DNA of 64,000 nt from an uncultured Acidobacteriota bacterium (GTDB lineage Bacteria; Acidobacteriota; Blastocatellia; RBC074): contig CAWCKY010000001.1 of the NCBI GenBank assembly GCA_963796275.1, positions 896,001-960,000 on the forward strand. The letters are read 5' to 3'. The notes beneath the pieces were generated by a model. That model was not told the DNA's origin. It worked only from the letters and a program-made list of their open reading frames with translations, and made no database searches. How positions within the stretch are numbered: the stretch's first letter is position 1; each line of letters begins with the position of its first letter. The position numbers were made by a program, and so were the translations under genes. Below are positions 1 to 64,000 of the stretch, in pieces.

Positions 1-222
1 CAAAATACTCCCCAGCTACTGGGAACCCCTCAGCTCGACCTGGCCAATGAGATACCGCCACCGGACCTCTCCTTTGAGACTGCTATTACGAACTTCAAAC
101 GACAACTGGTACGGCAGGCCCTGCGCGAATGTAATGGCTCAAGATCGGAAGCTGCGCACCGGCTCAAGATCAGCCGCCAGTACCTTCACCGTCTGATCAA
201 TGAGTTGAATGTGATAGGATGA
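1..222 (+). CDS. C-terminal fragment of a Fis-type HTH regulator (probably a sigma-54-dependent activator), truncated by the window edge
   Basis: Frame 1 translated by hand: ...FETAITNFKRQLVRQALRECNGSRSEAAHRLKISRQYLHRLINELNVIG*, a typical HTH_8 tail; TGA at 220-222. Confidence 0.75.
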   Translation, partial: QNTPQLLGTPQLDLANEIPPPDLSFETAITNFKRQLVRQALRECNGSRSEAAHRLKISRQYLHRLINELNVIG

Positions 223-227
223 AAAAA

Positions 228-320
228 GTGTTCAGTTTTTCAGTATCGGTTTTCAGTTGGATGGTATCGATCAGCAACTGAAAACTAAAAACTGAAAACT
301 GAAAACTAATTTCAGAGGAG
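228..320 (+). repeat. (TTTTCAG)n-loop-(CTGAAAA)n hairpin element with SD-bearing tail, copy 1
   Basis: ttcagtttttcagtatcggttttcagttggatggtatcgatcagcaactgaaaactaaaaactgaaaactgaaaactaatttcagaggag. Confidence 0.85.
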
Positions 321-325
321 CTCAT

Positions 326-1609
326 ATGAGTAATAGCGATTCAGTCAACAAACACAAGGATTATCTCTTCCCCGTCGTCTCGATGTACTACCGCGAACCG
401 ATCGCGCTCGATCACGGCCAGGGGATGTACGTCTGGGATGAAAACGGCAAAAAATACCTCGATTGTTTCGGCGGAGTATTATCCACCAGCATCGGGCATG
501 TCCATCCGCACGTGGTAGGGGCCATTACCGATCAGCTCAAAAAGATATCGCACACCTCAACGCTCTACGCGAGCAGACCGCAATCCGAACTGGCGCAGAA
601 ATTGGCGGAAATAACCCCAGCGGGTCTCGAGAAGAGTTTCTTCACCAATAGCGGGACGGAGGCTGATGAGACCGCGACTATGGCGGCGAAACTTTATACG
701 GGTCGACAGGAGATCATCACTCTTCGCCACAGCTACAGCGGGCGTTCGGCCGCGGCCATCACGGCATCGGGCCAGGCTCCGTGGAAGATACTGCCGGCGC
801 AGGTGCCCGGCATTGTCCATGCGCCGGCACCGTATTGCTATCGCTGCCCGTTCAAGCTCAAATATCCGGAATGCGATCTCGCCTGCGCGAAAGATTTGAA
901 GGAAGTGATCGAGACCTCGACCTCCGGAAAAATCGCCGCCTTCATGGCCGAACCGATCATGGGCGTCGGTGGATACATCACTCCGCCGAAAGAATATTTC
1001 AAAGAGGCCGTCGCCATCATCCGCCAGTACGGCGGAGTGTTCATTTGCGACGAAGTGCAGACCGGCTGGGGGAGAACCGGCGATAAGATGTTCGGGATAG
1101 AACATTGGGAGGTCGAACCGGAGATTATGACCTTCGCCAAAGGCATGGCGAACGGCACGCCTATCGGCGCTACGATAGCGCGGAAAGACATTGCAGATGC
1201 AATGTCGGCTATCTCATTTTCGACTTTCGGCGGCAATCCCGTGTCGATGCGCGCCGCGCTGGCTACCATCGAAGTCATCGAGCGCGAAGACCTGGCGCGT
1301 AACGCTCAGGTCACCGGCGATTACTTGCGCGAAAAACTTATGGGACTGCAAGAGCGGTTTGATGCGATCGGAGAGGTGCGGGGAATGGGACTGATGCAGG
1401 GGATAGAGTTCGTCAAGGACCGCAAGACGAAAGAGCCTTACCCGGAGGCCGTCTTGAAGGTTTTCGAAGAGACGAAGAAACGCGGCGTCCTCATCGGAAA
1501 GGGCGGGCTATATGGAAATGTTATCCGCATGGGCCCGCCACTGATCGCAACGAAAGATCATATCGACGAACTGGCTGCGGCGTTGAACGATGCGCTCGCG
1601 GCAATATAA
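326..1609 (+). CDS. Class III PLP-dependent aminotransferase (AGXT2 / beta-alanine:pyruvate transaminase-like)
   Basis: FFTNSGTEA, DEVQTGWGRTG, TFAKGMANG (PLP lysine) and TFGGNP motifs; context with dihydropyrimidinase; RBS gaggag. Confidence 0.88.
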   Translation: MSNSDSVNKHKDYLFPVVSMYYREPIALDHGQGMYVWDENGKKYLDCFGGVLSTSIGHVHPHVVGAITDQLKKISHTSTLYASRPQSELAQKLAEITPAGLEKSFFTNSGTEADETATMAAKLYTGRQEIITLRHSYSGRSAAAITASGQAPWKILPAQVPGIVHAPAPYCYRCPFKLKYPECDLACAKDLKEVIETSTSGKIAAFMAEPIMGVGGYITPPKEYFKEAVAIIRQYGGVFICDEVQTGWGRTGDKMFGIEHWEVEPEIMTFAKGMANGTPIGATIARKDIADAMSAISFSTFGGNPVSMRAALATIEVIEREDLARNAQVTGDYLREKLMGLQERFDAIGEVRGMGLMQGIEFVKDRKTKEPYPEAVLKVFEETKKRGVLIGKGGLYGNVIRMGPPLIATKDHIDELAAALNDALAAI

Positions 1610-1629
1610 AAATCTGGAGGCTGAAGAGA

Positions 1630-1716
1630 GAATCAGTACCGCGAGCGGTAGCGAGCGAATTTCCATTGCTGACCGATTGATGAAAACTCGCTCGCTACTG
1701 ATCGCGGTATTGATTC
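1630..1716. repeat. REP-like intergenic palindrome (~28-bp arms)
   Basis: aatcagtaccgcgagcggtagcgagcga (1631-1658) pairs with tcgctcgctactgatcgcggtattgatt (1688-1715). Confidence 0.75.
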
Positions 1717-1730
1717 CGCTTAAGTAATCT

Positions 1731-3116
1731 ATGCGCACATTGATCAAAAACGGCCACATCGTCACTGCCGTAGATTCCTACACCGCCGACATTTTGATCG
1801 ACGGCGAAACGGTGGCGATGATCGGAAAAAACCTCTCGGAGGTCGCCGGTTCGATAGACAAAATGATTGACGCTACCGGGAAGCTGGTCATCCCGGGTGG
1901 CATCGATCCGCATACGCACATGGATTTGCCATTCGGCGGCACGTCAGCATCCGACGATTTCGAGACGGGCACGCGTGCGGCGGCTTTTGGCGGGACGACG
2001 ACGATCGTCGATTTTGCCGTTCAATACCATGGACAGGAACTAAACGAGGCGCTCGACGTCTGGTTCGGTAAAGCTGAGGGCAAAGCATCGATCGATTACG
2101 GCTTTCATATGATAGTGACCGATTTGCCGGACGAGCGGTTGCCCGGATTAAAGGGGCTGATCGATCAGGGGGTGACGAGCTTCAAATTGTTTATGGCTTA
2201 TCCCGGCGTCTTTCTCGTCGATGATGGAACTATCTTCAAGGCGATGTCGACCGCGGGCGAGTCGGGCGGTTTGATCTGTATGCACGCGGAGAATGGCGTT
2301 GTGATCGACGTACTCGTCAAACGCGCCTTGGCCGAAGGCAAGACTGGTCCGAAATATCATGCGCTCACTCGCCCGACAAAAGCCGAGGCCGAGGGCGTGC
2401 ACCGGGCGATAGCGATTGCGGAGATGGCCAATTCTCCGGTCTACATCGTGCATCTGAGCTGTTACGATGCTCTGAAAGAGGTTCAGGCCGCGCGCGACCT
2501 CGGATTACCAGCATTTGCCGAAACCTGCCCGCAATACCTGCTGCTCGATTACAATCGTTACGAACAGGAAGGATTTGAAGGGGCCAAATATGTGATGACC
2601 CCGCCGCTGCGCGATAAAGAGAATCAGGAGCTGCTCTGGCGCGGGCTGCGCGGCGACGATCTGCAGGTTATCTCGACCGATCATTGCCCGTTCTGTTTTA
2701 AAGAACAGAAAGAGCTGGGGCGCGATGATTTCAGTAAGATTCCGAACGGTGGGCCGGGGGTGGAAAATCGGATGAGTTTGATCTATCACCACGGAGTCGA
2801 AGCAGGGCGCATTAATTTGAATCGTTTTGTCGAACTTACTTCCACCGCTGCTGCCAAAATTTTCGGCCTCTTTCCGAAGAAAGGGACGATAGCGGTTGGG
2901 TCCGATGCCGATATCGTCATATTCGACCCGAACCGCGAGCAGATTATAAGTGCGGCGACCCACCATATGCGCGTGGATTACAGCGCTTATGAGGGATGGA
3001 AGGTCAAAGGTGTGGCCGAGGTGGTGTTGTCGAGAGGAAGAGCGATCGTAGAGAACGGCGTGTGGAAGGGCAAGGCCGGTGATGGTAGCTTTTTGAGGCG
3101 CGGGACTTTTGCATAA
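1731..3116 (+). CDS. hydA: Dihydropyrimidinase / D-hydantoinase
   Basis: PGGIDPHTHMD, AAAFGGTTT, SFKLFMAY (carboxylated Lys), HAENG, ISTDHCPF and KIPNG motifs. Confidence 0.93.
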   Translation: MRTLIKNGHIVTAVDSYTADILIDGETVAMIGKNLSEVAGSIDKMIDATGKLVIPGGIDPHTHMDLPFGGTSASDDFETGTRAAAFGGTTTIVDFAVQYHGQELNEALDVWFGKAEGKASIDYGFHMIVTDLPDERLPGLKGLIDQGVTSFKLFMAYPGVFLVDDGTIFKAMSTAGESGGLICMHAENGVVIDVLVKRALAEGKTGPKYHALTRPTKAEAEGVHRAIAIAEMANSPVYIVHLSCYDALKEVQAARDLGLPAFAETCPQYLLLDYNRYEQEGFEGAKYVMTPPLRDKENQELLWRGLRGDDLQVISTDHCPFCFKEQKELGRDDFSKIPNGGPGVENRMSLIYHHGVEAGRINLNRFVELTSTAAAKIFGLFPKKGTIAVGSDADIVIFDPNREQIISAATHHMRVDYSAYEGWKVKGVAEVVLSRGRAIVENGVWKGKAGDGSFLRRGTFA

Positions 3117-3274
3117 TTCGAAGTAAATGAATAAATGGAGAACTTATTGGAGCGAATAACCGTGACAGCACACTATCTCCCGGCCAGATAGCCATCCGGG
3201 CATCTGTTAATGAAAGCTTCGCGCTTGAATAGCGCACGGCTTGAATCGTTGTCGATATAAAGGGAACTTTTTAA

Positions 3275-4873
3275 ATGCGACCCAATATTGATCGCGAAGT
3301 CATTGAACACCCCGATGGGCGCGTCGAACTCCGCGATCATTCATCTATCAGCTCGAGTCCGCTATACAACAGCGATCTAGCGCCCGTGCCCGTCGCGAAG
3401 CGCAACTGGACTACCTACAACTATGCCGCCCTTTGGATCAGCATGGCGCATTGCATTCCGACCTACATGCTTTCGGCCGGCTTGATCACGGTAGGGATGA
3501 ACTGGTGGCAGGCGCTGTTCACCATCCTGCTCGGGAATACGATCGTTCTCATCCCCATTCTCCTCAACTCCCATCCGGGCACCAAGTACGGCATTCCCTT
3601 TCCGGTCTTCGCGCGCGCGAGTTATGGGACATACGGCTCCAATCTGCCGGCATTGATGCGTGCTCTCGTTGCCTGCGGATGGTTCGGGATTCAGGCCTGG
3701 ATCGGCGGCGAAGCCCTCAATGTCTTCTTGCGCGCGATCATACCCGGTTGGCATACGATGTTGGGCGGTCCGGTCAACGGGCACACGCCGACCGAGTGGA
3801 TATCATTCCTGCTCTTCTGGGCGCTGAATATCTACATTATCTATCGCGGTATGGATCTGCTGCGGTGGGTGGAGAATTGGGCTGCGCCATTCGTCCTGAT
3901 CATGACCGCGGGATTGCTTGTTTGGGCGGTATGGCGCGCTAACGGACTCGGTTATTTATTGGATGATTCCGGGCGATATCCGAGCCTCGGTGAATTTCTA
4001 CCGGTCTTCATCCCATCGTTAACTGCGATGATCGGCTTCTGGTCGACTCTATCCCTGAATATGCCCGATTTCACGCGCTTCGGGCGCAGCCAGCGCGAAC
4101 AGGCGGTCGGACAAATTATTGCCTTGCCGTCGACGATGACCGTCTTCGCCGCCATGAGCGTAGTCATCACCTCGGCGGCCGTAGTGATCTATCCGCATAT
4201 GAAAGCCGATCAATTGTGGGATCCGATGAAACTTACCGGACAGTTCGATAATGTGGCGGTCATCGCGGTTTCGATGTTCACGGTTGTCGTGGCGACGCTG
4301 GCGGTAAACATCGCAGCAAATGTGGTCTCTCCCGCCAACGATTTTGCCAATGCGTTTCCACACTGGATTTCGTTCCGCACCGGAGGATTGATAACGGGAA
4401 TCATCGGCATTTTGATGCAGCCCTGGAGACTTCTGGCCGACCCATCGGGCTATATTTTCAAGTGGCTGGTCGGGTATTCGGGCGGCCTCGGCTCGATTGC
4501 AGGGGTATTGATAGTCGATTACTGGCTGGTGCGGAATAAGCATCTGGCACTAGGTGATCTCTACCGCACTCAAGGTGTATACGCATACGCTCGGGGATGG
4601 AATTGGCGGGCGATCGCCGCCACCATCATCGGCTGCTCGCTGGCGTGGGGCGGTTTGATTCTCCCGGCGCTAGCGCCGTTATACAATTATGCCTGGTTCG
4701 TAGGATTCGGCTCATCGGCCGTCGTTCACTATGTTTTTATGAAATTGTTTCCCCCATACGAACATACGGGAGATCGGGAGAGCCGGGTACTGAATGAGTT
4801 AGATGAATCACTCTCATCTTCCGCCCCCCTCGCACACAACCCCGCTTCTTCTTCAACCATTACAAAGGACTAG
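3275..4873 (+). CDS. NCS1 family nucleobase:cation symporter (uracil/hydantoin permease)
   Basis: Multiple TM segments; YGIPFPVFARASYG, WFGIQAWIGG, SLNMPDFTRF and NIAANVVSPA motifs. Confidence 0.92.
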   Translation: MRPNIDREVIEHPDGRVELRDHSSISSSPLYNSDLAPVPVAKRNWTTYNYAALWISMAHCIPTYMLSAGLITVGMNWWQALFTILLGNTIVLIPILLNSHPGTKYGIPFPVFARASYGTYGSNLPALMRALVACGWFGIQAWIGGEALNVFLRAIIPGWHTMLGGPVNGHTPTEWISFLLFWALNIYIIYRGMDLLRWVENWAAPFVLIMTAGLLVWAVWRANGLGYLLDDSGRYPSLGEFLPVFIPSLTAMIGFWSTLSLNMPDFTRFGRSQREQAVGQIIALPSTMTVFAAMSVVITSAAVVIYPHMKADQLWDPMKLTGQFDNVAVIAVSMFTVVVATLAVNIAANVVSPANDFANAFPHWISFRTGGLITGIIGILMQPWRLLADPSGYIFKWLVGYSGGLGSIAGVLIVDYWLVRNKHLALGDLYRTQGVYAYARGWNWRAIAATIIGCSLAWGGLILPALAPLYNYAWFVGFGSSAVVHYVFMKLFPPYEHTGDRESRVLNELDESLSSSAPLAHNPASSSTITKD

Positions 4874-4881
4874 TTCAGTTT

Positions 4882-5751
4882 ATGGCACAGGTTGTCAAAT
4901 GCGGTCTTATTCAAGCAAAAAATGCGGCGCCAACCGATGCGCCGATCGAAGATATCAAGCGCGTCAATATTGAAAAACATCTGAAGATCATCGAGTCGGC
5001 CGCGCAACAGGGCGTAAAGATTCTCTGCATGCAGGAGGTCTTTACCACCCCATATTTTTGCGCCGAACAACAGGCGCGCTGGTATGAAGCGGTCGAGAGA
5101 ATTCCAGATGGACCTACAATCAGACTCATGCAGGACGTCGCGAAAAAGCACGGAATGGTTATTATCGTCCCGATTTACGAAGAGGAGATGACGGGTATCT
5201 ACTACAACACGGCCGCCGTCATCGACGCCGATGGGAGATATATAGGGAAATATCGCAAGACCCATATTCCGCACGTCGGGCCAGGCTTCTGGGAGAAGTT
5301 CTATTTCAAGCCCGGAAACCTGGGCTATCCGGCGTTCGAGACGGCTTTCGCGCGCATCGGGGTATATATCTGCTATGACCGGCATTTTCCCGAAGGTGCG
5401 CGCGCATTGGGGTTGAACGGCGCGGAGATAGTTTTCAATCCATCAGCGACGGTCGCCGGTCTCTCGGAATATCTCTGGAGGCTCGAACAGCCGGCTCATG
5501 CAGTGGCCAACGGCTATTTTATCGGTGCGATCAACCGCGTCGGTTACGAAGCGCCGTGGAATATCGGCGAGTTTTACGGCCAGAGCTATTTCTGCGATCC
5601 GCGCGGACAGACGATTGCGATCGCACCGCGCGATGAGGACGCGCTCGTCGTCGCCGACCTCGATCTCGCGATGATCCGCGAAGTGCGCAACACGTGGCAG
5701 TTTTTCCGCGACCGGCGACCCGAGACTTACCAGGCGCTGGTCGCCGAATAG
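4882..5751 (+). CDS. Nitrilase-family carbon-nitrogen hydrolase, beta-ureidopropionase-like (paralogue 1)
   Basis: Glu-Lys-Cys triad (MQEVF, YRKTHIP, ICYDRHFPE) and C-terminal WQFFRDRRPE. Confidence 0.9.
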   Translation: MAQVVKCGLIQAKNAAPTDAPIEDIKRVNIEKHLKIIESAAQQGVKILCMQEVFTTPYFCAEQQARWYEAVERIPDGPTIRLMQDVAKKHGMVIIVPIYEEEMTGIYYNTAAVIDADGRYIGKYRKTHIPHVGPGFWEKFYFKPGNLGYPAFETAFARIGVYICYDRHFPEGARALGLNGAEIVFNPSATVAGLSEYLWRLEQPAHAVANGYFIGAINRVGYEAPWNIGEFYGQSYFCDPRGQTIAIAPRDEDALVVADLDLAMIREVRNTWQFFRDRRPETYQALVAE

Positions 5752-5828
5752 TTTTCAGCTTTTAGTTTTCAGTTGGGCCGTCTCGATCGACAACTGAAAA
5801 CTGAATACTGAAAACTATTTTTGAGGAG
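5750..5828 (+). repeat. (TTTTCAG)n-loop-(CTGAAAA)n hairpin element, copy 2
   Basis: Starts in the TAG stop of the upstream gene and ends ctatttttgaggag just before the ATG at 5839. Confidence 0.85.
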
Positions 5829-5838
5829 CTTATTATCT

Positions 5839-6834
5839 ATGCTCGAATACGCCATCACCTTTAAGCCTGAAATGACCGCGGAGCACATAGTCGGCTTAAC
5901 CAGACAGGCAGAGGCTGCCGGTTTCAGTCACGGCTGGATTTTCGATTCTCACGTATTGTGGCAGGATCCTTACCCTCTGCTCACTTTGATGGCCGTGAAT
6001 TCGAGGACGATGCGATTAGGCACCTGCGTGACCAATCCCGCGGTGCGTGACGCGACTGTGACGGCCAGCCTGCTCGCGACGCTCAATCGTATCTCCGGCG
6101 GCAGAATGGACCTAGGCATCGGGCGCGGGGACAGCTCCCGGCGCGTTATGGGTAAAAGGCCAACGACGCTGGCCGATCTGGAAAATTGTGTACAGGTAAT
6201 TCGTGATCTCTGTGCGGGCAAACAGATTGTGTACGAAGACAACCCGATCCAGATGGCCTGGGCGGACGCCGGCGTCCCGCCTGTATGGATCGCCGGATAT
6301 GGCCCGAAGGCGCTGCGTTTAGCGGGACGCATCGGCGATGGCGTAATTCTGCAATTCGCCGATCCTCATTTGATCAAATGGTGTCTGGGTTTCGTCCGAG
6401 AAGGCGCGGAAGAGAGCGGTCGCGATTATTCCCGGATAAAGGTAATGGCCGCCGCTCCGGTATGGGTTTCATCCGATCTCGCAGAGGCGCGCGATCGCGT
6501 CCGCTGGTTTCCCGCGCTCGTCTCCAACCATGTGGTCGATCTCGTCTCTCGCTATAAGCTAGAAGAGCTGCCGCCGGAGCTGACCGCATACGTCCGTGAT
6601 CGCAAAGGTTATAACTATTTGCATCACGCGGAGGTGGGCAGCGACAACGCACAGTTTGTGACGGATGAAGTTGTTGATCGTTTCTGTCTAGTCGGTCCGG
6701 TTGAAGAACAAGTGAGACGATTGAGGCAGCTCGAAGAGATCGGCGTGACGCAATTCAACATCTATCTTATGTGCGGCGATGAAGAGCAGACCGTTGAAAT
6801 ATATGGCGACGGAGTGATCCCGCCATTTAGATAA
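5839..6834 (+). CDS. LLM-class (probably F420-dependent) oxidoreductase, TIGR03842-like
   Basis: WIFDSHVLWQDPY, GTCVTNP, GIGRGDS and WIAGYGPKAL motifs; hydantoinase/NCS1/nitrilase neighbourhood; start moved to the ATG at 5839 after the RBS. Confidence 0.8.
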   Translation: MLEYAITFKPEMTAEHIVGLTRQAEAAGFSHGWIFDSHVLWQDPYPLLTLMAVNSRTMRLGTCVTNPAVRDATVTASLLATLNRISGGRMDLGIGRGDSSRRVMGKRPTTLADLENCVQVIRDLCAGKQIVYEDNPIQMAWADAGVPPVWIAGYGPKALRLAGRIGDGVILQFADPHLIKWCLGFVREGAEESGRDYSRIKVMAAAPVWVSSDLAEARDRVRWFPALVSNHVVDLVSRYKLEELPPELTAYVRDRKGYNYLHHAEVGSDNAQFVTDEVVDRFCLVGPVEEQVRRLRQLEEIGVTQFNIYLMCGDEEQTVEIYGDGVIPPFR

Positions 6835-6840
6835 AGCTGT

Positions 6841-8442
6841 TTATAACCTGACGGCCACGCCGCTACCAGGCTCCACCTGACTCTCGCCGCGGACTGTCAA
6901 TTTACCTCCGACGATCACATATTCAACCCCCACCGGGTATTGCATTGAATCATCGAATGTCGCGCGGTCGATAACTCGGTCAGGATCGAAGACGACCAGA
7001 TTTGCCCGGGCGCCCGCTTCGATCTTCCCGTAGCCCTTGATCCGGAAAGTTTCCGCGGCGAGACACGACATCTTGCGCACCGCCTCCTCGAGGGTGAGCA
7101 GCGACTGTTCGCGCGCATATCGGCCGAGAATGCGCGGGTATGTGCCATAAGCCCGCGGATGCGGTTTGCCGCTGAGCAGCCCATCTGTGCAGACATTGAC
7201 ATAGGGTTCTCGCATTATCTTCCGCACCACATCTTCCGATTGGCTGAACGAGATCATTCCGACGCCCATTTTCTCGTCCAAGAGCAGCTCGAGGGCGAAC
7301 TCGGCGGCCTCTTCTTCACTCACCATATCTACCTGTTTCCTCAAACTCGCAGCCTGCGTGAGGTTCTTGCCGATATAACCGGGATGTTGACCGGATGCGA
7401 TGTCGGAGATGACGATGCCCTCCGGCCCCGACCACTTCCAGAAATTATCCCATTTCGACTGCGATCGATCGAGCATCTCGCTCCGCATGCGCCCGCGCTC
7501 GTCTCTGCTGGCCAGACGCGCCAGGGTAGCTGCAACACCCCCGGCGTGCACCCATGGCGGAAGAATTGCACCAAGCATCGTTGAGCCCGCTACATATGGA
7601 TATTGATCTGCAGTCAGCGTCACGCCCGCAGCCTGAGCGATACGGATCGTCTCCAGCACGCGGTCGATCGTCGTCCAGTTCTCTCGCCCTGCCGCCTTGA
7701 AATGTGAGATATGGACGCGAACGCGTGACTCCCTACCCACCTCTATCATCTCCGCCACGGCATCTTCGAGGTAATCGCTTTCGCTGCGCATATGGGCCAC
7801 GAAGATGCCATTCGATTCGGCAACTGTCCGGCACAGATCGATCAACTCGGAAGTATCGGCATAGCAGCACGGCGGATAGATCAATCCGGTCGAGATGCCG
7901 AGCGCGCCTTCGCGCATTCCCTGGCGGATTTGCTGCTGCATGGCATCGATCTCCGCGCGCGTAGCCCGCCGATCTTCCATTCCCATAGCATTTAATCGTA
8001 TCGCCCCGTGCGGGATAAGATAGGAATAGTCGAGCGCAGGTCCGGCATTTCCCACCGCAGAAAGGTACTCAGCCACCGATTCCCAGTCCCATTCGCGATG
8101 CAGACGACCGAGCAATCCGGCCAGCGCGCTCTGCATTTGGGGCCGGTCAGCTACACGGATTGGCGCAACCGAGATCCCATCCTGACCGAAGACTTCGAGC
8201 GTGATTCCCTGCCGCACTTTCATGGGAAGTTCCGGCTCTGCGATGATACGCAAATCCGAATGGCTATGTGTGTCGATGAATCCGGGCGCGATGATCATCC
8301 CGGAGCAGTCAATTTCCGCGTCGCCGTGGAGTGAAGTTTCCGCATCAATCGCCGCGATTCGGTTGTTGGCGATCGCCACGTCGGCGTGATAGCGCGGGCG
8401 GCCGGTGCCATCGATTACAGTTCCATTTTTGAGTAGGTACAT
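6841..8442 (-). CDS. N-acyl-D-amino-acid deacylase family amidohydrolase
   Basis: APGFIDTHSHSD, GISTGLIYPP, HMRSE, ADQYPY and PHPRAYGTYPR motifs; likely start MYLLKNG at 8442. Confidence 0.87.
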   Translation of the reverse strand: MYLLKNGTVIDGTGRPRYHADVAIANNRIAAIDAETSLHGDAEIDCSGMIIAPGFIDTHSHSDLRIIAEPELPMKVRQGITLEVFGQDGISVAPIRVADRPQMQSALAGLLGRLHREWDWESVAEYLSAVGNAGPALDYSYLIPHGAIRLNAMGMEDRRATRAEIDAMQQQIRQGMREGALGISTGLIYPPCCYADTSELIDLCRTVAESNGIFVAHMRSESDYLEDAVAEMIEVGRESRVRVHISHFKAAGRENWTTIDRVLETIRIAQAAGVTLTADQYPYVAGSTMLGAILPPWVHAGGVAATLARLASRDERGRMRSEMLDRSQSKWDNFWKWSGPEGIVISDIASGQHPGYIGKNLTQAASLRKQVDMVSEEEAAEFALELLLDEKMGVGMISFSQSEDVVRKIMREPYVNVCTDGLLSGKPHPRAYGTYPRILGRYAREQSLLTLEEAVRKMSCLAAETFRIKGYGKIEAGARANLVVFDPDRVIDRATFDDSMQYPVGVEYVIVGGKLTVRGESQVEPGSGVAVRL

Positions 8443-8627
8443 ACGCAATTTTTCATCACCCATCAGGCAATTTGTCGGGTTACCGCGCGGGGCATGTAAG
8501 CTAGCTGGTGAATTATCTATTCCCGGCACGTTTCGAGCTTTGAATTACCGGTGAAATGAACATCGCCGTCGATACACGGGTATTTCGTCACTCTGAGCTC
8601 GTCATTCCATTCATAACAAAAATATTT

Positions 8628-9497
8628 TCAGTAACCGGTCAAGGGCCCATACATCTCAGGCCGCCGGTCGCGATAGAACTGCCAGTGTGTCCGTACTTCG
8701 CGAATCTCATCGAGGTTGAGATCGGCCACTATCAGTTCGTCCTTGTCCTCGCTGCCTTTGGCGAGAATACGGCCATCGGGGTTGCAGAAATATGAAGAGC
8801 CGAAGAATTGGCCGACGTTCCATGGGGCCTCTGTCCCCACCCGGTTGATCGTACCGACGAAATAACCGTTGGCGACGGCGTGCGAGCGCTGCTCCAAATC
8901 CCACAGGTAATCGGCGTGCCCCTTGGTCGTCGCTGAAGGAATGAAGACTATTTCTGCGCCGTTCAACCCCAATGCGCGCGCGCCTTCGGGGAAGTGGCGG
9001 TCGTAACAGATGTAAACGCCGATTCGCGCATATTTGGTCGCGAAAGTCGGAAATCCCAGATTGCCGGGCGTGAAGTAGAACTTCTCCCAGAAACCCGGCA
9101 GGCAATGAGGTATATGAGTCTTGCGATATTTCCCCAGATATTTTCCATCGGCATCGATGACCGCCGCCGTGTTGTAATAGACACCGGTCATCTCTTCTTC
9201 GTAGATCGGAGAAATAATTACCATCTGATGTTCTTTCGCGATTTCGCACATCAGCTGCGTCGTCGGCCCATCGGGGATGCGTTCCACCAGGTCATACCAG
9301 TGTGGATTCTGCTCGGCGGGAAAATATGGACCATAAAAAAGCTCCTGCAAACAGATGATCCGAACCCCCTGCCGGGCGGCATCTGCAATCATCGATATGT
9401 GTTTATCGATCATCGCTTTTTTTATCTGTTCGATCGGGCTTTCGGTGGGCTCGCTGTTCGCGGCCTGAATCAAACCGCATCTGACGATACGAGACAT
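8628..9497 (-). CDS. Nitrilase-family carbon-nitrogen hydrolase, beta-ureidopropionase-like (paralogue 2)
   Basis: LQELF, YRKTHIP and ICYDRHFPE; colinear with and highly similar to 4882-5751. Confidence 0.9.
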   Translation of the reverse strand: MSRIVRCGLIQAANSEPTESPIEQIKKAMIDKHISMIADAARQGVRIICLQELFYGPYFPAEQNPHWYDLVERIPDGPTTQLMCEIAKEHQMVIISPIYEEEMTGVYYNTAAVIDADGKYLGKYRKTHIPHCLPGFWEKFYFTPGNLGFPTFATKYARIGVYICYDRHFPEGARALGLNGAEIVFIPSATTKGHADYLWDLEQRSHAVANGYFVGTINRVGTEAPWNVGQFFGSSYFCNPDGRILAKGSEDKDELIVADLNLDEIREVRTHWQFYRDRRPEMYGPLTGY

Positions 9498-9506
9498 TGC
9501 TTCAAT

Positions 9507-9574
9507 CCTCCCTGGAAAATAGTGTTTTCAGTTGTTGATTGTGGTCCAAGGTACTGAAACTGAAAACTGAAAAC

Positions 9575-9577
<3 letters not shown>
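9507..9577 (-). repeat. (TTTTCAG)n-loop-(CTGAAAA)n hairpin element, copy 3
   Basis: Minus strand reads tgagttttcagttttcagtttcag...caactgaaaacactattttccagggagg, running from the LLM stop to the nitrilase RBS. Confidence 0.8.
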
Positions 9578-10572
<995 letters not shown>

Positions 10573-10594
10573 GTCTGGTCCTCTCTACTCGATC

Positions 10595-11917
10595 TCACAA
10601 ACGTTCCCAAAGTCTCTTAGCCAACTCACGGCTTCTTGCGGTGATCTCAGCCTCGTCAAGAAACAGTAAGCGCCGGTCTTTCATCAATACCTTGCCCGCG
10701 CAGATGGTCGCCGTAATCATCGAATTCTCAAACCCGAAGAGCATATGCCATGGCAGATTGTCGGCATTGAGCGGTGTGGTCGGATGATAGTCCACGAAAA
10801 TGAGGTCGGCGAATGCGCCTGGTGCCAGCACTCCGATCGGGGCTGGCGGGAATAACGCGCCCGCGAGCGCCGCGTTATTGGTCACGGCCATCTCGGCGAT
10901 GGTGTTACCGCTCATCCGGCGCGGGTCACGGTGTGCCGCCTTGTGATGGAGGTAGGCCGCTTTCCATTCATCCCACATCGCATTTGAAAAACCGTCATTT
11001 CCCAGGCATGCCTTCACCCCGCAGCGTAGCATTCCCTCGACATCCGCTGCGCCCACAGCGTTGTTCATGTCAGAGCGCGGTTGATGTGTGACCCAGGTGC
11101 CGGTCTCGCGCAATATTTCCGCTTCGTGGTTATCGATGTGCACGCAGTGCGCGGCGATGGAACGAGGGCCGAGAATGCCAAATTTATTGAGGCGATCGAT
11201 AACGCGCAGGCCCCCCTTTTTCAGACTATCTTGCTGATCGGATTCGTGCTCCGCCGCGTGGATGTGAAAGCCGCCGTCGTGAGCATTGCGGCACGCCTCG
11301 AGCGTTTTATCCGAAAGCGTGAAAGAGGCGTGCAGGCCGAAGGTGGCAGTAATTGCCGATTGCGGATTCCGGTTTGCAGATCGGATGAAGCGGATATTTT
11401 CCTCAATACCTGCCCGGGCTTTCTCCTGGCCGTCGCGGTCGGTGACTTCATAGCAGAGGCAGGCGCGCAGACCGGCTTGTTCGACCGCCTCGGCGATCGC
11501 ATCCAATGAACCGGCGATGGCATTAGGGGACGCGTGATGATCGATGAGCGTAGTCGTGCCGTGCCTCACTGCGTCTATCAAACATAACAGGGCGCTGTGG
11601 CGCACGTCCTCGAGCGTGAGAGCTTTATCCAGCTTCCACCATAAACGCTCCAGGATTTCCGGGAAATTTTTCGGCGCTGCGCCCGGGATCGCCATACCGC
11701 GCGCGAAGGCGCCGTAGAAATGAGTATGCGCGCAAATGTTACCGGGCAGCACGAACTGTCCGCGCGCACCGATGACTTCGGCCTGCGGATACCTGGTGCG
11801 CAGATCGACTGATGGGCCGAGATCAACAATTCGGTCACCTTCAATGAACAGGGCATGGTTATCAAGAATCAGGTTCGGTGAGCCCCAGGTGATAAGCGTT
11901 GCATCAGTTATCAGCAT
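10595..11917 (-). CDS. ssnA: SsnA-like metal-dependent aminohydrolase (amidohydrolase superfamily)
   Basis: ICAHTHFYGAFARG, GTTTLIDHHASP, FGLHASFTLS, FHIHAAE and MNNAVG motifs; likely start MLITDA at 11917. Confidence 0.75.
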   Translation of the reverse strand: MLITDATLITWGSPNLILDNHALFIEGDRIVDLGPSVDLRTRYPQAEVIGARGQFVLPGNICAHTHFYGAFARGMAIPGAAPKNFPEILERLWWKLDKALTLEDVRHSALLCLIDAVRHGTTTLIDHHASPNAIAGSLDAIAEAVEQAGLRACLCYEVTDRDGQEKARAGIEENIRFIRSANRNPQSAITATFGLHASFTLSDKTLEACRNAHDGGFHIHAAEHESDQQDSLKKGGLRVIDRLNKFGILGPRSIAAHCVHIDNHEAEILRETGTWVTHQPRSDMNNAVGAADVEGMLRCGVKACLGNDGFSNAMWDEWKAAYLHHKAAHRDPRRMSGNTIAEMAVTNNAALAGALFPPAPIGVLAPGAFADLIFVDYHPTTPLNADNLPWHMLFGFENSMITATICAGKVLMKDRRLLFLDEAEITARSRELAKRLWERL

Positions 11918-11919
11918 GG

Positions 11920-12330
11920 TCAGCGTGCATGTTTCATATGCTCTTTCAGTATGCAGCGATCCATCACTACCATCAGGCCCGCAGCTCGAGCCCTGTCCGC
12001 CGCTGCCTGATCGATAACGCCCTCCTGCAGCCAAACGGCTTTCATACCCAAACGGATCGCTTCGTCAACATGGGTTCCCGCTTCTTCCGAGCGGCGAAAG
12101 ATGTCTACCAGGTCGACCCTCTCCGGTATTTCAGCCAGCGTCGAATAGGCCCGCTCGCCAAGTATTTCTGTTTCGGCTGGATTGACGGGAATGATGCGGT
12201 AACCGTATTTCTGCATATAACGCGCCACTCCGTAACTCGGGCGGTACGGATTGGACGACAACCCTACGACGGCAATCGCCTTGCATTCTTCGAGGATTTG
12301 TATAATGACTGCAGTATCATTGATATTCAT
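11920..12330 (-). CDS. CoA-binding domain protein (YccU-like)
   Basis: IAVVGLSSNPYRPS, IPVNP, VDIFRRSE, VWLQEG and VMDRC motifs. Confidence 0.9.
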   Translation of the reverse strand: MNINDTAVIIQILEECKAIAVVGLSSNPYRPSYGVARYMQKYGYRIIPVNPAETEILGERAYSTLAEIPERVDLVDIFRRSEEAGTHVDEAIRLGMKAVWLQEGVIDQAAADRARAAGLMVVMDRCILKEHMKHAR

Positions 12331-12332
12331 CT

Positions 12333-12363
12333 TAAATTCTCAAATCTCAAATCTCAAATCTCA
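12333..12363. repeat. Heptamer tandem repeat (TCTCAAA)n overlapping the carB 3' end
   Basis: aaattctcaaatctcaaatctcaaatctca. Confidence 0.75.
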
Positions 12364-15300
12364 TATGGTGTTCCTGTAGACTGATTACGCTCAGCTTCTC
12401 ATGCCGCATCGCGGCAATTGCGCTCGCCGCCGCATTGGCTCCCGTCAGCGTTGTGAAAGTGACGACGTTGTACTGCATTGCAGCGCGGCGAATAGCCTTC
12501 TCATCGTAAAAAGACGAACGCCCGAGTGGAGTATTGACGATCAAATCGATCTCATCGCTCTTGATCAGGTCGACGACGTTCGGACGTCCTTCGTTGACCT
12601 TATAAACGCGGTCGCAGGGGACGCCCGATTCATTCAGGAAGCCTGCCGTACCGCGCGTCGCGATGATTTTGAATCCGAGCTCGTGCAAACGCTTGGCTAT
12701 GCGAACTGCGTTCTTCTTGTCATTGTCGTTGACGCTGATGAAAGCGGTGCCTTCGAGCGGAAGGCTGGCGTTCGTCCCCATCTGCGCTTTGGCGAAGGCC
12801 AGGCCGAAACTATCGGCCATTCCCATCACCTCCCCGGTCGACCGCATCTCAGGCCCCAGAACAGGGTCGACTCCCGGGAATTTGTTGAATGGAAAAACCG
12901 GTTCTTTGATGAAGAAGCTGTTGACCTTCAGTTCATCGGGCAACTGGAACTCGCTCAATTTTCGCCCGGTCATCACCAGAGCGGCGATCTTCGCGAGCGG
13001 GACGCCCGTCGCCTTCGAAACGAAAGGTACCGTGCGCGAAGCCCGCGGGTTCACTTCGAGGACATAAACGATGTCATCTTTGATTGCAAATTGAATGTTC
13101 ATCAGCCCGCGTACCTCGAGCGCACTCGCAAGCTGGCGTGTGTACCTGCGCATTGTTTCAACATGTTCGGGCTTGACCATGTATGGCGGCAGCACGCACG
13201 ACGAATCGCCGGAATGAATCCCCGCCTCTTCGATGTGCTCCTGAATGCCCGCGATCACGCATCGCGAGCCGTCGGCGAGCGCGTCGACGTCGACCTCAAA
13301 TGCGTCCTCGAGAAAACGGTCTATCAGCACGGGCTTCTCCGGCGAGGCTTCGACGGCGTTTTTCATGTAGCTTTCCAGGCTCGCTTCGTCGAAGGCGATC
13401 ATCATCGCGCGCCCTCCCAGAACGTAACTCGGACGAACGAGTACTGGATAACCGATCGATGCTGCGACGTGCTTCGCATCCTCGACCGTCACCGCCGTAC
13501 CGTTGACCGGTTGCGGAATATGCAGATCGGCGAGCAGTTTGCCGAAGCGTTTGCGGTCTTCCGCCAGATCTATCGATTCGGGGCTGGTGCCGATGATGGG
13601 CACGCCCGCCTGTTGCAATCGCATCGCGAGATTCAATGGCGTCTGACCGCCGAACTGAACTATGACGCCGTCCGGTCTCTCCAGTTCGACGATGTGCATG
13701 ACGTCTTCAAAAGTTAGGGGCTCAAAGTAGAGACGATCGGATGTGTCGTAATCTGTTGAGACGGTCTCCGGATTGCAGTTGACCATGATGGTCTCGAATC
13801 CGGCATCTTTCAGCGCAAATGATGCGTGACAGCAGCAGTAGTCGAACTCGATCCCCTGGCCGATGCGGTTGGGACCTGAACCGAGTATGGCGATCTTCTT
13901 ACCATCCCTGGGTCCGGCTTCACATTCGCTCTCATAAGTAGAATAGAGGTAGGGAGTGAAAGACTCGAATTCAGCGCCGCAGGTGTCAACCCGCTTATAG
14001 ACCGGTTTGATGCCCTCGGCCTGGCGCCTTGCGCGGACCTGGTCCTCGCCGCATTTGAGCAGGTCTGCCATCCGCACATCGGAGATGCCCATCCGCTTCG
14101 CCTGATAAAGCCGTTCAGCGGAGAGCGATGTCAGGCTCTCCTGCTTAAGATCATTTTGAAAATCGGCGATCTGTTTGAGCTGAGTCAAGAACCACCGATC
14201 GATGCTCGTCAATTCGTAGATTTCATCCAGCGTCCAGCCGCGCTCGAAGGCCGCATTCAAATAATGTATGCGCTCAGCATTGGGGATTATCAGTTTGCGG
14301 CGCAGGGTCTCATCGTCAGGATATCCGGTGAAGGCCGGTCCGCGATTTTCCAATGAGCGCACTCCTTTGAGAAAAGCTTCCTTGAAAGTGCGGCCGATGG
14401 CCATCACCTCGCCCACTGATTTCATCTGCGTACCGAGACTATCTTCGACGCCGGGAAATTTCTCGAACGCCCACTTGGGGATTTTGACCACGATATAGTC
14501 GATCGTCGGTTCGAATGATGCCGGAGTCTTCTTCGTGATGTCGTTCGGGATTTCATCCAGGGTATAACCGACCGCGAGCTTAGCGGCGATCTTCGCGATC
14601 GGAAAGCCCGTGGCTTTTGAAGCCAGGGCCGATGAACGCGACACGCGCGGGTTCATTTCGATGACCCGCAAATCTCCGTTGCGCGGATTCACGGAAAATT
14701 GGATATTAGATCCGCCCGTCTCGACGCCGACTTTGCGAATGATCTTGATGGCGGCGTCGCGCATTATCTGATATTCGCGATCGGTCAGCGTCTGCGCGGG
14801 AGCCACGGTTATCGAGTCGCCGGTGTGCACGCCCATCGCATCGAAGTTTTCGATCGAGCAGATGATGACGACGTTGTCGGCCAGGTCGCGCATCACTTCA
14901 AGCTCGTATTCCTTCCACCCGATGATCGATTCTTCGACCAGTATTTCGCTGATCGGACTGGCTGTGAGACCGCGCTCGGCGATCTCCTCAAGCTCTTCGC
15001 CGTTATAAGCAATGCCGCCGCCGGTGCCGCCGAGCGTGAAGCTCGGCCGGATGATTATCGGGAAGTTGGTCTCTTCGGCGGCCACCAGCGCTTCCGCCAT
15101 GGTGCGGCAGAACCTGGCCTTGGGCATCTGCAACCCTATCTCATCCATCGCTTTTTTGAACAGCAGGCGATCTTCGGCGATTTTGATGGCATCAAGTTTG
15201 GCGCCTATCAATTCGATTCCGTATTTTTCAAGCACGCCTGATTCGGCTAGCTTGACGGTCAGATTCAAAGCGGTCTGTCCACCGACGGTCGGCAGCAGGG

Positions 15301-15553
15301 CGTCTGGCCGTTCGCGTTCGATGATGGCAGTCAGCGTCTCGACTGTAAGCGGTTCGACATAGGTTCGGTCGGCTAATTCCGGATCAGTCATTATCGTGGC
15401 TGGGTTGGAATTGACCAGAACTACATTGAAGCCCTCCTGTCTGAGCGCCTTGCACGCCTGAGTTCCGGAATAATCGAACTCGCAAGCCTGACCGATGACG
15501 ATCGGCCCGGAGCCAATGATGAGAATCTTATTTAGATCAGTTCGTTTGGGCAT
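12347..15553 (-). CDS. carB: Carbamoyl-phosphate synthase large subunit
   Basis: MPKRTD start, [50 protein letters not shown] and a C-terminal MGS domain. Confidence 0.98.
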
Positions 15554-15636
15554 TCCTTGAAGATTTTCGATTTGAAATTTGGTTTTGAACTACAAAAGTA
15601 TCATAAGGAGGCAGTAGAAGAGGAGGACGCAGAAGA

Positions 15637-15731
15637 AAATTTTAAATTTTAGATTTGACATTTTAGATTTTAGATTTAGAAGATAAATCTAAAATCTAAA
15701 ATCTAAAATCTAAAATCTAAAATCTAAAATC
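15637..15731. repeat. Inverted heptamer tandem repeat (TTTTAGA)n...(TCTAAAA)n
   Basis: ttttagattttagatttagaagataaatctaaaatctaaaatctaaaatctaaaatctaaaatctaaaatc. Confidence 0.85.
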
Positions 15732-15742
15732 GTATTCTGTCT

Positions 15743-17821
15743 TTACACTTCTTCGCGCTTGCGCAATCTCAATTCGGCGAGTTTCCATCGTGGCCAGTTC
15801 GATGTACGGTTGTAACGGCTGTTAGCTTGCGCCAGGCCGTCGACGCGCGTTGAACTGCAATGTGGGCAGATACCGTGTAGACCGCGCGACAACTTTTGAC
15901 AGACATTGCAAACCGTAAATTCCGGTGAAATAGTTAATGCAGATACTTCTGTTCGATGGTATGCATGAGCGATGATCGAAGCCAGATAATCGGATGACGG
16001 GAGTCCGACCCCCAGCCAGAGATCGGTGGTCGCATTCCAGACTTGACCTCCCTGCAGTGCGCCTTCAATTTCGATTTTTTCGGTTGCGCTGATTTCGGTC
16101 GCCACCGGCAGTTTGACGGAGTTGGTGTAGAAGACCTCTTCCTCATCCAGGTTTCCGATCGACTGAGGGACAATCGTGGGACCGAATTTTCTGACATCGA
16201 GGCGCGCGAGCCGGTGCGGAGCAATGATGTCGTGCGACTCTGCGATCAGGAATCGGACTTTATGTTTGGCCGATAGACGTTCGGCTTCTGCGTTGAGATG
16301 AGTCACGACGCGTCTGGCAAAATCACGGCTGGCGAGAGAATCTATGAGCGAAGAGCCGGTCACGGTCTCAGTCATTTCGGCGAGACCGACCGGGCAGATG
16401 GCGTGTGCGGTCCAACTCAGCGGTATGAACGGTTCCTTGTCCGGGCGCATTGCAAGCATTGCCAGTACGCCTGCCTCACCGCGAGCGAGCAGCTTCTCCA
16501 GGAAAACCCTCTTTTCCAGCGACGCCTGGGCCGCAAGTTCGAGAAGAGATGTCAAAAGCTCGAATACCTTTACCTGGTTGAATTCAGAACGGTAGCCGAC
16601 GCGCGGAAGATTTATCGCAACCGATGAGAAGATGGCCGCACGCCACTGCCAGCTATCGCCCGCCCTTTGCAGCTTGTCCGCGCCTACGCCGTAGCGCGCG
16701 GTGAACACCGATTCATCGCTGTTGTTCGGGTTCGTTCTATCGAAAGCCAGCACGACGCCGCCGCGCTCGCTCGCGACGCGGGTTACGAGATCGAGGAAAC
16801 CACGGTTTCCGGGATTGGCTATGAATTGTTCGTTCAAATGGAGGATCGGACGCGGCCCAATGAATGAGAATCCCTGGCCGTCGCCTTCGAGATAGACCTC
16901 GAACAATATTTTGAGGAAAGTGCGCGCGACTTCGCCCACCGAACCGTAGCTGATGCTGAGTTTCTCGCCTCCCGCGCCTACTATCGGTAGCTTGAGGAGG
17001 TAAGAAGGCGCATCCCAATCCAGGTGCAGGTCGCATCGCACCGGTTGCCCCCCGCGCGCGATCGTCGGGGCAGAAAGCTCGAACAATAATTTTTGTGCGA
17101 GCTGCCTCATCTCTCGCTGGTTGAGACCTACAAGCATCGGTGCGAGCGCGAAGTTGACCGAATCCCACGCGAGCGCATCGCTGAAATACCCCTGTAAGGC
17201 CGCGCTCAGCGTGACGAAATGTGACGCCAGCACCTCGGGCCGTTTGGCCGGGCGCGACCCCGCGAATCCACCCGGCAGCTTGATACCGTGGCGTTTGATG
17301 AAATCGATTGTGCCGATCATGTTCGACGGACGGTCGACTTCTCCCAGGTTTTCAATATGAAAATCGCCTTCCAGATGGGCATTCGCCACGGCATCCGAAA
17401 AAACATAGAGCATGGCGAACTCGCGTTTGATCGCTTCAGCCAGAGCGAGGCTCGTGCCCTCAGGCCCGTGCACTACGGCTGATTCGCTCGACACCGATTG
17501 GATGATGCGGTCTACGTCATAGACCGGAACGCCCAATCTCGAGTGCGCGCTGTATTCAGTCATTAATCCGTATTCGAGCAGCTTTGCATCAACGAGCCCG
17601 CGGATCAGCGGCGCGGTCAGCGCCCGGATGCCGGAGCGTTCTATCTGTTCTTTGACCTCGTTAGCGATCTGTTGCGCGATCTCCGGCGCCAGATTGGTTT
17701 CGCGTACAAGAGCATCGGTTATGCGTTGAGGATCGAAACGCGCATATTTCTCATCCGATTGTCTGACGAGCAGTTCGGATTCGGTCAGGGTGATATTTAC
17801 TTTTTCCTGAAGTATATTCAT
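15743..17821 (-). CDS. Class III ribonucleotide reductase (NrdD) homologue with ATP cone and Zn ribbon; catalytic motifs degenerate
   Basis: ATP cone (LTAPLIRGLVDAKL), HGPEGT, AHLEGDFH, ARGGQ, INLPR, YTNS, SPEFTVCNVC...CPHC; the RxxGY radical motif is absent. Confidence 0.85.
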   Translation of the reverse strand: MNILQEKVNITLTESELLVRQSDEKYARFDPQRITDALVRETNLAPEIAQQIANEVKEQIERSGIRALTAPLIRGLVDAKLLEYGLMTEYSAHSRLGVPVYDVDRIIQSVSSESAVVHGPEGTSLALAEAIKREFAMLYVFSDAVANAHLEGDFHIENLGEVDRPSNMIGTIDFIKRHGIKLPGGFAGSRPAKRPEVLASHFVTLSAALQGYFSDALAWDSVNFALAPMLVGLNQREMRQLAQKLLFELSAPTIARGGQPVRCDLHLDWDAPSYLLKLPIVGAGGEKLSISYGSVGEVARTFLKILFEVYLEGDGQGFSFIGPRPILHLNEQFIANPGNRGFLDLVTRVASERGGVVLAFDRTNPNNSDESVFTARYGVGADKLQRAGDSWQWRAAIFSSVAINLPRVGYRSEFNQVKVFELLTSLLELAAQASLEKRVFLEKLLARGEAGVLAMLAMRPDKEPFIPLSWTAHAICPVGLAEMTETVTGSSLIDSLASRDFARRVVTHLNAEAERLSAKHKVRFLIAESHDIIAPHRLARLDVRKFGPTIVPQSIGNLDEEEVFYTNSVKLPVATEISATEKIEIEGALQGGQVWNATTDLWLGVGLPSSDYLASIIAHAYHRTEVSALTISPEFTVCNVCQKLSRGLHGICPHCSSTRVDGLAQANSRYNRTSNWPRWKLAELRLRKREEV

Positions 17822-17876
17822 GTGTTGGGGAGCGATAGCACAAATATTTTAGCGATCGGCGAAAAGAGATCGCCTT

Positions 17877-18677
17877 TCACCATTTACAAAAATGATCGAG
17901 CGGCCCGGCTCCGTGCCCCAGCTCCGGCGCAGCTCGTAACGCCGCTTCCAGATATCGCTTGGCGCGGGGGACGGCCTCGGGGATTCCTTCGCCTCGTGCG
18001 AGCAGCGCAGCAATGGCCGATGCGAGCGTGCAGCCAGTGCCGTGCGTATTGCGCGTCGAAATCCGCGGAGCACGAAAGACATGAAACTCGCGCCCGTCAT
18101 CGAGAACATCGATCGCCTCAGCATCGGGCAAGTGACCGCCCTTGACGAGGACCGCGTTTCGATGGGAGCCATGTGATTGCGCCCGGCACAACTCATGCAG
18201 CGCGCGGGCAGCCCGTTTCATCCCATCCGCGTCTTCTACTTTCAAGCCGGTGAGCAATTCAGCCTCCGGGATGTTGGGCGTAATCACATCTGCGAGCGGA
18301 AATATCCGTTCGATCAATATTTTTGTGTCATCAATCAGCTGGTAACCGCTGGTCGACATGATGACCGGGTCCAGTACCACATTTTGCAGAGCGTAGCGTT
18401 CAATCGTCTCAGCCACGACATCAATGATCTCCCGGTTCGGTAGCATCCCGATTTTGACCGCAGCGATCTTGAAGTCACTGATGATCGGATCGATTTGCGC
18501 GCGCAGCACATCAGCAGGATTATGGTATGCGCCGTATACGGCAACTGTATTCTGCGAGGTAATGGAAGTGATCGCCGCCGTGCCGTAGCACCCGAAAGCA
18601 GCGAAGGTTTTGAGATCAGCCAACACCCCCGCCCCGCCCGAAGGATCGAATCCGGCTATTGAAATCAGTGTAAGCAT
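17877..18677 (-). CDS. thiD: Hydroxymethylpyrimidine / phosphomethylpyrimidine kinase
   Basis: IAGFDPSGGAG, VKIGML, VITPNIPEA, KGGHL, NTHGTGCTLASA and GHGAGP motifs. Confidence 0.95.
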   Translation of the reverse strand: MLTLISIAGFDPSGGAGVLADLKTFAAFGCYGTAAITSITSQNTVAVYGAYHNPADVLRAQIDPIISDFKIAAVKIGMLPNREIIDVVAETIERYALQNVVLDPVIMSTSGYQLIDDTKILIERIFPLADVITPNIPEAELLTGLKVEDADGMKRAARALHELCRAQSHGSHRNAVLVKGGHLPDAEAIDVLDDGREFHVFRAPRISTRNTHGTGCTLASAIAALLARGEGIPEAVPRAKRYLEAALRAAPELGHGAGPLDHFCKW

Positions 18678-19032
18678 GATAAAGATCTACTCCTCAGCAC
18701 GAAGCCGAGACATTCGTTTAGTGGGATTTCATTCTTTAGGTGCTTACCTGTGCCGGAAGAAGCGCTAATACTACTCAATTCTTGGGGCGTATTAGCTACC
18801 TCAATCAGCTTCCGTATCGACCAACCGATCGGATACACGTTATCTGGTGGGTTCGTCCACGGATAATAGCATTATATTGGGTAGTGGTAAAGAGAAGGAC
18901 TATTCGGGGGGTAAAAGAGAGAGAGAGATTCCATGTCTACGGATTTAACCACACCCCTGAATTTACCGCTAAAGAATTAAAAGCTCGGATTGTGATTGAG
19001 TGTGATGAACGATAATTCTGAAGGATTGTGGC

Positions 19033-19290
19033 CTATGGTGGATGGGAGGAAATATCGACGGATTTGCCCCCCCGGTTTGGCGAATTACTTGAGCGGGGTG
19101 CGCAGTCCAACTTGCTCAACATTTGCTGGAGTTTTACGAGGATTTCAGCGCTGGGGCGTCGTTTTCCGTTGATGACACTCGATAAATGTGCTGGGTCAAT
19201 TCCGGCCAGTGCGTCGAGTTTTCTCAGACTGATTTTTCTTTTTTTGGATGGCTCGCTTCCCTCTCGAAAGGGTTTCGGCAGCCTCTTTCT
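19033..19290 (-). pseudogene. XRE-family HTH remnant
   Basis: Hand translation of the minus strand gives KISLRKLDALAGIDPAHLSSVINGKRRPSAEILVKLQQML; no in-frame ATG; possible frameshift in the A-run near 19235-19245. Confidence 0.55.
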
Positions 19291-19298
19291 TCGCTTTT

Positions 19299-22200
19299 TT
19301 AAGAGTGATTATCGTCGTTTGAGCGAAACACTTTCTTAACTGTGATTGGTGAAGAACCCCCGATCTGACTGATTCTATCAAAAATGTCCGGGCGTATAAG
19401 CAATTCGCACCCTTCCAATCGATGGTGTTCCGAGTTAATCGCGTCATCAAGTGGACGAGTATTCCAATATCGAAGAACAACGGCATCCTGGTTTGAAGAG
19501 TCAAGCAAGGTATATTTTCTTGAGTCCGGATAGGGGCGTAGGTGACAAGTGGCCATAAGCATTGGGTGTAGTACTAGTACAGGGAATAAACCTAATTTAT
19601 CATCAACACGCTCAACACCCACTAAAGGCCCTCTAAAAGAGTAAATCACTTTAGATGTCGGTTCCTGAAGTTGAAACCAAGTTTCCGCCTCCCCAACAGC
19701 AAGTAGGGGTGAATAAGAGTCCGGACTTTGAACTATGTCCGGAAATTGAATATCAGATACCGCCGTCACATAGCCAGCGAAATCGTGCCATCCACGGATG
19801 ATAAGCTCTCGCTCAACATAACCACAGCGAACCCAGCCTGAATATTCATCATCTCCCCTTATAGTCTCTACACCGGCAGTATAATCGTACTGCTCGTGAG
19901 GGAGTGACAAGCGTGGCCTGACAGTCCGACTGTGCCATTTGGCTATATAAAGAGGTAGATTAGGTAGAATGCTCAAAGCAAGTTCAAAGTTCGTTTCAGC
20001 CCTCCACAGCCCTGATCGCCAGAGTGTTTCATCGACGCCATTCAAAATTTCGTTCAAAGCACACTCAAAAACTTCATCTTCCCAGGCAAACATTCTTAAC
20101 TGAGGTAATTTATTGTAAAGCCAACTTGTGGCAGCTTCTTGGCGTAATCTTGATCTTTCTTTGTGAATACTGGAACTCTCCCAAATATAATTGAATCGTT
20201 TCGCTACCAGCGATGGGAATTCAGGCCAGAAACCGGCAATATGTTCAATCCGCTCATTACAGTCCAATGAGAGAACAGCGACTTGTTTTCGCTGACCTAT
20301 GTTCTCACTTATAGAATAGTCAAAGTTTCCCAAAACGGTTATTGTCTCAATGCCAGCACGTTCGAGAAGATTTTTTGCCAGTACCCGAAGTCCAAAAAGT
20401 CCGGACTTTGCAAAGCCTTGAAATTCATTCTGCAGCGCTTTAGTTATTGGGTATGATGTTGGCTCCGCTTCAACTATGACCCGCAAGATTGCAAGGATCG
20501 AACTGAGAGGGGTATCAAGGCTAAAACAATAGCGCAATGGTGCAATGGCTAGAGAAGGGTATAAGCTAAGAATTTTTGCCAAACCAACAAGTGCAGTTGT
20601 TTTTCGCTTCAACTCTGGGTGACTTACTCTAGCCAGAAGAAGGGCAATGAGTGATTCATCAATTGACCAACTAGGCGTCTCCTCAGGCAAATATGTCTCA
20701 ATAATACCGGCATCATGTTCACAATCTGGGAGCCTGTGACGAATAACTTCATATGCCGCTTGCCATACGGAATTTGCGTTCGTGCTGAGTTCAGATATCG
20801 CACAGGCCTCAACCAGATGATGCGTCAATCCACGAACTACCCCTCGCTCATTCAGCCAGTACACAACTTCATCTGCAAAATGTTTTTCAGCATCCTGGGG
20901 TGAGAGAGCAAGAGCATGAGATAGCCAAGGTAGTTGTTCCATATCACCAAGGCATAAGTACCCTCCTCCTCCGCGAGAGTGTGCATATGCTAATATTAGG
21001 GCAAACGAGGCAGCGCCAGTGTACCCGTATCTTTCAAGCCCTTCTGCGAGTATCTTTTAGCGGCTCTGCCTCATGGTAAAAGGCATTTTCTCTGGCGAAG
21101 CATCTTAGCAGGCGCAAGGCATCTTCTCCCCTATTACTCTGGAGCAATTCTAGCAAGCGAAAGCCGATAGCATTAACGATGCGGCTTTGATTCTTATTAT
21201 TCTTGTCGAAGGTTCGCCAAGATGAACGAATAGTTCTCATCGCTTCCAATAGTCCTGCGTTGGCGGGAAAGGTCGGGGAATCTTTAAATAATAGATAAGG
21301 ATCAGATTTTGGAACGTATGCCGTATCTTCCTGTCTTTCTTCCGGATCAATAGGGTCTTCTGCATGCGGCAAGAAAAGTCCGTGAGACCTTGCAAATGTC
21401 TGAAGCTGTTCGTAAGCGGTCGTATTGAACTGCTTGGCATCACCGTGAACCTGAGCGGCAAGTATGCGAAGCGATTGCTCGCCCTCGCTTACACTTATTG
21501 CAAGGATGTGCTCAATGGTATTTAAACGCTGTGCTACATCTTTGATACCATCACCGTTTGTCAAAGTAGATTCCAAGAAAAATATGAGAAAAGGATTGGC
21601 AATGTCTCGTGCATTATCTATTACTTTAATAATACTTTCTTCATACCGCCAATCAATTTGGCCTCCGTCCTTAATAAGAGAGCGCACCATTATGAACGAC
21701 GCTGCTACAATATCAACTTTAGCTATCGCGCCAACCCAGTGGATCGGTGCATACTGTGTTCCTTTGCCATCAGTGTGAGCAACTGCGGCGTTTACTAGAG
21801 GTTGCGTCGCAGCGAGTGCGTTGAGCGCGTGTCGTATGCTGCTTTTACGGAGTATGGGAGCGCTCTCCAACAACTCAAAAATTGTGGCGTCCTTGCGAAA
21901 GCCATAACCGCAAAGTTGCACTGCAACAGATTCCCATAGTTTTTGTGCCTCTTCTTCCTGTCCGCCTGCATTCAAGGCCAGTGCAAGCAACATATCCTGT
22001 TGTGCGAGGGTTTCGTACAACCATCCACGGGATTTATTTTCCTTTATCAGTTGCTTAAATTCAGAAATTAGGCTTGGGTTCAGCTCTGGATTATCTGCAA
22101 ACGGCAACAAGATTTTGATGAAGTCCGCTGGCGTCAATGGGCCGCTCTGAGAATTTTGAAGCGAAACAGTAGTTCCATTCGAAATCTCAACCAAATGTTT

Positions 22201-25200
22201 CAATGCGTCTTCCCAAGCTCTTATATTGCGAAGTAGACTTAGCGCACGAGTGATCGTTTGATGGATGATTCCATGTACAAAATAAAGATCGCAAGCCCTC
22301 GGCTCACCAACAAAGGGACGCGTGTCGCTTGCAAGGTTATTCAAAGCCGCAAGGATATTTACTTCGGCTCCATCTTCATCTAGTTTAGCTCGCACTTCAG
22401 CCTGCGAAAGTGCAACAACAAAACGCAGCCAATTTCTATACCAACCGATTCCTTTGATGCTTGCTAAAACTGACCCAAGAATCTGCGGGTGATATCTCTG
22501 CCGCAATTCTGATACTCTCAACCCAAAGCTTCATTACCCCGACATCAGCCAATACTTTTCCCTTATCAAGTCCGATGTCAATGCCGGATGGATGAGGGTA
22601 ATGTTTGGTCACTTTGTTTGGGTCAGCACCAAGAGTTAAGCATTCAAGAATAAGTTCAGGCGAATCAGTCCCATATAATATTTCTTTAAGAATCTCCTTA
22701 GCCCGTACTACTTCACCATCGGCAAAAAGGGCTCTTGCTAGCTCGGCTTTAACTTTGCCCGCAATCGCCGAAGACAGCTTCGCTTCTTCTAGCAGTCGCA
22801 AAAGGATAGATGAGCCGCCGAACTGTCTCAGACGCTTAAGAATAAGATTTAGGTACTCGCCTGGGAGATTGTCAACACTGCTTAGCCACGTGTTAACGCT
22901 TGGATAAACACTTTCTATGCCCTCAACCCGAAGTGAGCCGTGAAATTCTGCATCAGCAAACTTTATCCAGTCCTCTCTCACTGATTCCCGGATCTCATCT
23001 ATGCTCGACCTTCCATCTACATCTAAGTACTCCTCCCAAGGCGCAACTTGCCCTGCATCATCGCAAAGTGAGCAGAATAATAATCCTACCCACTCTGGAA
23101 ATGTTGGCTTTCCATCGAAAACCAATCGCTCACTTAGCATCTTTGCGCCGAAAAGTGCTGCAAAAGTGCGTCCATATAAATCTAAATCAAGTAACTTTTG
23201 CTCAAAGCACGTCCAACATGAAGAATTTAGTTCAGCCAAACGTGCCAATGCGGCCCAGTCCAATACTTCCGCAGCAATGTAAGTCGCCAGTTTCAAATTT
23301 TCTTCAATTGCGGGTCTCGAAAATCCTGCCTGTACACTACGCGAGACAAAATCCATATTAACGGTTTGTAGCGCTTCTTGATTCTTCCCTGCTCGGCGCA
23401 AACAAGGGATTAGAAAGCGATGCGCTCTTGCATCCGCGAAGATCCCCTTACTCTTAAGCCAAATGATAACCGGCTCAATTATTGCGGCGATTGACCCTCC
23501 CTGATTACGGATACGTTCAGTAATGAACCGCCGGAAACTCTCATGATAAATACGGAACCCACCTTGGGCTGCGGATTGATTAAGAACCGGGCCAAGATAA
23601 ATCAGCGCCTGGGAGAGACGATGGGCAAGATCAAGGCGAATCTCTCTAAGTTCGGTTTCGCTTAACCCAAAATCTACGAGCCCCAGCAACTCCGCTACGA
23701 TACCCGTTGAATTTTCACCTTCAACGGTTCGTAGCAACCAGTCGTAATAGTGTGAAATTGAACCTTCAAGTTGTGGGACTTGTTGCAAAAACTCCTCGGA
23801 GTCAAAAGTTTGATCTTGGAGAAGGCTGGAAAGTATTTGCTTACACAGGAATGTTGCATAAAGTGGGTTGCCTTCTGAACGGTTATACAACTTAGTGAAT
23901 AACTCTTCTGTGGACTTCTTGAACCCTAAATTGTCGAGCGCGGCCATAATGCCGAAGTTGTAGGCGAGCTCTACTACCTCATCATATCCCCACTCCGGCA
24001 TCGTAAGCGTTTCAGCGTTTGCGTATAATGGAGTGAGATGAGCGCCTGGTTGCGATCCAATGACAAGATATACTCCGCGAGGGAGATTGAGTGTGACTAG
24101 TTCTTCAACAATGTCAATTTCACCTGCCGTGAGGTCTTTTACTTCACCAAAAACGCGTGAGATGTGATCTACCCCATCAACAACCAGAATGACTTTATCT
24201 GCAAATCCATGTGTAATGGCATTATTCAACATCATCTCAAGCTCGCGCGGGCCTGCCGAGTAGAGTGGCTGGTGCAGCCCCCGCAATTCCGGACAAGATT
24301 GAATTAAGTCATAAATCAGATTACCGAAAAGGACATTAGATGTAATGCGTCGTTGAACCTGCTCATCACCGGGCTCAAGATAGCAATAGTGTTTGGCGAC
24401 AAGATGCCCGTCATGACTTAGTTCATCGACCAATTCTGTGAGTAGCCAAGATTTCCCAGAGCCTGGTGGGCCGGTGAATATAACTCGCTGAGAATCAATT
24501 TTCTCCCGAAACGCATCAAGTAGAAATTGGCGCTTGATCAGAATGGAATTATCTATCGGAAACTCTTGAGCAATTCGGCCAAAGTCTCTTTGTAATTGCA
24601 GAGCGTTTTCTACATCAGCTTGAGCGAGGGTCTCATGGTTTACTCTGGCACGCTCTGCTCGTTTAATCAGGATTGCAGCTGCGTCAGCAAGATTCCGCCC
24701 GTGATTCGGATAATGTCCAATCCCCACTCCGTCAGCCAAAAGGCGCAATAGCAACTCTTCCAACTGACCTGGACTCCTTAAGTCAAGGGACGCTCGTGGG
24801 CACTCCAATTCGATGACGAGCTTCTTTGAAAAATCCACGAAGTCCTGTCGGTTGATGTCTCTTGCTTTTTCCAATGGTTCCCATAATGCAGATTGCCCTT
24901 CTGGCCAAATCTTATCGGTATTCAGCCGGTAAAGCTTTGTGATATAGCCGTCAAATGAAGGATCAATACTCGACGGTTCGAGTAAGTCTACAAAAGCAAA
25001 ATCTCTCGGGGTACCCATCGATGCGCAAATACGATACTCCTCAACAGTTGACTTACCATCATTGAGTAGACATCGAACTAGATTGTCAATTCTTAGCTTG
25101 CGATTTTCCGTTGTTAAGTCGCTCTGTTCAAAAGTGCGTTGCGAATCTGGAGTAGATTTTATCTGGCGTTTGACGATACTTGAACCATAATGAACCGTGA

Positions 25201-25342
25201 GATCATCAAAGCGGTCTCCCTCAAACCCTTTACGGTCAACCGTAACCGAATCAAACCCTTTCACCAAACCAAGAGCTAGAAAATAAGCAGTGAACAAATC
25301 CTGATAAGCATACCCGTAATGGGCTGCCCTTAAATCACTCAT
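19299..25342 (-). CDS. ~2013-aa nuclease-STAND NTPase-helical repeat protein (Avs/AVAST-like antiphage candidate), interrupted by two +1 frameshifts
   Basis: N-terminal GYAYQD...FDDL...RQIKS (Cap4-like PD-(D/E)xK), Walker A GPPGSGKS, Walker B ILVVDGVDH, GNPLYA, FRIYHESF. ORFs 22436-25342, 21034-22521 and 19299-20942 fuse after removing one base at 22487-22489 (G3) and one at 21055-21058 (T4). Confidence 0.78.
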
Positions 25343-25427
25343 TTTGATATCTCGGAACTCTTACGCTTTTCGTAGATAGTAAATTACCTGGGAAGGCAAA
25401 TACTTTCTAAACGTTGCTTTAACGTGA

Positions 25428-25473
25428 TTTTGACAACTCGTAATGTGCAGCGTCACATTACAGGTTGTCAAAA
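25428..25473. promoter_or_regulatory. 20-bp inverted repeat upstream of the STAND gene (possible operator)
   Basis: ttttgacaactcgtaatgtg-cagcgt-cacattacaggttgtcaaaa, 18/20 match, each arm containing TTGACA. Confidence 0.5.
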
Positions 25474-25524
25474 CCACCGAAGGACTATTCGGTGCATAAC
25501 TGGGAGATGAGAGAGAATTAAATC

Positions 25525-25556
25525 TGCCCCGTTGCCCCGTTGTCCCGTTGTCCCGT
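25525..25556. repeat. Octamer tandem repeat (TGYCCCGT)x4 at the thiE stop
   Basis: tgccccgt tgccccgt tgtcccgt tgtcccgt. Confidence 0.8.
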
Positions 25557-26224
25557 CACACCGTGGCTCTTATGATCGTTTCGATGTTGGATTTTAAGCA
25601 TTCCGCATCGGCGAATAGTCGGATTGCCGCAATCCCCGCCGCTCCCCGCCGCAAAGGCTCTTGATAGTTGGTGAGGTCGATGCCGCCCAGAGCCAGGACG
25701 GGGATATTCACTGATCTGCAGATTTCGGCGAAATTTTCGATACCAATCGGTGGCCCATAGGCCCGTTTCGATGGCGTGTCGTAGACCGGTCCGCAGACGA
25801 TGAAATCCGCACCTCCCGCCTCGGCAGTGCTGGCTTCGGCGAGCGAGTGCGTCGAAACGCCGATGATGAAATCATTCAAACCTCGGCGCCGGACAGCTGC
25901 GCGGGCCTCAGCTGCAGGAAACGATAGGGCTGGTAGATGCACGCCATCGGCACCCGCGGCAATCGCGACGTCCATCCGATCGTTCACGAGTACTCGCGCA
26001 CCATGTGGATGTGATGCGGCAACTGCGGCGCGCGCCAGCCGATAGAGCGTTCGCGCATTTAAATCTCGCTCGCGAATTTGAACGAGCTGGCATCCGGCTC
26101 GCGTTGCCTGGCGGATTATGTCGATTTGGGCAGCTTCAGGCTCAGGATTCCCAGGGATTCGGCGGAGCGCCAGGCGGTCGCTTATCAGGTAGAGTAATGG
26201 GCTGGTTTGTGGCAGTCTCGGCAA
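25556..26224 (-). CDS. thiE: Thiamine-phosphate synthase (ThiE/TenI family)
   Basis: LYLISD, VQIRE, VNDRMD, ADGVHL, GVSTHS, GPVYDTPSK and ALGGI motifs. Confidence 0.85.
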   Translation of the reverse strand: MPRLPQTSPLLYLISDRLALRRIPGNPEPEAAQIDIIRQATRAGCQLVQIRERDLNARTLYRLARAAVAASHPHGARVLVNDRMDVAIAAGADGVHLPALSFPAAEARAAVRRRGLNDFIIGVSTHSLAEASTAEAGGADFIVCGPVYDTPSKRAYGPPIGIENFAEICRSVNIPVLALGGIDLTNYQEPLRRGAAGIAAIRLFADAECLKSNIETIIRATV

Positions 26225-26525
26225 TGGTTGAATGGGCTACCGCTTGCGTGGTGGATCCCAGGCTCGTCAGAGCCTCTACGCTTTCATGAAATTTAAGGAT
26301 ATCACGCATTCCGGCGAGGAGATTGAGCACGCCTAAACCTGTGACCGCGCCTCGCATATAACCGCTCGTCAGGAATGTCTGAATCCAGGGGGCATTCAGT
26401 TTGCCGGTAAGGAAATAAAGAAAAACGTTATCTTCCCAATACTGTGTCCATGGCAGGATCAGGAGGAGAATACCTACCTCAAAGCAAATCAGGATATATA
26501 CGATGACTGTTATTTTCGCCGACAT
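26142..26525 (-). CDS. Hypothetical small membrane protein
   Basis: Two hydrophobic segments (YILICFEVGILLLILPW; RGAVTGLGVLNL); co-directional with neighbours. Confidence 0.7.
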   Translation of the reverse strand: MSAKITVIVYILICFEVGILLLILPWTQYWEDNVFLYFLTGKLNAPWIQTFLTSGYMRGAVTGLGVLNLLAGMRDILKFHESVEALTSLGSTTQAVAHSTIAETATNQPITLPDKRPPGAPPNPWES

Positions 26526-26597
26526 TTTGTATGGTAGAGGATATCGTATGGAATGTGAGATTGTCGAGGCACGGGCGCATTGAGACGCCGCATCAGA

Positions 26598-28184
26598 TCA
26601 GCGGATAAAATTGATCTTCATCTGTTCACGCTGACGTGAAACCGTGATCTCGACTGATTCACCCGAACTCTTATCTAGTGCAGTTATCAAACCTGCCAGG
26701 TTATCGATATTAGCGTTTCCCACTTTGAGGACGATATCCCCGGCCATCAGGCCGGAACGTGCGGCCTTGTTGTTCTCCGTCACGTGAGAGACGAGTATCC
26801 CATTCGTTACGGTAAAGTATTTCATCAGTTGACCGGTGAGCGCCTGGACCTCGAAGCCGTAAAAAACGCGTAATCTGATCTCGGGCGGAGCAGGGCTTGC
26901 GACTGCGCCGACGAAATTTCGCATCATCCCAACGCGCGACTCCTGCCTTTGGCGCTTCGGATCGGTCGGTGACATCGACTTCAACTCTTCCTCCATCGTC
27001 TCAAGCCGTTGGGCGAAGGTGAAGACCTGCTGCTCCGGTTCGATTGCGGGCACCGGCGCTAGCTTCGCTTTGAGATGTTTATACTCGCTCCCGCGCTTGA
27101 CCCTTAACATCACCTCACTATCAGCCGGCATCTGCTGCATGATCGATGCCAGTTGCGACAAGGTCTCGACGCGGCGGTTATTAACGCTCAGAAGAATATC
27201 CTGTGCCTTAACGCCCGCCATATCCGCCGGGCTGTCCGGAGCGACCGCAATCAAGCGAACTCCGGGCTTTTCTGCCGTCGGATTGTTCGCCAGCGCATTC
27301 ATGTCTCTTCCCGATGCGCCGAGCCACCCGTATGCGATGCTTTGATTCGATTTGATGACCGGCTGCGCAATGCTAAGAATCTGCGCAATCGGATAGACCA
27401 GATGTGGTCCTTGCCCGCCGATGTTATAGAACGCGAGCCCGAAGACTGAATCTCCTTTATCGAGTATCAGGCTGCAGTCCTGTACCTCGGCCAATTGCGG
27501 ATTGACCAGGTGATAGAGCGGAATGTTGTTGTTGAAACGAAGATTGCTTCCAGCCTTGACGATCTGACCGCTATAAAAATTTCTCCGCGGATATCCTGCC
27601 GTCATAGATGATCCGAGGTTCGATGCCTGCCTCGGGTGGAATCCATAAAGGCGAATATTGATACGGGCGGGAAATGATTGTGTGGTAGAGAAATGCGCAA
27701 TCTTCAAGGTGGGATCATCGGATTTCAAGACGCAGAGCCCGGAAACTGTATCCATCCCCAGGAACCTCGCCGTCGTAACATTCGCTGAGCCCCTAATCGT
27801 AATATTGATCGGTGGATTACCGGGAGACACATCTATCAGCCTGGTGACGATGTGCCCCTGATCATCGATGATCAGGCCGAGCGTTACCCGCAGTCTCACC
27901 ATAGACGGCACCGGTTCGCCGTCAAGCGTCATGACGTTATCCACCCCCAGTTGCTTCGCGTGATCGATAGTTTGCGTCACCCAGACCCACCCCTGAGGCG
28001 CCGTTTGGCGAGTCAGATCCTGAACTCCATTGACTTTAGAAATGTTCGACTGCTGCTGAGTCCTCCGGTCAACTGGGACAAACGGGGCAGATGGAGCATA
28101 TGGCGATAAATGGGCGTGTGAGGCGAACGAAGGGATAGTCAGGAGTATAAGGAATAAAAGACCGGTTTGGATCCGCAGAGACAT
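26598..28184 (-). CDS. Exported HtrA/DegP-like protein with two PDZ domains; protease domain degenerate
   Basis: Signal peptide; GLIIDDQGHIVT, ARFLGMD..SGLCVLK; PDZ motifs YGWLG, SPADMAGVKAQDILLSVN and AARSGLMAGDIVLKVG. Confidence 0.75.
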   Translation of the reverse strand: MSLRIQTGLLFLILLTIPSFASHAHLSPYAPSAPFVPVDRRTQQQSNISKVNGVQDLTRQTAPQGWVWVTQTIDHAKQLGVDNVMTLDGEPVPSMVRLRVTLGLIIDDQGHIVTRLIDVSPGNPPINITIRGSANVTTARFLGMDTVSGLCVLKSDDPTLKIAHFSTTQSFPARINIRLYGFHPRQASNLGSSMTAGYPRRNFYSGQIVKAGSNLRFNNNIPLYHLVNPQLAEVQDCSLILDKGDSVFGLAFYNIGGQGPHLVYPIAQILSIAQPVIKSNQSIAYGWLGASGRDMNALANNPTAEKPGVRLIAVAPDSPADMAGVKAQDILLSVNNRRVETLSQLASIMQQMPADSEVMLRVKRGSEYKHLKAKLAPVPAIEPEQQVFTFAQRLETMEEELKSMSPTDPKRQRQESRVGMMRNFVGAVASPAPPEIRLRVFYGFEVQALTGQLMKYFTVTNGILVSHVTENNKAARSGLMAGDIVLKVGNANIDNLAGLITALDKSSGESVEITVSRQREQMKINFIR

Positions 28185-28213
28185 CTGTAAAATTGCCGAA
28201 TGAGTGTGCCCGA

Positions 28214-28927
28214 TTATATAGACGGCACGTACGGTGAAGTCTTGGACATCGTAGACGCCGAACTCTCCGCTCCGATCAGATCGCGACTCTGAGCGGTTAT
28301 GAACTCCCCTTTCTCTGGGTCAAACCCTCGCCAGGTATAAACGTGTTTTTCAGCTTCAATTTCTGATTCAGCCGCCAGGTTCAGGTCATTAGTCCGCTCG
28401 CTCAACGAAATCTGAGTGAGCTCGGAAGCTTTGTGGTTGTATTTCACAGTTTGCAAAGGTTTAACTGATGTCACCGCGGGCGAACTCGTGACGGTCGGCG
28501 AGACGGCTGCAGCGGCTTTCTCGGCGATTTGAGAGGACGGAGCTTCTGATTTCGATTGGGCGATACGATCTCCGGTCGTGAAATTGAGAGCGGTAATTGT
28601 AACCAGTATAGCCAGCGCAGCCGTTGCGGCAGCCGCCCTCCCCCAGGTATATCCTAAGGTTATGGAAGATCTGGCGTGGAGCCTATCAAGGAGACCTTCC
28701 GACGATGCGTCCGATTTAGCGCGCGCTAGACGCGCACGCAGTTTAAAATCGAAATCTGCTGGAACCTCGATTCTAGGTTGAGCGCCGAGTAGATTCAGCA
28801 AGCCGGCGGTTTCATCGGTATAACGGCGGCAATCGTGGCAGCTTTTCAAATGAAAACCGATGGTTTCGTTCGCATTTTCGCGGCGAAAATCCGTGTCGAT
28901 TGCCGATTGAACGTTTTGACAGTCCAT
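28214..28927 (-). CDS. Zinc-binding (zf-HC2) anti-sigma factor with a single TM helix
   Basis: MDC...HLKSCHDC (HxxxCxxC), VPADFDFKLRARL, TM segment; directly downstream of the ECF sigma. Confidence 0.8.
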   Translation of the reverse strand: MDCQNVQSAIDTDFRRENANETIGFHLKSCHDCRRYTDETAGLLNLLGAQPRIEVPADFDFKLRARLARAKSDASSEGLLDRLHARSSITLGYTWGRAAAATAALAILVTITALNFTTGDRIAQSKSEAPSSQIAEKAAAAVSPTVTSSPAVTSVKPLQTVKYNHKASELTQISLSERTNDLNLAAESEIEAEKHVYTWRGFDPEKGEFITAQSRDLIGAESSASTMSKTSPYVPSI

Positions 28928-29044
28928 GCTTTTCTCCGTCTTGAGGCCTCCGAGCCCGTTCAGTTTATTACCCGGTTCGCATTCGGGGGTGAGAGTACAA
29001 TAAATAAATAGAGCAGGCAATTCTCTATATTGACGCACGCCTCC

Positions 29045-29869
29045 TCACAGATACTCTCGCAATTTTTCTTTCAACAGGTTCCGTGCACGATTAATTCGCG
29101 ATTTGACGGTCCCGACTGGCAGATCCAGTATCTCTGAAATCTCTTCGTAACTCTTCTCTTCAAGGTGGCAAAGCACCAGCGCCCCCCTGTATTTCTCGGG
29201 TAAGCTTCCGATCGCCTTCTTTACCGCCCTGTTCCGCTCGTCGATGATCATCATCTCATCAGCCTGCGTCAGGCGTTGATCCGGTAATTCAATCTCGACC
29301 TCATCGCCGTCTTTGTCGGAAAAGAAGAAGGGCAGCGGGATCAGCCGATGTCGCTTCCGCTTCCTTATTTCGCTGATCGCCAGGTTATGCGCGATCTTGT
29401 AAATATATGTCGAAAAACTATAGGTCGCCTGATACCGCTCAACGTTGTTGTAAACCCTGACAAAAGTCTCCTGCGCCAGATCGACCGCACAGTCATAGTC
29501 ATCGATTATCCGATAGACGTAGTTGGTTATCTGATTACGGTAGCGGCGCACCAGCTCATAGAACGCATCTTCATCGCCCGTGCGGGTAGCTTCTAGCAGC
29601 GAGTGATCGTCTAAATCCTTAACCGGCATATCTTCAACCGGGAGATCGACTTTTCGCTCGACTGCGAGCTTCTCCGTCCTCGGCGTCTGGGTGGTCTTCT
29701 CCAGCTCAGCGTCTTTCAGTCCGGCGCTCAGCACTAATGTTGTCATCGGTGACTCGCCTGATTCAGCTTCTACAAGAATTCTGCGCGACCCAGGGTCTTC
29801 TTGCGGAAGGTCTTTCATCGGTTTCGCTCCCGACTGGTGAGGCGTCTTACCCATATGATCTGGACCCAT
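29045..29869 (-). CDS. ECF sigma-70 factor (RpoE/SigW-like); true start probably further downstream
   Basis: GDEDAFYELVRRY, DLAQETFVRVY, FSTYIYKIAHN and SYEEISEILDLPVGTVKSRINRAR. Confidence 0.92.
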   Translation of the reverse strand: MGPDHMGKTPHQSGAKPMKDLPQEDPGSRRILVEAESGESPMTTLVLSAGLKDAELEKTTQTPRTEKLAVERKVDLPVEDMPVKDLDDHSLLEATRTGDEDAFYELVRRYRNQITNYVYRIIDDYDCAVDLAQETFVRVYNNVERYQATYSFSTYIYKIAHNLAISEIRKRKRHRLIPLPFFFSDKDGDEVEIELPDQRLTQADEMMIIDERNRAVKKAIGSLPEKYRGALVLCHLEEKSYEEISEILDLPVGTVKSRINRARNLLKEKLREYL

Positions 29870-30172
29870 TCGTTCCGGCTATTTCGCCGTAAACTGAGAT
29901 ATTGGACTCCAGCTAATGGTTCTTATAGGCAGCCCTCAGTGAGAGCGTACGAAGAAGTATCTTCTGCCGCTGACACGCTGTCATAATTGAATTGTTCCAC
30001 AAACTTTATGACACTATTCATCCGCTGCCTCCTGTTTATCGCTAATATTACAACAAATTCCTCAGGTGTGTTGCTAGGATACACCAGGTAAATTATTGCA
30101 GTAATGATTCATCCGGCCAGGGAGGATTCAATTCTTACATGATAAGGTGAGGAAAGCGAGCAGGGGAAAATC

Positions 30173-30212
30173 AAAAGATCATACAAGATCATCAAGATCA
30201 TCAAGATCATCG
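30173..30212. repeat. Nonamer tandem repeat (CAAGATCAT)n in a divergent promoter region
   Basis: aaagatcatacaagatcatcaagatcatcaagatcatc. Confidence 0.7.
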
Positions 30213-30502
30213 GTAAAGATGAGCCCAAAAAATATTTAGCCCATTTTTATTCGATTATTTTTTACTCTTTTCGGTATAAAGATTATAAAAAACCAGAGAA
30301 AGCAACATGAGTACAGCCGAATATTGTTTTTTGAAATGCGATTGCCCTTTTATTTCTTCCTTTTGCGTTTTGCTCTGGTTGCCGCCATAATTGCGCCGAT
30401 TTTGAGGTTGCCGCTCGAGGCGGGGTTCTCCGCGTCTGACTGAGTAAAAATTAGAAGTAACAATTAGGAAAGCTAAGCAGCAATTCCGGAGGAAAAATTT
30501 CT

Positions 30503-31705
30503 ATGAATCAACGAAGGCTGTTTATCGCCAGTTGTCTATCGCTGGTTGTCACCGCGATGATTTTTGCGTTGCGAGGAAACATAGAGGATTTGGTCCTTAA
30601 TGATCCTGCCCTCAGCGGGTATTTCGATCCCACCAAGCCCCGCGCGGATTATGGCTGGATTTCAACTATGGCCTTTTTCGGTTTCGCGGGTTCGATCCTG
30701 GTCGCATCGCCGATGCTCGATGCGCTGAAGATGCGAAACCTTCTCTATCTCGCCTTCGGGCTTCACATCATCGGAGTTGTTGGCTTCATTATGGCTCCCA
30801 GCTATACGGTGATGTCGCTCGCCATGCTGCTGGCTGGTTTCGGCAACGGTCTCGTTGAAGCCGTGATAAACCCTCTGATTGCCACTATGTATCCGGAAGA
30901 GAAGACGCATAAACTCAATGTGCTGCATTCGTGGTGGCCGGGTGGGCTGATAATAGGCGGCCTTCTGGGATATTTCATGAAGACGATGGGATTGAGCTGG
31001 CAGATGCAAATGGGCCTCGTTCTCATTCCCACCGTAATTTATGGCATTTTGATTTTCGGCCAGGAGTTTCCGCTCACCGAGCGTAAGGCCTCTGGCATCT
31101 CGACCGGTCAGATGTTTCGGACGGCGGTCAATCCGGCATTTCTCCTTTTGATCTGCTGCATGATGATCACCGCTTCGATCGAACTGGCTCCCGGGCAGAT
31201 GGTCGATTCCGTCCTCAACAGTCTGGCGGGTATGAGTGGCATTCTGATTCTGGTCTATGGGAGTGCGTTGATGTTCGTCCTGCGCTATTTTGCGGGTCCG
31301 ATTGCGCACCGGATCTCCCCGATCGGAATGATGTGGGCCTCGACGACAATTGCCTCCGCCGGGTTGTACTTATTATCGCAGGTGACGACTCCGACGATGG
31401 CTTACGTCGCGGCGACGGTTTTCTATGTTGGGGTCTGTTTCATGTGGCCGACCATGCTAGGCATCACGTCAGAACGTTTTCCTCAGGGCGGCGCATTCAC
31501 TATGGGGCTGATGGGCTTTGCCGGGCAGTTCGCCCTCGGAATGGTCATCTTTAACATGGCTTCTATTCGGGACAAGATAGGAAATGCTGCGTCATTCAGG
31601 TGGGTCGCGTTGTTGGCTATCTTCCCGTTTATCGTCTTTACCATCTGGTGGATCAAGGACTATCTGGCGGGCGGCTATAAGACGGTTAAGCTGAGCCAAT
31701 CGTAA
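30503..31705 (+). CDS. MFS transporter
   Basis: About 12 hydrophobic segments; GNGLVEAVINPL, LNVLHSWWPGG and WPTMLG; RBS ggagg. Confidence 0.88.
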   Translation: MNQRRLFIASCLSLVVTAMIFALRGNIEDLVLNDPALSGYFDPTKPRADYGWISTMAFFGFAGSILVASPMLDALKMRNLLYLAFGLHIIGVVGFIMAPSYTVMSLAMLLAGFGNGLVEAVINPLIATMYPEEKTHKLNVLHSWWPGGLIIGGLLGYFMKTMGLSWQMQMGLVLIPTVIYGILIFGQEFPLTERKASGISTGQMFRTAVNPAFLLLICCMMITASIELAPGQMVDSVLNSLAGMSGILILVYGSALMFVLRYFAGPIAHRISPIGMMWASTTIASAGLYLLSQVTTPTMAYVAATVFYVGVCFMWPTMLGITSERFPQGGAFTMGLMGFAGQFALGMVIFNMASIRDKIGNAASFRWVALLAIFPFIVFTIWWIKDYLAGGYKTVKLSQS

Positions 31706-31805
31706 AATGGGAAGCTGGGGAGACAAGGCGACAGGGGGAGACCGCTTATAAAATTATCTGGTCCTCCTGCTCCTTGTCCCCCTGTTTCTTGCCTCTCATT
31801 TGATT

Positions 31806-32045
31806 TCACCCCCCAATAATCCCGGCCATACCGCAATTCAAGCAGCGATAGAGGGTGCCCGCGCGTTCGGGAAAGACTTGTACGTGCGCGGGGCCGCAGA
31901 CGTGCTCGACCTGGACCTCGAACAGCGTGTAATACTGTTCGTCGGCTACGCTCGACAAAGCATCGAAAATAGCCTGTTCTGCCATCGTATTCCGGTCGAC
32001 CGCCAGAAAAAAATCCCGTTCGTAATCTGAATAATCTTCAGACAT
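31806..32045 (-). CDS. Small acidic hypothetical protein with a possible HxC...CxxC metal site
   Basis: Strong RBS aaaggagg; EHVCG...YRCLNCG. Confidence 0.65.
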   Translation of the reverse strand: MSEDYSDYERDFFLAVDRNTMAEQAIFDALSSVADEQYYTLFEVQVEHVCGPAHVQVFPERAGTLYRCLNCGMAGIIGG

Positions 32046-32195
32046 TCATCCTCCTTTGATTAATACCCTGCAGAGGGCGGAAGAAAATTCACCGCAAAAT
32101 TTGCAAAAGGGACAAGCGCATAGATAGAGGCATCTCAATTACACCATTCTTTTGTCTATTTTGTTTGGGGCGATTCTGCTTTCCGCCAACCGCCT

Positions 32196-33482
32196 TCAGA
32201 CAATGCCCACCATGGCCAATGCCAGCAGCAATGCCCGTTTATAACCCAATTCGCGCCCGGCCGGATCATACCATTCGGTCAAACGGTGCGAATCACCCGA
32301 GACCCCTCCCACGCCCATGGTAATCGCAGGTATCCCCATGCTGATCGGAATATTCGAATCTGTCGAAGCGCGGTTCAGTACCGGATTGATGCCGAGAGCG
32401 CGTGATGCCTCGATCGCGGTGCGCACGATCGCCGCATCCCGCGGGGTTTCGCCGGAAGGGCGATTCCCGATCAGTCTTATCTCAGACTTTAGTTTCTGTC
32501 CGGAAGAGGCGCGTAGTGCGTTTTCATCCAATACGGCCTGATTGATCGCATCGAGCAGAAACTCTTCCAGTTTCGACAGCTCGTTCTCGGAAGCTGAACG
32601 CAGGTCGACATCCATCGATGCCGTTTGCGGGATGACATTGACCGATTCGCCTCCTTCTATGCGGCCGATGTTGTATGTTGTTCGCGGATCGGCCGGCGCT
32701 CGATAAGCGACTATTCGGGCGATCGCCCGTCCGACGGCGTTGACGGGGTTTACCACACCGAAATCCCCCCAGCTATGTCCGCCAGGGCCCTCCAGTTTGA
32801 CGCGGAACCGACGTGATCCCAGCGCCTGATGGGTGATGTAGTTAACGCCCGATCCATCGAAGGATGTAAATCCAGATATCTTGCCGGCGAGCCTTCCCTC
32901 GCTCAGCAGATGCCGGACCCCTCGAAGATCGCCTTCGCCCTCCTCGCCGACCGTGGCGACGAAGGCTATTGTCCCCTGCAGCTTGATGTTTGCCGCATTC
33001 ATGGACTGAACCAGGCTGATGAGAGAGGCGAGACCTGCCGCATCATCCGCTATGCCGGGGGCGCACAATCGTGAGCCGACTCGCCGAACCGTGACATCGG
33101 TGCCTTCGGGAAAGACCGTATCGAGATGCGCCGAGAGGACCAGGAGCGCGTGCTCGGATTGCCCGCGAAAAAAACCTATGACATTACCTTCGCTGTCGGC
33201 ATGGACATCGGCGAGCCCGAGCTCGGCGAAGCGCGAGGCGAAATACCGCCCCCGCTCCTGCTCTTTAAATGGAGGCGCGGGAATTTCACAGATGCGGGCG
33301 TGTTCGGCCGTAAATCGAGGGGCGGACGCATCGATGAAATCGAACGCCCGTTTCACCTGCGCATTGTTTACCAGGTCACTGATGGACTTCCAGGGATGAT
33401 GATCGAATATCGGGATTATTGATGCAGGCATGCGAAATAATCTACTGCGAGACCCTCCTCGTCGTGGATAATCTTCGGCCAA
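32196..33482 (-). CDS. M20/M25/M40 family metallo-hydrolase
   Basis: [25 protein letters not shown] and STDSN motifs; start uncertain. Confidence 0.87.
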
Positions 33483-33570
33483 CGATTGTTCAATCTTAGC
33501 GTAAAAATTGCAATCCCAAAGCCACCTTGCGCGCCTCTTGTTTTTGGTGTAGAAGGTGAGCCTCCGTGGA

Positions 33571-33673
33571 TTAGTTTTCGTTTTCAGTTTTCAGTTTATT
33601 AGTTGGATGGTAACGATCGACTGCTGAAAACTGAAAACTGATACCTGAAAACTGAAAACTATTTTCAGAGGAG
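33571..33673 (+). repeat. (TTTTCAG)n-loop-(CTGAAAA)n hairpin element, copy 4
   Basis: Loop ttggatggtaacgatcgac; tail ctattttcagaggag before the glpX ATG. Confidence 0.85.
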
Positions 33674-33681
33674 CCATTGAC

Positions 33682-34731
33682 ATGAACCAACAACGTCCGC
33701 TTGAACACGATCTACTTTTCGATTTTCTGCGGGTCGTCGAAGCAGCCGCCATCGCGGCCGCGCGCACTATGGGAAAAGGCGACCGTAAGTATTCCGACCA
33801 CGTTGCAGTCGAAATGATGCGTCAGGTTATGGATACCATCCCCATGGATGGAACCGTCGTTATCGGGGAGGGCGAGCGCGACGAGGCCCCGATGCTCTAT
33901 ATCGGCGAAAGGGTCGGATTGGGTGCAAAAAACGGCAATGATGGGAACCATCCGCAGGTCGATATCGCCGTCGATCCGCTCGAAGGAACGAACTTATGCG
34001 CGACGGGAGCGGCGAACGCCATCGCTGTCCTGGCCGCTGCCGAGAAAGGCGGCCTCCTCCACGCGCCCGATATCTATATGAACAAGATCGTCGTCGGTCC
34101 CTCTTCTAAAGGCGCGGTCGACATCGATTCGCCGGTCAGGGATAACCTCAACGCAATTGCGACGCGATTGAAACGCAAAGTCGAGGATCTGACGGTCGTC
34201 GTGCTTGATCGTCCGCGACACCGCAAGTTGATCCAGGATATCCGTGATACGGGTGCGCGTATCAGATTGATCGGCGACGGCGATCTCTCCGCGGGTATCT
34301 CCTCGGCGGTTGCGGGGTCCGGCGTTCATGCGCTGATGGGCATCGGAGGCGGGCCGGAAGGAGTCATCACCGCCGCCGCAATGAAATGTCTCAACGGCGA
34401 AATCCAGGCGCGATTTATGATGAAGGAACAGCTCGAACAGCCCGAAGACCGCTCTAAGATTGCGGATGGCATGTATGAACGGATGCAGGCGATGGGAATC
34501 AGCGATCCCACGCGAGTCTTCGATACCAACGAACTCGCTCCGGGGAAGAAGATAATCTTCGCGGCCTGCGGTGTGACCGACGGCACGATTCTGAACGGCG
34601 TCAGATTTTTCGGCACCGGGAAGCGCACGCAATCGTTGGTGATGACGACCGAGACGAGGCACGTCCGCTTTGTCGATACCGTTCACGTCGAAGGAGGTCC
34701 GGATTCATTTGTCCGGTTCGATAGGAGTTGA
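33682..34731 (+). CDS. glpX: Class II fructose-1,6-bisphosphatase
   Basis: [37 protein letters not shown] and GIGGGPEGV motifs. Confidence 0.95.
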
Positions 34732-35249
34732 GAAGCCCTCGTTTGAAGACCGCCGTTGTACGCAGAGCAGGAGCGGTCTATCTATCATTATTGCTGATAT
34801 CGCTCGCCTGGCTGGGTGCGATCGCAGTTGCCCCGTTTTTATTGGCTAAAAACCATCTGACCTCCTCATTGATCATTTATCAATGCTTTTCCATGATCTG
34901 TCATCAGATCCCGGACCGCAGCTTTCACTACTGGGGTTATCCGCTGGGAGTTTGTTCGCGCTGTGCGGGTATTTATGGAGGATTTTTTGCCGGCCTCCTG
35001 CTCTATCCGCTGCTAAGAAATATTCGCGACGGGAGGTTTCCGTCGCGATGGTGGCTGGTCGCTGCGACTATTCCCATGTTGATCGATTTCGCCTGCGACT
35101 TCACGAAAATTCTGGCCAACACATTTTTTTCACGAACGTTAACCGGTCTATTGTTCGGATCGGTTACCGCGTTCTTTATCTTACCTGGTTTCATCGCCGC
35201 ATTTCATGCAGATAATGCCGATTTAACCCCCGACCCCTACGGAGGATGA
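34728..35249 (+). CDS. DUF2085-like membrane protein
   Basis: [10 protein letters not shown]...VCSRCAGIY motif plus TM segments. Confidence 0.82.
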
Positions 35250-35255
35250 CTAGTT

Positions 35256-35825
35256 ATGAACGATCTCGATTGGAAAATGCCGGCGCTGTTCGGCGGATTG
35301 ATCACCGGGGTGTTCTCGGTAGTTCCGATTGTCAACCTCGCGAATTGTTGTTTCTGTGGCTGGGCGCTGTTCGGTGGCGTCATCGCCGCAAAGATGCTGA
35401 TCAACCGAACTCCGCATCAGGTTAAAAGCAGTGAAGGGGCTAAGGTAGGAGTGATGGCAGGACTGGTCGCCATTGCCGTATATTTGCTCATCTCTACGCC
35501 GTTGATCTTGTCGGGGGCGTTTGAAGGGTTTCAGACTCAATTGATGTCGAGGATCGGAGAATATTCGAATGATCCCAATATTCAGGATGCAATGCAGAGA
35601 GCGATAGAGGAGAACCAAAACAGAACGGCAATCCAGAAATATATCGGTTCTCTCGTATTTCTGATTCCTTTCTCTGTATTTCTTGGGGCATTCTGCGTGC
35701 TGGGAGGGTTGCTGGGAGTGGCATTGTTCGAAAAACGTAAGGATATGCCGTCACCACCGCAATATCCTCCGACGATCACACCCACGTATCCGTCACAGTA
35801 TCCTCCGCAGTCTGGCGGAGAATAA
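35256..35825 (+). CDS. Hypothetical membrane protein with a Pro/Tyr-rich tail
   Basis: TM segments, NCCFC motif, PPQYPP tail, RBS ggagg. Confidence 0.75.
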   Translation: MNDLDWKMPALFGGLITGVFSVVPIVNLANCCFCGWALFGGVIAAKMLINRTPHQVKSSEGAKVGVMAGLVAIAVYLLISTPLILSGAFEGFQTQLMSRIGEYSNDPNIQDAMQRAIEENQNRTAIQKYIGSLVFLIPFSVFLGAFCVLGGLLGVALFEKRKDMPSPPQYPPTITPTYPSQYPPQSGGE

Positions 35826-36221
35826 AAGAGCGGCGAAGAATTCGATGGGGAGCGGGCGAGCGGTGATGCCAAAAGTATTAACAAACATCCCTATTTATCC
35901 CAATCTCGTTCGTCGCTCCCCAGCTACATTTTGACGTCACCGCGACGAATTCTTCGACCTTAGAAAATTTTGCGCTTGTATGAAACCCCAGATTAAGGCT
36001 ATCATCCCCCTTCACCTGAACCGACTGGTATCACGTCGAAACCGATAATTTAAGGTATTCTCTACCATCTCCTTGATTCTAAATACCTCCCGAAAATGAC
36101 ATTTTAGAACGGCACGTATAACTTCAGATTGATCCGGGACTAATCCCCTAGACACAGGATGAAAGGTTTTGCCCTTGTATCCTGAAAAGAGAACCGGCCT
36201 GGAAAAATCTGTAGGTGAAAA

Positions 36222-37109
36222 GTGATGAAGTTCGAAAATGCTACGGTCAATGCGCTGACGGTAGATGTGGAGGATTATTTTCAGGTAGAAGCCTTTTCCG
36301 GCAATATCTCTCGCAGCGATTGGTCCCGGTGGGAATCGAGAGTCGAGAGAAATACTGATGGTCTGCTTGATCTATTCGAACTCCACAATGCTCGCGGCAC
36401 ATTCTTCATTCTCGGTTGGGTGGCGCAAAAATTTCCGAAGGTTGTGCGGAAGATCGTCAATTCCGGACACGAAATCGCCTGTCACGGTTATAACCATGAG
36501 CTGATCAGCAATCAGAGCCCCGACCAGTTCCGATTCGACATCAGGCGTGCCAAATCAGTACTGGAGGATATCGGCGGGGTGATTGTCGATGGTTACCGCG
36601 CGCCCACATATTCCATAACTTCACAGACGCTCTGGGCCCTGGACATTCTGATCGAAGAGGGATTTCGCTACGATTCATCAATATTTCCCGTTTACCACGA
36701 CCGTTATGGCATACCGCAGGCCGGGCGCTTTCCCTATGTCATTCATTGTGCGTCAGGTGACATCCTGGAATTTCCCCCCTCGACCGTACAGATACTCAAC
36801 CAGAATCTGCCGATAGTGGGTGGAGGTTATTTCCGGCTCATGCCTTATCCGCTCTTCCGCTGGGGGGTGCGGCACATCAATCGAAGAGAAGGTCGATCGG
36901 CGATCTTTATGATCCATTCCTGGGAGATCGATCCGTCTCAGCCGATTATGCCGGGAACATGGGCAAATATCTGGCGCCATCGCAAAAATCTGCATCTAAC
37001 CAGACCTCGATTGGAAAAACTCCTTGAAGAATTTCGTTTTGCCCCTGTAAGCGAAGTCTTACAGCTCGATTTGGATGCCGCGCGTTTCACTATCGCCGCG
37101 CATTTTTAA
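36222..37109 (+). CDS. Polysaccharide deacetylase, XrtA/PEP-CTERM system-associated type
   Basis: [41 protein letters not shown] and HSWEID. Confidence 0.88.
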
Positions 37110-37136
37110 TGAAATAGCGAACAGAAAAATAGACTT

Positions 37137-38249
37137 ATGAGCTTCAGTTCACCCACTAATCCGGCCGTTTCGGGTGCGCCCCCTCGGGTGGCGAAACGCG
37201 CAACCGTTTCTATCAAACGCTTGACCGGCGCCGATGTCGAAAGGTGGGATGAATACGTGATGCGAACTCCGGAAGCCACTTTTTGTCATCGCAGCGGATG
37301 GATAAAAGTCATTGAAGAGACGTGGCGCCACAGGTCGCATTCCCTATTGGCCGAGCGCGATGGGGACGTCACCGGCGTGCTGCCGCTCGTTCACGTAAAG
37401 AGCCGCATCTTCGGGTCGATGTTGGTCTCGACTCCGAATGCGGCTTATGGCGGCGCTGTGGCGGATGAAGCGGCAACCTCCCGCGCATTGATCGAGGCGG
37501 CCAAGCAATTAGCCAAGGATCTGGACGTCGATTATCTGGAACTGCGCAATCAGGGATCGACCGAATATGGTTGGCAGACGGAAGGCTTCCAGCCTCAGAA
37601 TCTCTACGTCAGTTTCGATTGTCCGATCACGCCCGAGGAAGAGAGCTTAATGAAGAGTTTCCCCGGTGACGTTCGCCGGATGATCCGGCAAGGGCTCAAG
37701 CACGGGTTGAATGCAGAGTTCGGACGTGAGGAATTGCTCGACGACTTTTATGAGGTCTACGCCACGAGCGTGCATAACCTGGGTACTCCCGTATTCCCGA
37801 AAAGACTGTTCGCTGAGTTCCTCCGCACATTCACGAATGAATGCGACATCCTCATCGTTCGCCATGCCGGCGGCGTTGCGGGGGGAGTGATGAATTTCTA
37901 TTTTCGCGATGTCGTCCTGCCATACTTCGGCGGCGCATATGCGAAATATTATCGGACCGGAATAAACAATTTTATGTACTGGGAGTTGATGCGCAGCGCC
38001 GCCGCGCGCGGTTATCGAACATTTGATTTCGGAAGAAGCAAATGCGGCGCCGGATCGTACGAATTCAAGCGCGGTTGGCGAATGCGAGAGCGGCCCCTGC
38101 CATACCAATATTTTCTAGTGCGAAGAAAAGAGATGCCAAACCTGAATCCGTCAAATCCGAAGTTCAGGCTGATGATCGAGGCATGGAAACGCCTTCCGCT
38201 GGGTGCGACGAAGGTAATCGGGCCGTGGATCGTGAGGAATTTACCGTAA
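37137..38249 (+). CDS. FemAB-like GNAT protein, XrtA/PEP-CTERM system-associated type
   Basis: ATFCHRSGW, YGG, YLELR, LGTPVFP, FDFGRS and NLNPSNPKF. Confidence 0.85.
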   Translation: MSFSSPTNPAVSGAPPRVAKRATVSIKRLTGADVERWDEYVMRTPEATFCHRSGWIKVIEETWRHRSHSLLAERDGDVTGVLPLVHVKSRIFGSMLVSTPNAAYGGAVADEAATSRALIEAAKQLAKDLDVDYLELRNQGSTEYGWQTEGFQPQNLYVSFDCPITPEEESLMKSFPGDVRRMIRQGLKHGLNAEFGREELLDDFYEVYATSVHNLGTPVFPKRLFAEFLRTFTNECDILIVRHAGGVAGGVMNFYFRDVVLPYFGGAYAKYYRTGINNFMYWELMRSAAARGYRTFDFGRSKCGAGSYEFKRGWRMRERPLPYQYFLVRRKEMPNLNPSNPKFRLMIEAWKRLPLGATKVIGPWIVRNLP

Positions 38250-38345
38250 TGAAAGCCAAAAGGCCGAAAAGTAGGGAAAACGAGATCGATGGCAGATTTT
38301 CTCTCGCTTTTGCACCTTTCTGTCTTTTGTTTCCCATTCTTTTTT

Positions 38346-39602
38346 ATGAATAGAATGAAACTGTTATTCTTGGCCCATCGCGTACCATATCCTCCGAATA
38401 AAGGCGACAAGATTCGTTCGTATAATGAGCTGCGCGGATTCGTTGAGCGAGGGAACGAGGTCCATCTGCTTGCATTTGCCGATAACCGTCGCGACTCGAG
38501 CTATCAGGAAATCCTGACGCAACTTTGCGCTTCGGCCGAGATTGTCCCCCTACGTCGTCTTGATGCAAAATTGCGCGCGTCTGCGAATTTGATGACGAGT
38601 AAGCCGCTTTCGCTCGGCTATTTTGAATCGGGGAAGATGAAGCGGCTGGTCAGGCAGTCGATCGCCCAAAACGATTACGATGCCGTCTTCGTCTACTCGT
38701 CCACCATGGCGCAGTACGTGCCGTGCGAGTTATGGGCTCGAACGATCGTCGACCTGGTCGATGTCGATTCGGAGAAGTGGCGCGATTATGCTCATTTCGC
38801 GAAACCTCCGAAGTCGTGGCTCTTTGATCTGGAATGGAAAAGGTTGCGGCGCTACGAGTATGAGATCGTCCGGCGCTTCGCTTTCACGATCCTGACGACG
38901 CAGCGCGAGGCGTCATTGCTGGAAGATCTGGATGAATTCACCAGGCACGCGCGTTTGCGGATCATCACCAACGGCGTCGATCTGGATTATTTTCACGCTG
39001 ATGACGAACGAGCCATATCGCCCACGCCGCGACTGGTCTTCGTCGGTGCGATGGATTATTACGCCAATATCGAAGGCGTCACCTGGTTTGTCGAGAAGGT
39101 TTTCCCCTTGATACGCCGACTCGAGCCGCGGGCGGAGTTTTACATCGTGGGGAGCAATCCGACGAGCGAAGTCGAACAACTCGGACGGTGCAAGGGTGTG
39201 AGCGTCACCGGTTTGGTCTTTGACGTGCGCCCGTTCATGCGCAGCGCGACCGCTTGCGTCGTACCGCTGCGGATCGCACGCGGCGTTCAAAACAAAGTCC
39301 TCGAGGCAATGGCGGCGGGTAAGGCGATCGTCGCCACGCCGGAGGCCGTCGCAGGATTGCACGTCAAAGATGGAAAGGAATTACTACTGGCCCGGACGCC
39401 GGAGGAGTTTGCCGATGCGACCCTCAGCCTGATCCGTCAGGATACGCTGCGTCGCGAATTATCGCGCAAATCGCTACGCTTCGTCGAAACCGAGCACGAC
39501 TGGGAGCCGCTCGTGAAGAGCGTGAACGAATTGATCGAATCAGTCGCACTCAGGCATTCGACACATGCGGGAAACGATCTGAGATCGTTGGTACATAAAT
39601 GA
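38346..39602 (+). CDS. GT4 glycosyltransferase, PEP-CTERM/XrtA-associated (TIGR03087-like)
   Basis: HRVPYPPNKGDKIRS, VDVDSEKW, FVGAMDY and PLRIARGVQNKVLEAMA. Confidence 0.88.
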   Translation: MNRMKLLFLAHRVPYPPNKGDKIRSYNELRGFVERGNEVHLLAFADNRRDSSYQEILTQLCASAEIVPLRRLDAKLRASANLMTSKPLSLGYFESGKMKRLVRQSIAQNDYDAVFVYSSTMAQYVPCELWARTIVDLVDVDSEKWRDYAHFAKPPKSWLFDLEWKRLRRYEYEIVRRFAFTILTTQREASLLEDLDEFTRHARLRIITNGVDLDYFHADDERAISPTPRLVFVGAMDYYANIEGVTWFVEKVFPLIRRLEPRAEFYIVGSNPTSEVEQLGRCKGVSVTGLVFDVRPFMRSATACVVPLRIARGVQNKVLEAMAAGKAIVATPEAVAGLHVKDGKELLLARTPEEFADATLSLIRQDTLRRELSRKSLRFVETEHDWEPLVKSVNELIESVALRHSTHAGNDLRSLVHK

Positions 39603-40702
39603 TAAAGATCATCAACGTCGTGGGGGCGCGCCCGAATTTCATGAAGATGGCTCCGATCATTGCCGCGATCCGGCGGCGGTCGGGCGAGGCGAGTCAACTG
39701 CTTGTCCATACTGGACAACATTACGATGAGGCGATGTCCAGGGCTTTTTTCCGCGACCTGGAGATGCCCCCGCCCGACGTTGATCTGGGCATAGGCTCCG
39801 GCACTCACGCGGAACAGACCGCGCGCGTGATGCTCGCGTTCGAGCCGATCTTGAACGAAGAGCGGCCCGATTGGGTCGTCGTCGTCGGGGATGTCAATTC
39901 GACGCTCGCTTGCGCGCTGGTGGCGAGTAAGCTAAATACGCGGGTCGCGCACGTCGAAGCGGGATTGCGCAGCTACGACAGGACGATGCCTGAAGAGATC
40001 AACCGGGTGCTGACGGATCAGATCGCCGACTTATTATTCACGCCGAGCGAGGATGCCGATGCTAACCTGCTTCGCGAAGGAATCAGGTCTGAGAAGATAG
40101 TGCGAGTCGGTAATGTAATGATCGACACGTTGATGAGACGGTTGAGCGTATCGGAGAGTTCCGGAATTCTCGAACATTTGAATCTGCAGCGAGGGGCGTT
40201 TGCGGTCTTGACGCTCCATCGCCCCTCGAACGTCGATGATGCGGTGACGCTGCGCGCGATTTTCACCGCGCTCGGCGAGGTCGCGCACAGGCTGCCGGTA
40301 ATCTTTCCGGCTCATCCACGAACACGCTTACGCTTGCGTGAGTTCGGGATCGAACAGCCGCACGGCGTCACGATCTTAGAGCCGTTGGGTTATCTCGATT
40401 TTCTTCAGCTCTGGAGCAGTGCGCGGCTGGTGATGACGGATTCGGGAGGTTTACAGGAAGAGACTACCGCGCTCTCCGTGCCTTGTCTGACATTGCGGGA
40501 GAACACCGAACGCCCTATCACCGTTGAGCAGGGCACAAACAAGGTCGTCGGGCGAGACCCGGTTCGTATCGTCGAAGCCGTCTCGCAGGTCTTAGGCAAC
40601 GGACGGCCGTCTAAAAAGCGGGTGCCGGATATGTGGGATGGGCATGCGGCTGATCGTATCGTCGAGGCGTTGCTAAACCCGGTTCATCGAATTCCCCCGT
40701 AG
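39599..40702 (+). CDS. wecB: UDP-N-acetylglucosamine 2-epimerase (non-hydrolysing)
   Basis: GARPNFMK, HTGQHYD, HVEAGLRS, PEEINR, TDSGGLQEE and TERP. Confidence 0.95.
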   Translation: MIKIINVVGARPNFMKMAPIIAAIRRRSGEASQLLVHTGQHYDEAMSRAFFRDLEMPPPDVDLGIGSGTHAEQTARVMLAFEPILNEERPDWVVVVGDVNSTLACALVASKLNTRVAHVEAGLRSYDRTMPEEINRVLTDQIADLLFTPSEDADANLLREGIRSEKIVRVGNVMIDTLMRRLSVSESSGILEHLNLQRGAFAVLTLHRPSNVDDAVTLRAIFTALGEVAHRLPVIFPAHPRTRLRLREFGIEQPHGVTILEPLGYLDFLQLWSSARLVMTDSGGLQEETTALSVPCLTLRENTERPITVEQGTNKVVGRDPVRIVEAVSQVLGNGRPSKKRVPDMWDGHAADRIVEALLNPVHRIPP

Positions 40703-40948
40703 TTATCTAAGATTAAAATCGACGGCAAGTAGCTATTTGACGATCATTAGCTAACAGGGGCCTTTGGCTCCAGCCCTGGCGATTGAATTGCGACGCCATA
40801 TCTTAGTTGTCATAAGTTTGCGTTTATTTTATCAGGTATACCCGGTTTGCCACGATCAATCGATCATTGCCAATCGTTTTCTCCGCAAAAAAAAGGCCGA
40901 TGACGATTCGCAATGAACAATGCTCAGATAAATGGGTGTTTGCATGCT

Positions 40949-42163
40949 ATGAAGGTTCTCCACGTACTCGATCACTCTTTGCCGTATTTCAGCGGATACA
41001 GTTTTCGCAGCGACTACATTATCCGTGCGCAGAAAAGCCTGGGCCTCAATCCGGTTGTCGTGACTTCTCCGAAACACGAGGATTTCAGCAACGAGCGCGA
41101 GGAGATAGACGATATCGAGTTTTACCGCGTCCGATGGCCTTCCTACTCTTCGTCGAGGCTGCAGACAGTCCCCCTGGTCAAAGAGATGGCCTGCATCGCC
41201 GTCCTCTCGAAGGAGATCTCGAGGATAGCCCTGAAATTAAAAGTAGAGATCATCCACTCTCATTCCCCCTTTCTCAACGGGCTGGCGGCGGCGCGGGCAT
41301 CGGAGCATCTGGGGGTCCCGTGGATCTACGAGCTGCGCTATTACGATGAAGATGCCGCTGTCGATCGAGGCAAGATCAAACACAATTCGTTGCGTTACAA
41401 ATTATCGCAGAGGCTGGAGCAATCTGCGCTTGAGCAGGCAGCTCGGATCGTGACGATCAGCTCGGCGTTGAAAGATGACCTGATTTGTCGCGGCATCGAG
41501 GAGAGCAAGATATTCGAAGTGCCGAACGGCGTAGATACCGATCATTTCCGACCGCGCGAGCCCGATGGCGAACTGATCGCCAAATATGGGCTCACTGGCA
41601 AAATCGTCATTGGATTCATCGGTTCGTTCTATTTTTACGAAGGTCTCGAGTTCCTGATTGACTCGGTACTTTTATTGCTCAAACAGAGGTATGACATAAA
41701 GGTACTTCTCGCGGGAGAAGGCGAGGCTCAAGCGGGGCTGGAGGCCCGTATCCCGGCGGGGCTGCGCGAACATTTCATCTTCACCGGGAATATTGCCCAC
41801 AATGATGTGCGCCGCTATTACTCGGTGATGGACATGCTGGTCTATCCGCGCATCAAATCGAGGCTGACCGAATTGACCACGCCTCTCAAACCGCTTGAAG
41901 CGATGGCGATGGGCAGGGTTGTGGTGGGCAGCGATACGGGCGGGATCCGCGAACTGGTGAAGGATGGGTTGAATGGGTTTCTGGTCGGCACCAGGAACCC
42001 GGAGGCGATTGCTGGTTGCCTGGCGAAACTCGCCGGAGACCTGACCGTACGGCGCAATATCGGGGAACAGGCGCGAGATTTCGTAATGCGAGAGCGCGAG
42101 TGGAAAAAGCTGGTCGAGCGTTATTTCAATATTTACAACATGGCGTTGCAGGAGAGCGGATAA
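40949..42163 (+). CDS. GT4 glycosyltransferase, exosortase A system-associated type
   Basis: LHVLDHSLP..SGY, IHSHSP, GFIGSFYFYEG and RLTELTTPLKPLEAMA. Confidence 0.87.
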   Translation: MKVLHVLDHSLPYFSGYSFRSDYIIRAQKSLGLNPVVVTSPKHEDFSNEREEIDDIEFYRVRWPSYSSSRLQTVPLVKEMACIAVLSKEISRIALKLKVEIIHSHSPFLNGLAAARASEHLGVPWIYELRYYDEDAAVDRGKIKHNSLRYKLSQRLEQSALEQAARIVTISSALKDDLICRGIEESKIFEVPNGVDTDHFRPREPDGELIAKYGLTGKIVIGFIGSFYFYEGLEFLIDSVLLLLKQRYDIKVLLAGEGEAQAGLEARIPAGLREHFIFTGNIAHNDVRRYYSVMDMLVYPRIKSRLTELTTPLKPLEAMAMGRVVVGSDTGGIRELVKDGLNGFLVGTRNPEAIAGCLAKLAGDLTVRRNIGEQARDFVMREREWKKLVERYFNIYNMALQESG

Positions 42164-42286
42164 TGAGAAATATCGGAAGTGAGCGACAACGAAACCGTGC
42201 TATCGAAGATAAGGCGTAAGCTTGATTACTCATTGATCTTTTCTTAACATCTCGCTTCTCCAGGCCGTCCATCCTCCCCGAATTTT

Positions 42287-43168
42287 ATGCCCGTGACACT
42301 GATCAAAAAGAGCGAGGAGAAGGGGACCGCGCCGCTCACGGATGGGCCGGTGCTCGAGAGCACCGTTGAGTGGAGCGATAGCCTGCTGGCGCACGCGCGC
42401 GAGTTGTTCAGACATCGTGAGTTGCTCTGGCTGATAACTCAGCGCGAGATCAAAGTGCGTTACAAGCAGAGTATGCTCGGGGCGCTCTGGGCTGTTCTGC
42501 AGCCATTCTCCCTCATGGTCGTGTTCACGATCTTCTTTTCATGGTTCGCGCGCATGCAGAGCGATGGGATACCATATCCCCTGTTTTCATATGCCGCATT
42601 ATTGCCCTGGATGTTCTTTTCAACTTCTCTCTCCTTTGCCATCCCGAGTCTGGTCTCCAACTCGCACATCATCACCAAGATTTATTTTCCTCGTGAAATC
42701 GTACCGCTGGCATCGGTTCTCGCGGCATTTCTGGATTTCATAATCGCCTCGGGGATTTTTGTATTGATGCTTTTCTATTATCGGGTCGCGTTGACCTGGA
42801 ATGTTCTCTACGTTATCCCGCTGGCGGGGATCCAGGTCGCGTTCACCGCAGGCATATGTCTGCTACTTTCCGCTTTCACCGTGCTATATCGCGATGTGCG
42901 CCATATGCTGCCGCTTTTGATACAGATCTGGATGTTCGTCACGCCGATTCTTTATCCGGTATCGGTCGTGCCCGAAAGATGGCGGGCATGGTATCTGACG
43001 CTCAATCCGATGGCCGTGATTATCGATGGATATCGGCGCGCAGCCGTTCAGGGTCTGCCGCCGCAGCTCGGCTTCCTGGCAGTGTCTGCCATTGTCTCGG
43101 GGCTGTTGCTGTGGCTGGGGTATAAATATTTCAAGCATCTGGAACGTGAATTCGCTGACATGATTTAA
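42287..43168 (+). CDS. wzm: Polysaccharide ABC transporter permease (Wzm)
   Basis: [31 protein letters not shown] and FADMI. Confidence 0.88.
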
Positions 43169-43171
43169 GAG

Positions 43172-43282
43172 GTTTCGGTTATCGGTTATCGGTTGTCGCT
43201 TGTCGGTAGTCGGGTGCCTGTAGTCGGTAGCCGGTTATCGGTAGCTGACAACCGATAACCGATAACCGATAACAACCGATAA
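43172..43282. repeat. Inverted heptamer tandem repeat (GTTATCG)n...(CGATAAC)n
   Basis: tcggttatcggttatcggttgtcg...gacaaccgataaccgataaccgataacaaccgataag, filling the wzm-wzt gap. Confidence 0.85.
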
Positions 43283-43288
43283 GAGGCA

Positions 43289-44548
43289 ATGAAGCTCATT
43301 ACGATAGATCAAGTTTCAAAGCGATATCGCATCAGCCAGCTCGGCGCCAAGTCCATGCGCGAAGAGTTGACGCGCGTGGGACGCCGTCTGTTCCGTCACG
43401 GAGATTTGCGTGAGAAGGAAGAATTCTACGCGCTGCGCAATGTCAGCCTGGAAGTCGAGCGCGGCGAGACCGTCGGATTCATTGGACCGAACGGTTCGGG
43501 TAAGAGCACTCTCCTGAAATTGCTCGCTCGCATCATCTATCCGACTCACGGCAGGATCACCGTGTGCGGTTCCGTCGCTTCGTTGATCGAAGTCGGCGCC
43601 GGCTTTCACCCCGAATTGACGGGCCGCGAGAACATTTTCCTTTATGGATCGATTATGGGGATGAAGCGTTCCGAAGTGCGCGACAAGTTCGATCGCATCG
43701 TCGATTTCGCCGAACTCGAGCGCTTCATCGATACGCCGGTGAAACGGTATTCGTCGGGGATGTATGTGCGATTGGGCTTCGCGGTTGCCGCTCACATCAA
43801 TCCGCACATCTTACTGGTCGATGAGGTGTTGGCGGTCGGCGACGCCTCTTTTCAGAGCAAATGCCAGCGGCGGATCGAAGAGTTGCGCCGCGATGGTATG
43901 ACGATCGCCTTCGTCTCGCACGATATGTCGGCGGTCGAACGGTTATGCAAAAGAGTCATTTTCCTTAATCAGGGAAATGTCGAAGCGGAAGGCGATCCGC
44001 AAGAGGTGATCCGCAATTATTTCGACACATTGTTCAGCAAAGAGGGTTGCGATGGACAGCGTTCCGTCTTGATCGATCAAAATATGAACGACCGCAGCGT
44101 CGAGATCATCGGCGTCCGTTTCCTCGATCGCAATGGAGTGGAGGTCGATGCCTTATCGACAGGGGAGCCGCTGATCGCGCAGATTGAATTTCACGCCGAT
44201 CGCTCGATCGAAGACCCCGTATTTGAATTGTTCTTTTACTCCATCGACGATCGGTTGCACTGCCATTACACGACGGGGTTGTCCGGCGAACGCATCCCAT
44301 TCCTGCAGGGGCGCGGCGTGGTGGAGATCGAATGCGATGAGCTGGGGCTGACGCCGGGTACTTTCAGGATAGATGCGCTCATCCAACGGCGCGGCGATAA
44401 CGCATCTTACGACTGGAAATCGCACCAATGCCTGCTCAAAGTCTTGCCGGGGAAGAAAGTGCATGGACTGTTCTATTCTCCGCATCGCTGGCGCTTATTA
44501 CCGGCGAGCGAGACGCCGAAACGGCCGGAGGATGAGAGGTACATATGA
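43289..44548 (+). CDS. wzt: Polysaccharide ABC transporter ATP-binding protein with C-terminal carbohydrate-binding domain (Wzt)
   Basis: [27 protein letters not shown] and [10 protein letters not shown]; C-terminal extension. Confidence 0.9.
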
Positions 44549-44701
44549 AAGATATGAAAGATCGGGTCGATTCGCCACAATTCCGCAAAATTTCATGCAA
44601 ACGAACGCAAATATAAGACCTGCATCTTTTGTTTTTAGAAATCTCCTTTTTGCGGTTGTTATGGGGAATTTTTTCCGATGGTGGTTAATGAAGGGGAGGT
44701 G

Positions 44702-45616
44702 ATGATGAAAATCAGCGTACTCATCTGTACTCGTAATCGGGCTAAACCGCTCGATGTTACCCTGCGGCATGTTTTCAGGCAGCGCTTCGCCCCTGGATAT
44801 GAATACGAAGTCGTCGTCGTCGACAATGACTCGACCGACGAAACCAGGCGCGTTGTTGCGAGATATGCAATGGAACATCCGAACCTCGTGCGATATTGCC
44901 ATGAACCGCGCCACGGCCAGTGCTATGCGCGCAATACCGCAATAGCTGCGGCAGCCGGAGAGATAATCGTTTTTACGGATGACGATGTAATCGTGGAAGC
45001 GGACTGGCTCAATGAGATCCATCGCGAATTCGCCGCAGACCCGGCGCTCAGCTTACTCGGAGGCCGAGTGCTGTTGGCGCACGATGGGTTGCAGAAAGTT
45101 TCGCTGCAGACCTCCGATCAGCGGCAAACGTTCACTTATCCGAATGCCGGCTCTTTCCCCATGGGCGCCAACATGGCATTTCGCCGCGAAATTTTCGACC
45201 GCATCGGGATGTTCGATGTGAGACTGGGTCCAGGAAAATTTTTTCCGGGTGCGGACGATGCCGACTTCTTCTATCGCGCGCTGAAGGCAGGTTATCGCGT
45301 GCTTTATGCTCCGAATGTTCTCGTCTACCACAATCATGATCGCGTCGATGTCGAACAAGCCTGCCGCCTGGAATATGGTTATGGAAAGGGATGTTCGGCC
45401 TATCTGCTCAAACACGCCATGCGTGGGGACCCTTACGCGATGAAGATGCTTTATTGGCTGGTCGCCCGCATTCCCAGTCGCTGGTTGGGGAATGAGAGTG
45501 AATCGGACGACATACTGCGGCGCCGGCGGGCGCAGGTTCGCGGCATCTTGGTCGGATTGATTGCCGCGCCCGTGGTTATGTCTACCCGAGGGTTGGAAGG
45601 GCAAGTTAAATCATGA
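44702..45616 (+). CDS. GT2 glycosyltransferase
   Basis: [23 protein letters not shown] and GANMAFRR. Confidence 0.9.
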
Positions 45617-46315
45617 GTTCAGCTTTGAAAGTTCGCCATCCGCAGCGCGTCTATTTCGAGCGGATCGTGAAAACTCTGAATAAACAGGATTGCTGGCTCG
45701 ATATCGGATGCGGCCGGCAGCTAGTGCCCTGGTGGTTGCCGGGAAATAGCGAGTTGGTATCGGAATTGAGAGATCGCGCCCGGTGGCTGGTTGGAGTCGA
45801 CCCGGACCTCGAGGCGCTGCGCGATAACCAGGCGTGTCATTTGAGGTTGAAAGCCGATACGTCAGCGCTCCCATTCGCCGACGGCAGCTTCGACCTCGTT
45901 ACGAGCAACATGGTCTTCGAGCATGTAGAAAACCCGGAGGCGATTCTGCGCGAAATACGACGGATTTTACGTGAGGGCGGAAGACTGATCGTGCTCACGC
46001 CCAACTGGTTGGATATCGTAACGATTGCTGCACGAGCGGTGCCCAATAGTCTGCATCCCGCCTTCGTCTCTAAGATCGAGGCTCGCGGCAAAGAGGATGT
46101 TTACCCGACGCATTTTCGTTTCAACCGCCGAAGCTCGGTCGAGAAGATGCTGCTCGATGCGCGGTTCGGTTATCGCCGGATCGATCTCCTGGATCAACCT
46201 GATACGTATCCGCACGTGCCAGTTTTTGCGCGTATCGAATCAGCATGGGCATGGGCTGGCACGGCGGTGGCCGGCATTGCGCGGGACTCTGCTTATCGAA
46301 GCTGAGGCTGCATGA
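45613..46315 (+). CDS. Class I SAM-dependent methyltransferase (probable +1 frameshift near 46247)
   Basis: [17 protein letters not shown] and FEHV. Removing one G from gcatgggcat gives ...[25 protein letters not shown], ending at 46315 in an ATGA overlap with the next gene. Confidence 0.8.
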
Positions 46316-47307
46316 AAATCGACATTATCATCGCGACCTTCAATCGAGCCGAACTACTTAAGCGAGCGGTAGACAGCATTCTGTCAGCCAGGCGAGGGCG
46401 AGACTACGAGTTCATGGTTACAGTCGTTGATAACAATTCATCGGATGACACGCCGCAGGTTGTCGAGTTGTTGAGGCGAGAATCGCAGGATAAGGTGCGC
46501 TATCTCTTCGAGCCTCGCCAGGGAAAGTCATACGCGGTCAACACGGGAATTGCTTTAACCAGCGGCCACATCATCGCCTTCGCCGATGATGACGAGGTTG
46601 TGTGCTACGACTGGCTCGAATCGATCTACCGGGCCATTATCGATGGCTACGATTACGTGACCGGCCCGATTTTTGGGGAATGGGAGATCGATCCGCCCGC
46701 CTGGTACGATGATCGTCTGCACGGCGTCCTGTCGCTGTTCGACGGAGGGGATCAGTTGGTGCCCCACTTCATGGCTGATTCGCTGCATAGTTTTTCAGGA
46801 GGCAATGGTGCGATCCGGCGCAATGTTTTGGAGAGCATCGGGGGGTATAACGCCGGGTTGGGGAAAATCGCGGGCGAATTCAGGATGTGCGAAGACGGCG
46901 AACTTTTCATTCGTCTTAAGCGCGGGAGATATATGGGTGCTTACGAGCCGCGCATGAAGGTTTTTCATCTCGTCCCGAGCGATCGTGTGACGAAGCGTTA
47001 TTTTCGCCGCTGGCATCGCGGTTACGGGCGATCGGTGGGATTACTCGATACGCTGCACCCGGAAGTGGTGACTTACTGGCTGGGAGTCCCAGGGTTTCTG
47101 ATGCGGCGGGCGATTGAAGCGGTGCCGCGGATGATCGGCGCCAGGTTCCGCGGCGATTTGCCCGGGGCATTTGAGCAGGAATTGAATCTCTGGTTTATGC
47201 TCGGATTTCTCGGCTATAAGCTCTCAATCAAATCTCCGTCGCCGGAACAGGATTTGCCCGGAAATGATGTTTACCACGGCATAGGGAAAAATTTCGAGAC
47301 GCATTAA
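46312..47307 (+). CDS. GT2 glycosyltransferase
   Basis: IIIATFNR, VVDNNSSD, FADDDE and CEDGE. Confidence 0.9.
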   Translation: MKIDIIIATFNRAELLKRAVDSILSARRGRDYEFMVTVVDNNSSDDTPQVVELLRRESQDKVRYLFEPRQGKSYAVNTGIALTSGHIIAFADDDEVVCYDWLESIYRAIIDGYDYVTGPIFGEWEIDPPAWYDDRLHGVLSLFDGGDQLVPHFMADSLHSFSGGNGAIRRNVLESIGGYNAGLGKIAGEFRMCEDGELFIRLKRGRYMGAYEPRMKVFHLVPSDRVTKRYFRRWHRGYGRSVGLLDTLHPEVVTYWLGVPGFLMRRAIEAVPRMIGARFRGDLPGAFEQELNLWFMLGFLGYKLSIKSPSPEQDLPGNDVYHGIGKNFETH

Positions 47308-47442
47308 AAATATCAGTGAATCTCGATTGCATGAAAATGGCCGTTAAATCGCACGATTGGAGCACTCGAAGTCATCAGGATTTTCGTGGTTGACGCGGAA
47401 TCAGTGAAGATTCGCTCACGCGAAAATCCGTGGGCGAAATGT

Positions 47443-48387
47443 ATGGCTGTTGAAATTATGACACCCGATCCAGCTGTCAGCGTTATCATACCGGCTTATA
47501 ACGTAGCATCTTACATCGCCGAGACGCTCGAATCGGTCTTCGCTCAAACATATCGCGACTTTGAGGTCATCGTAGTCAATGACGGGTCAACCGATAACAC
47601 AGAGAAGAGTATCGCCCCCTTCAACTCCCGGATCATTTATGTCCATAAACAGAATGGCGGAGTTCAATCGGCCCGCAATGCCGGTCTGAAGGCGGCGCAC
47701 GGCCGGTATTTTGCATTTCTTGACGGCGACGATATGTGGTTGCCGCGATACCTCGAAACGTTACTCGCATTGATAGAGAGCGATCCGGGGATCCATGCTG
47801 TCTATCCTAACGCTTACTACATCGGCTCACCGTACTTCGCCGGAAAACTGCATCAGGGAGTCTTTCCGGTTTCCGAGCCGGTCACATTCGAGCGTGTCCT
47901 GAAACGACAATGTTTTATCTTCTGCTCGGTGCTCTTACGGCGAAGCGTGATCGATCAGGTGGGAAATTTCGATGAAAAACTGTGGGGACAAGGCGCGGAG
48001 GACCTGGATCTCTGGCTGAGGATCCTGCAGAACGGCTATCGCTTCCAATTTACGACTGAGCCGCTGGTGAAATACCGGTGGCGGCATGATTCGTTATCAA
48101 ACAGCGGCGTAGGGATGATGCGATCGGTCATCCACGTTTACGAGAAATGGCGTGCGGATGAGAGGACAACCGCGAGCCAGCTTCAGTGGATCGAATCGTT
48201 CCTGCCCGGGCTTTATGCGCAGTTGAATCTGGCCCAATTCAAAGAGTTGATGCGAGCGCGCAACTATCACGATGCCGCGCCGCAACTCGAGCAGGCGAAT
48301 GAGTATTATCACAGCGCGAAATTGAGGTTGCTGCGTTCGGTGATGCATCTTGCGCCAGGGTTGGTCAGGCGATGGGCTATGAAGTGA
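47443..48387 (+). CDS. GT2 glycosyltransferase
   Basis: VSVIIPAYN, VVNDGSTD, FLDGDD and EDLDLWLR; start approximate. Confidence 0.9.
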   Translation: MAVEIMTPDPAVSVIIPAYNVASYIAETLESVFAQTYRDFEVIVVNDGSTDNTEKSIAPFNSRIIYVHKQNGGVQSARNAGLKAAHGRYFAFLDGDDMWLPRYLETLLALIESDPGIHAVYPNAYYIGSPYFAGKLHQGVFPVSEPVTFERVLKRQCFIFCSVLLRRSVIDQVGNFDEKLWGQGAEDLDLWLRILQNGYRFQFTTEPLVKYRWRHDSLSNSGVGMMRSVIHVYEKWRADERTTASQLQWIESFLPGLYAQLNLAQFKELMRARNYHDAAPQLEQANEYYHSAKLRLLRSVMHLAPGLVRRWAMK

Positions 48388-48391
48388 TGAA

Positions 48392-48476
48392 GTAGTTTTC
48401 AGTTTTCAATTCAGGTGGGAGGATCGATCGAAAACTGAAAACTGAAAACTGAAAACTGTGAACTATTTTCTGAGGA
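48392..48476 (+). repeat. (TTTTCAG)n-loop-(CTGAAAA)n hairpin element, copy 5
   Basis: Loop gtgggaggatcgatcg; tail ctattttctgagga before the TTG at 48481. Confidence 0.8.
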
Positions 48477-48480
48477 AGAT

Positions 48481-50286
48481 TTGGGAAATTTTCTGATCAT
48501 CGTTGCGCCAAATGAACCCCATAGTGAAGCGAAGGATGAGGCGGTGCGAATTTTCCAGGCCGGGCTGGCGCTCAAAGGCGCCAAGCCGAACGGTCTGATT
48601 GAGTCGGATTGGGTATGGGCGGCTTCATATGCCCGTCAGAATGGTTCCGGTTCTCCGATCGCAGCAGACCCTGAAACGGGGAGCTGGCTGCTGGTTGCCG
48701 GCACCTGGTTTCACAGCGATGGTTACGCATCTGGCGATGAACAGAGATTGCTCGCGCGGGTAATCAGCTTCGGACCTGAACGCGTGGCGCGGGAACTCGA
48801 AGGGTTTTTCGTGCTCGTTTATGGCGATGCGAAATCTCGCGAGGTTATTGCCGTTACCGATGTGGTCGCGAGCCGCCACTGTTTTTTCCGGACGGTCGAC
48901 GGTTGCCGAGCGATATCGACATCGTCGTTGCTGCTTGCCGGCTTGGGGAGATGTTCGCTCGACGTCCTGGGTTGCGAAGAGTATTTGCGGACGGGCGTCG
49001 TCTACGAAAACCGGACCTTCTTTCGTGAAGTGAAGAAGATCGGCCCCGCACGCATCGCCCGATTTGCCGGCGGAAGGCCGGTCATTGAGAGCCGTTACTG
49101 GAGTATCCGGGAGCTGGATCCGAACAAATTCGATGGCCGCCATGCGGTAAGCGATCTTACGGGAAAACTCGTCGTCGCCGCGAAAAAAATCGGCCGGGTC
49201 TTTCCGGTTTGCGATCTGACAGGCGGTTATGATTCGCGCTTGATCGTGGCTGCATTCCTGTCAGCCGGCGTGAACTTTGAGACGACTGTAGCAGGGAGCG
49301 CCGAGAGCAGCGATTGTATAGTCTCGGGCGGGCTCTCGAAGATCACCGGGATACCGCATTGGCATCTCGAATACGAGACCCGTTACTCGCACGGTCTGCT
49401 CAACCAGGCGCTGCGGTTGACTGATGGCGGGTATGACGTGGTCGATTACGCACGCATTTTTTCGTTGCATAACCGGCTCTCATCGAAATTCGAAATGAGC
49501 ATCAATGGCTCCTTCGGCGAGCTGGCGCGCGGCTACTGGTGGGAGCTGCTCTGGCCGCATATAGGAAAGCGGGCACCGTTCGATGCGCGGAAAATTGCGG
49601 CCCATCGCTATGTCGTGGACCCCAGCAGCCCTCAGCTTTTTTTTGAGGAAGCGAATGGAAAGGATTTTGTCGGTCATATAACAGGCGTGATAGAGCGAGC
49701 TAACGTGGGGCTGGATGGGTGGCCCAACACTGCGAAGATGGATAACACCTATCTGGAATTACGCATGCAGTATTGGCAGGGGAGGATCGCGAGCAGCACC
49801 GATCAGATTTGGCCCTGTCTCTCACCGTTTATGCTCCGGTCGGTTTTGGAGACGATGCTGCAAACCAGACCCCTGATGCGCCATCGCAACCTGCTTGTGC
49901 GCATGGTGCTCGAGAAGCTACAGCCCGAATTGGCAGCTTATCCGCTCGATCCTGGCTATTGGTCGATGCCGCTGACGTGGCGGACGTGGCCACTGTTCCT
50001 GCCGGCTTTGCTTAGTTATGGCAGGAAATCGAAAGCGGCCCGCCGGCTACTTGGCGGGAGAGTCGGGCAAGCGGCATCTGCCGGTGTTGAACCGTTACGG
50101 ATCCAGATCTGGCGGGAACCCGAAGTCGGGGACATGCTCGACCCAGGGAAAATGCGGTTGTCCGAATTGATCGATGTGAATGGTCTCCGGCGGTTCCTCA
50201 ACGCATCGCGAGAGCTGCGTTTTCGCTACGATCGACAATGGAACCGCATATTAAGCCTGGAGATGGCATTGCACGATGTGCTATGA
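48481..50286 (+). CDS. Asparagine synthetase-like protein (PP-loop amide ligase) without the N-terminal catalytic Cys
   Basis: LEGFFVLV, DLTGGYDSR, INGSFGELARG and LSPFM; the N-terminus lacks MCG. Confidence 0.72.
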   Translation: MGNFLIIVAPNEPHSEAKDEAVRIFQAGLALKGAKPNGLIESDWVWAASYARQNGSGSPIAADPETGSWLLVAGTWFHSDGYASGDEQRLLARVISFGPERVARELEGFFVLVYGDAKSREVIAVTDVVASRHCFFRTVDGCRAISTSSLLLAGLGRCSLDVLGCEEYLRTGVVYENRTFFREVKKIGPARIARFAGGRPVIESRYWSIRELDPNKFDGRHAVSDLTGKLVVAAKKIGRVFPVCDLTGGYDSRLIVAAFLSAGVNFETTVAGSAESSDCIVSGGLSKITGIPHWHLEYETRYSHGLLNQALRLTDGGYDVVDYARIFSLHNRLSSKFEMSINGSFGELARGYWWELLWPHIGKRAPFDARKIAAHRYVVDPSSPQLFFEEANGKDFVGHITGVIERANVGLDGWPNTAKMDNTYLELRMQYWQGRIASSTDQIWPCLSPFMLRSVLETMLQTRPLMRHRNLLVRMVLEKLQPELAAYPLDPGYWSMPLTWRTWPLFLPALLSYGRKSKAARRLLGGRVGQAASAGVEPLRIQIWREPEVGDMLDPGKMRLSELIDVNGLRRFLNASRELRFRYDRQWNRILSLEMALHDVL

Positions 50287-51167
50287 ATTTATCGCGAACT
50301 CTCTGCTTCAAACTTTCAAAACGTAAGGTGCTCGCGCGGCGGCCCGGCGCAGCTGGGGAAAACCCTGCGACCTTCGATGCCGGCGATTACCACCGGTGGC
50401 GCGTGAATGAATTGCAGAGGCAGTTCACCGATCATTTCGAGACAGCCGATCTGGCGGGTTGCGATGTGCTGGATTTCGGATGCGGGAGCGGAGCCCTAAC
50501 CATTCTGGCGATCGAGGCGGGGGCCGGAAGCGTCACGGGCATCGATCTCAACGCCTCGCTGATCGAGCAGGCGCGAAATATATGCCGCAGCCGGCAGCTC
50601 AAGGGCCGGCCTCGTTTTATGGTTGCGACCGATTCGAAGAAGATCGATTTGCCTGATGGATCGATCGATGTCGCGCTCTGTTTCGATGTGCTCGAACACA
50701 TCATCGATTACCAGGAGATCATTTCGGAATGGCGTCGGGTTCTCAGAACCGGCGGGCGTGTATTCATCTGGTGGGTTCCGTGGCTAAACCCCTACGGTCA
50801 TCACATCGAAAGTCTGGTGCCGTTGCCGTGGGCGCACATTATTTTTTCGGATAGCGTCCTGATCGATACTTGCGCGCGGATTTACGACATGCCGGAATTC
50901 AAACCTCGCATGTGGGACCTGGATGAAAAGGGAAATAAGAAACCCAATAAATGGCAGGAGCTGGATCGCTTGCCCGATCTCAATCGATTGACCATCACCC
51001 GCTTCGAAGCGATCTGCAGGAAGGTCGGTTTGAAGATCGAACGGCGCGAAGTTATCGGGTTCGGGAGCTCGAGGGCGGCGCGCTTGACGCGCGGCTTAAC
51101 GCGCTTTCCCGTATTGCGCGAGCTCTTCTGTTCGCGCGTAATTTATTGCCTGCGGGCGAGTCAATAG
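50283..51167 (+). CDS. Class I SAM-dependent methyltransferase
   Basis: VLDFGCGSG, TGIDLN, FDVLEHI and RVLRTGG. Confidence 0.87.
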   Translation: MNLSRTLCFKLSKRKVLARRPGAAGENPATFDAGDYHRWRVNELQRQFTDHFETADLAGCDVLDFGCGSGALTILAIEAGAGSVTGIDLNASLIEQARNICRSRQLKGRPRFMVATDSKKIDLPDGSIDVALCFDVLEHIIDYQEIISEWRRVLRTGGRVFIWWVPWLNPYGHHIESLVPLPWAHIIFSDSVLIDTCARIYDMPEFKPRMWDLDEKGNKKPNKWQELDRLPDLNRLTITRFEAICRKVGLKIERREVIGFGSSRAARLTRGLTRFPVLRELFCSRVIYCLRASQ

Positions 51168-51323
51168 GAAAATTCATTACGACATCTAAAATATGAACAA
51201 ATTGTCCGAATAGTGGGGCGAGGGACGGCAAAGACGCGTTATTTCTCTATTCCGGTTTTTATATTTGATGTCATATTGAGCTCACTGCTATTGCGGTGAA
51301 TTTACGGTTTAGAAGTGATTGAT

Positions 51324-52487
51324 ATGAAGATCAAAGTACTGCACGTGCTCGATTCGCTCGGCATTGGCGGTATGGAGCGCGTAGTCATCGATGTCGTCAA
51401 TGGGCTCGATCCCAATGTGTTTTCTCAGACTGTATGCTGCCTCTCGCGCAAGGGTGAAGCGACTCACCTTCTGCCCATCGGGACAAGATGCATTGACCTG
51501 GAAAAGGGCGCGCGCGCCGATCATCTGATGCCGCTGAAAATTGCGCGAGTGATTCGCGCGGTTCAGCCGCAGATCGTTCACACGCAGAGCTGGTCCGGTA
51601 TCGATACGGCGATCGCGATGTTATTTGGACGCGGCCCGAGATTGGTTCACAGCGAGCACGGACGTAACCTCCCCTACATCCACTTCGAGCCATTGAAACG
51701 CCGGCTAGCGCGCCGTTGTTTGTATCATCGGGCCGACGCGCTATTCGCCATATCGAGCGAGGTGCGTGCTTTTTACTGCCGTGAGACCGGATTTCCGGTA
51801 GACCGCATGCGCGTGATTCCGAATGGAATCGACCCGCGGCGGATTGATGAATCCGTGAGAAATGCAAACGGCCGCAGCGTAAGAAGTGAGCTGGGGATTG
51901 GCGAGGATGACTTTGTCATCGGCACCGTCGCACGGCTGGATCGAACAAAGGACACGATAACCCTGACGCGGGCATTCGCCGAGCTCTGCCGGTCACGGCA
52001 GGAGCCGAAATTGAAATTGTTGGTGATCGGTGATGGCGAGCAGAAGGCCGATCTTCAAAAATATGCGGCCGAGCAGCGGATGAGCCAGAGCGTAATCTTC
52101 ACGGGCGTTCGTTATGACGTCCCCAGATTGCTCGGCGCAATGGATCTGTTCGCCCTCTCGTCCCTCTCAGAGGGGTTGCCGATAACCGTTCTCGAAGCGA
52201 TGTGCGCTTCGTTGCCGGTGGTAGCGACTAAGGTCGGCGCATTGCCCGAACTGGTTGATGAAGGTGTCACGGGATTTCTGGTCGAGCCAAAAAACGTAAT
52301 GGCCCTGGCAGAACGAATCTCTAGATTTTATCTGGGGAGCTTGCGGGCGCGCGATTTTGGCACGGCAGGCCGGAGAAAAGTCGAACGTGAATTCAGGCTC
52401 GAAAGAATGCTCGAGCGGTATACAGATTTGTATCTGTCCGTATTGAAGACTGGATATGTCGAAAAGGCGCAAAGGAGCAAAGGATAA
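51324..52487 (+). CDS. GT4 glycosyltransferase (PEP-CTERM-associated TIGR03088-like)
   Basis: GGMERV, HSEHG, IPNGID, GTVARL and [14 protein letters not shown]. Confidence 0.88.
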
Positions 52488-53048
52488 ATGCGTATTTCAA
52501 GAGTTTATACAAAAAGCGGTGATGCAGGTGAGACATCGCTGGTGGATGGCAGCCGCGTCAGCAAGGCGGATGCGCGCGTCGTGGCATACGGCGATGTCGA
52601 TGAGCTGAATTCCTGGCTGGGGCTCGCACGGGTCGGATTGGGCGACCGGCAATTGGATGAGGCGCTCGCGAAGGTACAAAACGAATTGTTCATCGTCGGC
52701 GCCGATCTCGCGAGCCCCTTGACTGTGGAGGTTCCGCGCATCGAGGAAGCACACATCGACGAAATGGAGAAGTTGATCGATCTTTTGCTCGAAGAGCTCG
52801 AACCGTTGCGCGAATTTATACTCCCAGGGGGGGCGAATTTCGGCGCCACACTGCATCTTGCCCGCACTGTTGCGAGACGCGCAGAACGCTCCGTCGTATC
52901 GCTCGCTGCGGGGATCGAAATCAACGAGCATGCGATCAGATACCTCAATCGTCTATCCGATCTGCTTTTCGTAATGGCACGAGTCGCCAATAAGCGTGAC
53001 GGAATGAAAGAGGAATCAGCTGATTTCAGCCGGAGAGGGAAAACATGA
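52488..53048 (+). CDS. ATP:cob(I)alamin adenosyltransferase, PduO type
   Basis: [38 protein letters not shown] and [10 protein letters not shown]. Confidence 0.92.
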
Positions 53049-54337
53049 GACAGATACTGATTTTCTCACTCTTCCTTCTCTTCCTTCCGCTGGCATTCTT
53101 CGCTCCCTTCACCGGCCTGCTCGGCTATATATCGATCGCATATGTCCGGCCCCACGAATGGGCTTACATGCCGAGCGTGCCGATTTCGCTCGCCGTCGGT
53201 GTGGCTACGCTCGCCGGTTACGTAATATTCGAATTGACGCGCCGCGCACCGCAATTGATCGCCAATGCGTTGTTGCTTGTTCTCTGGATGCAAATAACAT
53301 TTGCAACTTTGTATGCCAAGTCTCCGCAGGTCGCGCAGGGAAAGTTTGTAGAAATGAGCAAAGGGTTCCTGATCGCCTTGCTGATTACGGCAATGGTCGA
53401 TTCGGAAAGACGTGCGCGCTGGCTTCTGCTGACCCTCGTGTTTTCGATCGGACTGCTGGCGTTGCGCTCGAACATCGGCATTTTGCTGACGATGGGTCAG
53501 GCGCGCATATACGGGCCGGGAGGAACGTTTGAGGACAATAACGATTATGCGCTCCTGCTCGTCATGACTATTCCGATTGCCTACTATGTCGCGCGCGCGG
53601 AGGATAATCGCCGGATCAGGCGCGCATGTTACGCTTTTACTGTGATGATGATCGTCACAGTGATCTTCACCCTTTCGCGCGGCGGTTATCTGGGGCTGGG
53701 CGCCGTCGCCTTTTTTTTGGCGCTGAAAGCGAAATACAAGCTGAGTGCGCTGCTCCTCGTCCCCTTCCTCGGGTTGATCATCTTCGCCATCTCTCCCCGG
53801 CAGGTCAGCGACCGGGTAACCGCGATAAAAGCGACGGAATACGATGAGTCGACGCAGCAGCGTCTTTATAGCTGGGATGTCAGTTTGCGAATCATCAATG
53901 AACACCCGATCTTCGGCATCGGTCCGCGCAATCTGCTGCAGACCTATGACCGCGCAACCGAAACGAGAATCGCCCGCGTTTCACATAACTCGTTTCTGCA
54001 AATGGCCGTCGACGCGGGAGTGCCTGCGCTCTTGATGTTCATTGCCTTGATCATTCTCAGCTATCTGAGGCTGGAGAAATCGAGGAAGATATTCAAAGAG
54101 CGCGCGCCCGACTCTCCGCTGATCGCTTATTCGCACGGGCTGGAGGTTGCGCTTATCGGTTATTTCATATCCGGCAATTTTTTGAGCGGGCATGATCTTG
54201 AGCTGCTTTACAATGTGATTGCGCTGGCTGCGAGTTTTCGTTTGATTGCACGCGATCTCGAACGGGAGGCGGAAGCGCGCTCTCTCGGAGAGAATGGGCC
54301 GGGACGCGCGCTTGAGCCAGAGTTGGCCATGCGTTAA
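53045..54337 (+). CDS. O-antigen ligase-like / putative O-glycosylation ligase (exosortase A-associated type)
   Basis: Multi-TM; DNNDYA, TLSRGG, HPIFGIG and SHNSFLQ. Confidence 0.85.
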
Positions 54338-54449
54338 GCGGAAGAAGACCTATGCCAATTCCGAAGCGACAAAAAAACGGATATAACGATCGGTACGGAA
54401 AAAATTAGCTTTTCGTCTGTTTCGTATTCTTTCTTACCTTCCATCGCTT

Positions 54450-56333
54450 ATGTGCGGAATCAGTGGAATATTTCATTATGCCAATGATGAACCGGTCAGC
54501 GAGATGATACTGCGGCGCATGACAGATGTGCTTCATCATCGTGGACCTGATGACGAAGGATTTTATCTGCAATCTCGCGCTGGCCTGGGCCACCGGCGAC
54601 TTTCGATCATCGATGTCGCCGGGGGCCATCAGCCCATCTTTAACGAAGACGGAAAAGTCGCAATCGTTTTCAATGGCGAAATTTACAACTACCGGGAGCT
54701 GACGCGACATGTAGAAGATCGCGGGCATAGACTGCAGACGCGATCAGATACTGAAACCATTGTTCATCTTTACGAGGAATATGGTGAAGCCTGTGTGCCG
54801 ATGTTACACGGGATGTTCGCATTCGCGATTTGGGACGCGCGCAAAAATGTGATGATGCTGGCGCGCGATCGCGTGGGCAAGAAGCCGCTTTATTATGCGA
54901 ACTGTGATGGCCGGCTTATCTTCGGATCGGAGTTGAAATCGGTCATCGCAAATCCGCACGTGCCTCGAATCATGGATGAAGAGGCGCTCGCCGATTACTT
55001 TTCATTCCAATACGTCCCGTCACCTAAATCGATCTTCCGCGACGTCCGTAAATTGAGAGCTGGGCATTACCTCATTATTACGCACGATGGCATCCGGGAT
55101 TGCGAATATTGGGATATCGACTTCGCGAATATCGAGGAGCGCAGCGAAGAGGACTGGTGCGCATCGATACGCGAATCCCTGAGCGAGGCGGTAGGATCGC
55201 GTTTGATCAGCGAGGTGCCGCTCGGGGCATTTCTTTCAGGCGGGATCGATTCTTCGGCCGTGGTTGCGATAATGAGCCGGATCATAGATCGGCCGGTGGT
55301 CACTTCTTCTGTCGGATTCACCGAGGAGAGCTATAGCGAGGCGGAATATGCGAGCGGGTTCGCCGGTCAGATAGGCGCAGACCATCACGAACGAATCGTC
55401 CGGCCGGATGCGGTGGGCATTCTGGAAAAACTGGCGTGGCATTACGATGAGCCGTTCGCCGATGCATCCGCCATACCGACCTATTACGTTGCGCAGACTG
55501 CGCGTGAATTTGTCACTGTTGCTCTATCGGGGGATGGCGGCGATGAAAATTTTGCCGGATACAGGCGGTATGTTTTCGACGCTTTCGAGAATCGCGTGCG
55601 CCGTCTTGCTCCCGGCGTATTACGCAAGCCCCTTTTCGCCACGCTCGCGCGGGTCTATCCGAAGGGCGATTATCTGCCTCAGCTGCTTCGGGCCAAGTCG
55701 ACGCTGCGCAATATTTCCCTCGATCATCCGGCCGCGTACTTCAATTCGGTCTATGGCGCGATGGCGTTGGAGCGTGATGCGATTCTGGGAGGTGACCTGC
55801 GAAAGGCATTGAACGGTTACGATCCATATCAGTTGTTTCTCGATCATTTCAACCGGGCTCGCACGGATGACCCGATTGCTCGGGTTCAGTATGTCGACAT
55901 CAAGACCTACCTTACCGACGACGTGCTGGCCAAAGTCGATCGCGCGAGTATGGCCGTTTCCCTCGAAGTGCGCTGTCCTTTGCTCGATCATCAGTTTATG
56001 GGACTGGCTGCGCGTATTCCATCGAGTTTGAAACTACGTGGGCGGGAAGGAAAGTACATTTTCAAGCGAGCGGTGAGCGATCTAATTCCGCAAGATATAT
56101 TATCGCGGCGCAAACAGGGCTTCGTGGTTCCGATCGCGGAATGGATGCGAGGCGAATTGCGCGAACTGGCCATCAGTTTGCTCTTCGATTCCGGATCGCA
56201 GGACGGGGTGTTGAAACGTGAAGCGGTGACGAGGCTCTGGAAGCAGCATCAAAGCGGGTTGCGCGAATATTCGCGCCCACTATGGGCAATTATGATGTTC
56301 AGGATGTGGCAGAGGAATTTTATGAAGAGTTGA
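54450..56333 (+). CDS. asnB: Asparagine synthase (glutamine-hydrolysing) family amidotransferase
   Basis: [31 protein letters not shown] and [14 protein letters not shown]. Confidence 0.92.
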
Positions 56334-56479
56334 TTGAGTATTGGTGGTGCGCTAAACCTCTGTACTGCGAGCAGGAGCGAACTGTTCTCAATCGGTATAA
56401 GGATGATAAGTGTGACATTATGACAGTATGAAAGAGACAGCCTGCGGTACTGATGATTTCGTAATTTCAATAGCTATCG

Positions 56480-57694
56480 ATGAATATTCTTGTCTTCACC
56501 TCGCTCTGGCCGAACAGTGAGCAGCCAAACCTCGGCATCTTCGTTAAGAATCGCATCGAGGCGCTGGCGCTAATCGATGGGATCAATGTGCGCGCTGTTG
56601 CGCCGGTTCCGTATTTTCCCAAACTGTTGCATTCATCGGTCATACCGGTTCAATGGCGACGATTGGCCCGCATCGCCGAACGAGAGATGATCGAAGGCAT
56701 CGAGACATTTCATCCGCGATACCTGGTCACGCCGAAAGTATGTATGACCTTTTATTCGCGATGGATGGCGCGCGGTGCAGAAATGCTGTTGCGCAGGTTG
56801 CATGCAGAGCAACCGATCAGCCTGATCGACGCGCACTACGTCTATCCGGACGGCCATGCCGCGGTGTTATTGGGCGAGCGGCTGAATATCCCTGTAGTCA
56901 TTACGGCGCGCGGGACTGACATCAACCTCTTCTCCCAGATGCGTTTAATTCGTCCGATGATCTGCCAGTCTTTAAAGCGCGCGCGTCGTGTCATTGCCGT
57001 GAGCGCTGCGCTCAAGCAGAGAATGCTCGAGTTGGGTTTGGATACTGATAGAGTCGCCGTCATTCGCAACGGAATCGATCGATCGACCTTCTATCCGAGC
57101 GATCGGGCGGAAGCTCGGCGCCGTCTGGGGCTAGCGAACGAATCTCAAATTATTATCACGGTGGGGGCGCTCGTCCCATTGAAGGGAATAAATCTATTGA
57201 TCGATGCGATGAAGTTACTATCAAGGGAAAATGTAAAACTGTATGTGATCGGGGATGGGCCGGAACGCGCAGCCCTTGAATCTCAAATAGCAGAACATAA
57301 ACTCGATGACTGTGCTTTTGTCGTCGGATCGCGCTCGCAGCGGGAGTTGGCAGAATGGTATGCGGCAGCGGATCTATTTTGTCTGGCGAGCAGTCGCGAA
57401 GGTTGCCCAAACGTTGTGATCGAGGCCATGGCGTGCGGTACGCCGGTTGTCGCGGCTGATGTGGGAGGTGTTCGTGAGCTGGTAGATGCGCCGGCTTACG
57501 GGCGCTTGATTTTAAATGTAACCGCTGAGAGCCTGGCCCGTGAGATCGAGGCTGCGCTTGCGATCGATTGGAATCGCGAAGCTATTGCGAATCATAGCGG
57601 GACGCGCACATGGTCGGCTGTCGCGAAGGAGATTTTGGATCAATGGGGGGCCTGTTTACCTGCGCGATCGAGTCTAACAGCCACACACCCCTAA
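56480..57694 (+). CDS. GT4 glycosyltransferase (TuaC-like)
   Basis: IDAHYVYPDG, TARGTDIN, RNGID and SREGCPNVVIEAMACG. Confidence 0.88.
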   Translation: MNILVFTSLWPNSEQPNLGIFVKNRIEALALIDGINVRAVAPVPYFPKLLHSSVIPVQWRRLARIAEREMIEGIETFHPRYLVTPKVCMTFYSRWMARGAEMLLRRLHAEQPISLIDAHYVYPDGHAAVLLGERLNIPVVITARGTDINLFSQMRLIRPMICQSLKRARRVIAVSAALKQRMLELGLDTDRVAVIRNGIDRSTFYPSDRAEARRRLGLANESQIIITVGALVPLKGINLLIDAMKLLSRENVKLYVIGDGPERAALESQIAEHKLDDCAFVVGSRSQRELAEWYAAADLFCLASSREGCPNVVIEAMACGTPVVAADVGGVRELVDAPAYGRLILNVTAESLAREIEAALAIDWNREAIANHSGTRTWSAVAKEILDQWGACLPARSSLTATHP

Positions 57695-57769
57695 ATGCGT
57701 TTATTTTCCGGGAGATTCCGTTTCGTTTAACCGTAATGGTGGCGGCGCTGGCGAATTCGTTTATTCGGG

Positions 57770-57962
57770 AGCGCCAGAGGCGCGATATGTTTATAGAATT
57801 TTTCGTAATAGTGCCCCAGCTCCGGAGGAGCGGCATATGAACGGCATCATAATTTTCAGAGAGTTGAAGATCGCAAACCAGATCATCAATCTCCCGCGAA
57901 CTATGTCGGAGCTGGGGATATTTACTTGCCATAATCTAGAAACATCTCGCTTCTCCGGAGCT
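57770..57962. repeat. Cluster of three degenerate REP-like units (consensus ~TCTAnAAACATnTCGCnCCTCnGGnGCT)
   Basis: Two minus-strand copies (57770-57797, 57818-57838) and one plus-strand copy (57935-57962). Confidence 0.55.
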
Positions 57963-58237
57963 AAGAGCCGATAATATTATTTGCTGAATTCGCCCGCGGC
58001 ATCGCTTGGTACCGCTTTGGTAGATATATTCCTTGATCCGGGATTTTTCTGAAACTCACACCACGGCCCTCCAAATAACCCTTATTTGTGGATTTGCCCA
58101 GTTGTCTCGTAAGCAATGAGTGAAGCAATTGACTACCAAAGCGGTTGCAAGCAAGCAACCGCACTCCGAAGGCTTCGCTATCCCAAGATATGCTTATCAT
58201 CTGGAAACCGCTGTAATCGCTACCAGCTTCGATTAAC

Positions 58238-58765
58238 TCAAGAAATTTCTTCCATCCGATCAGGCATAATATCCAAATACGCCCCCACTATTAAGTCTTC
58301 CTCAATTATGCCTAGATTCCCCATCAGATACCTCAGAGTTTGTATGCCTTCATCACGAGATTGTCCGTCTCTCATTACGAATTCAAGCTCAATGAAATCG
58401 CCGAGTCCTTCTACTTGGTCGAGGTGGATTCGTGTCTGACCGACAATGAATACCTCTCTTATCTTCTTAATTTCACCCTTTATCCCACATGCATTCGCGA
58501 GAGCCATCTTCAAATTGTCGGGATCTGTTGTTTTTACGATGAGGTAACTCGACTCTTTCAGACCGGATTCTTCCGATCGCTCATAGAAAATTAGCTCTCC
58601 CCGATCCGGCCCCAATATTCGTAGCTTGAATTTTCCAGTCCTGCTATAAAAGAAAGTATCTGCTTGATATATGATTTCACCGGTAGTGCCTGCGATTGCT
58701 TCAGCCTTTACTCGTATGAGCGGTAAATCTCTTGCTATGGCCTTTATCTCTACATTCCGCAACAT
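58238..58765 (-). CDS. CYTH domain protein (class IV adenylate cyclase / triphosphate tunnel family)
   Basis: NVEIKA, QADTFF, KLR, RIHLDQVEGLGDFIELE and AYLD. Confidence 0.88.
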   Translation of the reverse strand: MLRNVEIKAIARDLPLIRVKAEAIAGTTGEIIYQADTFFYSRTGKFKLRILGPDRGELIFYERSEESGLKESSYLIVKTTDPDNLKMALANACGIKGEIKKIREVFIVGQTRIHLDQVEGLGDFIELEFVMRDGQSRDEGIQTLRYLMGNLGIIEEDLIVGAYLDIMPDRMEEIS

Positions 58766-58949
58766 CGAATAACCTTTCCTGAATTTAATATTAAATTTAA
58801 CGCTTTGATAACAGAAAACACTTCATAATTTTACATACCGGCATTAGTATCCATCACGGCTCCATCCCCTATAACATAGTTACACTCAAGTAACGAGAGT
58901 TTCCCACACAACTTTCGCTCCGTTCATACAAAAAAATCGAGGTATCAGG

Positions 58950-60677
58950 ATGAATAAAATCACCCGTCGAGGGTTTCTGCGGCTCAGCGGAATCGGTCTG
59001 GTTACACCCTATATTTTACTTGCAGACAACTCCTCCGCTCATACATCACTTTCTTTTAACAAGGCGGATTCTATCTGGCTCCAGTTTGATCCGGGCCGAA
59101 ATCCGGAGGAAGTTTTCGGTCTTTCCGTCGCTTCCGGAGATCCGACTCCGGCCGGCGTTATTCTCTGGACCCGAGTAAACCCGCAGGCATGGGCACAGGG
59201 AGATAACATGGCATTCGAGGTCGCTCTGGATCCGGAATTCAATCAGGTGATAACCCAGGGTCTGGTGGAAAGCAGCGACTTCGGACCTGAACGCGACTAT
59301 ACAGTAAAACTCGATCTCGACGGCAGGCTCTCTCCCAATCGTTATTACTATTACCGATTCATCTATCATCAAACTGCCAGCCGTACCGGTCGTTGCCGGA
59401 CATTACCGCTAGCCAGGGAGTCACTGGACCGGATCAAATTTGCTGTGCTGACGTGTCAGGACTTCGCCAACGGATATTACGGAGCTTTCTCACACCTTGC
59501 GCAAGAGACCGATGTCGATTTTGTGGTTCATCTGGGAGATTTTATTTACGAGACTGCGAGCACTACCAATACCGCATACCCCGATCGTCTTATCGTATTA
59601 CCGAGCGGTGGGTCGGCAGCTTTCGGGCTAGCTGACTACAGGTCCATCTATCGCACCTACCGTTCAGACAGATTCTTGCAGCGCGCTATGGAACAGCACA
59701 CCTGGATCATCATCTGGGATGATCACGAGACCGCAAACGACTCCTATTGGGATTACGACCGGGATACATTAGGGGCACCCGATCACCCCTTCACATCCGA
59801 TGAGCAATTCGGTAACGACCCGCAACGCTTGAGACAGTTGAAGTTGGAGTCGCAGCAGGCCTGGGCTGAATATGTGCCTGCACGCGTCACGGTCAACACA
59901 GGAGCCGAACATCCCCACCAGTTCCTGCAAATCTACCGTAAGTTCCAGTTCGGCAACCTGGTTGAACTTTTCATGACAGATGAGCGCACGTATCGTTCAT
60001 CGCACCCTTGCGGTGAGGGACAAATCGGCGACCGGTATGTAACGCTAGGATGTAATCAACAGTTCGACGGAACTCGTACCATGCTCGGTCAGGATCAGCG
60101 CGACTGGCTGCTCCAAGGCGTGACCGGATCGAGCGCGCTCTGGAAAGTGTGGGGCAATGAGGTCTTTCAGGCTCCGCTCAGGCTGACACAGACTCGCAGA
60201 TCGGTCTATATCATCCTAGATGCGTGGGATGGCTATGTCAGCGAACGCTCATACCTTGCCAGACAGTTCAAGCAAGCTGGTATCCGTAATCTGGTTGTTC
60301 TAACCGGCGACCTGCATACCTCGTTGGCGTCATATTTAAAACTCAACTATACGATTGATCCATTTCATCTCCTGCAGTCCAATATGGTCGGCGTAGAGTT
60401 CATGACTCCATCGATCACCTCCGCGAATCTACGGGAGCTTTTCGGTAACCTAGGAGTAACCGTGGACGTTGGTGAAGTTGTAGTCAGAATAACAAATCCT
60501 CACATTCGCTTTTTCAATGGTGAGCTTTGGGGCTACTCCACTGTTGAGTTTAACAACGAGTATTGCGAATACACGGTATTCGACATTGACAAGTCGCAAA
60601 ATGACGGGAATGTCCGTAAGAGAGTTCATAAACGATTGCAGGTGCCGGTAAACAAAGTACAGATCCACGAAGCATAG
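58950..60677 (+). CDS. phoD: Alkaline phosphatase D, Tat-exported (copy 1)
   Basis: TRRGFL Tat motif; SVASGDP, HLGDFIYE, WDDHE, DAWDGY and LTGDLH. Confidence 0.92.
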   Translation: MNKITRRGFLRLSGIGLVTPYILLADNSSAHTSLSFNKADSIWLQFDPGRNPEEVFGLSVASGDPTPAGVILWTRVNPQAWAQGDNMAFEVALDPEFNQVITQGLVESSDFGPERDYTVKLDLDGRLSPNRYYYYRFIYHQTASRTGRCRTLPLARESLDRIKFAVLTCQDFANGYYGAFSHLAQETDVDFVVHLGDFIYETASTTNTAYPDRLIVLPSGGSAAFGLADYRSIYRTYRSDRFLQRAMEQHTWIIIWDDHETANDSYWDYDRDTLGAPDHPFTSDEQFGNDPQRLRQLKLESQQAWAEYVPARVTVNTGAEHPHQFLQIYRKFQFGNLVELFMTDERTYRSSHPCGEGQIGDRYVTLGCNQQFDGTRTMLGQDQRDWLLQGVTGSSALWKVWGNEVFQAPLRLTQTRRSVYIILDAWDGYVSERSYLARQFKQAGIRNLVVLTGDLHTSLASYLKLNYTIDPFHLLQSNMVGVEFMTPSITSANLRELFGNLGVTVDVGEVVVRITNPHIRFFNGELWGYSTVEFNNEYCEYTVFDIDKSQNDGNVRKRVHKRLQVPVNKVQIHEA

Positions 60678-60691
60678 AGGAAGACAGAGTA

Positions 60692-60773
60692 ACTACAAAA
60701 CACACAGAAGATACAAAAGACACAGGAGAGCGATATTCTACTGTGTCTTTTGTATTTCTGTGTATTTTGTGGT
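60692..60773. terminator. Long AT-rich inverted repeat after phoD (possible bidirectional terminator)
   Basis: actacaaaacacacagaagatacaaaagacacag pairs with ctgtgtcttttgtatttctgtgtattttgtggt. Confidence 0.55.
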
Positions 60774-60799
60774 GAATGGCTTCTGTTTATTTGAACGGT

Positions 60800-61105
60800 C
60801 TAAATTCTATCTTGATGAATGAAGAATGTAAGAGTCGATCCAGTTACCATACTTCGGCCAGTGATCAGAAAAACGGCCATCCAATGAACCTGGCACAGAA
60901 GCATGACAATCGGATTCCATACTGTATTGAGACCGTTCCGTATATCTGCCGGTGATATGGCCGCTTCGAAGTTCATCACAACAAAAAATTGATAAATGAT
61001 GACTAGAATCGCCATTGCCTGATAGGCGGAGAGTTTTCTGGCAATTCCGCGGAAATCAGCACGCAGTTTTTCTGACAGGGCGCGCCACGCCTGCGTCAGT
61101 ATCAT
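60800..61105 (-). CDS. Hypothetical small hydrophobic protein or gene remnant
   Basis: ORF with two hydrophobic stretches, AT-rich, no clear RBS. Confidence 0.35.
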   Translation of the reverse strand: MILTQAWRALSEKLRADFRGIARKLSAYQAMAILVIIYQFFVVMNFEAAISPADIRNGLNTVWNPIVMLLCQVHWMAVFLITGRSMVTGSTLTFFIHQDRI

Positions 61106-61111
61106 TACTGG

Positions 61112-61197
61112 GAATTGATAATTGATAATTGATAATTGATAATTCTTATAAACTGTTACCGAAGTAATTACCAATTACCAATTATCAATTATCAGTT
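61112..61197. repeat. Inverted heptamer tandem repeat (TTGATAA)n...(TTAYCAA)n
   Basis: aattgataattgataattgataattgataatt...aattaccaattaccaattatcaattatcag. Confidence 0.85.
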
Positions 61198-61254
61198 CCC
61201 CCTGTTTCTCGTGGTTGATAAGGTATGCATAACTTGCTCGTGGAGATATAGCTG

Positions 61255-62829
61255 ATGAAAAACTTGCACTCATCAATGAAACAATATGCTGTCGACCGCC
61301 GCAACTTTCTGATCGGAGCCGCTGCATTTTCAGGTCTGGCGATGACTGGTAAATTCCAATCCCAGACGCAGACGGGCACTCCGAGTTTTTCCGCCGATCC
61401 TTTCTCACTCGGGGTGGCTTCGGGCGATCCTCTACCCAACGGTGTCGTGTTATGGACGAGGCTCGCGCCTGATCCGCTCAATGGCGGCGGGATGCCTCCT
61501 AATCCATTCAACGTGAAGTGGGAAATCGCTTCAGATGATCAGATGCGCAAGATCGTGCGACACGGCTGGGCATATGCGCGTCCCGAGTTTGGCCATTCTG
61601 TACACGTCGAAGTGCACGGGCTGAAGCCTGCTCGCTGGTACTGGTATCGTTTCCGGGTTGGTTCTTTCGTCAGCCCGATTGGCAGGACTCGAACTGCCCC
61701 GGCATTAAACGCGCGGGTTGATCAGCTCGCCTTCGCTTTCGCCTCTTGCCAGCATTTCGAACAGGGATACTACACTCCATATAAACATATGGCGGAAGAG
61801 CAACTCGATCTGGTTGTGCATCTCGGTGATTACATTTACGAGGGTGGGGCGACCACGGGTCGCACGCGCATACACAACAGCCCAGAGATAATGTCACTCG
61901 AAGACTACCGGAATCGTTACGCTCTCTACAAAGGCGATCCGGATTTGCAACGTGCGCATGCGATGTTTCCCTGGATAGTGACGTGGGACGATCACGAGGT
62001 TGAGAACAATTATGCCAACAACATCCCGGAGAATAATGTGCCGCCCGAAACTTTCCTCGAACGCCGTGCGCTGGCATACCAGGCATATTACGAACACATG
62101 CCGTTGCGCCACACAGCGCTGCCGCAAGGACCGGAACTGTTGTTGTATCGTCGCTTGAGATTTGGGGATCTGGCGGAATTCAACGTGCTCGATACGCGGC
62201 AGTATCGCACCAATCAACCGTGCGGCGATGGCACCAAACCGATCTGTGATGAAGTGTTCAACCCTGAGGCGACAATGTTAGGTGATGAACAGGAGAGCTG
62301 GTTACTCCGCAACCTGGACAAATCGAAAGCGAGATGGAACGTGCTCGCGCAGCAGGTTATGATGGCCAGGTATGAGTCGGCGGCGGGGCCAGCCCAGAGC
62401 ATCAGCATGGACAAATGGATCGCATATCCTGCGGGGCTCAATCGTCTCCTGAATTTCCTGAATGAACGCAGACCGTCGAATCCGATCGTTCTCACGGGCG
62501 ATATTCACTCGAGCTGGGTAGCCGATATCAAGACCAATTTCGATGATCCCAATTCGCCGGTCGTCGGAACCGAGTTCGTCGGGACCTCTATCAGTTCGGG
62601 CGGCGACGGGGCAGATTCCAATGCGAATATTGAGCGGCAACTGCCCGAGAATCCGCACATCAAGTTTTATAACGCACGGCGCGGTTATGTGCTCTGCAAC
62701 ATCACGCGGCAGCAGTGGCAAACCGACTACCGTATCGTCGCCGCGGTGACCAAACCGGATGAGCCGATCAGCACGCGCGCTTCGTTCGTAGTCGAGAACG
62801 GCACTCCGGGCGCGATCCGAACTGAATAA
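61255..62829 (+). CDS. phoD: Alkaline phosphatase D, Tat-exported (copy 2)
   Basis: DRRNFL Tat motif; [28 protein letters not shown] and LTGDIH. Confidence 0.93.
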
Positions 62830-62830
62830 C

Positions 62831-62929
62831 AGTTTTCAGTTTTTAGTTTTCAGTATTCAAGTTATTCAGTTTTCAGTTCGAGACTCTTAACTGAAAACTG
62901 AAAACTGAAAACTGAAAACTAAAAACTGA
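62831..62929. repeat. (TTTTCAG)n-loop-(CTGAAAA)n hairpin element, copy 6, between convergent genes
   Basis: agttttcagtttttagttttcag...aactgaaaactgaaaactgaaaactgaaaactaaaaactga; overlaps the psd 3' end. Confidence 0.85.
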
Positions 62930-63946
62930 TCTGGCGATCTGCGAGCGGACGGCGACATCAGTCTCGACCAGCGGTTGTCCGAAGCCCAGGGAGAACCGGC
63001 TCTTAACGTCTCTGCGCTCTCTGTTTGCCAGTAAATCCTCGTCAAAGGAAATCCGGCCGCGCTGAAAGAGCAACACATCGGTGCTGCTGCCGGGGCGATA
63101 GCGGCTCTTCGGGCGGCCGCGCTCGATCCGCATTCCAGGCCGAACGGGTTGCGGATTTTCATAGCGTTCGCGGCTGTAACATTGTACGACCTCACCGATC
63201 ATGAGCGCCGTGACTTCGATCATTGCCACCAGCCCGATATTGGTCCCGCCAGGGATATCCGTGTCGAATACGGTCACCGCGCGTGTGTTCTTAGAGTATG
63301 GAGTCACAATGGTGATTACCGCCGAGGGGTTACAGGCGTGATATCGCCCGCGGACTTCATAATAATCCTTCACTATTCCTGTGACGGGCGTGTGATTATA
63401 GTGGTACTTATCCGGGGTCAGGCGGAAGATCGCGAAGTCGCCGCCGGCGAAAGCTCTCAACCATCGCTCTTTGTCGCTGCCCAGTAGCTCTTCAAAGTCG
63501 AAGAATTTTCCTTTGATAAACAGCGCGGACGTTTCGTTAAACGATCCCACCAGCGCACGCGCATCGGCGGGCGAGACGACGGCCGGCGCTTCTTCCGGCA
63601 TTGGCCGGCATTCCCAGTAGCGAATCTTCCGTTCAAAAACTTTTCGCATCGTGTTGAGGTTTTCAGCCGCGTATTCATTGAGCTCTATACCGGCGCTGCG
63701 CAGAAAACGATCGCTACCCGTTAGCGCGCCGCCGAATGGCAAATCGTAGTTCAGGAATCCCAGAACGGCCGATACTCTGCGGCTGAGCGCGAGACGGTAA
63801 AGCGCAGGAGCGTTCTCTCTCACTTCAGAGTAGAGCAATCGCACCAGACTGTCGCCGTAAAGCCGCTCGGTGAGTACGCGGCCAGTGCGTCGTTCAACGA
63901 ATTGATGAGGTTGTCGATGTGATTGAAGTCTCGAAATTCGGTGCAT
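62873..63946 (-). CDS. psd: Phosphatidylserine decarboxylase proenzyme family
   Basis: VVSPADAR, FRLTPDKYHYNHTP, KNTR and PGSST (pyruvoyl self-cleavage-type motif). Confidence 0.8.
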   Translation of the reverse strand: MHRISRLQSHRQPHQFVERRTGRVLTERLYGDSLVRLLYSEVRENAPALYRLALSRRVSAVLGFLNYDLPFGGALTGSDRFLRSAGIELNEYAAENLNTMRKVFERKIRYWECRPMPEEAPAVVSPADARALVGSFNETSALFIKGKFFDFEELLGSDKERWLRAFAGGDFAIFRLTPDKYHYNHTPVTGIVKDYYEVRGRYHACNPSAVITIVTPYSKNTRAVTVFDTDIPGGTNIGLVAMIEVTALMIGEVVQCYSRERYENPQPVRPGMRIERGRPKSRYRPGSSTDVLLFQRGRISFDEDLLANRERRDVKSRFSLGFGQPLVETDVAVRSQIARSVFSFQFSVFSFQLRVSN

Positions 63947-64000
63947 TCAGGATTTTCTCAGAGGCATTCATATCGTGCCGTATCGAAAGCAGCACAAGGT

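Follow-up and report, generated by a model that had tools for sequence, protein, structure and literature searches.

In the stretch of DNA analysed here (the window, 64,000 nucleotides), the minus-strand nrdD-like gene at 15743..17821 encodes a full-length NrdD-fold protein (P0001) that lacks the residues for radical chemistry. The whole protein is under strong purifying selection across most Blastocatellia, a class of soil bacteria. With the radical residues lost and selection this strong, the protein must have a different job. We tentatively favour the view that it descends vertically from a double-Cys NrdD and is functional without radical chemistry, most likely as a nucleotide-binding sensor or regulator. 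Glycyl-radical enzymes and ribonucleotide reductases (RNRs) are defined by radical chemistry, and a large conserved branch without it is unexpected among them. It also represents a natural experiment on the capacity of the RNR allosteric scaffold in the absence of catalysis.

The nrdD-like gene encodes a complete NrdD-fold protein

The ORF is intact, begins with an ATG start codon and encodes 692 aa. Its product matched the Pfam NRDD profile (PF13597) with 231.6 bits, over residues 118-688 and profile positions 7-560 of 562. On the NrdD equivalog model TIGR02487 it scored 202.8 bits, which is below the cut-off of 326.35, whereas the canonical controls P0123, P0124 and P0157 were all above it (411.5, 417.5 and 388.4 bits, respectively). 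No second Pfam or NCBIfam family and no known catalytic motif was matched in the protein. The AlphaFold2 model (pLDDT 89.6, pTM 0.88) was compared with solved structures using Foldseek, and the top PDB matches were all class III RNR NrdD (8p23, 9dca, 4coj and 1h79; TM 0.6-0.75, 13-17% identity). A search of the ESM Atlas returned NrdD-family clusters only.

The frame, the Pfam match and the structural matches bear out an earlier note on this DNA, which had described an intact 692-aa NrdD-fold ORF. All of the motifs that it quoted were found at the residues expected: HGPEGT (118-123), DRPSN (163-167), ARGGQ (255-259), ESVFTARY (370-377), INLPR (403-407), AESHDII (527-533), YTNS (565-568), CNVC (638-641), CPHC (652-655) and DGLAQANSRY (661-670).

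The nearest canonical representative is P0123 (40% identity), a class III NrdD of the xCCR type, for which the Thermotoga maritima enzyme has been solved (4coj/4u3e). The fold and the order cone-barrel-Zn ribbon-C-terminal hairpin are shared, and ARGGQ, INLPR, YTNS, the Zn-ribbon Cys residues and the C-terminal W..K..EL..R pattern are common to both. In contrast, the Blastocatellia protein is without the Gly-Tyr pair, both catalytic Cys residues, the proton-donor Glu region, NxN, HxHD, TPAE and NrdG.

Residues for radical chemistry and substrate binding are replaced

The finger-loop motif is xCCR/MGCR, with the third residue catalytic, according to the available part of Burnim et al. In P. copri NrdD, the available part of the corresponding paper (PMC11226230) locates the second catalytic Cys (Cys171) in the first strand of the barrel and assigns substrate-holding roles to the NxN flap and the HxHD triphosphate motif. 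Alignment to real NrdD sequences upheld, column by column, the claim of the earlier note that every radical-chemistry motif is replaced: P0123 carries DRPYC, SECCRL, EQTPAES and VDGITRITGYF, where the query has DRPSN, ESVFTAR, AESHDII and VDGLAQANSRY.

In the ex-glycyl-radical loop (DGLAQANSRY; 15812..15841, minus strand) Gly has given way to Ser (in most relatives to Asn) and Tyr to Arg. The alignment with P0123 is gap-free from VDG to the conserved W...K..EL, and the loop is modelled as a hairpin tip with a pLDDT of about 90. The radical column, within Q-A-N-S-R of the query, contains Gly in 0/120 listed close homologues, compared to 15/15 canonical sequences. Gly is also missing from 16 class-level genome copies and from P0121 and P0122. 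The sole Gly within residues 656-692 is G662 of the VDG triplet.

The ex-finger loop (ESVFTARY; 16691..16714, minus strand) is without the thiyl Cys, and its two CC columns read xF, with no Cys, in all 120 listed clade sequences. The first-strand catalytic Cys site, within DRPSN (17321..17335, minus strand), is occupied by Asn167 in the query and by Thr, Ala, Ser, Met or Asn in 120/120 clade members. Neither a radical Gly nor a thiyl Cys was found elsewhere in the protein, whose only Cys residues are C263, C476 and the four of the Zn ribbon, with none between 264 and 475.

The substrate-binding motifs have been altered as well. Both Asn residues of the ex-NxN flap (SESAVV, residues 112-117; 17471..17488, minus strand) are gone; the query columns read S-A-gap and the pair is present in 0/120 listed close homologues. 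The ex-HxHD triphosphate motif, aligned to 8p23, reads HIEN (residues 155-158; 17348..17359, minus strand). AESHD (residues 527-531; 16229..16243, minus strand) stands in place of EQTPA(ES), TPAES having become ESHDI, which remodels the phosphate-binding loop and the proton-donor Glu region. NxN, HxHD and TPAE are all altered alike across the clade. In the canonical set (n=15), C, xC, GY and PAE were present in 15/15 sequences and NxN in 14/15.

The genome carries neither an activase nor a second NrdD

The earlier note had pointed out the lack of an adjacent nrdG. No nrdG adjoins the nrdD-like gene, and the genome-wide check likewise gave no NrdG above cut-off and no canonical nrdD. The best match in the genome to NrdG (TIGR02491) reached 59.9 bits (cut-off 126.1) and that to NrdG2 (TIGR02495) 67.9 bits (cut-off 131.15); NrdG2 was above cut-off in 0/151 Blastocatellia genomes. 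The nrdD-like gene is the sole NRDD-family match in its genome. With the Gly-Tyr pair, both Cys residues, the proton-donor Glu region and the NTP motifs gone, and no activase encoded, class III ribonucleotide reduction is impossible.

A separate RNR gene of the Ribonuc_red_lgC type, without NrdB, is the only true RNR candidate in the genome. It should be noted that this large-subunit gene is likely frameshifted in the assembly.

A second match was obtained in five of the 151 genomes of the class. Three of these (G050, G061 and G126) contain genes split over contig ends; in G132 the additional match is short and partial, and in G100 there is a pair of pieces of 38% identity.

These data bear on the idea that the protein is still an RNR, with a radical from an unusual source, or a decoy pairing with a canonical NrdD, which we consider very improbable. 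The automatic annotation as an anaerobic RNR speaks in its favour, as does the coexistence of a paralogue from Hydrogenedentota (described below) with a canonical NrdD in genome G151. However, the radical Gly, any Cys in the interval 264-475 and the three substrate motifs are all missing, no activase was found, and a separate RNR without NrdB is encoded. Among the 151 genomes of the class that were searched, the pieces in G100 are the only possible second NrdD-family gene. As its genome has no NrdG and no second NrdD, a decoy partnership with a true NrdD is excluded here, and the decoy or regulatory heterodimer put forward in the earlier note was rejected for this genome.

The protein is widespread in Blastocatellia and under purifying selection

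The distribution of the nrdD-like gene was surveyed in 151 Blastocatellia genomes by a homology search (E<=1e-20). The gene was found, in single copy, in 89/151 genomes, including all 38 of its own family; by family, the counts were 38/38 (f1), 13/14 (f4) and 21/34 (f6). NrdB was present in 49/151 genomes (f1 11/38, f4 13/14, f6 0/34).

Nei-Gojobori dN/dS values of 0.03-0.2 were obtained for 13 pairs with dS<1, to which the estimate was restricted; pairs involving the window copy were saturated (dS 1.5-3.2 or undefined). The values were similar in the cone (0.00-0.21), the barrel, the Zn/ex-glycyl domain, the ex-Gly loop and the finger loop. In the case of pairs with L026 the C-terminal dN/dS is inflated, that copy matching residues 1-659 only. 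A Gly/Cys-less clade under purifying selection therefore exists, in which 120/120 listed homologues share the losses, and the same results support the proposal of the earlier note that the NrdD-fold protein has been repurposed and maintained.

The likely frameshift elsewhere in the assembly (in the RNR large-subunit gene) might lend some credit to the idea that a canonical nrdD is decaying here or has been altered by sequencing error, but this explanation has practically no chance of being correct. The reading frame is unbroken over all 692 codons, the listed homologues, which come from many sources, all carry these substitutions, the dN/dS values are low, and every genome of the family has a copy. 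The comparative data refute this explanation.

The allosteric scaffold appears to be retained

The N-terminal part of the protein (residues 18-85; 17567..17770, minus strand) is a variant ATP-cone-like domain, matching Pfam ATP-cone (PF03477) with 27.2 bits at a cut-off of 25.8. The match is equally weak in radical-bearing relatives (21.0 bits in P0123 and 24.1 bits in P0157). The statement of the earlier note that the ATP cone is kept thus holds for a variant cone-like domain only, at most a putative ATP site.

The Zn ribbon CxxC...CxxC (C638, C641, C652, C655; 15857..15910, minus strand) is 100% conserved in 138 clade sequences. ARGGQ (17045..17059, minus strand) corresponds to loop 2 (SRGGNQVV) of the NrdD from P. 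copri and is nearly invariant in the clade (R256 0.99, G257 1.0, Q259 0.99). Of 96 columns conserved at >=85% in 55 canonical NrdDs, 59 are kept, including P191/A192 of SRPAKR, Q240/Q243, R256-G257-Q259, R394, N404, K437, R537, D542, YTNS, the four Zn Cys and W676/K680/E683/L684/R687. The mapping of the s-site is at motif level only, against a structure at 16% identity, and it is incomplete, as Glu290 and Phe412 of the P. copri paper fell on non-matching letters in the 8p23 chain.

A homodimer model of residues 100-560 scored 0.46, compared to 0.00 for the best of three controls, a result that speaks for likeness only, since solved NrdD dimers may have been memorised. The mark for this score is reached by 20/30 solved same-chain pairs and 1/23 solved single chains. 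At least 85% of contacts are shared between model runs, with a partner pLDDT of at least 78, and the predicted interface (117-132, 204-212, 247-257 and 451-455) includes ARGGQ. An NrdD-type dimer may have been retained, in which the Zn-ribbon domain would still sit inside the barrel and the allosteric elements would lie at the interface.

In the mechanism that we propose, the ancestor would have been a double-Cys (xCCR, thioredoxin-type) class III RNR, passed on by vertical descent. It would have been turned into an allosteric module in which the NrdD dimer is kept, the C-terminal Zn-ribbon domain still lies inside the barrel, and the s-site hairpin region, SRPAKR and loop-2 ARGGQ are preserved at the dimer interface. 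The Arg669-Asp531 pair may stand in for the canonical Tyr-Glu contact. Nucleotide binding is predicted, and the output would be nucleotide sensing or regulation rather than reduction. With all three substrate motifs gone, the s-site and the cone are the places left for any nucleotide. A (d)NTP sensor, one of the roles suggested in the earlier note, would be possible in view of the ARGGQ motif, the s-site hairpin region and the predicted dimer interface that the protein keeps. Several points weigh against a sensor: the cone is barely above the Pfam cut-off, and neither a class-wide neighbour nor a conserved NrdR-box-like element accompanies the gene.

The proposed nucleotide-sensing logic, together with a Zn ribbon and a cone-type domain, is in common with NrdR, a repressor of nrd genes built from a Zn ribbon and an ATP-cone, but NrdR has about 150 aa and no barrel. 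Among RNR subunits that have lost reductase chemistry and been kept for other roles are the catalytically dead R1 homologues of betaherpesviruses and the R2-like ligand-binding oxidases. These derive from class I (viral, or di-metal oxidase) and are unrelated to the glycyl-radical class III scaffold.

The inactive betaherpesvirus R1 homologues, which serve as protein-binding factors, are a precedent for a structural pseudoenzyme that would act as a scaffold or partner (e.g. of a class II/I RNR, NrdR or ThiD) and would bind no small molecule itself. Such a role would agree with the loss of all catalytic and substrate-binding motifs from a protein that keeps its fold, Zn ribbon and predicted dimer. 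We nevertheless find it improbable: no partner gene adjoins across families, presence does not track the RNR type of the genome (in f6, NrdB is found in none of the genomes and the nrdD-like gene in 21 of 34), and the loop-2 and s-site elements, needless for a scaffold, have been retained.

A related non-radical paralogue occurs in Hydrogenedentota

In the phylogenetic tree, the Blastocatellia clade lies within a larger non-radical group, which is itself nested among double-Cys NrdDs. SH-like support was 0.84 at the node joining the Blastocatellia and Hydrogenedentota clades and 0.95 for the wider group. The Hydrogenedentota member of this group is an NrdD-like paralogue of about 760 aa (P0168 group), found in 39/51 sampled genomes of the phylum. 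Like the Blastocatellia protein, it has no Cys at the first-strand or finger position, and it carries an annotation as anaerobic RNR. Unlike the Blastocatellia protein, it has no Zn ribbon and no C-terminal domain, the tip of its finger loop is deleted, ARGGQ is not conserved, only 28 of the 96 canonical columns are kept, and it carries an extra canonical ATP-cone (85.9 bits). In genome G151 the paralogue is found beside a true NrdD (630 bits), and nrdR lies directly upstream of it in 3/18 loci.

A bolder reading, and to our mind a rather doubtful one, would unite the Blastocatellia protein and the Hydrogenedentota paralogue in one large, old, undescribed family that arose from a glycyl-radical RNR and abandoned radical chemistry. 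It would have been retooled, in aerobes and anaerobes, into a sensor or regulator of the nucleotide pool built on RNR allostery, or else into the first non-radical enzyme on the barrel of glycyl-radical enzymes.

The replaced positions are conserved in their own right

Within the Blastocatellia clade, the residues that took the place of the canonical ones are themselves highly conserved (F373 100%, R669 100%, D531 98%, S399 98%, E157 97%, N158 89%), and two Cys residues in barrel strands are clade-specific (C263 95%, C476 92-98%). Judged from the sequences, such conservation would fit a plugged cavity no better than a new site for ligand binding or catalysis.

The main rival of the sensor reading is therefore a neofunctionalised enzyme or ligand binder, in which a rebuilt barrel cavity would accommodate another small molecule or perform non-radical chemistry. 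We regard this as possible though unlikely, and give the same weight to the cavity residues proposed for it: Glu157, Asn158, Arg262, Cys263, Cys476, Asp531, Asp600 and Arg669. Across 122 clade sequences the substituted positions show 84-100% fixation, dN/dS is equally low in the finger loop, the ex-Gly loop and the remainder of the protein, and the two clade-specific Cys residues lie in barrel strands. However, no known catalytic motif or additional family was recognised, and the residues are not all class-wide: outside the host's own family, Ala or His stands at position 669, and positions 530-532 vary. The absence of the finger loop and of the entire C-terminal domain from the Hydrogenedentota clade also argues against one shared catalytic site.

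Previous mentions and annotation

Chloracidobacterium, also a member of Blastocatellia, has an NrdD-like gene without activase beside NrdAB or NrdJ, listed in a table row as 'NrdD-like paralog, no NrdG' (PMC12816986). In the available part of that source the entry consists of the table row alone, in which radical residues, conservation, distribution and function are not stated. This row is the only printed mention found; NrdD homologues without the radical Gly were not described in the article texts covered, which included a 2026 GRE review and Burnim et al.

Public records label both the Blastocatellia and the Hydrogenedentota proteins as 'anaerobic ribonucleoside-triphosphate reductase'. Owing to such annotation, metabolic reconstructions of Acidobacteriota and Hydrogenedentota may wrongly infer an oxygen-independent dNTP route. 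The protein is a tractable subject: it looks soluble, insensitivity to oxygen is expected, and the class includes cultured carriers.

Gene neighbourhood and regulation

The thiD gene (phosphomethylpyrimidine kinase; 17877..18677, minus strand; Pfam Phos_pyr_kin 293 bits) lies 56 nt upstream of the nrdD-like gene on the same strand, and carB (12347..15553, minus strand), a neighbour at the family level only, lies 190 nt downstream. In the own family, the C-terminus of ThiD is encoded just upstream in 27/28 loci, and carB is located downstream in 4/5 wider loci. The thiD and nrdD-like genes are probably co-transcribed in this family. The tight pairing with thiD would suit a metabolic enzyme, which is a further point for the new-enzyme reading.

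Neither thiD nor carB was found next to the nrdD-like gene in any of 15 loci from other families. In 6/6 loci of another family purN is divergent from it, and no neighbour is conserved class-wide. The link to carB and nucleobase catabolism drawn in the earlier note consequently stands for the own family and fails outside it. As neighbours, thiD and carB (own family) and purN (another family) are loose pointers to the metabolism of nucleotides or pyrimidine precursors.

A search of the whole window against Rfam identified no RNA family, and no TPP riboswitch was detected upstream of thiD. A promoter/terminator scan gave 8 promoter-like sites, compared to 5.0 expected. Upstream of the nrdD-like gene, only a weak half-match to an NrdR-box-like element was present, and it is not conserved in relatives.

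The genome encodes its own NrdR at C6:1281873-1281998. Two NrdR-box-like palindromic elements, ~30 bp apart, were observed upstream of its RNR gene.

NRDD family membership and loss of the active site

The nrdD-like gene (15743-17821, minus strand) is an intact ORF of 692 residues. Its product matches the Pfam NRDD family over nearly its full length (231.6 bits; residues 118-688, profile positions 7-560 of 562), and the ATP-cone match at its N-terminus is weak (27.2 bits vs a cut-off of 25.8). The protein falls below the cut-off of every curated NCBIfam NrdD equivalog, the best being TIGR02487 with 202.8 bits vs 326.35, a model passed by three radical-bearing control relatives (411.5, 417.5 and 388.4 bits). 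An AlphaFold2 model built from a 70-sequence alignment was confident (mean pLDDT 89.6, pTM 0.88). Its best matches among solved structures were class III RNRs only, from P. copri, S. thermophilus, T. maritima and phage T4 (TM-scores 0.6-0.75, identity 13-17%), with class I RNRs and other glycyl-radical enzymes ranking far below. The protein belongs to the NRDD homology family, but not to the functional class III RNRs.

The nearest canonical (radical-bearing) representative, P0123, is 40% identical (E 4e-159). Relative to it, DRPYC is replaced by DRPSN, SECCRL by ESVFTAR, EQTPAES by AESHDII and VDGITRITGYF by VDGLAQANSRY; the residue mapping in the earlier note, according to which the radical Gly, the thiyl Cys, DRPYC and EQTPAES are all replaced, is thus borne out by real sequences. 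From VDG through the conserved W...K..EL the C-terminal alignment is gap-free, which places Ser668 opposite the radical Gly and Arg669 opposite the following Tyr. HMMER and MAFFT set the finger loop two residues apart in register, which is immaterial because the six Cys of the protein (C263, C476 and four in the Zn ribbon) include none between residues 264 and 475.

According to the accessible part of the P. copri NrdD study (PMC11226230), the NxN flap touches the substrate gamma-phosphate and base, the triphosphate is held by the HxHD motif and loop 577-581, and Tyr712, next after the radical Gly, bonds Glu581 of that loop. Column comparison and a profile alignment to the solved P. copri chain (8p23) gave S-A-gap at NxN, H-I-E-N at HxHD and (E)SHD at TPAE. 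With all three motifs altered, the substrate site has been dismantled together with the radical relay, and the protein is incapable of class III ribonucleotide reduction.

Activase, partner NrdD and the resident RNR

The best NrdG score in the genome was 59.9 vs a cut-off of 126.1, and NrdG2 exceeded its cut-off in none of 151 Blastocatellia genomes. No activase was found in these searches, and that the protein is nonetheless a cryptic RNR, reducing ribonucleotides by some hidden route, is highly improbable.

The nrdD-like gene is the sole NRDD-family match in its own 9.46-Mb genome. Two matches were found in five of the 151 class genomes: in G050, G061 and G126 they represent one gene broken across contig ends, in G132 the additional match is partial (128 residues), and G100 carries two pieces at 38% identity. 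An RNR large subunit of the Ribonuc_red_lgC type is encoded on another contig of the genome and NrdB is absent, so the working RNR is probably class II. (NrdB occurs in 49 of the 151 genomes, and its presence does not track the nrdD-like gene.) With no second NrdD and a separate RNR, the previously suggested decoy heterodimer with a true NrdD fails for this genome.

The only Ribonuc_red_lgC gene of this genome (G000:C6:432138-433644; loci L002 and L003) lies in two overlapping frames covering profile positions 1-132 and 166-523. It is a single ORF of 812-845 aa in all five relatives checked, and the local copy is likely frameshifted, either genuinely or through faulty assembly. About 250-300 nt upstream of the RNR ORF (L003) are two AT-rich, palindrome-like elements, ACAACAGATTGTTG and ACAACTCTATATCTAGTG, which are spaced ~30 bp apart and resemble tandem NrdR boxes. 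NrdR is encoded at C6:1281873-1281998.

Conservation and selection

Of 8000 candidates scored in a word-indexed homologue search, 430 proteins reached E<=0.001. Identity is 64-100% and length ~690 aa among the 120 listed, most of which come from assemblies of Blastocatellia or Acidobacteriota; the named entries are labelled 'anaerobic ribonucleoside-triphosphate reductase'. The first-strand Cys, finger Cys, radical Gly and NxN pair are absent in all 120, with replacements of the same kind, a pattern that is next to inconceivable as an artefact. Across the class, the gene is present in 89 of the 151 genomes sampled (a set including G130, unpublished and without a match), in 38/38 of its own family and in 38 of 54 genera, at identities down to 45%. 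The radical Gly is also absent in 16 distant copies fetched with their flanks, which read AGDRY, TNRY, TYAF, THHY or GLSY.

Pairs involving the window's own copy were saturated; in the 13 pairs with dS<1, dN/dS (Nei-Gojobori) was 0.03-0.2, and values were equally low for the barrel, the cone, the Zn/ex-glycyl domain, the ex-Gly loop and the finger loop. The homologue check proposed earlier has therefore revealed a Gly/Cys-less clade under purifying selection. Decay of a canonical nrdD is ruled out by the intact ORF, the losses throughout the listed homologues, the spread over the class and these dN/dS values. The nrdD-like protein is functional.

Full-text literature searches, confined to main texts, yielded no description of Gly-less or Cys-less NrdD homologues, nor did term look-ups in the portions available of Burnim et al. 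(preprint) and a 2026 glycyl-radical-enzyme review (PMC13450708). The only printed mention found was a table row, 'NrdD-like paralog, no NrdG', for Chloracidobacterium (PMC12816986), a genus of the same class as the organism studied here.

Retained scaffold and proposed function

Of 96 columns conserved at >=85% in 55 canonical NrdDs, 59 are still kept in the clade, including the four Zn Cys, YTNS, the Asn of INLPR, R394, K437, R537 and D542. The retention of W676, K680, E683, L684 and R687 at the C-terminus suggests that this domain still docks in the barrel. Also kept are the Pro-Ala of SRPAKR, adjoining the s-site hairpin, Q240 and Q243, and R256, G257 and Q259 of ARGGQ. The numbering in the accessible part of PMC11226230, together with a count along the chain of 8p23, identifies ARGGQ as loop 2 (SRGGNQVV in P. 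copri, native 304-311), which in that enzyme relays the specificity signal from the dimer interface; Glu290 and Phe412, named in the same source, fell on non-matching letters in this count, which leaves the s-site map incomplete.

A homodimer model of residues 100-560 scored 0.46 (best of three controls, 0.00), a pass that shows likeness rather than binding because NrdD dimers have already been solved; 20 of 30 proteins solved as same-chain pairs attained this mark, as did 1 of 23 single-chain structures. Contact agreement between runs was at least 85% and partner pLDDT at least 78. The predicted interface is made up of helix 117-132, residues 204-212, the segment 247-257 with loop 2, and residues 451-455.

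The NrdD dimer and its allosteric interface elements would thus have been kept and the substrate site abolished, and on this basis we tentatively favour a nucleotide-binding sensor or regulator derived from the allosteric scaffold of RNR. The main rival, that the remodelled cavity now houses a new site for ligand binding or catalysis, is possible but rather less probable; it draws on the replacement residues themselves being fixed at 84-100% in the clade. A radical-independent tyrosine-kinase activity claimed for E. coli NrdD (PMC11140677, accessible in part) is a lead here, not support. That the protein acts as a scaffold without any ligand is unlikely. In the favoured sensor or regulator, the C-terminal hairpin may be locked in place by the conserved Arg669 and Asp531, which occupy the positions of the canonical Tyr-Glu bond between radical loop and phosphate loop.

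Gene neighbourhood

The gene is flanked on the same minus strand by thiD, 56 nt upstream, and carB, 190 nt downstream. The ThiD C-terminus is encoded immediately upstream in 27 of the 28 parsable own-family loci (30 in total) and carB lies downstream in four of five with wide flanks; both are absent nearby in 15 loci of other families. In another Blastocatellia family (L036, L043-L047), a divergent formyltransferase (purN-like) gene precedes the nrdD-like gene and a same-strand DUF2227 'metal-binding' gene follows it in 6/6 loci. A conserved AAAAC(A)AGTATCTTT element directly precedes the start codon in four of them. Since thiD and carB are confined to the own family and the neighbours differ elsewhere, there is no class-wide operon partner; nucleotide-precursor genes recur loosely. 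The downstream amidohydrolase and CN-hydrolase genes, regarded in the earlier note as nucleobase catabolism neighbours, are not conserved (0/20 loci).

A low-GC stretch (19299-25342; 0.46-0.49 vs ~0.54-0.58 around) separates thiD from thiE (25556-26224). It encodes two large ORFs (547 and 495 aa) without Pfam or PADLOC match, plus a NACHT/STAND NTPase of 968 aa that weakly matches Avs1b (35.9 bits). The stretch resembles a defence-type island inserted between the thiamine genes.

Relatives and phylogeny

An exhaustive, profile-free search of 50%-identity representatives identified 1832 relatives at E<=0.001, the best 150 of which were examined in strict columns. All three radical residues are present in 50, and roughly twelve further canonical sequences are interrupted, probably by inteins. 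In another 48 the first-strand Cys, the tip of the finger and the C-terminal domain are all missing, and ~20 others lack two or three radical residues. Ten representatives (P0141, P0172, P0175, P0176, P0187, P0226, P0227, P0240, P0244 and P0258) have both catalytic Cys and no recognisable Gly-radical loop at the end; several are long and probably contain inteins, and the ten may represent split genes, contigs cut short or a further variant.

A tree of 148 sequences (FastTree, LG) was rooted on the single-Cys MGCR type; methionine-containing sequences are apparently ancestral according to the available part of Burnim et al. (preprint). The non-radical sequences fall together in a single 76-leaf group (SH-like support 0.95), nested in the double-Cys type beside the canonical P0123/P0124 group (support 0.96), a placement in a quick tree of fast-evolving lineages that may reflect long-branch attraction. 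The 48-member branch is a ~760-aa protein, mostly from Candidatus Hydrogenedentota and present in 39 of the 51 sampled genomes of the phylum. This paralogue has an extra canonical ATP-cone (85.9 bits) and no Zn ribbon or glycyl domain, and genome G151, which carries it at L055, encodes a canonical NrdD (630 bits) elsewhere. In 3 of 18 loci (L056, L065 and L069), nrdR is located directly upstream of the paralogue.
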